DNA from: Chlorokybus atmophyticus
Taxonomy: Eukaryota > Plantae > Mesostigma and Chlorokybus algae
Direction: 5' to 3'
NCBI GenBank assembly: GCA_009103225.1
Contig: RHPI01001965.1
Location: 573,114 to 637,113 of the forward strand
Length of the DNA stretch: 64,000 nucleotides
In this document: positions 1 to 64,000 of the stretch, in pieces
Layout: the number at the start of each line of letters is the position of its first letter
Position numbering within the stretch: position 1 is the first letter of the stretch
Made by a program: the position numbers and the translations under genes
Notes under the pieces: generated by a model
What the model was told of the DNA's origin: nothing
The model's input: only the letters and a program-made list of their open reading frames with translations
Databases searched by the model: none

Positions 1-1746
1 GCATTCTGCAATCGCAAAAATCTTCAAAGTTGTAATGTGCATAGTAAGACGTTAACGTCACTGTGACAGCAAGTAGCAAGCTGAAGACTTACGCAGCACT
101 TCAACTTTTTTTAAATAACGTTGTATGTTAACATTATGCGATGTGCGTGTAACGATACCACTCACTTACTTGCTGGTCGGCTTGGCACAGGTTAGCTCAA
201 ACATTAAGGACTTGTAGATGGAATTCCCACCAATGTCGACGATAATCAATGATGCCGCACCTCGTAGGGGCAATTGCAGCTCAGCATCAAGAGAGGAGAG
301 GATGAAAGCCAACCTCTCCACACAGCTCCAACCCCCAAGCGCACACTTGCTCAACACACCCACGACACCACAACACCACACCCTACAAGGGATGAGGGGG
401 GAGGCCCCTTCAATAGCCAACAACCAAGCACCCCATGCACAAGTGGCCCTCTTGCAAGGTGAACACACTAATGTCTTCATCAATACTGATCCAATCCCTA
501 CTCAAGGATGCAACTTAGCATTTATACCACATGTTGCTCTCCTGCCCTAGCACACACGATGTCCAAGGCCACCCAGGCCTTGGCACCATGCGTTGACCTT
601 GTTACAACACTAGAACTAACAAACTCCACCTCGGGAGTATCGGACACCCCGAATTCTCACAGGAATAACAATCCTACCTTGGAAGCAATACACAGGCTTC
701 CGTAGCACATATGTACTTGCGGATTGCCCACAGGCACCACTTGCCTTGCGATTGTCACACATGTTGCAAATCGCACTACCGCAATACATGTCCTGTGGTT
801 TGCCAACTTGGCTTTTTAGCTTTAAACCGTCACTTCTTGTGGCAACTCATAATGCAATAACAAGGGCTCACATGCAATAGGCATTAACCATCTCTGTGCT
901 AGCCCTCATTAATGCCTCGTACAATTTATCATCATTCAAGGCCCTCATACGCACAAGAGCAGACCTACAAGAGAGCATACCCCATAAGCACTACACTTGC
1001 TTATAGAAAGGAGTCCCCACTGAGTCTCATCTCTCTAGCAGAAGTATGCAAAAAGAAATGACTTTTGCCAGCCCTACAGGCGTGTCAATGCGCGTTAAAT
1101 TTATTTATTGCTTGCTTTTATTGATAATGTGTCGCATGAATGCGCGCAATTCTCGTTATGTACCGAATAACACCATGTCATTACTGGTATCCATGCAATT
1201 ATCACTAACAATTATCATCATAACCGTGATAGGTTTGAGCTCATATATTGATCGTCAATTCACAATGACAATCAATATCAATTCTATATTGAGTGCAATT
1301 GCTTCACACCCGGTGTACATACGGACAAGTAGCAAGCTTGTGTGTGGGCACGCAGCAGCATATACAACATATAGCATAAGTTGCGTGCTGTGCTTTGCAA
1401 GTTGTTGCTTCCTCGTTGCTGCTTGCTGGCTTAAGTACCCGATTATCTCGTGTCTTGACCTGATTGGTTGTTTGTGACTCTACCTTGGCCCCAACATAGT
1501 TTCAAGCTTGATTGTTTGCTACCTGCACTTGTTCCGCTAGGTACTTGTTACATGTAGTTTGCAACATGCAACTCTTGTATGCTCTGTTCATCATGCTACT
1601 TTGCAATACACCTCCATATTGAAAGCTAGTCTGATATCGACCGAAGACCTCACCAAATTGTCCAAACACCCTCACAACACATCAACATCGCATTGTAGCT
1701 GAGCTACATGCTGGCTTGTCATGCAACCGAATGCGCCATGTGCATG

Positions 1747-3059
1747 CTATGTGGAGTGCAGCGCCAGCACGTTCTCCACAATAGTCCCAACCAGTGCCTT
1801 CATTGCAACCTGCGAGAAAGCAATAAGCTGCAAGCCCTTGTCACCTTGGCTTGTGTCTAATGTGCAGATTGCAGATTACTAAAGCAATCCTTCTCACCAT
1901 GTCATGCGACTTGAGGCCAATACAAACAAGCAGCGGCTTCGTATACCCCTGTTGACTGCCAACCAAACGGGTATATAGAGCTTGCAATCCTTTCAACACA
2001 TGTATGTAGGTATGCAGATAGACAGGCTTGAGATGAAAGCAGAGCATGTGTGGATTGTGCGCAACACCTGCATACCTCAGCACGTCCGCCAGGTGGCGAG
2101 TAAATGCTGTAAGCGTTGGCTGAAGCCGTTGAACGGGAAACAAACAAATAAAATCAGCAAGCAATGTATGCGTGTGTGCTTGCGCGCGTGTGTGCGCACG
2201 CATGTATTTAGGCATGCACAAAGTTCGAACGCTCAGTGCTCAACTGCACATCAGTATTTGCAGCGAGTCTGCCTACCTCATCGCGCTTGCCGAGAAGGAC
2301 AGACACGTTGAAAGACTTGGCGCCGTCTTCGGTGCGCTCAAGCCTTGGGTATAGGCCATAGATGTGTGTTTCAATGAGGCAGTAGCTATAGAGTGTATAT
2401 GTTGCTATCACAAATGGATCAGCAGTGCTGTCAACGACACCCTACCTGGCTTGCAGTATGGTGCCAAAAGTTTCCACTTGCGTTGCTACAATCTGCGGCA
2501 CAGGTAGTAGCCGTCAACGTGGGTGCAACACCATACTGAGTGCACACCACAATCATTGCAAAACAACCGCATGCATGCATAGCCACAAGCAAGATGAAAG
2601 CCCAAGAACAACTGTAAGTCTGCTGGACTAATGACTCACAATGTATTGTGTGAGTAAGACATGTTGTCATATTTTCACAACCTGACGTCAAAGGAACAGC
2701 ACATACACACGCAGTAAGCACGTCCCAACAAGCAAGCTCATATACTTACCAGCAGGCGGTCTTCAAAGAACGACAGCAGAACAGTAGTAGGCGTGCCCTA
2801 CACTCACAAAGAGAAAGAGAGACACAGCGGGTTTGTCTCTGACCAAGTGGTATAGACAATTTCACCATTGCCGGTGTTATGTGAAACTTTATGCCAGCCT
2901 CATGGCAGCAAGAGAGTACCGGTATAGCAACAGTAGCCAAAATAGTAAGGGATTGGGTTAGGTTTGTAACAACACACATGCCTCCAGGTCAATGGACAGC
3001 TCGCTGGTTTTCACCGGTAACGTCCCTCCCGCAGCCGACAACAACGCCGACTCCGCCAT
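1747..3059 (-). CDS. PSMG3: Proteasome assembly chaperone 3 (PAC3/PSMG3), multi-exon
   Basis: Spliced model: MAESALLSAAGGTLPVKTSELSIDLE|GTPTTVLLSFFEDRLL|IVATQVETFGTILQAR|LERTEDGAKSFNVSVLLGKRDE|PTLTAFTRHLADVLR|..KPLLVCIGLKSHDM|VAMKALVGTIVENVLALHST*. Matches plant PAC3 motifs as recalled (VIATQIGxMGTILxAR; FxVSVxxGKRDEP; PLVLSLGLK). Intron 1 needs a GC donor at 2981. Confidence 0.85.
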
Positions 3060-4100
3060 GCATGCGCGGTGCTGCTACACTACCAGGGTCTGTTAGATAG
3101 CGATGGCGTCCAGATTTAAGCTTCTGCTCAACATGTCCACATCGAGGCTTTCCAGTTTGGATGCAGTGTGCACTTCAAACTGTAAGCCTTGTATTGTTGT
3201 TTGTTACAGTGTTGATTCATCACGTTGCATGCATGCAAGTGCGGACCACCTGACTTAAAACGGTAACATCATTACATCACACACATCACTTTGTTCTCAC
3301 AGCTGCAAGCATCATACAACCTGCACTCTTCAGCGTTGTACCTACGGCTATCTGCGCTGCTCGCTTCAGTCGCTGACCTCTGCTCATCTGCGCTGCATGT
3401 GCATATACCCTGCATGGCGCTGGCCTTCTTGCACTTTCCCTCGCATGCCCGCTTTCATGCAGCATGCATCGCACATAGGGCAGCCTCCTGTTCTTGGAGT
3501 GGTATAGCATTGTATTCATGTACTGTCTCAGTAGCTGCTTGTCATCGTCATTTGCTGTGCTGCTTGTCTGCCTCTGCTTGTGTTTCGTTGCTATACCCCC
3601 TGTGCAGCTTAAAGTTTGGGCAATCTGCTACGCAAAAAGCAGCAACGATACAGCAGCCATCCAGCAAGCATCTGCTACTACTGTTGGTGACCATGCATTA
3701 CTGTTATGTGGACATACGCTTGTGCCTTACTGTACTACAACTTCACGACTGCATTGCGTAATCATAACAAACAGTGCATTACACGGGCACAGTGTGAAGC
3801 CCGTCGGCTCCTTCATCTCTACAACACTGTAACAGCATGGCATATCACTGAGGACACGTGATGATGCCATGCTCGTGGCGCAGTGACGTCTGTGACAGAG
3901 TATTGCACGCAGTATCACGAGGCAATATCACACACTGACACATGTTGGCACAGCATGCACCGTGACGTACAAGCATGCATGCTCCATTGACGGACTGCGA
4001 GCACTGCTAAGTGCTGCACAGCCGCAACATCATGTGAGATACATCATATCTTACATGCGAACTGCAACCGACTGCTCTGGCAGCAAGTTGATAGGCTGCT

Positions 4101-6365
4101 TCATCTGAACAAGACGGGTGCCAGAGTCATGGATGCGTCCGCTCCATGCTGTTGATGACCTAAGCTAGACGTGAATCTTGTAAACGCGCTACTGTACGCC
4201 GTCACTCTATCTACCAAGTCCGAACCCTCTCGCACGCTCTTGTGGAAAGGCAGCAGCTTGCTGGCTAGTCGCCGCTTGAGAGTCTGCAACTCAACATCCT
4301 ATAACACACAGATATGTGAGTACTACAGGAAGCACTTAGAACGAAACAACTGATGCAAGTGAGACATACCACAGCAGGATGGGTGCCTGGTGCAGGCAGC
4401 TGTGGATGAGATGCAAGCGCGCGTGGGCGCGGTAACAACGCAGGGTCCTCCAAGTTTGGTGAAGTACTTTGAAGCTCCAGCAATGCTGGATGAAGCTGTC
4501 AACACACAACTAATCATGAGCACTTGTATCTTGTACAAACCGCCGAAGGTGTCTAGGCCGCTTTCACATATGCAAGATGACAATGACATTACCTGCCGGC
4601 GCTGTATTTGCAAGTGAGCGGCATCTGACTGGCGCTTTGCCTCCAGCAGCAATCTCAGCTCTTCTCTATTTCTTATCAAATCTCTGCGTTTACAACACGG
4701 GGTTATCATGTGCTCAATGCTCATCACTCGCAGTGCATATTTGGTTTCTGTGCGCAGCTGAACTCAGCTGATTGTTTGTATAATCACACGTACAAGCAAT
4801 GCAGCCAGCATGAGCAACCTTTGTTCAGCTGCACAGCTCCTGCGCAGCTCAACCAGCTGGTCATTGCAGGCCTCCTTTACACGACGGCGCTCCACCTTAA
4901 AACAGCCACTATTAGCTACACTGCATTCAAACTGAGGCGGAGCAGTAGACGATTGTCCATGCTGTCCAAGTTACATTCTGAATGAACACATTCTGGGTAG
5001 ACCCGTCATCGCTTTTGGGTGTTACTCTCAACTTGAGTAACTTCTTGAGTACTCTGCAACAAAGAAGAACATCAACCGTGCATCAGTGTTTACATGCAGC
5101 TAAACTTGAACAGTGCACAGCACTCAACCGCTCATGCTCTTATGCATTTGCCATTGAATTTCCCGCTCCGCAGCATAACACAGGGCTAGCCTAGTTCGGA
5201 ACCAAGTTATAGACTTGCCTTCTTTTCAGAGCCTTGAAGACGCGCTGCAACAGATCCCCTCGACTGCCGTCAATGCCCTCACACACCGTTCTGTTCACAA
5301 CATGTTAGCAGATGCCAGTCATGATGTTTGTACGACACTTGCACACGGCGACATGTGCCGCAACCACATGGGCAAGCATCTCTTGCTGATGACTTACGGG
5401 ACAATGGATTCGAGCAGCGTTAGAACCAGCTCGACAGTGTTGCTGTGGAGCCCATGCTCTCCGGAAGGCAGAGGAGCCTCCGCGGGTTCAGTTGCATCCT
5501 CTGTGTCCCTGAAGACAAGCTCGGGCATCTGCTCTTGTTGCTGTGGTGGGTCAAGTACGGCCTCTGCAGGAGCCATGCTTGAGTTACAACTGTTTGCCAT
5601 TGTGTGGACGCAACACGCACAGTTGAGCAACATCGCGCGAGCATGTAAAAGCACAAATACTCTCGACAGTATGCCATCAAGTATAAGCTGAAGCGCAACA
5701 CATTGGGGTGCATGCATACCTTGCTGTCGGGTGGCAACTGGAGTGAGCGTGATGCGCCGGGCTACTCTATACACGCGCTGCTCAGAGCCAGGCGCTTCTG
5801 CTGACACCTTGGCCTTCTTGGTTGTGCTGCGAGTAGCATGTGAAGGCGGCCGCTTCAGAGAGCTCTTGCCGCCAAGAGACTTGCCAACGGATGACTGCGG
5901 TGTGTGTGCGAGCAGCTTACGCCCAGCTGTCGGCGTATGCTGAAACTGGTCGATAGGCTCCTCTGCAAGTTGAACCGCGGCCGTGACTTCAATGTCTACA
6001 TGAGCAGCAGCCAGCTTCTTGAGCTTCAACCTTCGCTTTATCTTTTGCTTCCTCTCAATGGTCACGTCAGCCTGTCCACGCGTGCTGACTGGGCTGCGCG
6101 GTACAGCCTCTGTTGCATTAACAGCACCCCGCGATGGCTCGATCCGAAGCTTCCGCACAGGTGATGATGCTCGAGCCAAAGCAGCGCTTGCTTTGTTCCT
6201 CTTCTCCTTGAGCCTGGTGCTGGGGTGCGCAACATCTGCTGGAGGGGCTTTCCTGCGGAACAGCTGAGCTTGCTTGTCGCGGCTGGCATCAGCTTTGGTA
6301 TCTTTTCCCACAGGCGCTTGCTGCTGCGCTTTACGCGATGGGTCGCGCCGCTGCGTGACGCGCAC
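4101..6365 (-). CDS. Multi-exon coiled-coil protein with basic disordered N-terminus; CENP-Q/Okp1-like (tentative); 5' end not located
   Basis: Phase-consistent exons: ...ELVLTLLESIVP|TVCEGIDGSRGDLLQRVFKALKRR|VLKKLLKLRVTPKSDDGSTQNVFIQN|VERRRVKEACNDQLVELRRSCAAEQR|DLIRNREELRLLLEAKRQSDAAHLQIQRRQ|LHPALLELQ...PAV|TLKRRLASKLL...PVLFR*. The gene itself is well supported; the product call rests on by-eye similarity only. Confidence 0.6.
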
Positions 6366-7247
6366 CTGTGTATGGAATCATTACGGGAGCTCGACCACAT
6401 GAAGGCCTCATGCATAAGACACAGCAGTGAATGCGACAACACCACAGCCATTCCTTATTGCACTGTACATGCCAATGTGCAGTGCAGTAAGGGTGGCAAA
6501 GCAAGCCATGGCAATTTGAACATACACATTAGAAACCACTCACTCGCTTTATTGCGAACAAGCACAGCATGCAAATCAAGTTGACAACTGAGTGTAACAG
6601 GTAAAGATGCCTGATAGACATTTGCAAGCTAGCGTTGGACAGCAATAGTCTACGGCAACTAACGTCCTGCTCATAATGACATGCCACAACATGAGTGGCT
6701 CTAGTTCAAGGGCAACGCAGCGTACACCCTGTGGTTGCAGTTCAAATGCTTATCTATAGTTATGAAGGTAGCGACAATGCAGTGTGCACTGCAGACTGCA
6801 TGCAACTGAGCTGCAGCGTGCAGCAAGAGTGCTGCTGCGACAGTGCTCACACGCTGTCGCAACATGAAATGACACCTTGCAACCAACATCACCGTCCAAC
6901 TCAACCAGGGGTTGATGACATCCGTTGGTTTATTTCAACCACTGTGACCTGACCTTAGCGCGACCTTAACAGTTGCAATCAACAGTGTTAGGTTAACACC
7001 AACAGATAACGACACCAGCATAACCTAACAGCACCCGTGCTGAACAAGCTGGCAGCACGCCCCAGCGCCTTCACCCAACACCCGCAGATATTTACCATTG
7101 CACCCGCCGTTGCAGCGTTAACTCACACACCAACAGCCATCCGCCCCGTCGCTCTCCAACACCACCACCACCCCGCCACCAACGCCACTAACCCCACCAA
7201 CGCCAATTCCAGCACCGTCACCGCGAAACAAGCTTTGTGGACTAACA

Positions 7248-7256
7248 AAACCCTAA
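7248..7256 (+). promoter_or_regulatory. Telo-box (AAACCCTAA) upstream of TENA_E
   Basis: Exact AAACCCTAA about 115 nt upstream of the first TENA_E ATG; a known green-plant promoter/5'UTR element. A single short motif could be chance. Confidence 0.35.
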
Positions 7257-7369
7257 TTTGCATGTGACGGAAGCGTTTCAAAATGAACAGAAACCTCCGT
7301 TCCGTTAGTTCTAAGCAACTTCTTATACTGTAAGGCATGCATGTAAGCATGCTTGCCAGCAGTGACGTA

Positions 7370-8969
7370 ATGGCGGCGGCTGGCGGCGGCGGAGAAGCTG
7401 GAGGAGGAGGAGGAGGAGGAGATATTGGCAGCGTCGGTGATGGGGAGGTAATACAATGGTTGGCGGAGGCGGACGAGATTTGGCGGCAGGCCGCCGTCCA
7501 GCACACCTTCCTGGAAGCTGTGCGGAGGTGCTGGTTTTGCCACAACACACACGCATAGATATCTGCATGATCTGCATGTAGTGTTTGGCGTGATGGAGGC
7601 TGGCGGCGGCGGTGGCGGCGGCGGCGGCGGTGACGAAAGAGTAGTCGATGGGGTCGGTCGTGCTGTTGGGTTAGTCAGTCGGTGGCTGGCGGAGGAGCTC
7701 AAAGTGTCTCTTGAGGAACGGGATGCTGAACGGCAGAAGGCCGACGTCCAGCATGCCTTTCTTGAGGATGTGCGGAGGTGTGATGCATGCAACCATGTGC
7801 TAGGACTGCCGAGAGTGTTGCTGTGAGTGTGTGTGCTTTCAGTAACAGCGCTGCTTCGTGAAGTCCTCAACTGTGCAGTCTAGCTCAACAGTGCGGCTAT
7901 CTTTCTTCGTGCTTGTGTGTTGGCGCAGTCGCAGTAGAATGAAGTTAGACATATGGCCAACTGACCAGAGACTTGCATTTGCTGCTCTGCAGCATGCAAG
8001 TGTAGTGTAAGTCTCTTATACATGTCTCTCGTGTGTGTGCATGTTGGTATGTATTATGTATTATCTTCGCGTATGTTCTTGTGAGTCCGTCCATCAGTTT
8101 TGCTCATGTACAAGTGCGCGTGTGCAGTGGGACGGTGGATACGGTCAAGTTCAACACTTGGATCGCACAAGACTACGTGTTTGTAACAGAGTTTGCCCGC
8201 TTGATAGCTCACGCAACCGCCTTGGCTCCTGGCACACCGGCTCTCAAAGTGTACTGTTCTGGCGTGGGAGCGCTCAGCGACGAACTGCAATGGTGAGTGA
8301 ATTGAGATCATGTTCATACGCATGGTTGAGAGACTGATTCAGTCATCAGGTTTGAAGCCAAGGCTGCTGAGCGAGGTATTGACCTAAAGGAGACAATACC
8401 GACACCAGCCACAGCGTCCTACTGCGAGTTCCTGCAGACGCTGCGTGGAGAGGGGATCGGGTTTGCCACGCTGGCTGTTGCGGTGTACACTATTGAGAAG
8501 ACTTACAACAGCGCATGGAGCAGCTGTTTGTCGGTACAGCTCAAACTGTGGACAGTGCACATGCGCACGCAAGCACGCATATGTGGGTGCACACGAATGC
8601 GCATACATGCGCACTTTAGCTGTTAAGGGAAACCAGATAAAACGAGCATGGGCTAAGTGTGCACATCCACGCACACGCACACACGCGCGCGTGTACAAGC
8701 ACAGACACGCCTTCACACACGCATCCGCGCACACATACATGCCAGATGTACTTTGTCGTCATCAACCTGTGATCTGTGTTTCATAGGCCGATGGGCCGTA
8801 CCGCGCGTTTGCGGAGCGGTGGGGCAGCCGCGAGTTTGGCGAGTATTGCGAATCTCTGCTGGCGATAGCAGAAAGCGCGGTGGCCGGCTGTTCAGCAAAG
8901 GAGGCCGAAGCAGCTCGGGATGCGCTGGTCAAGGTGTTGGAGCTGGAGGTTGAGTTCTGGCCATTGTGA
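7370..8969 (+). CDS. TENA_E: TenA/thiaminase II family, TENA_E type (thiamine salvage), with two alternative first exons (7370-7527 and 7593-7777)
   Basis: Exons 8128-8292 (GTVDTVKFNTWIAQDYVFVTEF..ELQW), 8350-8533 (FEAKAAERG..YTIEKTYNSAW) and 8787-8969 (RWGSREFGEYC..VLELEVEFWPL*). Motifs match plant TENA_E (WLGQDY, RWGxxxF, VLELEVxFW). Confidence 0.9.
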
Positions 8970-9080
8970 GATGACGATGTTGTAGAACACATACTCTTGT
9001 CTGGTTAGCGTTGTATGTACAATGCTTGGGAGATGAACTCTGCAATTGTTTAAAGTAGACAGCTAGATTGTGTGCGTTTT

Positions 9081-9360
9081 AACGCGCTGTACAAAAGACA
9101 TGGTTGTCAACAATCAGCTTATCATGCAGGTAGTTTAGTTTACTTTAGGTAGTTTAGTTTGGCCTAGGCAAGTGTGCTACTTGGGTAGTTTAGGTGCCAC
9201 TTAGGTATTTCAACGCGCTGTAAACAAAAGGACATGGTTGTCGACAATCAGCTTATCATGCAGGTAGTTAAGTGTAGTTTAGTATGTTTAGTTTCGTTTG
9301 GCTTAGGCAAGTGCGCCACTTGGGGAGTTTAGGTGCCACTTGGGTAGTTTAGTTCAGTTT
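9081..9360. repeat. Imperfect ~130-bp tandem duplication with GTTTAG-rich subrepeats between the convergent 3' ends
   Basis: aacgcgctgta..caaaagacatggttgtc(a/g)acaatcagcttatcatgcaggtagtt occurs at 9081 and 9212, each followed by similar ggc.taggcaagtg..cacttggg.agtttaggtgccactt blocks. Confidence 0.8.
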
Positions 9361-9482
9361 GGCATAGGCACGCAGCTCTTTATGTATGGTGCATTGTGCA
9401 CACACGCATCAATGGTGTAAGGTGGAGCAGCCTGTCAATCTGTAGACAACAACATGGCTGTCCTTCATAATGGCAACTACTG

Positions 9483-11522
9483 CTACTGCTTGGTTCCTCT
9501 GGTGAGAATATGGCGTGCAAAGAATGCTGCGGGGTTGTCAGAGTCGACATCTCGGTGGTTGGGGAAGTCCATTTGCAGCAAATCGGCGTCTAGGTGAGGC
9601 AGATCCCGCTTGATGATGGGCGCAAGGGCGTTGAACACGGCCTCGTTCCCAAGAGGTGCCAGGTGTAGCCCATCACTGTACACACGCGCGTGCAGCATAT
9701 TGATGTGTAGTAATATGCCATGCACGAGCAACACGTGTGGCTGCATGCGTTTGCGTTGCATGTGCGCACGTGCTTGGGTTCGTGCGTGCCAATGTGTAAT
9801 CATGCTTGTACCTGAGATACGTTTGCCAATGGTCAAACTTCTGTATGAGCGACCACGTGTCAAGCACAGGGCAGCCCGTCTCCAACCCCACCGCGATGCA
9901 GGCGGCAGCATACTGTCCCGTGTACGGGTTTGTGCGCTCCGGTATCCCGGACGCCAGCTCGCCATACATTTTCCTAACAGAAAATGGCAGGACTGTTGGC
10001 TTGCAACAACCCAAGATTGCTAGAAACAACAATAAACTGTGATCTGCACCTGGCATATACTTGACGGCCATCAACGTCAATAGGAGGAGGCGCGATGAGA
10101 AGGACTTGCGTAGTCCCGCTACCGAGTGACTGTACACATACACAACATGCACACATGCTATATGTCTTGAGCTCATCAGCCACATAAAGGATGTTACACC
10201 CTCACAACATGCAAGCCAAGTCAAGTGCACTGACCTTCAAGTGCGCGATGATGGTGCGGAGATTGTTCCTGTACTCCTCCAGCGGCACGTGCTGCCTGCG
10301 GCTGTCGCCATTCGGAAGAGCCGCGTCATTGGCTCCAAAAAACACGGTGACTAAGGACGGTGCATGGGCAGCTGTCTGCAATGTCATGTTGGTGCGTTGA
10401 CACATTGTGCACACGGGCAACACGCCAGCATGCAACGTTGATTATTGGACTCTGGTTGTCACCTTTGGGAAGATTGTGTCCAACAAGAGGACTGCCCAGC
10501 GCGAGTTGTAGCCGCTGAAGCCACGCAACACGACATCTGCCTAATTCATATTGTTGTTGGGCTCAGTCTCAACCAACCAATAGCAAAGTTGTTAGCAATG
10601 CCCATACTGTACCTTGCGTTGGTACAGGTCCTGCAGACGGGCGCCCCAGCCGCCGGGTTGGAAAGATAGCTGCGTGATAGAGTCTCCAAAAAGCACGATG
10701 CGTGGCCTCTCGTCCATGATGATCGCCGGAAGAGGCGGGCGCCCGTCAAATTCTGTGAAAAGCCACTAAGGTGACGATCCAGCGAGACGCTATACGGACG
10801 GACAGAAGGCACGCTGCCACCTCTTGCTTGTGGCATACGCTGTATATATGTGTCTCAGCTGAGAGCAGGGCCACATACGAGCTTGCACATGCGTGGGTGT
10901 TTATTTGCATGGAGCGGCGGCACAACTCTCCCCATCGGATAACTGAACCCTACCTACTGACTGACTATGCTACTGCACATGCAGTGTGACAGTCTTGCAA
11001 CAACATTTGAGAGATTTTGACTAGAACGTTCACTCGCTTAGAAATTCTGTCTATCCTCACTCTAAACAGCGAGGGACGAGACATTGCACGTGTTTCTTTG
11101 CAGCATTCTGCCAGTGCGACTGGGCATTCACAGCAGCAAGCGACTGAATATGGCGCTTTGCTTTCTGTTGTCTACTACTTTTCTGTCATGCGTGTTGTTG
11201 TTCGTAGTTTTTCCGGTGCCTTTGCCAGCTTCCAGACTAGTTGCTAATCATACTTACTGCTTGCTATATTGCAGAAGAGTTGAGCTTCAGCTTTTTTATC
11301 CTGGCTACATGCACGCACAGCAACAACAGTACATACATCGCGGGCGCAGTGTGTAAGTTAGTAGAACCAGTCGCACTCACCTGGCGGTCTTCTTAGTAGT
11401 GCCCTCAGCAGCAGCAGCGCTAGCGCGGCGAACGTCAGCAGCGACAGGGGGCGCAGGTAGGCGCGGCCGGAGCCTCGTCTGCTTGCGGGGCTCCGCTTCG
11501 GACTGCTGCCGGGCGTCCTCAT
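9483..11522 (-). CDS. SGNH/GDSL esterase, IAH1/CPRD49-like, with N-terminal transmembrane anchor exon
   Basis: Catalytic blocks IVLFGDSIT, RGFSGYNSRW, FFGANDA and SDGLHL, plus PERTN and the C-terminal MDFPNHRDVD. Exon 1 (11522-11381, MRTPGSSPKR..LSLLTFAALALLLLRALLRRPP) splices in phase (g|aa) to EFDGRPPLPAIIMDERPRIVLFGDS. Confidence 0.88.
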
Positions 11523-12385
11523 CCACGCATTGAGGAGGGGGAGAAGTATCTTTACGACAAGCACTAACCAACTGACTGACTACAGGTGGAACAACAGCTG
11601 CTGTGGGGGAGCAGGTCAAGTCAGGAGTGTGCGTGCAGGTGCAGCGATTGTGGATCCTAGAGTGTAGGTAAGCTGGAACCTGTGTACTTATGTGGTTTGC
11701 CTGCCCCTGGACAGACAATGTGTGGCAAAATGTGTTTGTGCGAGCAGCTGCCCGTTTGTTTTGGTCGCGGCGGTGTGCAGATCAAGCTGCTCGCTGTGGG
11801 GTTGCCTGTGCTAATAATGTTGTCTAAGGAGTATGTCTGCTGTAATATCTGACGTGCATGCAAGCTGGCATGGCAGTGTCTGGCCTCGTCCTCCCTGAGG
11901 AGGCAGTTACCCACACCACCGCCGCCGCTGCTTGAGTGCACCGTTACGCCCCAGATCTAGCTAACGTTATGACTGATCAAAACGGTAGCGAGAACATGCG
12001 TTTGCCCGTTCCAGTCGACATGCGGTGACCCCCGTTCCTTGCGCTATGTAACGCTCCAAGCAGCAGCAGCTGAGGGAAAGCGTCAATCACCTGCTCATGC
12101 CTTGGGCGTTTATACGCGGCTGCTCTATTCTGTCACACACAGACTTGGTCGCATGCACTCGCTGTGTGTTGATTTCACGCACTCCACCAATTGTTCTCCT
12201 ACGCACTTAGGCACTCCTGTACTCGTTCACTCGGTCACCCACTTGCCCACTTCACACACACCAAGCGCTCAGTTACCATCACTCACTTCCTCTCGCTACA
12301 CCGTCTCTCACCCACACATCCTCAACGCTGCGGCAGCCTCACACCCCCACTTCACCACCACACTCTCACCCCACCCCTCCCCGCC

Positions 12386-12535
12386 ATGGACTGGTCCGCC
12401 CTGTTCGCGGCGTCCTCCGTGCGCCTGGACCGTTTGGTGGCCCTCCAGGGCAGGCAGGGAGGTGACGTGGGCAGATTCTGTGCTAGCATGCGGGTGCACG
12501 GGTTCTGTGTCGTCGACGTGCCGAGCACGGTAAGA

Positions 12536-12597
<62 letters not shown>

Positions 12598-14696
12598 TAG
12601 TTGGCGTCGTTTGTTTCTTGTCAAGTACGCAGCACAGTCCCTTGGCAAGCCGATGACTGTACTACTCACACACCTCACGTGGGTGTGCTTGTATGCACAC
12701 AACGCTTTTGTTTCAAACATCATCAACTCGCATGCGCGTGTGCATGCACTCAACTTGCATTGATGTCACATCCCTGCAAATGCCTTGTGTGCAGGTTGAA
12801 GGCCCGAAGCGCTTTGCTGCTGCGTACCGCGCGGCCGAGCTCTTCTTCGCGCTGCCTCTCAAAGAGCGAGAGCGCTCCCGCGACGCTATTGGGGTCAGTT
12901 GACACAAGTGTAATGCGCCAGCAGCATTGGACCATCTTGATGTGTATACATGTTGATGTTGTTGCGTATCAGAATGGGTACTTGGAGAACGACCGGGCGC
13001 TCTGTTTCCAGCTGCGGCCGTTCACGGAGCCGAGCTTCCCGTGGCCGCAGAAGCAAGTGCCAGAGTTGAAGCCCGCGCTGCACGCTGCATACGAGCTCCT
13101 GGATGCCATCGCAGTGAGCGAATGCGCAACACACACGCGCGCGCGTGTGTGCCTGTGTGTGTGTTCGTGTGTGTGTGTGTGTGTAGGAGGGTGGGTGGGT
13201 GGGTGGGTGCGCGCGCATGCGTGCGTGCGCCAACAAACATGCACACGCACAAGCGCACGTGCACGCACGTGTGTGAGCTGATGCGTGCGTGTGTGCATGC
13301 ACGTGCACCCACGCACACGCAGCCACGTGCGCATGCAAATACCCACGCACGCATGCATGCATGATTGTGTGACTTTACCAATCGGTCCATGTATCAGCGC
13401 ATTTGCTTGGAGGCGCTTGCGTCGGGTCTCGGCGTCCCCCCCGAGGCCTTGACGGGTCTCCTGGACAGTGCCGATAGTAGCGGTAACAACGGCGCTTTGA
13501 CCGTCGACAGAGTGTCCGAGACGGCGCTGCGGCTGCTCGCTTACCCGCCGACGCAATCTAGAAAACTACCCGACAGGGTGAGTGAGTTGTTGTTTTTGAG
13601 TCATGCACAGAGAGAGCGAGGGCGTGTGAGTGGGGGTGGGNNNNNNNNNNNNNNNNNNNNNNNNNNNNNNNNNNNNNNNNNNNNNNNNNNNNNNNNNNNN
13701 NNNNNNNNNNNNNNNNNNNNNNNNNNNNNNNNNNNNNNNNNNNNNNNNNNNNNNNNNNNNNNNNNNNNNNNNNNNNNNNNNNNNNNNNNNNNNNNNNNNN
13801 NNNNNNNNNNNNNNNNNNNNNNNNNNNNNNNNNNNNNNNNNNNNNNNNNNNNNNNNNNNNNNNNNNNNNNNNNNNNNNNNNNNNNGGGGGCATGCGCGCG
13901 TTTGTGTGCGTGCCCGTGTGTATGTGCGTGTCGGGTGCTAATGATGATGTGAGCGCCTGACATGCATGGCGTCGTGTTACGTGTGCAGTATGCCGACCAC
14001 ACGGACAACTCACTTATCACCGTAGCAGCGAGAGGCAGCGTGCCCGGCCTCGAGATCAAACTCATGAAAGACCCGAGCCAGTGGGTCGCCATTGAAACTG
14101 CACTCAAACCACACCAGGCAAGTGTTGGTTTACACGTCGACACCACTTGGCAAAAAGATTGTGTATCCGTCACCAGTTCTCACCCAGTAAGTACACAGGT
14201 TGTGGTGTTTGTTGGCGACATGCTCGCGCGCCTCACGTGCAACTACTATCCGGCGGCGTTGCATCGACCGTGCATACAAGCAGCAGGACACAACAACGAC
14301 AACAACAGTAAAAGCGATAGTAATAATCACAACAACAAAGCTTTGGCGAGGTTCTCAATGCCATACTTCTTGAGAGCAAGGATGGACGCTGTTCTGGACT
14401 CGGTTGGCCTCAACAGCCCAGTCATCGGGTACTTGTGCCTTCTCTCTCACTCTTTATTATTATTGTTGTTAAGTTGGCTTGAATGTTGACTTGTTGATTA
14501 TTGGTTGAAGCGCGTGGTAACAGTTTTCTGACATTGTGGCAACTTGTGTGTGTGGTATGTGTGCAGGCCCGTGCCGGCCGATCTGAGGCAACCGGTGTCT
14601 GTGGCGGCGTTGGCTGTGAATGCGGGCGGGGTCAGAGACTCGTGGCCGTGGAAACGAGGCAGCGAGTATTACTCTAGCCACCAGTATACCAATTAG
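12386..14696 (+). CDS. 2-oxoglutarate/Fe(II)-dependent oxygenase (IPNS/DIOX-like)
   Basis: MRVHGFCVV, AAELFFALPLKER, TALRLLAYP, the HxD motif ADHTDNSLIT, VFVGDMLARLTCNYYPAALHRP (distal His) and RFSMPYFLR (RxS). The exon phases join across the N gap. Confidence 0.88.
12537..12596. repeat. (TG)n microsatellite, ~30 units, in intron 1 of the 2OG oxygenase
   Basis: Perfect TG run. Confidence 0.97.
13641..13885. other. Assembly gap (N run), intronic
   Basis: N run flanked by G-rich tracts. Confidence 0.99.
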
Positions 14697-15045
14697 GCCA
14701 AGGCTGTAGCGCAATCAAAGGATACAGCACAGTGGCACTGTACAGCATAAACGCAAATTCACGGCTTCAGTCGCGTGATGGATGCAGGAAACTTGTCGGA
14801 TGATACACGCACACGTACAAACACACTCGCACAGTACAGCATGGATCCATATGCGGAGTGACGAGTCAACAGTTACACGTGCACGCGCAAGCATGCATGA
14901 GCGAACGCACACGCGTGCAAACGCACAAAAATTGACTCTGCTGGTAGCTGAAGTGCACAGCTGAGTGGCCAACCAATTGCTGGTCTACATGTCAGTCCAG
15001 CACACCACAACAAACCAAAACTGCACGCTGCCGTCGTGCTAGCCA

Positions 15046-15137
15046 TTAGATAATTGCTGGAGTCAACAAGTACCTCGCGAGTTCCGCCTCGAACAGCGAG
15101 GGCGTGAGCTCCAGGAGGGCAGCGCTGCAACTCTCAC
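15046..15137 (-). pseudogene. Remnant copy of the PEX6 terminal coding segment
   Basis: Reads VRVAA..SAALLELTPSLFEAELARYLLTPAII* versus PEX6 VRVAAVDFSAALMELTPSLSEAELARYRRL; contains an internal deletion and an early stop. Confidence 0.8.
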
Positions 15138-16565
15138 CTTATTGTAACCAGCGCATGCGTGCGTGGGGACACAACCCACAACTGCACTTAACTCTGCACG
15201 CAGGTGCTTGTAGCCGTAGGCTACACTTACATGATGTGCACGTGGTACATGCAGCTGCTGAATGAGGAGAAGTACGCAAACGAAGAGGGTGTGTGAGAGG
15301 TCAGAATGCAGACCCAAAAGCAATGACCATTGGGGGCACCTGCTGCGGTGGTGAGCAAGGTACAAGACGGTGGGGCGAGGAACATGGTGACCTGCAACTG
15401 GATGCGTTAACATGCACTCGTGCACGAACATGACTTCATGTCACATAAAGTCACATCACATTACGTTATACCTGTACATGCGATCGTGTCACTGGTAGTG
15501 TCACGATGGTCTACAACAAGCGAGGCTGCATAAAACACTCGCCGATAATGAGTAGCGCGTCACCTCCCTCATGCGTCTCCGTGATCATGGCGAGGCCGAT
15601 GTCCTCCAATCCATCGTGGTGGCGCGCCCACTCAACGCGGTTGAGCTCGTAGCAAGCGAGCATGACCGCGGCCCACTCTCCTGTATAGAGACGCGCCTGC
15701 GGCCGGTACCCCTCGGGAATGCAAATGGGGCGGACTCCTGCTACTGGCAAGGCTGTGGCAGAGAAGTTACCTGATGTCACAATGCGCTCGAGCTGGGCAA
15801 TGGCTGCCTCAACGGAAGAAGGGCATCCTGAGACTTGGCCTTGAAGCTCAGCGATGCGCACTTGCGTCCCTATTGAACTGAACGACAACCAAGCAATGTA
15901 AGCAAGCACCTATGTAGGAGGGGGGGCGGGGGGGTGGGGGAACAACAGTCAATGCAAGGCAGATTAAAAACAACTACCTCAAGTGTCAATTTGGGGTCAT
16001 CGGGGGGCAGTGCGGAGCCTTTTTTTGCCAACTCCGTGAGGGCGTCGACAACGCCCTTGCAAGATGCCTGTAGGGCACAGATGCCAAGTCAAATTGCATG
16101 CTTCAGTGTGAACCAAGTGCAGCAATCATGTGAACTGAGTATGGCTAGAGGCAAAGTTCACGATGTGTGAGAGATACTGCGGTTATTACACACTTGCCTA
16201 AATGCATCCCTGCCCCCACCTCCCCATAATGTCACAATAGCACACGTTTGAACACTTACAAGCAGCGGCAACTTGCTCTGAACGGCGCTAATGACTGCAG
16301 GCTACTGTGTGAGCTACGTGCAAATTCTGCAGGGTTCAAGACACCAAACACGACTGACTGCGTCGAAGCCAACGGCCCCTAAAACGGCGAAGGCATGGTT
16401 ATACGGTTGGCACGAATCTCATACAAACTAGCTGAAGGCAACCTCACATCCACGACGCTTTTAATGCATGCGGTGAACATCACAAGCTGCAGAGCAACAT
16501 CACAAGCGGCAAAGCAACATGCAGCTAACGCTAACTCTGTTGGCTGCAGGCTAACGATCTCATTA

Positions 16566-16625
<60 letters not shown>

Positions 16626-16750
16626 TTGACTGCCGCAGATGCCCAGGCCGGCGCCAAGCTTGCTTCCGGCGCCTCCGCTGGCGCCTCCGCTGGAGGGTTG
16701 TGCAGGGAGAGGGGCGGGGAGAGGGGTGGGGGAATGGGCGTCAGCAGGGG
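15063..16750 (-). CDS. Orphan multi-exon ORF set of unknown function between the duplicated blocks
   Basis: Exon-like segments with GT/AG boundaries: ..EAPAEAPEASLAPAWASAAVK|, |ASCKGVVDALTELAKKGSALPPDDPKLTLE| and |VLAYIAWLSFSSIGTQVRIAELQGQ..EWARHHDGLEDIGLAMITETHEGGDALLII. No recognisable family; the model is incomplete. Confidence 0.4.
16569..16621. repeat. (AG)n microsatellite
   Basis: Perfect AG run of ~26 units. Confidence 0.97.
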
Positions 16751-17327
16751 CTAGAAGAGCGACCGAGAGAGAAAGAAAAGAGAGAGAGCGAGTACTGAGC
16801 TAGACCTAACCTAAGCAGGTAAGATGCTTATGCATGTTGATATGCATGTGGAACGCATTGTCAGCAAGTTGCTGACAGCAACCACCTCTCACTCGCCATG
16901 CCCGCCATGATGGCAGTGCCATCACGTGTCACCAAGCCACACGTCAAAGTTTGATGGTCAAACACAGAACACTGATGGCCATGACAGCACTGCAGGCCCA
17001 ACACAAAATGTGGTGATGTGCTGCTTGATTGATTGCGCCATGCATGCCGCCTAACTGCACCGTTTGCCCGCGCAGATCAGATCACACGGACGGAAATGCG
17101 CGCACCCGTCATTAGTGATATGCGGAGACCCGTACTGGTTAACTGCTTGTGTAGCAGCAGATGAGGTGCATCACTTGCGCTTGGTACGCGACTGTTCTCT
17201 CCATAGAATAGAGTCTATACCGTATTGTAATGTGGCCGCGTGTTATTGCCCATGATTCATTGGCCTCGTAACAAAGTCATGAAAGCCAAGAGCCAGTAGG
17301 TCATTGTCGAGACCGCCCTTAATTTAG

Positions 17328-17841
17328 CCCGTGCATAAGCATAACTGATAGCATGCATACAAGCACAGGGTATACGAAAAGCATGATAACACAATATGTA
17401 ACAATAACAACAACAACATCAATGTTGATGAAATCAATTATTATGGCAACAAGATAATGTGGGAAGGTTCTCCATGCCATACTTCTTGAGCTCGTGGGAG
17501 GATGCTGTCCTTCACTCTCTAGTGTTGGCTTGAACAGCCCAGTTGTTGGGTTCTTGTGGTTTGATATCGATAGACTTGTGTCCTGTTGCTCATTTTTGTG
17601 CACACAAAATGCCGGACACGTATGTGTCATGTTGGTGCATGGTTGCCATTGCGTGTGATAACGCGTTTTGTGACCGTGAAACAACTTGTATAATACGCGT
17701 GCAGGCACGTGCTGGCCAAATTGAGGCAACCAGGGTGTTGGTGGCGGCATTGTGGGTGAATGCAGGCAGGGTCAGAGACTCTGAACTATGGAACCATGGA
17801 AACGAGACAATGAGTACCACTCAAGCCACCATACCAACTAA
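17328..17841 (+). pseudogene. Degenerate duplicate of the last two exons of the 2OG oxygenase
   Basis: aggttctccatgccatacttcttgag (cf. ~14350), aacagcccagt and ttgaggcaacc..gtggcggcattgtgggtgaatgcaggcagggtcagagact (cf. ~14585-14640), with frameshifting indels. Confidence 0.85.
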
Positions 17842-18086
17842 GCAAAGGCAATCTGGCAGGGCGAAGTACTGATGTGCAGCATAGGTACAGATGCACGGCT
17901 TCAGCAGCTTGATGCATGTTGGACAACTGTTGAAAACAAACCACACATGCACACATGCGCTCCCAATGCAAACTTATACACACACGCACGCACATGCGCA
18001 CACACTTCCGGCTGGTAGCTGCAGTGCACAGCTAACTAGGCAACGGAACACTTGTCTACACGGTCAGTCCAACACACCACAACGCA

Positions 18087-23110
<5,024 letters not shown>

Positions 23111-23979
23111 GCATGCACGTCCACTGCTGTCGCTGGGACTAGTGTGAGCGTAAGCAGTGTGTTGCTAGTCTTGATTGAACTGGACTTCAGCCTTCAATAT
23201 TGCCTTGTCAATGTTGCCTTTGCCATTACCCCTCTGCTTGTTGTTGGAGTTTTGTCGGTATCACACACTGTGTGGGTCCCATACTTCTGGTATGTGCGAC
23301 CCTGCTTGCACCGGGTGATTGACAGCACCCGCTGGGTCAAGTGTGTTTCTGTGTGTTGGCGAGTGATTGCGTTGGTGGTGATCAAGTCTCTGTACGAGTT
23401 CATACATGAGCTTGCAGCAACAACCGAAGAGTTATCAAGCAATGGCACAGAGTAAACGTGAAAGCGTGTGTAACTTCTCTGTAACTCCCTCTCTCACTGC
23501 TAGTGCTGGGCTGCAGGCGTACCATGTTGTAATGCACACATCCATCCAATCACCAACACGGCTTGGGTTTGCGCAGCGCTGTTAGGCAGCTGACAGTGCA
23601 GACGTGTGCGTGCCCACATAAGCAATAGCAAAACATGCGCGCAATAGCGATACACGTATGTTACACGTCGCTACCTACCATGGTACCACACAACTGTGTA
23701 CAGAAAATGTGACGTGCATTTGTGTCTATATAGCAATAGACGGAGCCCTTGTGTCTGGTGCATGGACACCTATTGACTGTCGCTAGACGTACACGCGATG
23801 TGCGTGCTGATGGCTGCTTGCATAACATGCAACAACACAGTGCGCCTGTCCATGAGCCTGACATTAGCACGTATGCCGGCAGCACCCCGTACACCACAAG
23901 ATTGCACCCATTCTTATTGGTGTGTGCACTAAATCTTCACAGCAACCGTGCCGAGGCGTGCATATATGCGATCGTCCTT

Positions 23980-26900
23980 TCATGTCCCTTGTTGTTGCAC
24001 TTGCGCACTGCCGCTCGTGCGAAACGTGTTGTGCAGCGTATAGACGCTGCGTCTAGACTCTTGTCTCTTGGGATCGTCGATACGCTGGAAAACGGCAATC
24101 TGCAGAGCAACACTGATGAGCGATCCATTGACCATACAGTGTGACTTGTCAATGGCAACCTACCATGCACACATGCATGGTGCGCATGCGCGTGCGTGCA
24201 ATCATGGGTGCGCGGGTATGCGTGCCGCACACGCTCTTTGCGCGTGCGCGCGCGTACGTGTGCATGTTTCGTGCGTGAATGTGCGTATAACCTGCAATGC
24301 TGCCATGTGCACACATGTACATGCGCACGTGTGCGCATGCACGTGCACGTTGAAGTGCGCGCGCGTGCAGGTGCTTGTGCGGGCATACGCCCCGCGCCCG
24401 TGCAAGCTCACGTGCGTGAGCGCTTACGCGCGTTTGTGCCAGTGCATGTGACGTACATCTGAAACGCACGCTACCACTCCTCCTCTACCTGCGTGGCGAA
24501 TCCGAGCTTCTTCTCTTCCCCCTGCGTCATCACTCCCACCCCCGAGAACCTCACTCTGTACCCGTACGTCCTCGCTAGCGGTCGCGCCCACTGCTCGAAC
24601 TCCGCGCGCGTCCACTCGAATCGATGATCTTCGTTCCTCAACCTCACACCCGACGATGATGATGACGATGATGTTGTATCTTCCCCTTGGGCACTGTGTG
24701 TGTGTGTACATGCCCGGTCGAGCAGCGGGTTGTACTCCACGTTGGGCGTGGACACGATAGCCACGCGGGGCGCGTAGTTCTTCAGTATGTTGGTGCCGAC
24801 GGCTTGAAGAGGCTCGGGGTCGAGGTGCTCGATGACTTCGATCATCGTCACAACATCCACGTCGTTGACGTATCCACATGTGTCCACGAGGCCCGCCTCG
24901 CAGTCAGCTACTGAGCCAACATACGTCTCGATGCACCTGGCGTCGTGTTGGGATGAGGTTGTAGTTGTGGCTGCGTTGGGTACAAGCTTGTGCTTGCAGA
25001 ACATCGCGAAGCGCTCCAACGCGCTGTTGGATATGTCCACGCCGATGAGATGTTTGACTTGCGTGTTCCGCCATAGGGCTGTTAGAAGCTTGCCATCACC
25101 GCAACCCAAGTCAACCTGCAGGAGACAGGTGCATGTGGACGTTTGCAAGTATTCTTTGCACGCAGCTGACCAAGCGGACTTTTACACGTTTGTTACATGG
25201 TCATCGTGTGCCGAGATGATGTCACACCACCACCACGCGAAAAGATAATCGAGCTGCATCCAGGTAGATGCAAGGGCAGAATGTCGTAGCACAACATGCA
25301 CGCACACGCACGTGTACGTGCACACGCACGCACATACGCACACCCACACACGCACTCGCCCTCGCCTACCACATATCCCGCATCCATAGCCTTCACAATC
25401 GTCGCCACGAACTCCATCCTTTGCGTCGCCAGGCTCGGGAAGAATATCTGGTCTTCCATGCGGTCCTCGGCAGGTTTGCTCCACGACCGCAGCGTGACTT
25501 GACACATCATAGTACGGAGCTCGCCCGTTGCCCCGTCGAGGTCGTCCGTTAACACAAGAGGGGCGCGGACGGTCTCGCCCTCCTGCATACGCGACACGAT
25601 TGCGTCGAGACCCTCGTGCACGCCGCCGCCGCCGAGCTCGAACTCGAAGGAGTCGTGATGCTCCAACGGGGTTTCACCCTCCTGAGTGAGAGAGGGACGA
25701 TGGGTTGGAGGTGATAAGAGTACAGGCACATGAATGCACATACGCGCGCACCCACGCATGCACACTTGCACATGTGAGAGCGCATGCGCCTCCTCCCCTA
25801 ACATGATACAAGCACAAGCACAAGCACAAGCACAAGTGCACACGCATCCACCCGCATGCTCACGTGCGCGCGCGCGCGCAGTGTGACAGGTAGCAATCAA
25901 GGGCAGATGATGACAGCAGCTGTATTTGGCAGCAAAACAGTGCATGACATGACAACAAATTGACTGGCTCCAAACCAAGAGTCACAACCCCACACCTGCA
26001 GGAACGGTCCCTCCGCCGTGGCGTTCCCCCCCTCCGCCAGCCAATACTCCACGCACACGACGGCGTCCACTTCCGGTTGCGTCGCCCCCTGTCCCTCCTC
26101 CACCACAGCAGCAACCCGACTCCCCGACAACGCCGCATTCACTTCCTCAACTCTCCGCCGCTTCGCCTCATTCACGGCGGGAGACAACAACAACTTCTTC
26201 ACAGAGCCGTTCTTCTCGCCGTCGAGAGACGCAATCGCCCACAACGCAGTCAGCGCAGCACTATTCTGCGCATCTTTGAGCAACTTGAACGCCCTGGAGG
26301 ACATGATATTCTGTCCTTCCATCGAAGAAAGAGACACCGAAGCCTCAAACATGGCGGGTGGACGTGCGGAAATGTGGTGTTCGTCTTCCGACGTGCATAG
26401 CGCCTTGCCTCTCCAGTCCTTTCCTTTCCACGCGTACGTTGGCGTGCGCCACCCCCGATGCGCGCAGAGCTCTTCGAGCAGCACGCGCGGTAGGGGGCCG
26501 CGCCAGCGCGTGCGGCCGCGGAAGGCGTGGGGGAGACGGGACAGGTGGAGGGAGCGACGGGAGGAACGGTACATGCCGTCGGGGGTGGTGAGGAGAACCA
26601 GCCTGGGGAGGGGGGTGTTGTTAAGGGTAGTGCAGCGCGTGTGAGAGAGTTTCAGTGTCAGTGTGAAAGAGCGACTACGTGCGCAAGCGTGTGTGCATGT
26701 GCGTGTGGGTATGTGTGTAAGCGCATGCTCGCGTGAGAGAATGTCGCGGTGACTGTCAAACCGCTTCAATGCGTGCCCGCACACACACTCTCTGACACTC
26801 TACTCAGAGCGCATGTGTGCATGTACACATGCGCTCTAACTTATCAACTGTTTGTTGGAAGGTCAAACACAAAGTCACTCACTTGTGGTACGTGCTGGCA

Positions 26901-28429
26901 GTCACGTTCTTGTAGCGTATGCCGCAGTTGAGGTTGCCCTTGTACGACGGCCCCGCCTCCGCGAGGATGGCGTCCCCGTACACGGGATGCCGCAGGAGCG
27001 CGCTGGCTCGAGTGTTCAACGGCAAGTTGAGTGTCTCAGTAGTAGACCCAACATCGTTCATCGGCACGTAAATGTGGCAGTCGCTCGCAGAAGTACCCAC
27101 CCTCCTGACACAAAGCGAGCAACTCATTGACAAGTAGTGGCATTGACAACTGATAGCAACAACACATAGAAACAGCACATTGAAACAACACGTCCACTTA
27201 CTGCGATTGCAATACTGTTGTGGCGTTCAGAGCCTTTGCTATAGAAGCGAAGTAGTACGCCTCGACGGGTAGGAGGACGTCGTGGACATCGTGCTCGATG
27301 TTGGAGGGGATGACGGCTACGGAGTAGAACTCCAACGAAGACACGCGCTTGTTGGGTTGGGTATCCTCCCTCGCCTGCTCGTAAGCCCGCCACGCTTGGA
27401 TGCTCTCACCCGCCATTTGCCACAACTCTGACCGCAGGGGCTCTGGCAACGACACGTCCACATGCAGCCCGTCCTTGGTCAAAGCAATGTGGGTTTGCTG
27501 AGTCTCACGCACGGCGTGTTGGAGGACGGACACGGCGCGACGTATGTCCCGCCCGCACTCGTCGTTGACAGCGCAACACGTGTCCAACGCTTTCTTTGTT
27601 AATAATGCCGTCAATGGGATGCATTTGTCGTTGAAGCGCAATGCTAGGGCGGCTGTTGTGCGAATGTAACCAACTTGGGACAACACCTGGGATTGGGTGC
27701 TGTTCATATTAGTGTTTGATAATGATGTGGTACTACTGCTGTTGTTGTTACACACCTCTGATGAAAGCTGCTGCTGGAGCCACTGCTGGAGCTGCTCCAT
27801 AGGTGAATAGCGTGGACCCGCTGCGCTCTGACTGGCGAAAACACCCTGCGAGTTGATAGATGAGGCAATGCTAGTGGCACTATTGGATGCAGTTGCAAGT
27901 AGACAACACAAGCATGTGCTGACGAAGCACCTTAATAACCTTTCCCAATGCCACACGACGCGCGCACGTACGACTGCACACATGCGTGCACGTGCACACA
28001 TGTGTGCAGTCACGCACACACACCAAAAGAGACAAAGCGCGTGCGTGCGTGCTTGTGTACGTGGCTACGAGTGTGTGCGCGCGCACGCGCGTGTTATTGC
28101 ACATTGTACAACCCTCTTCATGAACGCATTCCCACCTGCTGCTTGCATCGCATGCTTTACACAAACAGATCCACCAACCACGCAACGAGCGCACACACAC
28201 AATACCTCATCCCCCTCACCGCGTCCAAGGCCGCCTGTGCCGCCGCCTGCTCCGCCATCTTCTTGCTCGCAGAGGAAGCAGCAGACATATACACGGACCC
28301 GTCCGGCAGCGTGACGGTGCTGATGAAACCACCTTTTCCGCCTTCTGCTGGCAATGTGGCGTATGTGGGTGCTTCTCCATTGAGCCGATGCACGCACAGC
28401 TGGTGGAGACGCGCCTTGGCCGTCGCCAT
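23980..28429 (-). CDS. HEN1: Small RNA 2'-O-methyltransferase HEN1, full plant-type architecture
   Basis: dsRBD1 (KKMAEQAAAQAAL), NTRASALLRHPVYGDAILA, WRGPLPR/dsRBD2 (KLLKDAQNSAALTAL), an FKBP-like domain (FEFELGGG..MQEGET) and the MTase (VDLGCGDGKLL, EVIEHL, STPNVEYN, RNEDHRFEWTRAEFEQWA). The last exon reads GFATQ|IAVFQRIDD..*. Confidence 0.95.
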
Positions 28430-29787
28430 CGCTGGTGAATGTGACACAATACATGCGTGTTTGTGGAGAGGTTGCTTGGTTTGATGCATGGAGGTATGTG
28501 GTGATTGGGCATGCGTGCGGGGTTGTGGAGCTCTGTTTATGTACATGCGTGCAGCCAAAGGGTGTGCGGTGCAGTGAATGTGTAAACATGAGCCATGCGC
28601 TCACCTGAGGCGGCTGATGTCGACAAGGCAGAATGGTGGCTGTTCAATCAGTGAAGGTTTGGTGGCCGACGCAGGAAACAGCTGCACAAGCATCTAGCGC
28701 TTCACTATATGCTCTGACTCATTCACAGTAAGGACAAAAAAAAACTTGAATCTGACTTAGAGTACAGGCAGGTGCATGGCATTGATCACCCAACAACTGC
28801 AAAAATTGCACGTTTGCATACAACCCCACGCCACCCTGTTGTACAGCCACGCGCACACTGCTTGCTTCTGCTAACTATTGTCAAGGGGAATCTCATTTAC
28901 AGTGACAAAATGCGCAAAATTAACAATAATTCTTACTGCAAAAGAGAACATCCTGCAACAAAGGATCAATCAGCAACCCGAACTATGGTACTACACCGCA
29001 GGTTGCTCATGGGTACAACTCATCCTACGCGTGGTCATCATACACACGAAGGACACATCGGTAAACTAAAATCGCCTCACACGCAATGCATAGAACGCTA
29101 CCCGCTTCCCTGAGCGGCTTCATCAGGCATGCAATTCCTGACTCCCAACTAACCGCACAGCCAGTGTCCTTTGCCGCCGTCGCTGATACATCTCCCCTCG
29201 GTCAACCAGCGCCTGCCATCACCGCCATCACCACCGCCGCTGCCGCCGCCTCTGGCCTGGGCTCTCGCCTACGTCGCAGGGCAAGGTAGTGTGTCACTGT
29301 CAATTGGTAACGACATTGAGGCTTATGAGCGACGCTACGACAACTCTCTGCTCAAGCTCGATGAAACTGCGTACACTGCTGTTCTGACTGACCATGTTGG
29401 CAATATTGAGTAGTGCTGTGCTGCAACTACTTGGTTTTGCTATTACTCGTGCGCTTCAAGTCTTACAATTGTCCTCACCATAAAGGTGCATCGGCAGCGT
29501 AGCCAGTCTGAGCCAAGCCACTGCTAGCCAGCCAGATATAGCAACTGTTTGCGCGTCTGATACAGCATGCGAATAACAAATCATGCTATCATGGACTTTT
29601 TCCGCACCAACCTTACTTCGCAGGCAACCAATGCTGAAAACGACAAGAAGATTGCATTGCTCAACCAATCAACGAGTTATTGCAGTTCAGTGCGCAATGC
29701 GCACACTGACTAACAGTGCACAGTGATGATACGTCCTAATGATAGTATATCTTACAAACACAGCAAAGCATTGAAGGGAGATTGCTC

Positions 29788-32700
29788 TCAAGCGCCAATG
29801 GCGTCTAGCAGCTCCCAATGCTTCCACACCGGCGCCAGCGTGTTTGCGCAGATGATGCCGCTTGCTGCACACAAGACAGATTGCTGTCACATCCTCGCAT
29901 GGCACCCAGTTCGTAGGCGACCTGTTAAAGCAACAACAAGAGAGGAAACAAGGTCATACCGGCTACAGCGGGGACACCAATGCCGGGGAATGTCGAGTCG
30001 CCACATGTGTACAGACCCGGCAGAGGGGTGGTATGGCCAGGGAACATGCTGTACAACACACCCAACAAAAACAGTCAGTGACAGCTTCCTTATGCTTGTG
30101 TGTGTGGTTGAGTGTGTATTTGAGCGTCATGACAGCTGCGCACCCTTGTCCAGCCTTAATGGCCGGGCCGTACGTGCCCCGGTCTCTCCTGAGATATCGA
30201 CCATGCGTGATGGGTGTCCCGATCATTGTGACCTCCGTGCGTTGGCGGACATCCGGGATGGCCTTCTCCAGGGCCTTCCACAGCACCTCTGCCCTCTCCT
30301 GCTTCTTCTGCTCGTACTCCGGCGACCCGCGCTTCAGACCCTCCCATTCACTCCAGGGCTCAGTGGCAGGCCTGTACGCCATTGCTGATACCATTCAGAT
30401 ACAGTTGTACAAGAGAGAGGAACGACTTATGATTGCTTACACCAGACTTACGTGTAAGCATGGACAACATGCTTCCCATGTGGAGCTAGTGAAGGATCCA
30501 GTACACTGGGTATCGACACGACAACAACATTCTGAGGTGCTGTGATTCCATTCTCCCAGCTGTTTACAATCATGTGATGTATCTCCAGGTCATCCGGGAG
30601 CCCCTGGTAATAGCAATCGAGTGAGCACTGATGTCCTGCATCAAACCATAGCGCATACCTTTGTGCATGTCATACCGTGGCATCAATGCCCAAGTGTAGG
30701 TGAATAAAGCTCTTGCACTGAGGTATGCTCTCACTCTCCTTCACGTAGCGTGCAGGGAAGGCACCATCTGGTACTAATCGCAGTGTGTCCCACACTGAGG
30801 CGTTGGACACCACAGCCCTGTTGTAACAGCCATATCATAACAATAACAAGTCTACAATGCAGTACACAACAAGAAATGACAGCATGAAATACGTTAAGCA
30901 CTGACTTGCGTGCACGGATCGTGCGCAAGCCGCGCTCATCCCTACTTCTGCTCACTACCACGCCAGCCGCTTTGCCATTCTCCACAAGAACCTGCCATAA
31001 TGGTAGGGATGCAGCTCTCAGCTTGCCACTAAGGTTGCACGATCAGCGGAGCACAACACAAAAGTGTCCTGTCTGCAGCAACTGTGCACTGATAACTGAA
31101 TGAAGTTCATCGACTCACGCGCCGTGAACGCATTACCTGTTCCACGTGAGTACCAAGAAGCAGCCTGCCGCCATACTTTTCCAACCCCGTAACAAGGGCT
31201 TGGATGATAGCTCCACTGCCTCCTTTGGGAAACTCAAGGTGACAGCCTGCCAAGCATTATATCATGAGCTTGCACGGACCGCAATGAAAACAGTGGTAGA
31301 GGATGAAGCGCGACCAACAGACTTATTCAAAACAAAACAACCTCAGGTCTAACATTGTTACCTGGTTGGTACCATTCATTCAGCATGAACGCCATCTCAG
31401 CTGCCACTGTTCCATCAGCAGGCAAGCCTGAGAGCAGGAAGCACAGGAGGTCCAGCCAGCGCAGCACAAATGGGTCCTTGACCTGCGCTTCACAAGTACA
31501 GTACAGTTGAAGCACTAATTGTCAGCGATGCACAGAGTAGTGTTGCGCAAGACAAATGCATAGCCTCACTTGTTGATGTTACCTACCGTGTCCTTGATCA
31601 ACTCTGAAAATGGCTGGCTGAGTTGAGCCGCAACAGGTCCGGACTTCAGGAGAGCTGGGAGAAAGCGAGCGAGCGTGATGAGTGCTGCCGGGTCCTCTCG
31701 AATGGCAGCTGCAGGCAGCGCTGCTGTTGCATCCATGTACGGTTTCATTCTCTCCTGTTGTAAAGACACGCTCACTACAACTTAAGATAATCAGAAAGCC
31801 TATCACGCACTTCCAGTAGGTTAACCCTCTACTGACCTGTAATGCGTCCCACTCCTTGACAGCTCCCGGCCCGGAAACCTTCTTGAGTATTTCGTGGAAC
31901 TGCTCTGCTCCAACCTTTGCTAGGAAGCTGCCTTCGGGCAGATGGCAGTACCATGCATCATACTGCAAGCGATGGTCAACATTGCTGTCTGATGCGCAAC
32001 GAGCGACACACTCAACACGTGCACACAGCACATGAGTATTCAGCCCAAACCTTGATGCACGGCAGATCCACGTCCAGCGCATGCAGCACCTGTTGCATTC
32101 AATAATAAGCACAACATTACTTGACAGCTAGTGGCCATGCTTAGGCGTGTCAATGCTTGTGACTACGGTCTCACAGTGTTGACTGTCTGTGACCCACCTG
32201 ACCCAGTGGGTTGGTGGTTGGTCGCGGGCACATCCCTGAGTACAGCGACGGTCCCGACTCAAAAGTGTAACCATCTTTCTTGAACTCATGCGCAGCGCCA
32301 CCAGGGTCAACGTGGCTTTCACACACAATCACCTGAAACATCAACACGTTAGGTACGCAGCTCCAGCTACATACCAACTCCGCATGCAACTCTGGGCACA
32401 AAAGCAGAAGCATGTGTGCATTGCTTCTCCTTCACCCTCCTTATTTATCAGTCTAACCTTATAACCATAGCGTGCAAGCAGTGCACCAGCGCACAGACCT
32501 CCTATACCGCTGCCTATCACCACTATATCAGTTTCCAAAGTTCGTGATGACTCTGTTCTGGTTGGTGGAGGAGCCTCTGTTACTGCTGCACAGCGCACCC
32601 CTGTATGTGTATGCCTCGCAGCCACACCATGTGACCTGCACACAGTATGTGATCAGCTAACTGCAACCGAAAGCTTTACCAATAACAACTTTCAGTTTTA

Positions 32701-33401
32701 CCCTCCAACGACTCTTGTTCACAACAATGACTGTTGAGGCAATGACTGTCAAAACAGGGTGAACTGCTGTGAAGTCTATATTTAACAGCATGGGAGGAAA
32801 CACATACTTGGGTACCTGTTTCACGTTTATTACACCAATTAGTACTACTGCTACTAGTACTGCAGTTGCATCCAACCGATTTCGGTTGCGTGTTGTAGAT
32901 CGTGACCATTTCAGCAACCACCTCAAAGGCATGAGCGCAAGCAACAAGCTAAAGTGCACTAATGCATTCTACACATCACCTGCAGCTCAATGTGGCAATG
33001 CAGCGCAGTGTTCCAGCTTGCAATTTGCAGCAGCTCTTGCAAGGCCAAACAAGCAGCAAGGTGTGCATTGTTTCTTGCTCCTGCAGCGTGGTGGACGCAC
33101 GCTGCAGGAGCAAGACAACACGCAATGTGCAGAACAAGAATATGGTCACTTGTGGTTAATCAAGGCTTACGTGTAGCCTAATGTGAAACCACAGCTACAA
33201 CACCGACCACCCAAATAGAAGCAGCAGTGCCAACCTGCAGTATCCAGTCTGCGCTCCTGTCCCAAGCACCAGCGAACCAGCCAGAAACGCCCTACGATCC
33301 GCCCTAAACGCTCGCTGCTGCAGACCAGAAGCGCTCCCTCGCCTAACAGCAGCTGCAGACACCGCCGCAGCGCACACGGACGCCGCCACCACGACCGCCA
33401 T
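29788..33401 (-). CDS. Plastid-targeted carotenoid isomerase-like (CRTISO-like/phytoene dehydrogenase family) FAD oxidoreductase
   Basis: DIVVIGSGIGGLCAGALLARYG, GGAAHEF..YTFESGPSLYSG, WLDLLCFLLSGL, FPKGGSGAI, GTPITHGRYLRR.RGTYGPAI and GDSTFPGIGVPAVA.ASGIICAN; Ala/Arg-rich transit peptide. The exon 1-2 junction is not resolved. Confidence 0.9.
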
Positions 33402-34288
33402 CCTGGTGGTTTCAATGCCACAGTCGCTGGTGCAGTTGTTGGGCCAGGAAAGCGCAGACCCGGGGCTGATCTGGCACGCATGGGCAATCTGGTGGCGGGC
33501 GTGCCGACGTGGAGGAGCGCGCGACCGACCGCGGCCGCCTCGCGCTATATCGCGCGCATGCACGTCGCTCCACGTCACTCCTTCGCGCGGATGGAGCAAG
33601 AGTAGCTGTTGAGGCCTCCATTTGAAATGGTCTACAGGTACTAGTATTTGTCCATTTCATCAACTTGCATATCGTAAAGACACGTACATTACAACCCTCA
33701 CTCAAATGTCAGAGTTAAATTTCACTGCATCCTTTCGCTATGCTGACCGCACCAAAAGTCAATGCATTGTTATTATCGTTAACAAGGCCTGTAATAATCT
33801 ATCAAAATTACAACCCAATGCAATCAAAATTTGTTTTAAGGTTGCAATGTACGTGTCTACGCTATAGTAGAGTGGCACTTATTCGTGTTAAGATAGATAA
33901 CTCATTTGCTGATTGCTTTTGTCTGCTATCATGTTAAGCAATAGAGAAATGCCAACACCACAGCATTATGATACCCGTATGCAGGCTTCTGCTTTGTTCT
34001 TGCAACCTCTCCTGATGCCAATTCTCCTTTATCTTTATCAGTACCGCGTGCAGGCACCCGCAGCCAAGCATCCTCTTCTCCCACGCCCGCAGTGTATTGC
34101 GTGATGTACATGCCACTGCATGCCGCAACAATGCTTTGTGTTATTTGTGCAAGTTTCAACCTTTTTTAACCATGAGCTACAGGTTTTTACAAAAAGCTCT
34201 CAACCCCTTCGTACCGAAAAAAACTTGTATTCTATAAAGTAGTATATTATATTCGCAGCGCGGCGCGAGGGGGGGGGGGGGGGGGGGG

Positions 34289-34453
34289 NNNNNNNNNNNN
34301 NNNNNNNNNNNNNNNNNNNNNNNNNNNNNNNNNNNNNNNNNNNNNNNNNNNNNNNNNNNNNNNNNNNNNNNNNNNNNNNNNNNNNNNNNNNNNNNNNNNN
34401 NNNNNNNNNNNNNNNNNNNNNNNNNNNNNNNNNNNNNNNNNNNNNNNNNNNNN
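34289..34453. other. Assembly gap (N run)
   Basis: N run preceded by a poly-G tract. Confidence 0.99.
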
Positions 34454-35725
34454 GAAGGGGGGGGGCATGCAGTTCTTGCCAGCTATGAGTGATATTACTT
34501 GCTTCATATTGTTGTAATCCGACCATGCATTGTCAGCTTCGACTTATCTTGTGCATTACCTTATAAAAAACACACATAGTATTATCACATGGTACCAAGT
34601 CGTAGGCCTTGAACGCGATTGGTTCCCGCAATATCAAAGCTGCTTGGCGCAACGCTTTGTCAACATTTGTGGTGACTCCATGTACTATATACGCCATGCC
34701 TGGCCCTTATAGGCTGGGTGGTGAAGTTGATACTAATGTGAGTATTTAAGAGTAACGTTTTTTTGGTTGAACGGCATTTTTATTATTAATGAATTGCTTA
34801 ATGGTTAAAATCTATACGCCATGCATCTGCGACAAGCAGCGCTCCATCAATGCTAGCCTTGCTCTTTTAGCTGTAGCTGCAAATGTGCAATGCGTACATT
34901 GCTCGGGGAAGACGCATCATGTGCACTATGTACAATGCATTACGTGCTTTGATAGGACTGCGTATGTGCGCACATTTACTACATGTTACAAACTTGCGTG
35001 TTGCAGCAATCTGTAAGACGCAATGTACATTATAAGCGATCATACACGCAGCAACGCCCGAGATAAAGAGTGTTGCTTTGAAGCGGCAGCACATGGACGT
35101 GGAGGTTTGGTTTAGCTTTGCATGTTACACCATTGCTCGTCAATGAGATCACGCAAATGAACAACGTTCAACCTACTCGCATATTGAGGGGATCGTCTTC
35201 GTAGCTATCTAGGGTATGCCCCGCTGCTCACACATCTGCATGTGCTCAGCATGCACTTGTATTGGCATTGACGTATGTTCTATAGCTTATGCAGCATAGC
35301 GTGTTGAGGTTAAGTTTGCAATGAAAATATGCGTTCTCAATTCAATATCGACATAAGATGTCATTGGACTCCCATAACCAATGATTTTTCAGGGCTGCAT
35401 GAAACATAAGTACTGTTTAATGTTTAAATACTTCCTTTTAATGACCTCTGATAAAGCCTTAACGGTGCAGCTAAACTTAGCCGTTTGCTGTGGTCATTGA
35501 CTCATTCACCCACGAGGCCGTTGGACTGCTCAGTGTCAAAGCGGTTCAGGTGCCATACACATGTACATGAACAGCTCACTCTAGGTGAGTTTTACGACAT
35601 CAGAGGTACCTACGTGTTTCAACAAATTCAAACCGTTGCCAGTGGGCCACCCAAGCCAAATTCAACCCTTGCTTTGCTGACGCACATAATCAGTTGAACC
35701 GGCAGTTACATGCCGTTAGGGACGC

Positions 35726-35791
35726 TTCCCGCGAAAGACACACAACCCGATTTTTTCGCGGGGGCCACTGGACAGGTCATCACCCGCGAAA
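35726..35791. promoter_or_regulatory. Three TTTCGCGGG E2F-consensus-like sites
   Basis: ttcccgcgaaa (35726), tttcgcggg (35754) and cccgcgaaa (35783) fit TTTSSCGS. Confidence 0.45.
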
Positions 35792-36745
35792 GCAAAGAGA
35801 ATGGGGCGCGCCGCGCTTGCCGATTCTGCTCCGCAAGTGACGTGGTTGCCTGCGTCGATTGCTCCCATCATAAACTGACCATCACATGAGACTAACCAAT
35901 TAGCCCCTTTATTAAATGCCTTGCATTGAGACCAGCTCTCATCTTAGGCCATGCATGACTCTGGTAGGCCCGTCATCACCAGCAGATAGAGATTCAAAGG
36001 CGCGGCTGATTCTCGCAAAGTTTGATGCCGCAAAAAAGTGTCAACCGCCTGCTGCGCAGTTGAATTGGCCCGTCGCGTCGCGATGTCCGCCAAATCTTGT
36101 ATCCAGCCTGTGACCTCCCGACTTTTGTTGCCTGTACGACTGATATACTGTGTCAGATCTGTGCTTAAATACCGGCAGCGCATTGCGGACGCTCCGGTCA
36201 CGAAATGTGATAATCGGAGCCTGAAACCAACAAAGTGCATCGATCTCATGCGACGGCCAGTTAAAGTCTTTTGGCAGGATGTGTTTCTGAGTGGGTGACT
36301 GTATGAGGTGTGACACACAGCGCATGTGTCTGCGTGTGTACAATTGGCGTTGTTCTGCTTACCCTTCTCCAGCTCCGTGTCCTTCACTGTGTCCTCTGCC
36401 TTGTCTGCGTGGCGATTGCCTTGCTGGCTTGCCGACAGGGGGCGGGAAGACAGTAGTAGACTAGTCAGGGTCACGTTGCTGTGCAGCAACAACCAACCTG
36501 CCGCCGCTGCTGCCGTCGCCGTGAGGTGGCTCCTCTTGTCGATCACCTGGTTGGAGCGACGGCCTCCACTTGTAGTTGGCGGCTTGAAGCTTGAAGTTTG
36601 AAGCTGCAGCAGCATGGCTTGCTGAAAAGTGGGGAGGAAGCTGAATTGGTAGTGCAATTGGTGCAGCGGAGAGTGCAGCAGCTGCGACTACGTGACAGTT
36701 TGAAAGGCAAAGGCGGCAGAGGACGAGGAGCAGGAAGACAAGGTC

Positions 36746-38542
36746 ATGGCGCAGGCGGTGGCTCGGCTGCCAGCCGTGACGACGAGGCTGACTCGGCCAG
36801 ACAGGTGCAGCCTCAAGCCCCGGCGAGGTGGCTTCCCGGCAGCCACTTGCCGCAATGTCGCCGCCTTGAGCACTCGCTGTGAGCAGCAGGAGCCGTCCAG
36901 CACCTCAAGCAGCAGCACCGCTACCTCCAGTGTCCACAATTCACTGTCAATTCAGTCTTCCTCTACCACAGCCGCCCCTCCAGCTGGCCTCACTACTGGC
37001 CGCAGGGCCCTCTTGGCCTCCTCGCTCTGCCCCATTGCCGCCCTGCTGGCTGACCCCAAGCCCCCAGCTGCAAGTAAGCTTAGATTACCAGTTTTTGTCG
37101 CCCAGTCAAGTCATTCACTCGTAATCGACGCTTGTTCCAGTGCAATTTTCTAAATGGCCCTTTGATTTGCACAGAGGCCGGCATGCTAAAGTCGCTCAAG
37201 AGCGACGCGCGAGCTGCGCTCACTTTCTACAACAACACCGACAGTAGGGTGCGTGTGTACTGGGTGAACTACGATGGCGATGCCGAGCTGTATGTGCGCA
37301 TCCCGCCAGGCGGTGTCTGGACTGTGGACACGTTTGCAACACACCCATGGCGCACTGTCCTCAATGAAACGTGAGTGCTGCGTTGGCAGATTGTGCTGCT
37401 TTCTAATCATTGCACTGCTGCTTACAGTCAGGTTGTTTGCGCAGGGGGATTGTGCTGCGCACTTATGTCGCCGCACCAGGACAGCAGATGATTGATGTTG
37501 CCGAGCCAGATGGTACGTCATGCACCTCACAACCAGCAGATTGCCTGTAGTACTTTCAGCTGGTGTTGTATGTGTTTTCACAATTGCCATGACAAACTGC
37601 TCATCCCAACTTGTGGAAATTTGCCCAAGTCTGACTTCAATTGTGCAACAGAGATGCTTGAAACAATTGAAACGGAAATGGAATTGGAGCAAGCAGCGGA
37701 GGAAGAAACTGAGTTTGAGTACGCTAATTCTTTTGATGGCATTGGTGGAGAAGCCGATGCATACGCTTCTGCACAGCTCTCAGCTGTTGTTCAGGTTGGT
37801 AAAATTGCATTGAGTCTCTTTGAGGTGGGCGAGTTTTGGTACTACCTGTGACTGATTATACATGTGTACGGCAGATTCCTTCGTCGGCCATGGCAGTGCT
37901 GGTGTTATCAGTGGACGGCTTTGAAGCGCCTCTACCTGTGCCAGCATCCATGCTTGACCTGGAGTCTGTTGTCTCAGCCGCACAGGTGAGTATTCTGACA
38001 CGGCGTCAATGTGTGCAACTCAGGGAATTTCCATCTGCACATTGTAAGCTGTTTTTGAATGGCAGGGTGAGCGTGGTAGACAACCAGACACGTTTCAGAG
38101 CTGGAGCAGGGCTCTTCATGCAGTTGGTGGACAGGTAGAGTCATTTGACACAGTCTACAACACTTGTGCAAAACACTGCATGTGCTGTGTGTTTTGGTTC
38201 AACACCACCTTTGTTGTGGACACGTGGTAATTGGCTCTCATGTTAAATCAACTTGCGCAGGTGGACAGAGTTACCATCACGCGGTTGGTTGGGCACCAGC
38301 TGTATGCAAGGATTGTCCTCTCCGCTCCCAGCATTGCACCTCAGGCACAGTTTGCGGCGGTCAGCAACCGGGACCCTGCCCGCAATTCGTCCTCCATCAA
38401 CGTAAGGCCTCCAGATGCGATTGCTTTGGCCATCCGCAGCGGTGTGCCCATCTACGTGTGTAAAGATATTGTTGAAGTGGCTGCGCATGCGCGCCTCGGC
38501 TTGCCTGAAGTCGATGAGACTGAGGGAGCCTTGAAGGCTTGA
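36746..38542 (+). CDS. Plastid-targeted fusion: VHL beta-like domain + acidic linker + DUF151/bifunctional-nuclease-like domain
   Basis: Seven exons join in frame: transit peptide..RRALLASS..|LKSLKSDARAALTFYNNTDSRVRVYWVNYDGDAELYVRIPPGGVWTVDTFATHPW|GIVLRTYVAAPG|EMLETIE..|AVLVLSVDGFEAPLPV|RQPDTFQSWSRALHAVGGQ|VDRVTITRLVGHQLYARIVL..NVRPPDAIALAIRSGVPIYV..*. Confidence 0.82.
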
Positions 38543-41341
38543 GCTGCCGGCCTCTACAATAAAGATGCATCTGACTTGGCATTCTGCCAATTGCAATTTG
38601 CCAGCGCCAGATACTGTACAGACATGTGCCCGTGTATGGGCTAGGATATATAACAGGTGCTTTAGTGGTAGGTATTTGTACATAAGCAAGGAGACATTGT
38701 ACATAAGCATAGTCATCCCAGTGTGTACAGAAAAATGCAAGTGATCAGGATATATGCAACATGCATTGTTCACAAAACCCATTATCATGCAATAATTATT
38801 TACCACCTGGAACTACCTCCACTAACCACATGTAGCTATTGTAAGTGATTCCTCCAACCCCATCAGACATACATGTATGCGTTTGCTCATCACCGCATGT
38901 ACATGGCAGGCAATTTATGTGCAGCGCAAGTGCAAGGTGATTGGTCATGTACTCATGCTGCAAAACTGCACATACTCTGCCCTACAACTGAGCTGAGAGC
39001 ATCCGCTGCACTTGCAGATGTGCAGTGTAAAGTATGTGCGCGGACGATTTACTCACATGTGCTAGCAAAACAGTCTAAACTGTGCCAAACGGGTATTCAG
39101 CAGGTGTACCAAATGGGAAGGGGGTTTGCGCATGCACATTGGATGTTAGTCCAGCTGAGGTTGTGTACCAACCTTTGCACAATCAGTGGGCTTAGTATGC
39201 TACAGAACCACAAGCAGGCAATCAGCCCTGTGTATACGGTAGACATGGTACTGTCTTGAAGCCCATGGTCAACTCCAGCACAGGTGTGACACGAGTGCCG
39301 TTGCCATACCCAGCATGACTCTCCATTGCAACTCAGCATCGCATGCTGCTATCCACAGAGGCATGTGCACGCAACCATGCACACCGCGCCAGTGTGTTTT
39401 GGGCTTTTGTAGACACTGCACGCACCAACATTGTTCAGCACACCCACGGATCTTCACATGTCGCCAGCATTCTTCGCAGCTGCCATTCACATGTAGGCAC
39501 CTTTGTGCGTTTGCATATGCGAACGAAGTGGCTATGCAAAGTGGCTAACAGAAGTAGAACGTGCTTAAAACGTGCCTCCACATTGTCTGTGAGTTGGGTG
39601 TTGAATGATATTTTGCACAATTGGACTACTTCAGCACTAACAACAATGTGCAGGCACGAGGACAAAGGGAGGGTACGAAAAAGGAAGCCAAGTTAGCAGG
39701 AACGACCAGTGCCCTTCAGTAACAATCAAGCAACACGACATCATCTGCGACGCGATCGCACAGCATGCTAGCAGTGCATGGGAACTGGCCCTTGTCACGC
39801 TCACAGCATGTCGCAATCGGAATGGTCAAGCACCAGATGCAGTAGCGGGTTAACATGCTTCAGGTGTGAAGCCCGTCGCAGGCTGACTATGCCACACGTC
39901 CAAGGCTCAGCCTGTCAGTGTGTGGGGTAGCACCTTTGTCGTGAGGGACTTGAATCATTGGAGTACCAACAAGGCTGACTGTAGTGCATACACCTCAAGT
40001 GTATACCCACTACACAAGCATGAGTTACGCTGTCTCACTGCTGCCTGAACTGCTCGCTATCACTTGACCAAAAGAACGCACATGTAGCGCAGCACGTGGT
40101 CTGGCACGCACACACACAGGCTATCTATCTATGCAAGCGCCGTGTCCTCCTCCGTGGTCAGGGAGGGAGGGAGGGAGGGAGGGAGGGGGGGGGGGCACAG
40201 GTCTCCACCCTGGCCCTGCCGCCATCGCCGCTATAACTTCCCATGATGACCATCGCCTGTGCCTAAGGCGCAAGCCATGCGCTGGCGGCAGAGGCGTAAA
40301 AAACAAAACGCCTCCAGGCAGGTAGACGTGGGCACAGATGCAGATGCAGTTGCAGTTGATTGTGCACATTGTACAAAAGATGCAAGCTGCATCATGTGTA
40401 TAATATATGCAATGCTGTGCATGTAGCATGAGGTGCTAGAAGTACGCACGTATGGCATAGCATGCACACGTCCTCAGAAACTTGCACACTCAAATTGACA
40501 ACTCACTTTGGACCTAAGGCACAGGCCAAAAGGGGTCCTGCAATGGCTATAAATAAAAATAATTAGAAATAGTAATACGCAAGCGTGGGTGCGACAAAAC
40601 AGTAGCCGAGGTGCTGGATGCATTACTCAACATGATCGAGAATGAGCTGTGTAGCAAGCAGCTAATCTAAGTCAGTCAGATAAGCAGCCATTACTACGCA
40701 GCATCACCTGCAAGTTTGCCATTGATTAATATCAACATATCAAGAACACTGACAGCTGTCACAAACACCTTTCTGCAGTTTGCCACTGTTCTCAACAGAG
40801 AGTTACATCAGTGCACTCAGTCCCTGCAACCATTCAGTATGTTAGCAGTTTGGCGGTCACAGCGGTGTTACCTGTGGCAACAGCAATAATGCATAAATGA
40901 ATGCATCTATGTAGAGGCTGTGGTCAAGCACAAACTGCATGCCCCCGCACTCAATGCATAAAACACGTTATTTGTGCACATGATATTCAGCCTAAAGAAC
41001 AGGGAGCAACAGGGTGCAGGCCTGCGCCGAGTAGGCTCAGCAACAACACCTCTGCTGAAACTATGAACAACACTGAACAATGTACCTAGGTAGGTAAGTA
41101 TGTACACTAGAACAATACACTAGGCCAAACTGCTGGCACAGTCCTCTACACACAGTAGGACCTGTGAAAGAATACTATCGTGCAGCGACCATCACCAGGT
41201 TCACGGTGCACACTCAGATTGTGTACATACCCAGTGCTGGTCGTGTATACTACTATACAAGGCAGGCGTTGCACCAACATGACATGCAGGACCATTATGT
41301 ACAAATGTGGTCATCGCCTCCGGCTCGTTGTGTGAACTTTG

Positions 41342-44038
41342 TCATTGCGTGAGTGCGGTGTCCGGCAGCTCACCCAACAGATCCATACCCCATTTGCGAC
41401 CGCGCGAGTTGAGACGCTCAAGCACAACCTTGTCCTCTGAAACAACCTTGCGCATCACCATGCGAAAGGCAACATCCACCAGTGGTGTGGTCAAGAAGTT
41501 GCGCAGCAACACCCACACAAGACGCGACTTGTGGGGGCCTGCCGGCACGACGTGGGTGAGGGTCTTGAACTGCGACGTGCCATTGGCATCGGCAACAGTA
41601 ACCATCGCGCTGTAGGGAGGCATGCGCTTGACCGTCACGATCAGGCGGCCACCATTGTAGAACCTACGGAAGGGGTTCTCCTTGCGCATGCCATACTCAA
41701 AGCAGGTTGTGTTCTTATCGGGCCACCAGTTCCGGATCAGCTCCCCACTGGCAAAGGTGGACGTGTGCACTGTGTTGATGTGGAACACATCGTATGTATT
41801 CTCGACCACAGCAGATGGCTCTGCATCGATCTCTGTGACACCCGCCACAGCACGGAATCCTATATAACCAAGGAGTGTCAGGCCGTGAAGGACGTCAGTC
41901 TGTTGGCAATGACAGCAACTATATGCAGATTGGATAGGCAGGTTGCAAAAACAATTGCATACCTGGTGTAAGGAAGTCTTCATCAAATGGACAGAGTGCC
42001 GCAAGCTGTTCTGGTGTGAGATTGTCGACCCTAAACTCGTTGATCTTCGCTTCAGCACGTACAGCGAGCTCCTCGCTATCCTTGGTTGCTCTGCTCGAGG
42101 AAGATGAGCCTCCCGCAAGCAGTGTAGCATCCAGGAAAGGAAACGCAGCCCAAGGGTTGAACTTGGTCGCAACAGCAGGCTTTGTCGTCCGCTTCTTCAC
42201 GGGCGCAATTGCCACAGCATCCGAGCATACTCCTGGCTTGGCGCATTCCGTTTTGTGCTGCAAGGCGTGCCGAGACACAATCAGCCATATCCACAGACAA
42301 CAAATGTTATCACCACAGAACGTGACAGCGACATACCTTGGCAGATGGCAGCACCCAGACAATGCCATGTGCATCAAATGCTTGCAGGGAGTCAGTCTTG
42401 ATGTGGCGAGTCTGCTGGCATTTGCCTTTCTCATTGAAGTCCAGCCCATGATAAGGGCATCGCACGCACATGTCACCAGAATCGCTCTTAACCATGGGAC
42501 CCATGGACAAGGATGCTCCGCGATGCGGACAGAGGTCAGGCAGCACAGCAATAGCACCTGATTGACACATGACAATGAGCTTCGCGTTGATTCATGGCAT
42601 TGGGAGCAAGCTGCAAGCAAGCACGCATCACAACTTACCCGGGCGTGGACGGAAGAGCACCAGGGGCTCCCCCAACAGCTCCATCCGTACAGGCTTGTTC
42701 AGCGGGACCTCTGCAGACGTTGCAAGCGGGATAGGAAGCAACCCAGCAGTGGCTGCCACCGCCACTGCACTGATGGGAGGGGTAATGACAGCTGCAGCAG
42801 CCACTGGTGCTGTATGAGTAGCAGTGACTTCACCCTCTGTGACAAACTTTGCTAGGCCCTGGCCAGCCGAGACAGCAGCATCCACAGTGAGCTCAGCTGC
42901 CCTGTAGACAGCTGACACCGCCAGAGCAAACACAGACGTTGTCTCCGGTGAGATACTCAATTGCTCCACTTCTGCAGGCAGCGGCATGACAGCAACCACT
43001 GGAGCTACCGAGCCGGGGGCTTCAGCCTCTTCTGGGATGACAGCCAATTCTGGAGCATAGGATGGTGCTGCAGGGGTTGCACGCACTGCAATGTTGGGTA
43101 GTTTCGCCCGTTCCCGCACAGCCTGTGCCGTGGAGCGGAAGATGTTCGGCACGTCCGTCATGGCGACGGCTCCGACAGCGGCTGCAACAGCAGCGACCAC
43201 AGGCCGTAGCATCACGGCAGGTGCTGCAACTGCAGCAGCCGCTGCACCAAAGGCAACGCCTTGGCTGACTTTGAACGCGTTGCGCACCATATCCTGCTTG
43301 TTGTGCCTTGACTTGTAGTGCCTGTGCGCGCACAAACGTGTCAGAGCACTTAACACGTGAAAGCCAATCATCGTCACTATTGCAAGGGTGTTTCAACGTC
43401 CGCAAGCAACTTACACAACGGGTGCATCATCGAAAGCAGCTGACGCCTCTTCTTTCTTCTCTTTAACAATTAGGCTGGCAACAGCTCCAACAGCAACTGC
43501 CGCAACCACCGCTGGTTCACAGAAGACAGCAACCGAGGCTATGGCAGTGGCCCGCAGCAAGTTGAACAAAGAGCGGTCTTGCTGAGAAAGACTCTGCAAA
43601 GCCAACATTATTAGCGAGCGGTCAATTGGCAGTGTCACAACAAGTTGTTGCCGATCGCAATGGACATGGCCATTGGCATAGTTGTGCGTGCTAGCTCTCC
43701 TTTTCGTACAAGTGAATTTGCAACTGAATGCGAACCTCAGCCCATCTCACCTGTTCCGTTGGCTCAATGTCGGATGGGTTCACTCCTGTGACGGTTGCCC
43801 GAGGAGCAAGCTGGCGCCTGGTGAAGGTGCTGCGCGGTCTGCCGGAGGACCGGACTGCAGCTCTCCGAAGCGACTCTCCAAAGTAGGACGAGCCAGACCT
43901 ACGCAGAATTGGCACAAATCTGTGCTTGTCAAGCTGCTCGGCCCGCCCTTGACGCTCTCCGCAAGGAGACGCCGACACCCCGAGCCTTACCGACGACACT
44001 GCCAGCAGTGCCGTCGCCCCCACCGTCGCCATCGCCAT
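41342..44038 (-). CDS. Plastid-targeted Rieske non-heme iron oxygenase (PAO/CAO/VanA-like superfamily) with long Ala/Val-rich N-terminal extension
   Basis: Rieske ligands DLCPHRGASLS and RCPYHG; mononuclear Fe motif ENTYDVFHINTVH; C-terminal SRLVWVLLRNF..VVSEDKVVLE; N-terminal transit peptide. Confidence 0.88.
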
Positions 44039-46146
44039 GAACAACAGCCAAGCTCAACAACGACAGCACGCCCACGCAAATTCCTAAGCAGAGGCCAGGC
44101 AGGAAGCCAGCCAGCAACAGCCACAAGGCGGTCCACCTGGCCAGCCACCCCGTGGTTGCCTGCCGCACCTTAGCAGCCTGACCAGCCCTTGTACCCTCTT
44201 ATGCTCCTCTTTTCTTCACTGCTACCTCCTCCCGCAAGCGTCGCACGTCACAGCTACCAACCACGCCGACAATGCCGCCGCCCTGCTGCCTCACGCCCAC
44301 ACCAACGTCCAACGCCCTGCTCTCCTCCGACATGAGCCAGGCAACAACCTACCCTTGAAGGCCCCGCTCTCAGCTACCTTAACAGTGAGAGTTTTCATCA
44401 CTGTCTACCGTGGACGCTACTTCACGCTGCAGAGATTCAACTGATGACTCTCTCTCTCCCCTGCCTGTCAACAGGAGCACCGCGTGAGTGATCCCCACTC
44501 TGTGCCCGCCACGTCGGAATAGCTTCAGGCTGGATGATGATGCTGATGACGAAAGCGCGCGAAATACCATTGGGCAAGACTTTTGTGCCTGTGCTGAGTC
44601 GACAGCACACGCGCCGCTGGAAAGTCCTGCTGACGGAATTCACCCTACAACTTCCTGCAATCCGACGGATGGGGTTGAACACGTCAGTATTCCTCGAAAG
44701 TCCGCACTTACGAGCCTTGGAGATAGCGAATCACAGCGAGGCCCCAGCCCAATCACGGAATCCGCAGGGTCGCGTATCCCCTCGTGTTCGCGCGGGAAAT
44801 TTTAATATTGCCTCAAACGGCGTGTCAGACACACTCCATCACCAGCACTGTCAGTCGGCCAACCGTCGTCCTGTGCCACCATAACGTGACCGCTTTCACC
44901 GTCAAGGCGTGATGATCGCACAACCGTTGTGGTACAACCGTTGTGCTGCCAGCAAAAAGATTAGGCCTAGTACTAATCACGCTTTCACACCTACCAACAG
45001 GATATGTGTGTGTCTATGCAGCACCTCAAAGGTTTGCCTCTTGCTTATATATAACTTCAGCACAGGGTGTGCAACACCACTGTGCGTGAGCGGACCGGTA
45101 TGTATGCCCTTTGTACCCATTCATGCATTGTACACAAACCTTTGTACTATTGCGTCGCGCTATGTCAGCCTGTTTTTGGCAAACGGGTCTGCCGCAGGAG
45201 CCAAAGTAGCATGTCAGTTATGCTTACATCCCGGAAAGTGCCCAGGAACTGCCCACGTCGGCTGCTCACGTGGAGGCTTTCCAACCGGCGCTCAATAACG
45301 GTGCACAGCTGACATGCCACGCCGGCGCGGCAGGGGGAGTGGCGGAACAGAGAGATATTACCAAAGATATTGTCATGTTTTTCAGCAAATTGCATTCCGT
45401 GACAGCCATACAGACTGCAAATTACAGAATTGTTAAAAAAGGCTGTCTAGCATATGGGTATATTAGCAGTGTAAATTGTAGTACTATCACCAAGTTGTAT
45501 GGATTTTATGGCTGTGTATATAAAATGGCGCATGAAAGTGTATTATGGTGCTTGATGCAAAGGTAATGGGAACAGTTGCAAAACTTTAAGGTAACATAAA
45601 TGATGATAAGTGACAAGCTTCGTGCTTAATAAAAAGAGCATATGAATATTATAAGCACCTCTTCTCATAAATTTCGTACATGTTATTTCAATGTTGTTAA
45701 TCTATTATTTTTGGTTGTAATGAAAGTGCCAAGTACACTTACGTCGAGGGCATTATGTGTAAAGCATAATGACAAGAGCAAATTCAGGGTATATTATTAT
45801 TATCCGCTCAAAACTAATGCTGTTATGCGTGTTTGAATGTAATCAAATGGCATTATATAATGCAGCTACGGTTTATGTCTATCGATTGTGTAATGCAGCT
45901 GTGGTTTACATCTATTGATTGATAGCTCCATGCTAGCATTTTCCTCGCAAACTCGCAGTTTTGATGTGAATTTTATTAACGTTATAATTATTATTAAACA
46001 CTACACTCTTAGACGCGCTTACATATGTTCAACTATACAACTTGTAATTGCTGATTGCAAGGTGTACGTTGAATCAGAATGTGCCATGTATTTAAAAACA
46101 TGCAATGACAGCGAGGTTATGCTTCATATATTCGATAATTGCACTT

Positions 46147-46814
46147 GTTACATTGCCAAATTTCCTCTAGGGAGTGGCAGATATCGGCGAGTTATGAGTC
46201 TGCCGCGGATATCGACCGGGGCCCCAGAACCAGTCCGGAAGGTGCCAGAAAACGGAGGGCCAGTCGAGAAGGGCTCGACCAGATTTCTGGAAGGGCCTGG
46301 CGCCAAGTAGAATAACTTGACCATATGGGCACCTAATCAGGAGATCTTTGGTGCACGAGAAAGGTCTAGAAGTATACTACAAGGTTCTGGAATAACATCT
46401 TAACATCTAGTTTTGTGTAGCATGGGAATTGTCTAGACAGTAGCATGTGCAGACGGGTAGGTATAAAAGCGACAGTCTACAATGTGCAAAACAACATTTA
46501 GCTCCGTAGTTTCTTGTGTGCAAGCCTGGTGGTGGTTAGCAGGGTTGCTAGCGTGTGGTTAGCAGGGTTGCTAGCGTGTGGTTGCTAGCGTGTGTGACCA
46601 CTACTAGTGGACACACACGCTAGCAAGCACACACTAGTAGTGTGTGCTTGCTTGTGTGACGATCTAAGGCGAGTCGGTGTGTAGCTTCGAGGGCATGCGC
46701 GTGCGTACGCGAGTGGCGGGGTGCGCGTGTGTGCTTGGCAGAGGGGGAAAGGTTCCGGTGTGAATACCGTGTCTTGATGAGAGGGTTTTTAATTGGACCA
46801 ACTCACAGGTGACA
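46147..46814 (+). mobile_element. Possible LTR-like/solo-LTR remnant
   Basis: Bounded by TGTTAC..GTGACA; contains repeated ggaagg/ttctgga motifs, TATA-like gtataaaag at 46461 and a tandem ggttagcagggttgctagcgtgt. No matching TSD and no pol sequence seen. Confidence 0.3.
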
Positions 46815-47865
46815 AGGCACGAACACAGTCACACAAACGGTTGAAAATATCATATAATGACAATATATATGCGCTCATATGATGAAATTCATTGATTACC
46901 TAGCTTACGTTGAAGCTTGTGGCTCCTGTTTGTATAGACATATATGATTTAATGTAAGTTTCAGCCATTATGGAGCCAATGCAAAATGTTGAGTAAAACA
47001 CTGGTCGGAATCTCTCAATCTTTTGTCCTCAAAAACGCCAACCTTGCAAGTGGACGAGAACCCTACACTGGAGGGTGGGCAATATCGCATGGCACGCATC
47101 CCTTAACATTGCTCGGTTGCAAGAGAAGCTGCACTGCTTTTAGCCCCATACATGCCCCGCTATAAAGTTGCAAAGTACGTATAGTATATTTGCACCATAC
47201 GGCATTGTAACAACACCACCGTCGCCGGTGATGCCCCTTCAATCCTCTACCCCAACACCCACACCGCCTATGACAAGCCTTTCAGCGGCGTGGCTGCCAC
47301 TGAGCAAAGAACTCAAAGTAAGGTCACATCAATTTGATGTGACCTTTTATATTAAGAGTATATTAATTATACACCCCTCGATAATAAACTCACAACTAGA
47401 CATCGACCCCACAAATAGGGTAGTTAGGAAATCTAGCGTGAGCCAATCACAGCTCAGATAAGGGACCTATCGATAAGGTACCTATTGAAAGATACCTATT
47501 GTAAGGTACCTAACGAGATAGTGATCAAATGTGACACAAAATAGGCTTGAATAAGCGGTTCTACACCCATTGGGACTTACTTAAGCTATGATAAAGCATC
47601 ATAGCCTTTAATAAGCGAAGAACCGTAGAAAAGAGGTACACAAGCATATTTAGATACATATTCATACAGAAGTTGTTATTTAGGTAGCAATAATACCCCT
47701 ATTATTATTGCTCCCGTTACAGGCGGGCATTGCAAGACAATATGAATGCATACGCGCACATGCAGGCATGCATTGCAAGCAATTATTGCATGCGGCTGTA
47801 ATGCGTGCTCATAATGTTGTTACATCCGTGGTAATTCACTCGTTCGCAAGGCCCCAACGCAAGGG

Positions 47866-47974
47866 AAATGCCCCTACCCCGAGTTTAGGGCCATTTCGCA
47901 CCGCGAGACGCCAGCAACTCACGTTGTTGTGATGCGCGGTGCGATGTAGTTCTAACTTCGGGGCAGGAGCATTT
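47866..47974. repeat. ~110-nt fold-back inverted repeat (MITE-like or hairpin RNA)
   Basis: aaatgcccctaccccgagtttagggccatttcgcaccgcg pairs colinearly with cgcggtgcgatgtagttctaacttcggggcaggagcattt over 40 nt with a few mismatches; inner stem cagcaac/gttgttg. Confidence 0.75.
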
Positions 47975-48838
47975 TGCTGGCGGTGGACCCAAAAATGCAC
48001 ACATTTAGCAAGAATGCATTGCAACGTAATGTATGCGTGCATGCATTTGAGGATGATTGTTTGGAGTCGCATGGCGCAACCACGATTTATGGCGGTACGG
48101 TACACGTCGTATATCATACTGCTATAAATAACACGCCAGCAGGTCAGTCTTGGAAAAGAAAGGCAGCAATCAAAGACACGCGCTCAACTATTGTGTCCAT
48201 GCCCTACTCGATGTGTATTCAATACTACAATGTAAGGTAAGTGTAGCTAACTTCGGACATTTTGATAACGTTGGACATCAGCTTTTAGCCAATTGTGGTG
48301 TGTACTGGCGGTCGAATTGGTAGATTATAGCTCGATGTGTAGAACTTCACGCGACGCATCTAACCATACAAATTTCAGTTCGAGTGGTTAAATATCGACA
48401 CCACAAAGTGCGTTTTCACAGTTTGCAGTACACTTTGAACCTCTAAGGATAGCGTTAGAGAAAGCCGTTCGCAATGGTTATTAGCCGTGTGTGGCCGCCT
48501 TGTTGGCTATTAACGGCCTTTTTAAGGGCTACCGTATTTGCCCCAACACAGTCCCCCCCTTTTCATATAGTCCCCCCCTCGATTTTGCTGAGGGGGACTG
48601 TGTACGGGGGGGGACTGTGTTACAGTAGGGGGGACTGTGTTGTGTAGCTGGGCGCAGCACAGTCCCCGCCCAAGATACGTCATCCAACCTTCAATTTACG
48701 CCCATGGTCGTAATTGGGGTTTTTTGGCGCCGAAACAGCGGCGTTAGGGTTGTTGAGCTGTTTGGCGAGGTTGTTGAGGTGGGGCGGCGGTGAACATGGT
48801 GGGGGCGAGAGCTGCAATGGCATGCAGCGCGCCACCGC

Positions 48839-51560
48839 TTGGAAAGAGAAGCTGCTGCTGCCGAGGAGGCTGCCAAGATAGCTGCAGAGGCGGCAGCCAA
48901 GGCACGTGAGGCGGCCGCCAGGCTTGCGACAGAGGCGGCAGCAGAGCAGCTGGACGCCGGTGGTGAGCGGCCCACCGGCGTCCAGAAGCGCGTCAATGCT
49001 GCCCGCACCAACAACGGGCGCAATAGGAGGTACAAGCGGCGAGCATTCACATGTCACCAAAAGGTATGTTTATGCAATGTGCTTTGTGTATTGGTAATAA
49101 TGCATGCTGTTACTGCTCAGCACAATCAGCGTGTGCATATGCAAGTTTGCTTAGCAGTGTTGTGTGCTGTGTGTACTTGTGACAATGCATGCTATCACTG
49201 CTCAGCACAATAAGGGTGTGCATTTGCACGTGTACTTAGATGTGCTGCGTGCTGTGACAATGCATGCACGCTCACACACTTGCATGCACGTGACGCATGT
49301 GTATGCGTGCATGCACTGTTGCTGCGTGCTATGTGTCTGACTGGCGTGACCAACAAAGTGTTACATGGCAGCGCAAGTTCATTGACATTGCCAAGCATCT
49401 TGGCATAAAAAGAACCGAGCGCGAGCACGGCATCCACGCCAAGAGCTTGCGGAACTGGCTTAAGCAAGAGCTAGAGATCATGTCTGCATGTGCAAGTGAT
49501 TGTAGGCTAAAGGGTGGCGGGAGGACACTCTCAATTCCAGAGCTTGACACTCTTGTGTACAACTACATTGTTGATAAGAGGTCGCGTGGGTTGGGAGTGA
49601 CACAAGGCATGATCAGGGTATGTTTATGCATGTGGTACACTTGTGTTTGCATCAAGGGCTGCACGCACTTGCACGCACACACGCACGCGCACAGCTGCAC
49701 CACTCTAGCATGCACACGCACACGGAGCTGAACCATGCACGCACGCACACGCACACGCACTCCCGCACGCACACGCACGCGCACACGCACACACATGCAC
49801 GCAGCTGCACACACTGACGTACATGGCTGCACCACTCACGCACGCATACACACACGCACGCAGCTGCACACACACATTCACGTACATGGCTGCACAACTC
49901 ACGCACGCATACACACACGCACGCAGCTGCACACACACACACTCACGCACGCAGCTGCGCCAGCTGCACACCCACGCACCACTCGCACACGCACACGCAG
50001 ACGCACGCAGCTGCACACACACACGCACTCACACGCACGCAGCTGCACCACTCGTGCCCGCACTCATGCACCCACACGCACACGCACATGCACACGCAGA
50101 CGCACGCAGCTGCACACACACGCATTCACACGCACGCATCTGCACCACTCGCGCCCGCACTCATGCACGCACACGCACACACACACACGCAGCTGCACAC
50201 ACATGCACACACATGCAACAATGCACTGCACACGCACGCGCACACGAACACGTATCTCAAGGGCACAACCACACACACGCACGCTGGTACACTCAGCAAA
50301 CGCACACACCAGCACTTCAATAGCTCAATCAACATGCATGTGTGCAGCTGGAGGCCAAGCGGCTAGTTGCTGAACACAACGCCAACCTCAATGATGATGG
50401 CGATAAGTGGCAGTTGAAGGCCTCCCTCAATTGGGTGGTGCGCTTCATGGCGCGCCATGATCTTACTGTACGGGCACGCACTAAAGTAGGTCAGAAGCTC
50501 CCTCGTGATCTCGCACAAAAAGTTGAGGGCCACCGCATGTTCATTACCCTCATGAAGGAGCGGCACAAGTATGCCTCCAGTCAGGTCGTCAACATGGATG
50601 AAGTTCCAGTCACGGTGGACATGCCCGCGACTCGCACGGTCAACCAGCAAGGCAGCCGCACTGTCACCATGAAAACAACAGGTGAGGCATGCATGCGCAT
50701 GCAATCATGCAATCATTGCATGCTGAGGCACACACGTGTGAGTGGGTCGAGGCGGTGATGCGCAAGCGGCCGAAGCGGGTTTTTGGCACGAGAGCGCTGC
50801 TTGTCTGGGATTCCTTTTCAGCACACATGTGTGAGTCCGTGAAAGCAGCAACGCAGGCTGGCGGTATCGATCAAGCTGTCATTCCGGGTGGGTGTACGCC
50901 TATTCTTCAACCTTTGGATGTAGGGGTGAACAAGCCTTTCAAAGACATGCTTCGTGCAAATGTGAGTTGCTAAAATGTGCATGTGCTGATGTTGTGAGGA
51001 GTGCACAACTCACACGCTAGGTTGCATGTAAGTTTGTGTGCGTACCACCTGGGTGAGCTGCTCTTGGGTAAGGTTGCAATAACGGTTGTCATCTTAGGTT
51101 GTCAGTCATGATTAACATTGTGCTTTGTTGGTGTATGCAGTGGGCGTTGTGGATGGCAGACCCAGCCAACCATTCCTACACTGCAGGCGGCAACTTGCGG
51201 CACGCGGACTGGTCAACCGTAGTGTCGTGGGTGCATCAGGCTTGGGAGGAGTTGTCAGTGCAGACCATCATCAATGCGTTCAAGAAGGCGGGCGTGTGTG
51301 AAGCTGATTGGACCCCGGAGCAGGTCGTTGATGACAATGCGGACAATGTCGTCGATGTAGATGAGTTGCCGCTGGAGGTACAGGAAGAGCGTGTGATCTC
51401 AGAGTTGGAGAAGTTGCGTGTGCGCGATGAGGCCAATGCTTCAAGGGCTAACCATATCGAGCTGTCCAGTGATGAGAGCGAGCTTGATAGCATGTGTACT
51501 AGCAGTGATGATGATGCACAGGAGGATGACGGTGATGACTCTGATATGATCTTGTGTGGT
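48839..51560 (+). pseudogene. Spliced pogo transposase (BrkDBD/psq-like HTH + CENP-B HTH + DDE_1), probably defective
   Basis: RRAFTCHQK|RKFIDIAKHLG..KSLRNWLKQ..GGGR..GLGVTQGMIR|LEAKRL..KASLNWVVRFMARHDLTVRART..VVNMDEVP..MKTTG|[segment missing]..LLVWDSFSAH..VIPGGCTPILQPLDVGVNKPFK|..VSWVHQAWEELSVQTIINAFKKAGV. There are 35 residues between D2 and D3. The start codon is unclear (in-frame TGA at 48791). Confidence 0.85.
49660..50300. repeat. (CA/CGCA)-rich minisatellite with ~8 CAGCTGC cores in transposase intron 2
   Basis: Repeated acgcacgcagctgcacacacac units. Confidence 0.9.
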
Positions 51561-51612
51561 GAGAGATTACTTGAATTGGATGTTGTTGCTAGCATGTGTG
51601 ATTCCCTCGCAC

Positions 51613-51644
<32 letters not shown>

Positions 51645-53346
51645 GCGCACACAGCAGGCAGCGCGCGTTATATGTCAATACAGTCCCCCTCAAGGAGGAT
51701 ACTAAAATGGGGGGGGGACTCTAAGGTCAAAACACAGTCCCCCCCCCAAATTTGCTGGGGGGGACTGTGTTCGGGGGGGGACTGTGTTGGGGTAAATACG
51801 GTACTCAAATGGTTAGGTACTTAGAAATTATGGCCGCATTAGTGGTAAAGGCTCTACCGTAAAGCCCTGCTAGACTCTGCAAGAAGTTACGGCTAATCTG
51901 CCCAGACCGAAGTTAGCTCAAGTCATTTTATAAGCGTTTTCACCACACTTCACCCTTTGAGAGAGTGGTGCAAACGCGCCTGTTAATTATTTGGTAAACC
52001 AAGAAGTGCACCGAATAGCCCATCCCGTCAGCTTTCCAACAAGCCTACCCACGACCCAAACGGACAAACAATGCGCCCGTACCGGCTATTCTTAATTAGG
52101 TGTCCGAAGTATGCAACACTTACCCTAGTGTGACTCTACATCATCTTGTGGTTCAACACCAATTTATCCACATGCGGCCCTTGGAGTTTTGTGAAACGGA
52201 ATTTACCTAAATTCAAAATTCATCATAAATGTTTCATGAATAGTTCGTAGTAATACCATCATCGCAGACACACAATGCATTCTTTCTTGTGATTGACATT
52301 TGCATGCTTATGTGTTTCACGGGGAAGGCGAGTAGTGTAGTGGTAGTGTATATATATAATTTGTCTCGGTGGTGAATTACATAGCATGCCGTGTGCTATG
52401 TATGATTAATGAATGCCACCGTGTGTATAGCTATACATGACACCCCTTGCATGCAACATATGAAGCGTAACATCTTTTGTATACTTGTTGGAAGATTATC
52501 TCTTTATAAAGGCGACAAATCCGCATTTGCGCATGAAGATACAACAAGGGACATTAGGCTCACATTACGCCAATTTTTAGGCATCTTAAAACGCATTATA
52601 GCGTACGGATGATTACGCGATGATGACGCATGATGTTGCCTCGTGGCGAGGGCAACATCATCCTCTGCATATGTGAGCTCCACCTATAAACATCTTAGCA
52701 ATGGGAAGTGGATGCTGCTAACAAGGTCGCGCTATGCGCAGCTGCCCACAAAATCACGCGCTTGGGTGTATACCTCGTACCACAGGTATTGGGCACCAGA
52801 CTTACTGTGCGCCTACTACCGAAATGTCCAAGCTCGTGTGCGGTGTGGCAATCATGTTGTCTCAAGTGTGGGTGCATGAACCTCCTTGTCCTCACATGGA
52901 TGCGGTGCTATCGCCGTCTGTCCTTCCAAAGGTAATGGCCATCCATCAGCAGAAACACAATAATAGTAATCCTCACTGCCCCGCCGGCTATGTAGCGATC
53001 AAGATTCTCCAGGGGCACTAGCAGATTCACAGACGGTTGCAGGCACTTAGCCCGGCAGCGGGCAGTTCTTTGCTGCACGAGAGCAGCAATGGGTTTAATA
53101 AGGCACAAAGGTAGAGAGGCCGCAGGTTTTAACGAATGGAAGCCGAGCAGGGCACGGCCAAGCAGGGCATTGACGAGCACAGTGCGTTAACATGCACCTG
53201 CTTTATGCGGTGGGCCTAATGCACCCTTTGTTACAAGCTATGCTCCCTGCAAGTGTTGGTGATACACATGCTGTTGTTACCCAACTTGCTGCGACAAGTG
53301 CTCTAGTCAACCCCATCACCGTGCTCAGATGACCCACAGTCACACT

Positions 53347-56283
53347 TCATACTGCACGCAATCGCCCAAGGGACTCTGCGTCTGAAGGCTGCCCAGAAGA
53401 AGAGCTATGCCCACTACCATAACCAAAGTCATTGGTTACAGTATGCAATGCTTTGCGCTTCTGCTGCCGACTGCTCTCGACTACGAGTGCTGAGTATGCT
53501 GATGACGCTAAGCTGGGCTTGTACTTAGTCCGTACGCCAATGAACACCACAGTGCACAAGAGCACAGTGATTGCGCACGATCGGAACAAAACAACTGCAC
53601 GAACGCACGCCATAAGCATGCAATCTTGATACACCAAATGTTGCACAAGTGACACACGTCTCACCTGCACCAAAATGGTCGTACACAGTGCCACCAATCA
53701 ACGAACCCACGCCGAAGCCCAGCCCAAATATGCAGCTGGTCATTATGCTCTGCATGGTGCTTTCGAGCCCAGGCGGCGCCAGCTCAGACGACTGCAATGT
53801 GCCGGAGGCATACGCGCAGCCAAATGTGATGCCGTGCAATGGCTCCACGAACAACACCGTCCAGGCTGAAGGCATGATGGAATAGAAACCCAGCCTGCGC
53901 AACACATACCACATTCAACAATGACATGTTGATGCCGGGCAAGCAATGAGTGCTGACCAACACTGCCAGGAGATGGTACCTTACGAAGTAACAGAGAAGT
54001 ACCAATACAAGCGTGCCTTGAATGGTCAAGAGTTCAATAATCCTGCCGCTGAAGAACAACACAGGGACTTCCGCAATGCATGTGACGGTCAGCGACAGTC
54101 CCATCAAGGTTTTGGAAGCGTGGAGCTCCTGCAGGTATAAAAATAGGTAGTTTTCAATTATTCCCATGCACGCTCCGATGACGCACATGATGGCGTAGAA
54201 GCTCGCGGTGTAGATGTCCTTGACTACGACCGAGAAAGCCTCGATGTAATGTTGCAAAAAGGTCGGGGCTGCAATTGTGGGCGCTCTTGCTCGCGAGCGC
54301 AACATTGGCTCATCATCGCTGGACGTAGCCCCAGAAACGTTGCCATTATTAGACTCGACTTGAAGCTCTGTTGTCGGGAGCTTCACGAGTGTAACCCTTT
54401 TGCGAAACGGATATATTGTCGCCAGCGCCATCGTCATTGCAGCAACTGCGACACACAATCGCGCTTGCTTGAGCATGACCTTTACACGCCAACACTTCTT
54501 ATATCGACAATGGATCTATGTTGTTTCCCTATCCTTGACAAAGTGTAATATAAGGTCATCTGGCAGTGTGCTGCCGAACGACTTGTACTCACTGATGATG
54601 TGCATGTAGAAGAGGGAATTCATGGCAGTTGCATCGATGACAGCGCCCGTGATAAGGCTGAAAGTGCCCCAACCTACGGCTCCCCACGCTCGCTGCCACG
54701 CCACATTCGTCAGCTCAACGATATGCGACTGGTGATTTCTCAGCTACTCCCACTGTGCAGCTTCCGCATGCTACAATGTCTCATCTGCACATGCGCATGA
54801 GGTGCTTGCCTTAACTGTGTATAATCAGTTCAAACGAACAAATATGTGTGCAGCTGATGACGATGAGCGCATGATGACACAACACCCACCTGCTTGCCAA
54901 AATCGCCCTTGTTCTCCAGTATGTCGAGCGCCCCCGAGTCCATCAATGGAGCAGCTGTTGAGTTGAAAGACTGCCGACATAATACATTCTCCGTTAGCGA
55001 GACGAACGTCTTTTCTCTCAAACTCAGCTGAGTTGACTGTTGCTTGCCTCAGACCAAATGACAAGCAGCAGCAGCGGCCAGAAGCCTCGCGGGTATTTGG
55101 TGCAGAAGCGTGCCACCGTCGCCACTGCTAGGGTGCCAAAAAGGATGTACTGCAAATATCACATACTCAGTGCAAAGCAAGGCACTGTTACATCCACAAG
55201 TCGTCACGCAGAACAGCAAGACAACCTTTTTGTGACCAGTTCTGTCGGCGAGCGCACCCCACAACGGAGCAGTTGTGGCCGAGACAAAAGGGCGTACCTA
55301 GTTGCATGCGAACAACAAGCATGAAGTAGCAGCGCGTACAACCGTTGCTTCTGCAGGCCTTCTCACACATTGTCGAACATGGGTGGGGTTCAGGGGTTCA
55401 GCTTCATAGCTAATGCAAACTACTAGTTATATACTGCATGCATTGCAACTCCTGCTGAACTTATACTCTCAGCCCACTACTGCATATTGCATGCCATGTT
55501 CAAGCTCAAACAGAGCTCCAGCCGCTACCTCTTGGGCAAGCTGGTAGCCTAAAACTATTAACTGGATGCGTACAACCGTCAAACAGCCCGGGGGGGGGGA
55601 TGGCATTATATAATGCNNNNNNNNNNNNNNNNNNNNNNNNNNNNNNNNNNNNNNNNNNNNNNNNNNNNNNNNNNNNNNNNNNNNNNNNNNNNNNNNNNNN
55701 NNNNNNNNNNNNNNNNNNNNNNNNNNNNNNNNNNNNNNNNNNNNNNNNNNNNNNNNNNNNNNNNNNNNNNNNNNNNNNNNNNNNNNNNNNNNNNNNNNNN
55801 NNNNNNNNNNNNNNNNNNNNNNNNNNNNNNNNNNNNNNNNNNNNNNNNNNNNNNNNNNNNNNNNNNNNNNNNNNNNGGGGGGGGGGTATTGGTAACGTAT
55901 ACCTGCTACTTACCCCAGTGAGAATGCCGATGTACGACTCTGATATTCCAATCATCTTGTAGTAAACTGCACCCACACAATGCATGCCCAATGGTTAAGT
56001 ACCATGCTCTAGCATGTCAAAAGCAAGCAGGTGCAAGCATTGAACACGCTCAGGCAGAGGAGCAACCATGCTGCAGCCGTGGTCTGTTGTTGCTTCTACC
56101 AATACTATGTACAAGTCACAATAGCAAAGAAACAATGCTAGCTGCCAAACCTGGCAGGTAGGGCAGCACGCACACAAGGCTTCCGAAGTACCCGCAGTAT
56201 GCTGCCTTCACCACTAGCAGCCGCCTGTTCACGCCTGGCCACCATCCAGCTTGGTGATGATCATGATGCTCGTCGTCCACCAT
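53347..56283 (-). CDS. Major facilitator superfamily transporter, MFS_1-like/MFSD6-like
   Basis: RLLVVKAAYCGYFGSLVCVLPYLP|VYYKMIGISESYIGILTG|VRPFVSATTAPLWGALADRTG, QRAWGAVGWG, ENYLFLYLQEL..LMGLSLTVTCIAEVPVLFFSG, EPLHGITFG and GLGFGVGSLIGG. Confidence 0.9.
55617..55876. other. Assembly gap (N run), intronic in the MFS gene
   Basis: N run flanked by poly-G; the flanking exons join in phase. Confidence 0.99.
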
Positions 56284-56891
56284 GGCTCCAAGCGAACATG
56301 CGCCGCACCCTCACAACCACCGCCGCCGCTTCTCCCACTCTGCTGACGCTTGAGCTGGCTACTGTACGTGTGTCAGCTGCTGCTTATTGGCGGCGGCGGC
56401 ATTGAACTGGAGCGGAACGCCGTGGAAGGAAGGGAAGGCATGCCGAAGAAAGGCAAGACAGGCTTGCTTACAGAGTCGCGTCTGTGTGTTGGTTGCAGAA
56501 GTGCAGCGTTTACAAGCTGGTCTGGGCCAGGGATGCTGCACTGAACCCAGCTGCTGCTGCCCGCAGTGCCCGAGAGGCAATTGCTTTGTTTACTATTTGT
56601 GCAACATGCAGCATTGCTAACCTACTTGCTCGCTTGTCTGCTTGCCTGCCCTCCTTGCTTATAGCATTGGTCCAAAGTAGTTCGAAGCAGCTGCGGCTGG
56701 CTGCCTTGTGAACTTTTGCTTTACACGAACAGCGTCATTGAAAGCATACTGACGGCTCTTGCGGCATGCATGCACATGTGCTTAAGCACTGCTGGGACAT
56801 TCATACATTGCAGCAAAGCATGCGCAAAAACTCTACAATACTTGTCGGACTTGCGGGTAGTTGATGCATTGAATCACGCAGTGAAAAATAG

Positions 56892-57833
56892 TTGGGAGTA
56901 CCGAGTGAACCACAAGCTCCCCGCCAACGATCTCGCGGCCGCGGCGAGCCTCCTGAGCGTGGTCCATCTCTTCAAGGGAGTGCCCGAGCAGGAAGAGCGC
57001 GCGGACGTGTACTGGCGCACTCCCGACAACATTTCCCTCAAAGAGCGCGGAGGTGGTGCCGACCTCCTTGAACTAAAGGTACACACCACTGTGCTGGTTA
57101 TTCGGCACAGACTGAAACTACGTGTATCTGGAAATAACAACACACCTATACCATATGTACAGTAGCAGTTCAAGTGACCACACCCATCAATAATAGTAAC
57201 TACACTCTCACCAGTGACACCCACTGGCAGACCACCTCCAAGCACTGGAGGTGGTCTGCCAGTGCTTCTGAGAACAAAAGCAATCCATAATGCCATCAAG
57301 CTACCAAGCTGCCAACCCAAAGCCTGCAACGCATTTGTTTCTACTCAACTGTAGACCACTTTGCCGCCAAAGTGGTCTACAGTTGAATACCAACATACAA
57401 CATTGACTGCATGTGACAGGTTTGCAAGGCGCAGCATCCTCAGTGCTTTGGGCTGGAAGATTGGGTGAAGCATGCTGTGGACGGGCAGGCGGACTTGGAA
57501 AGCAAGCTGTTGATGGAGGGGCTGCATCCGACTGCGCTGACGGACTCCCTGGCATCGCCTCTGCGCATCATCACGCGCAAGCGACGTGTGCAGGCCAAAA
57601 TGTCCATTGCTCAGGGCGTCAAGCTGGAGCAAACTGATTTGGTCATTGAATTTGTTGGCACAAACATCCCGCCCTCGCACTGGCGAAGCATAGCTCTTGG
57701 CGGCAAGGCTCCTGAAAGCCTGCAAGCTGCCCTCCCAATGCTTGCCCAAGCGGGTCTCCCCAACTCCAATGCGAGCACCGTGTTTGTAGGAGCATACCCC
57801 GCGCTCTTCAACTACATCCTGCAGGGAGGATGA
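56892..57833 (+). CDS. Uncharacterised CYTH-like (triphosphate tunnel fold) protein; first exon not located
   Basis: Exons 56892-57078 (WEYRV..EERADVYW..SLKERGG..LLELK) and 57420-57833 (GLEDWVK..ITRKRRVQ..LEQTDL..WRSIAL..GAYPALF*). The pattern resembles bacterial CYTH-like domains, as recalled. Confidence 0.6.
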
Positions 57834-58611
57834 AAGCTGAAGTAATGCAACTCTGAAGGTATGGTTGTTGATTGCCGTTGAAGTTTGTTGGCTCGGCAGC
57901 AGCGGCTATAACATCAAGGGCTGGTGCTGCAGTGCTCAGCAGAAACTGCTCACAAGAGATACAATAAGATTGACAAGGAAACCTGCCCTTACGCGGATCT
58001 CCATTAGTATCTTTTTACTAATATAGCGTCGAGATGCGCCGCACAGCCAGATGTTTTGTGTGTTGGTGCCGCACTACTGGTACAAGCTGAGCCACGGACG
58101 GCATGCAGCTCTTAGCTAAGTCAGGTTGCACCCTTACGTCAACTGCTAGTCGTTGCATAGAGAGTATATAGCTGCCAAGGCAGTAGTCTACTTATTGCAA
58201 TAGTCTGCTTAATGGTGAGTACCAGGATGATTGAGCTTTGTACGAACCAGTGCACACATCATCATGACTGATAGCAGCCTCACACCTGCGGTGTCAAATT
58301 ATGGACATATATTCGTGCTGTTACATTGTGAAATCAGGCAACTCGCAATGCTACTCCATGCAGGGATGTGTGAACAGTCACCAGCAACTCAGCAGCCAGG
58401 TGTCGACCGACCCATTGATGTGCAAACGAGGCATTCTGCCAAAGCTGCAGGCCAGGCCCAAATGTATAAAAGCCCAAAGCTGAACACTGCACACTACTAT
58501 GATATATAAACAACGGGTCCTTTAAGTATACACAACCAACCATTATTTGGTCTAAGTGGCGCACGTAACACATTGCTGCTTATTGACACTAAACGTCAAC
58601 ACCACTGACCA

Positions 58612-61600
58612 TCAATTAATGTGCGCAAAATGGTTAGACTTGGCCATCATGTCGTCCAAGTCGACCCAGTGGTTGCCGTTGTTGTCAGACCTAACATCGC
58701 GGTTGAGCTGCATCTGCTCAGCCAAATTGTTCATCCTGTCAAGCCCCTTGACACTCTGAAGCAGGATGCCATCATGGCCATTGCCGTTGCCATGGCCGTT
58801 CGGCTGCAAGCGCTCCATTCTGCTCCTCCACAGCTGCGCAGCATTTGTGATGAGCTCTGCTGCCGCGTCTGTGCCCATCCCCAACATCTGACTGATCTCC
58901 TGAACGCGCTCGTGCTCGGAGGTCAGGTTCTGAATTGCCGTGATGGCACGACCGTCATCAGTCTTGTGCTTGACCACCTTGAGGTGCTTGTCGGCGAACA
59001 CAGCCACCTGCGGGAGATGTGTCACGCACAGCACCTGCGTGTTGCCAAACTCCGAAAGTCGGCGCAGTGCGTCTCCCACGCGAGAGCCCAACCGACCACC
59101 CACACCGCTGTCCAACTCGTCAAAGACAGCAACAGGCGAACCAGCTGTGCCCGAAGCACCTGTTGACACATCACTCAGTCAACATCACCTACGATTAACA
59201 TTTAATGCACTGAAAGTTACTGCTTTGCACTCTCGACAACTCACCTGGTGTGGTCTTCAAGGCAAGCATGATGCGGGCGCTCTCTCCACCGGATGCAACA
59301 TGGGCGAGGGGGCGGAGGGGCTCGGCCGGGCTGGCGGCCAGAAGGAAGGTGACGCTGTCGAGGCCGTTGGAGGTGTACTTGTACAGGGCGTCCGGCTCTT
59401 CCCCGAGCTGTTCTGCCTCACCGACTCTGAATGAGTTGGACCCGCTGCCCCAGAGCGGCACATCCCCGTTCTCGCCGCCATCCAGACCCAAGCCCATTAC
59501 ACGGTAAGCCGAGGGGTCCGCCTCAGTCCAGTTGATCTTCACATGGAACTGGCTACCCTCCATCCCAAGCTGGGCGAGGGAGCTCTCAACGGCCTGCTTC
59601 AGCCCGCTCACAGCCTCGCGCCGGCGGCGGCTCAGCTCCACTGCCGCCTCGCCCATCTGCCGCGCCAGCTGCCTGCGCTCGTGCACAATCGACTCCTTTC
59701 GCTGCTGCAGATTTTCGAGATCGTCCAGTGTGGACTGCGCCTCCTCTGCCGCAAGTAGCAGTGCGTCAAAGCTGGGTTGCCTGTACCGGTACTTCAACTT
59801 GTCAAGGTCCTTCAGACGCTTGGACACCACGTCATAGCGACGATCTGAGAACTGCGTCCCCATCGCAAACGTCTCAACCCGAGACTCCGCCTGCACATGC
59901 AAAGACATTGGTTTACTCCACGCAGATGCAACAAGTTGCCAGCAGCGCATAGCATGCGTCATGCCACTGCATGAGAACGAAGGCAAGGCCAATGACCGGT
60001 ATGTACCTCCATCAGCAGGGTCTCTGCCTGCATGACCAAGTCAAGCGCGTCGTTGATGAGCTTGGCGCCGTCATCCTCCTCCAGTAATTCCTCTTCTTCT
60101 GCCAGCTCATCATTGTCATCGTCAGGAGGCGGCCCCTGCTGCTCCGCCTGCAAGCCCTGCAGCTCCCGCGTGATGGCCTTCAGAGTGCTGTACACGCTCC
60201 CCGAGGATCCGTGACTGGTCACCACCCCGGCAGAGAACGCAGAGTGCGCACGCTGGCAAGCTTCAATGGTGGCACGGCTGTTTTCAAGCTGCCTCAACTC
60301 CGCACGCAACTTGACTTCCTCTCCCTGAATTATGTTCGCCGCAGCAACGTCCTGTAGACAGTTGCATGCATGAATAACATGGCTGCTTGAAGGCATGACT
60401 GGTATGCATAGAAGCGGAGAGGACACTTGCATGTAAAACTTAGGTGCAAGTTCACTATGGCTTACCTCGATCAGGTCCATCAGATCATCGGCATCGGTGT
60501 TGGTGGCACGGTTGATCTGTTCAGCAGCTTCACCAAGGGAGCGCGCCTTGAGGGCAAGCTGTGCAAACTCCATGGCCGCCTGCGTGGTGCCGGCATAGCG
60601 GTCGAGCAGGGCCAGTTGGGCACTTTCGCTGAGCAACGTGTTCTGAACGTTCTGCCCGTTGATGTCAACAAGGGCAGATCCAAGCGCGCGAAGCACCCGC
60701 AGGGGGACGATCACGCCATTAACGCGGCAGATTGTCTTCGCACGAACATAACCGGAAGAGGTCATCCCATTTGACGTGCTCGGCTGATCGTCAAGGACAA
60801 TCTCTCTACGCAAATACAGCCGGCAGCCGTCCTGGCTGAGAGAAGCAGTCGGCAGAGCACTCTCATAGTTGGCGAGCACGCTCTTTATAGCACGAATCTG
60901 GTGCCCCGCAACAAGGACTTCACCCTCTATGAGAGCACTTGTTGCAGGAGGACGCACGCAATCATCTATGAGGGGAGCTCCAAGCAGCTGCAGATGATTT
61001 CGGTTAGCAAACAGACGGACAGCTTAAGCGCAAGACTGTGGACCACATGCTGATCAAAGAGACACAAGGTTACCCGGCTGGCAAGATGAAACACAGCCAA
61101 GCTATGCTGAGATGGTCACCTGAGAAACAGCGCCCAACAGGACGGATTTGCCGGCACCACTCTCGCCAGTAACAACATTCAGCCCGGGCAAGAACTGCAC
61201 CATCTGTTCTTCTATCAATGCAAAGTTCCTGAGAACACAGAAGACGTATCAGACCCATGCTTTCACGCTTTCAAAGGTTTCCCCACTGCCTGTGTCAATC
61301 AACATCATAGATGCCTGCTTGATATTATTGTAGACAACAGGCATGGCGCTAACCAGTGCTGTGCAAGATGGTGCCACAAGAAGGATAGCGACCACTGACA
61401 TCGCCCACACGCAACTAGAATTGTCTGCCATTTCCAGCAAAACACGTTCTTGACGGCAAAAAGGCAGCAGCGTTGAGTGTGATGCTTGCTTGCTCACCTG
61501 ATGTTGATGCCACGGATGTACGTGTGGTGGATGGGAAGCATGAAGTCGGCGTCCGAGGCGCCGTTGGTCATCATGGACGAGGCGGAGAAGGCCTTCCTGG

Positions 61601-61958
61601 CTCTGCCTCTGGGCTTCCTGGGGGAGCTTGGGACGGGAGAGGCGGCGGTGGCCGGGGGTGGCGGTTGCGTTGCTGCCGGGACAGGCATGTGCGGACCGGA
61701 GGCGGTGGCTCTGATCGTGGTGGAGATGGTGGAGGTGGAGGTGGAGGATGACGAGCCAGCTGCAGCGGAGAGGCGCCGAAGCTGAACCTGAACCTGCGCC
61801 CACTGCAAGCTGTTGCCGCCAGCCTTCCACGCAACCCCTCCCTCATGCACCGGCAGCTGCCTCCCTGCAACCCGCCTGCCCAGCCGCCCCAGCGCCGCTG
61901 CCGTCGCCATCGCGGCCGGCACCGCTGCCGGCACGGCGGCCGCCGCCGACGTCGGCAT
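58612..61958 (-). CDS. recN: Bacterial-type DNA repair ATPase RecN (SMC-like) with organellar transit peptide
   Basis: INIR|NFALIEE..GLNVVTGESGAGKS (Walker A), ICRVNG, VDINGQN (Q-loop), LLDRYAG, PLAHVASGGESARIMLALK (signature), VFDELDSGVGG (Walker B/D-loop), QVLCVTHLPQVA (H-switch) and ERVQEISQMLG. Six exons; ~140-aa Ala/Ser/Arg-rich presequence. Confidence 0.93.
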
Positions 61959-63449
61959 GCCTGCTGCCGCCGCCTCACAACCCCCACCTCCACAACCCCA
62001 CTAACTAAGCTCCCAAACACACCCCTGACCTACCCCACACCGCCGCCCGAGCTGCCGCCGCCGCCGCCGCCAACTACAACCACAACTACAGGCCTACGGA
62101 TGGCAGCGACAAGCACATGCGCGAGCAGAGGAGAGTCTCCGCCACAGGCCAGGCTAGCAGAGCCGCAGCCTCAGCCGCAGCCAGCATGGCTAATGAAAAG
62201 CAAAAGTGCAGTTGTGTGGCAAATTTAGCAATTGCATGAGACTGTCTGCCACTGATTTAGACACGACTACGGTGAGACACCGTGTACAGAGCTGCCCGTT
62301 GAGGGATAGATTGGGATTTCGTTGTTGTGAATTTCATGCATTCCGGGCTCGCGGAGTGAAGCTGAGCCACAAATCATGGGCGTGGAAGGCGATTTAGGAC
62401 GGCAGCAATCACACGTGGCGTAGGGAAAAGGGAGTGGGGCCCACTCAGTGGGCAGCGGAATTACCACGCATAAAGTGTGGCCCACACTTTATGTCTCGGT
62501 ACTCAATGGATATGCATCCCACCCATTATCCGGATCGGTTGTTTGCTAGCAACGGGTCGTTAGTTATTGTCTGCGAGCTGACTTTGCGCCGTACGGATAC
62601 GGGCTAAACGGAATCGGCTTTCCTCAACGACGGCCTGCCGCTGCCTGTACGACTGTGAGGTTCCCATGGCTAATTCGGGGACAACCTCCAAACTCTTGCC
62701 TACATCTTATCGCAGTCCACTAAGCTTTGCAAGGATTGCTGCGGGGTGCGGTAGAATTTCTACCGCAGCATCCACATTCTGCGCCTGAGTTTCCAAGCCA
62801 CGAGTCTGGCTTGTCACTGACAAGTTGCCACGCACGGGGAAAAGTTTCCCGACGACAAGTCAGACTCGTGCATGGTATGAGCCGGTTCTGTCGGCGGCCG
62901 TTGCAACGGACCAGTCTCGACCCCGATCGCGGGCGCTCAGCTCGTGATCAGGCGCCACGTGATCTGGACTCAGATGTTCAGTGAAGCCCTGATCAGCCAG
63001 TGGTTGAAGGCGCACACGTCAGCGACGACGTCGTTGTCGGCATCGGCGTTGCGAGAGAAAACGGGAGGAAGAGGGTTTTGCTTTCGGGCGGTAACTGAGG
63101 CTGCGAAGGCCCAGCACGCAGCTTTCCAGGCCCTTTAGCCCGCAGCTCAGTTGCTTAGCAAGTGCCAGGCAAGGCAGCTTGGGATTGTGCTGAATTGTTC
63201 CGCAACAGTCTGTTAACAGTGATTTGGTCTGCGTGCTTGTGAGAACTGAAGATTGTCAGGGGTTGAGTATTCAATCGTTTCCCTGCATTGTTCTTATTAC
63301 GCATGCATCTGCAACCCTCCCTAGATCAACTTTCTACCATCAACCTGTGCTATGGGGGACGAGGGGGACTGGTCGCCTGTGCTGCCTGCTGTGGTGAGCA
63401 AGACGCAGTCATCTACACTGTCTCTCTGTGTGTATAGGTGTGCATGCGT

Positions 63450-63850
63450 GTGCACCTGTGCGTGCATGCGTGCGTCAACTGGTGTGCTACTCGTGGACAG
63501 TTTTACAACTGTTGCGTGATCGCAGGCGAATTTACCAGCAGCAGCGCTGCCCAAAGCTTCAGTAAAGCAGCTGACTCCCCACCCAAATTTCACCGGCACA
63601 CTTAGGCGGCTACATCTGAACGAGTGCCCTTACCCACCTTCCCCAAAGGTACGCCACTTCCCACATCACCACACACTGTCTCTTTGGTCAACCAACTCAA
63701 CGAACCAAATGCCCACTTACACAGGTTCAGGAAGCCATACGCAAGGCTGCTGAGACGGTCAACCTCTATCCCGATCCGCGCTGCGAGGAGCTTGCGTCTG
63801 CGCTTGCGGCGAGGCTCCAAGTCGATGCGGCGCAGATTGTTGTGGCCAAT
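63450..63850 (-). CDS. Internal exons of an unidentified gene continuing beyond the right edge
   Basis: cag|DLLAAIGHNNLRRIDLEPRRKRRRKLLAARIGIEVDRLSSLAYGFLNL bounded by splice-like signals; the upstream sequence is CA-repeat intron-like. Confidence 0.4.
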
Positions 63851-64000
63851 GGCAGCGAGCAGATCCTGCATGTGAGACACACAACCGCACAAGTGTATTC
63901 GTGCATATGCGTGTGCGTGTGTATATGCATGCGAGCGGATGTGCATGTGCGTGTTTGTGGGCGTGCACATTTGCGTGTGCAAGTGAGTGCGTGTGCATGT

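Follow-up and report, generated by a model that had tools for sequence, protein, structure and literature searches.

The window analysed here is a stretch of 64,000 nucleotides from Chlorokybus atmophyticus, a streptophyte alga that branched off early, and on its forward strand it carries a gene that fuses a VHL beta domain to a BFN/DUF151 domain (Table 1). Seven exons, all flanked by GT..AG, lie between positions 36746 and 38542 and splice in frame into a reading frame of 1197 nucleotides, which encodes 398 amino acids and a stop. The start codon is fixed at 36746 because a TGA stands in frame upstream at 36701 and no ATG, GTG or TTG occurs between the two.

This gene model had been proposed in a first-pass annotation made by reading the sequence, and transcripts agree with it at every junction. 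Two runs from two independent studies each contain a single spliced contig of the gene: X1 (1915 nt) covers 36302-38812 and X2 (1845 nt) covers 36333-38777, both containing exactly the six predicted joints with no mismatches, so that all six introns are accounted for twice. Both runs are flagged only as guessed RNA and are small assemblies with 64-65% of the sampled words; we read them as transcriptomes because the contigs are intron-less, the joints are canonical GT..AG and the assemblies are small. A single mRNA spans all seven exons in both runs, which refutes the alternative of two separate genes: the seven exons form one nuclear gene, which C. atmophyticus expresses. A phmmer search with exon 2 as the query against 1.84 billion representative proteins gave 1290 matches, of which the best 150 were considered, and among them was a 398-residue protein 100% identical over residues 111-174. 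This protein is jgi/Chlat1/7696/Chrsp64S07150 (JGI Chlat1 7696), whose full sequence is identical to our splice model. The short strings quoted in the first-pass annotation can all be located in the product, namely RRALL (residues 86-90), VYWVN (137-141), ELYVR (147-151), VDTF (160-163), HPW (166-168) and NVRPPDA (352-358).

Table 1. Features of the VHL-BFN gene of Chlorokybus atmophyticus (positions in the window)
Feature	Residues	Position	Strand	Content	Evidence
mRNA extent		36302..38812	+	5' UTR ~444 nt, 3' UTR ~270 nt	spliced transcript contigs
Exon 1 CDS	1-109 + 1 nt	36746..37073	+	transit-peptide-like region, start of RR signal	splicing, transcript contigs
Exon 2 CDS		37175..37370	+		splicing, transcript contigs
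Exon 3 CDS		37445..37512	+		splicing, transcript contigs
Exon 4 CDS		37652..37794	+	linker helix, first BFN strand	splicing, transcript contigs, family alignment, AF2 model
Exon 5 CDS		37875..37985	+		splicing, transcript contigs
Exon 6 CDS		38066..38134	+	QPDTF	splicing, transcript contigs
Exon 7 CDS + stop		38261..38542	+		splicing, transcript contigs, Pfam
Predicted Tat-type lumen-targeting signal	83-111	36992..37179	+	TTGRR, h-region, DPKPPAAKA; spans intron 1	
VHL beta domain	113-197	37183..37511	+	exons 2-3, intron 2 inside	Pfam PF01847, alignment, AF2, Foldseek
Family-specific FDGxGG motif	225-230	37732-37749	+	exon 4	family alignment
BFN/DUF151 domain	235-383	37762..38494	+	exons 4-7, three introns inside	Pfam PF02577, phmmer, Foldseek
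NVRPPDA	352-358	38399..38419	+	degenerate DARPSDA; R354, P355, D357 kept	

From the N- to the C-terminus the protein consists of a bipartite presequence, the VHL-beta domain, a variable acidic linker, the FDGxGG motif and the BFN/DUF151 domain. With both domains above their Pfam thresholds and carried by one mRNA, the proposed fusion in a single gene is real. A Pfam search of the full protein (E up to 0.1) found no VHL_C, UVR or other family besides VHL and BFN_dom, and the protein ends 15 residues past the BFN domain, in agreement with the first-pass annotation, which had contrasted the VHL domain with the UVR domain usual in plant DUF151/BBD proteins. The first 85 residues, encoded by exon 1, form a basic, S/T-rich region resembling a transit peptide, and exon 4 encodes an acidic, poorly conserved linker helix (residues 203-221) together with the first strand of the BFN domain. 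An AlphaFold2 (AF2) model of the 398-residue protein, built from an alignment of 50 rows, has pLDDT values above 90 throughout the VHL-beta and BFN domains; in the presequence they stay below 50.

The VHL-beta domain belongs to the same family as the beta domain of human pVHL (PF01847; PDB 1LM8/1LQB/4AJY). Pfam VHL scores 30.3 bits in the full protein (residues 114-168) against a gathering threshold of 21, and 34.2 bits with exon 2 alone. Within the domain, pLDDT exceeds 90 over residues 120-195, and the predicted N-terminal beta-sandwich matches dozens of pVHL chains in Foldseek, with E-values of 2e-8 to 1e-7 and a probability of 1.00. Animal pVHL contacts hydroxyprolyl-HIF through W88, Y98, S111, H115 and W117. 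In the HMMER alignment, residues 113-169 align gap-free to pVHL 62-118 and these contacts fall on W139, Y149, T162, H166 and W168, so that the mapping previously drawn by eye was right at all five positions, with the serine replaced by threonine.

How distinctive this pocket is can be judged from a survey of 373 VHL-beta domain instances in the 160 fetched proteins that match the VHL-domain profile, 347 of these instances being outside the fusion family. Among the 347, the W88 position is W in 325, the Y98 position is Y in 237 and F in 26, the S111 position is T in 296 and S in 29, the H115 position is H in 302, and the W117 position is W in 300 and F in 21; W, T/S, H and W thus occur in about 86-94%. 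Judged by these aligned residues, the pocket marks nearly all VHL-beta domains, including those of bacteria, and is not something special to the Chlorokybus gene. The earlier claim of a conserved hydroxyproline-binding pocket therefore stands as far as the residues align to pVHL and falls as far as it was meant to set this protein apart. Within the fusion family T162 and H166 are invariant, W168 is nearly so, and the W139 position is W in all 24 domains that cover it, whereas the Y149 position is F in 8 of the 24, so one pVHL-type contact is not conserved. Because the pocket is the signature of the whole, mostly bacterial, VHL-beta family, a conserved ligand-binding role is plausible, but a pocket kept family-wide would say nothing specific about hydroxyproline in algae.

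Likeness to human pVHL ends with the beta domain. The Chlorokybus protein has neither an alpha domain nor a BC box, and where pVHL has its alpha domain there is only the non-conserved acidic linker; recruitment of Elongin C or Cul2 is consequently impossible. pVHL is cytosolic and nuclear, whereas the algal protein is predicted to be organellar and lumenal, and is fused to BFN. Among the matches listed, the Chlorokybus VHL-beta sequence is closest to bacterial VHL-beta domains, not to pVHL. The bacterial proteins, with single, tandem or giant multi-repeat arrangements, share its pocket signature, and in them the domain often opens with an xLRSxxS segment immediately behind the cleavage site of a signal peptide, as it would in Chlorokybus; those examined differ in having lectin, caspase-like or inhibitor partners instead of BFN.

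The C-terminal half is a BFN/DUF151 domain. Pfam BFN_dom (PF02577) scores 48.7 bits against a threshold of 27 over residues 255-380, covering profile positions 2-108 of 112, and exon 7 alone scores 35.1 bits. The Chlorokybus protein matches TM0160 of Thermotoga maritima in phmmer (E 3.8e-5), and residues ~235-385 of the AF2 model superpose on 1sj5_B/1vjl_B (TM0160) in Foldseek with E 3e-11, a TM score of 0.85 by target and an rmsd of 2.7-3.0 Å over 143 columns. Profile and predicted structure agree on both domains, as the first-pass annotation had proposed them, with the AF2 model matching pVHL in one half and TM0160 in the other. TM0160, Cor (Rv1829) of Mycobacterium tuberculosis and the Chlorokybus protein have the fold in common, and in all three the RP..D motif and the proposed site's Thr are conserved. 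The first two are cytoplasmic and single-domain; the algal protein differs from them also by 20 residues inserted ahead of the last strand. Both TM0160 and Cor are dimers with a conserved cleft (PMC3870250, PMC7249048).

The structure of TM0160 suggested a site formed by T57, H58 and D115, of which the Asp is universally conserved (PMC7249048). QPDTF (residues 288-292) aligns to the RPLTH segment of TM0160, and the three residues correspond to T291, F292 and D357 in Chlorokybus, so that Thr and Asp are kept and His is replaced. The proposed triad is incomplete throughout the 14-sequence family alignment, in which the His position is never His (V, I, L or M in the orthologues). In the same alignment DARPSDA is kept in most orthologues and has become NVRPPDA in Chlorokybus; the alteration of this motif had been seen correctly at first pass. 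Invariant in all 14 sequences are P289, W295, G303, R308, T312, R313, Y320, R322, R354, P355 and D357, and the strict conservation of R308, T312, R313, Y320, R322, R354, P355 and D357 points to a role beyond passive dimerisation. Structure-based Atlas searches found bacterial BFN domains fused to PDZ, UVR or sigma-70 regions, and Arabidopsis plastid BFN-UVR proteins are strongly enriched as interactors of a CLPC1 trap (PMC8889267). These fusions and the trap data fit a BFN domain that is a module acting alongside protein-interaction domains. The plant proteins BBD1, BBD2 and UVR4 (AT1G75380, AT1G19660, AT5G66050; HCR-DUF151-UVR) likewise combine a plastid presequence, a BFN domain and a protein-interaction module (PMC8889267, PMC7249048). 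They differ from the algal family in that their module is a C-terminal UVR domain and they are stromal CLPC1 interactors, whereas the algal proteins have an N-terminal VHL-beta domain and a Tat-type signal.

The same layout recurs in other green algae. Local HMMs made from the two halves of the family alignment found both domains in 24 of 162 fetched proteins, and the named ones among these 24, drawn from the best 150 of the 1290 matches, are all from green algae: Chlamydomonas reinhardtii (CHLRE_16g663700v5, Cre16.g663700, 508 residues), C. schloesseri, Pleodorina starrii, Edaphochlamys debaryana, Chlorella vulgaris, Myrmecia bisecta, Apatococcus fuscideae and Botryococcus braunii. Several transcript contigs without an organism name also encode members. 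Word-index protein searches with the full protein, the family alignment and one VHL region returned one to five family members and no new taxa. The remaining fetched proteins have VHL only, mostly as two or more repeats and in giant bacterial proteins up to ~10-12 copies, with ricin lectin, caspase and peptidase-inhibitor I36 as partner domains; none of the bacterial VHL-beta proteins examined has a BFN domain. No large Atlas cluster contains both domains, and a query with the Chlamydomonas orthologue led to BFN clusters only. PNU1 (pyrenoid nuclease 1, Cre03.g183550), considered as the Chlamydomonas orthologue, is a different BFN gene; the orthologue is Cre16.g663700. In a tree of the VHL domain, poorly resolved because its 83 columns are too few, 15 of 16 fusions cluster, together with one metagenomic fragment of 99 residues; Chlorokybus lies at the basal polytomy of this cluster, and strong support is found at just one branch of the tree. 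The topology is compatible with a single fusion that may have arisen before the chlorophyte/streptophyte split.

The presequence suggests where the protein may act. In Chlorokybus the order is TTGRR, then ALLASSLCPIAALLA, then DPKPPAAKA, then GMLKS: R86-R87 are followed by an uncharged stretch of 15 residues (mean Kyte-Doolittle 1.77) and by AKA at 109-111. We analysed the presequences of 15 orthologues by rule-based features. RR is present in 14 of them (KR in the other), 23-39 residues before the start of the VHL domain, and in 11 it is directly followed by an uncharged, moderately hydrophobic stretch of 15-26 residues; in three others RR is followed by a charged residue, and the Botryococcus stretch is interrupted after three residues. 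Next comes a small-x-small site, which immediately precedes the conserved xLRSxxS segment that opens the domain, and the leader upstream of RR is 31-146 residues long, basic, acid-poor and often S/T-rich. The first-pass annotation had likened RRALL and its hydrophobic stretch to a Tat or thylakoid-lumen signal, and the recurrence of the RR/h-region/AxA layout in 14 of the 15 orthologues strengthens that claim. Pfam and NCBIfam TAT-signal models, which are built on bacterial signals, gave no match on five of the presequences. A membrane anchor would need a longer and more strongly hydrophobic stretch, and an ER signal was rejected because the stretch seen here is internal, not N-terminal.

PsbP/OE23 and PsbQ/OE16 are lumenal precursors that depend on cpTat. 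The presequence of the VHL-BFN proteins is bipartite like theirs: a basic, hydroxylated part for putative stromal targeting is followed by RR, a moderately hydrophobic h-region, a c-region with a basic residue, and AxA. We take the TTGRR/h-region/AKA layout to be a cpTat lumenal presequence of the classical bipartite type seen in PsbP and PsbQ. The VHL-BFN proteins differ in having no homology to known families of lumenal proteins, and their location in the lumen is predicted. A look-up of the literature and of proteomic data found no localisation or proteomic record for the family; Cre16.g663700 is mentioned in none of the papers searched and is absent from the searched parts of the Chloroplast Protein Atlas supplements. 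On the bacterial side, a crude screen marks ~39% of VHL-beta proteins as bearing a signal peptide, and in some the domain begins right past the cleavage site. These signal peptides, together with the partner domains, imply that an extracytoplasmic setting is usual for VHL-beta. The thylakoid lumen is the topological equivalent of the bacterial extracytoplasmic space.

The reading that we favour, tentatively, is that of a soluble thylakoid-lumen protein in which BFN forms a dimer and VHL-beta serves as a peptide-binding adaptor or scaffold, and which is neither a nuclease nor an E3 subunit. The precursor would enter the chloroplast by means of its basic, S/T-rich N-terminal part, and the twin-arginine signal would then take it, already folded, through cpTat into the lumen. 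Cleavage after AKA, just before the VHL domain, would leave a mature protein of ~287 residues, and by analogy with TM0160 and Cor we infer that it may dimerise through BFN. Such a dimer would present two VHL-beta pockets to partner proteins in the lumen, on which they may bind a determinant of the proline or hydroxyproline type or a hydroxylated ring of similar kind; the role of the protein would be that of a bivalent adaptor or scaffold and not of a nuclease. A nuclease is disfavoured because, to our knowledge, the lumen contains no nucleic acid and because the putative catalytic His is absent family-wide; a ubiquitin-ligase subunit is disfavoured because the VHL alpha domain and the BC box are missing. 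Several observations weigh against the favoured reading: bacterial TAT-signal models do not match, Cre16.g663700 turned up in none of the papers and supplement parts searched, the Y149 position is F in 8 of 24 family domains, plant BBDs that also lack the His have been reported as nucleases (PMC7249048), and the strict conservation within BFN suggests more than passive dimerisation.

The protein could instead be a nuclease of the stroma or the pyrenoid, with BFN degrading RNA or single-stranded DNA in the chloroplast, an activity proposed for plant BBDs and for Chlamydomonas PNU1, VHL-beta acting only as a tether to a protein partner and the RR stretch not working as a Tat signal. We consider this unlikely, although membership of BFN_dom and the conserved D357 and T291 of the proposed TM0160 site speak for it. 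AtBBD1/2 and OmBBD have been reported to be DNases/RNases, and plant BBDs, also without the His, to be nuclease-active as MBP fusions (PMC7249048). However, M. tuberculosis Cor, which consists of DUF151 only, is a dimer without DNase or RNase activity, and the authors of that study suspected that a nuclease had co-purified in the assays of plant BBDs (PMC3870250). In view of this inactive relative and of the His that is missing from the whole family, the nuclease label is weak; it is further weakened by the decay of DARPSDA in Chlorokybus and by an RR/h-region/AxA signal that stands directly before the mature domain in nearly all orthologues. PNU1, another BFN protein, does sit at the pyrenoid centre, but it is not the same gene as the Chlamydomonas orthologue.

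Two other readings keep the protein in the lumen and concern the ligand. If the pocket took something other than a peptide, for example a sugar or some other hydroxylated ring, the protein would be a small-molecule- or glycan-binding factor. Like carbohydrate-binding modules, bacterial VHL-beta domains do co-occur with ricin-B lectin domains and are found in giant repeat proteins with up to ~10-12 copies; against that, a Hyp peptide is the one ligand that has been characterised for the fold, and it is contacted by the pocket residues, and we know of no glycans in the lumen, so that we rate this reading as quite unlikely. We give still less credence to a lumenal reader of hydroxyproline in an oxygen- or redox-linked pathway analogous in function to PHD-HIF-VHL, in which a plastid prolyl 4-hydroxylase would set the mark, VHL-beta would read it and BFN would provide output or assembly. 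In its favour are the five pVHL Hyp-contact positions, including the hydroxyl-bonding pair T162/H166, and a predicted compartment that is the site of O2 production; yet the same residues occur in hundreds of uncharacterised bacterial VHL-beta domains, and we know of neither a prolyl hydroxylase nor hydroxyproline in the lumen. The boldest version, a long shot by our own reckoning, is that an O2-consuming prolyl hydroxylation marks lumenal proteins, in the very compartment that produces O2, and that a VHL-type pocket fused to a dimeric BFN module reads the mark, which would amount to a plastid counterpart of PHD-VHL without ubiquitin, retained by green algae and, it seems, lost from land plants.

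The domains, the gene model (Chlat1 7696) and the Pfam labels were already known, and the family has been labelled only by machine: UniRef calls the orthologues "BFN domain-containing protein", and at least one NCBI Chlorella record carries the automatic name "von Hippel-Lindau disease tumor suppressor", which is misleading. The first-pass annotation spoke of an undescribed module, and this is correct in so far as our literature searches found no paper that discusses the VHL-BFN combination, its Tat-type signal or its apparent restriction to green algae; it is overstated in so far as the gene had been modelled and precomputed PF01847 and PF02577 labels mark the architecture in at least nine named green algae.

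The VHL-BFN protein, whose function we infer throughout, offers a clean lead that can be tested, and its Chlamydomonas orthologue is tractable. If the prediction holds, neither a VHL-type ligand-binding domain nor a BFN/DUF151 domain will have been placed in the thylakoid lumen before this protein, and the result would argue against BFN acting as a nuclease in that setting. That bacterial and algal domains keep the pVHL pocket residues almost universally is itself a usable clue to what the fold did ancestrally, and Cre16.g663700 would then offer a tractable route to the ligand of the widespread, uncharacterised VHL-beta domains outside animals.

Of the 14 VHL-beta/BFN family members in our alignment, 10 carry a C-terminal alanine (as KA, RA, EA, SA or TA), a count that is inflated by related sequences; the Chlorokybus protein ends in LKA. 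The family tails in this alignment are very unlike in both length and sequence despite the shared terminal residue. Judged from sequence, the conserved C-terminal residue could be what other proteins recognise, lumenal proteases with PDZ domains being one example.

At the other end of the gene, transcript contigs cover a 5' UTR that contains three upstream ATGs, each opening a short reading frame (see table); a neighbouring transcript may have been merged into the contig here. Elsewhere in the window, the G+C content dips to 0.33 between flanks of about 0.50–0.60, and a minus-strand ORF lies opposite exon 7 and the 3' UTR; this ORF faces coding sequence and has most likely arisen by chance.

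Coordinates of the features discussed, in window positions
Feature	Position	Length	Remarks
G+C dip	34000-34500		
5' UTR	36302-36745	~444 nt	
uORF	ATG at 36303	53 codons	out of frame
uORF	ATG at 36324	46 codons	out of frame
uORF	ATG at 36614	3 codons	in-frame, MAC-stop
Antisense ORF	38243-38806	187 codons	minus strand
C-terminus, ...LKA	38531-38539		

The Chlorella vulgaris orthologue P0161 (KAL4852886.1) is titled "von Hippel-Lindau disease tumor suppressor" in its public record, an automatic label that misleads, since this orthologue carries a BFN domain and has no alpha domain. In the Edaphochlamys debaryana gene-model isoforms P0131 and P0158, the VHL domain has the 18-residue stretch SHPWRFREASSGRLMAQY in two copies; since isoform P0157 lacks the repeat, the duplication is probably an artefact of the gene model or an alternative splice form.

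Both domains also occur in other company. Among the best 150 of 1290 matches to exon 2 are giant proteins of ~1700–2050 aa with 5–11 VHL-beta repeats in tandem (P0001–P0005, P0008, P0009 and P0012), presumably bacterial or metagenomic; P0066 is a caspase-like peptidase with a signal peptide and a C-terminal VHL-beta domain, and P0036 combines VHL-beta with ricin-B lectins. Bacterial BFN domains in the Atlas protein clusters are fused to ECF-type sigma-70 regions, PDZ domains and UVR, a breadth of partners that is not easily reconciled with BFN being just a nuclease.
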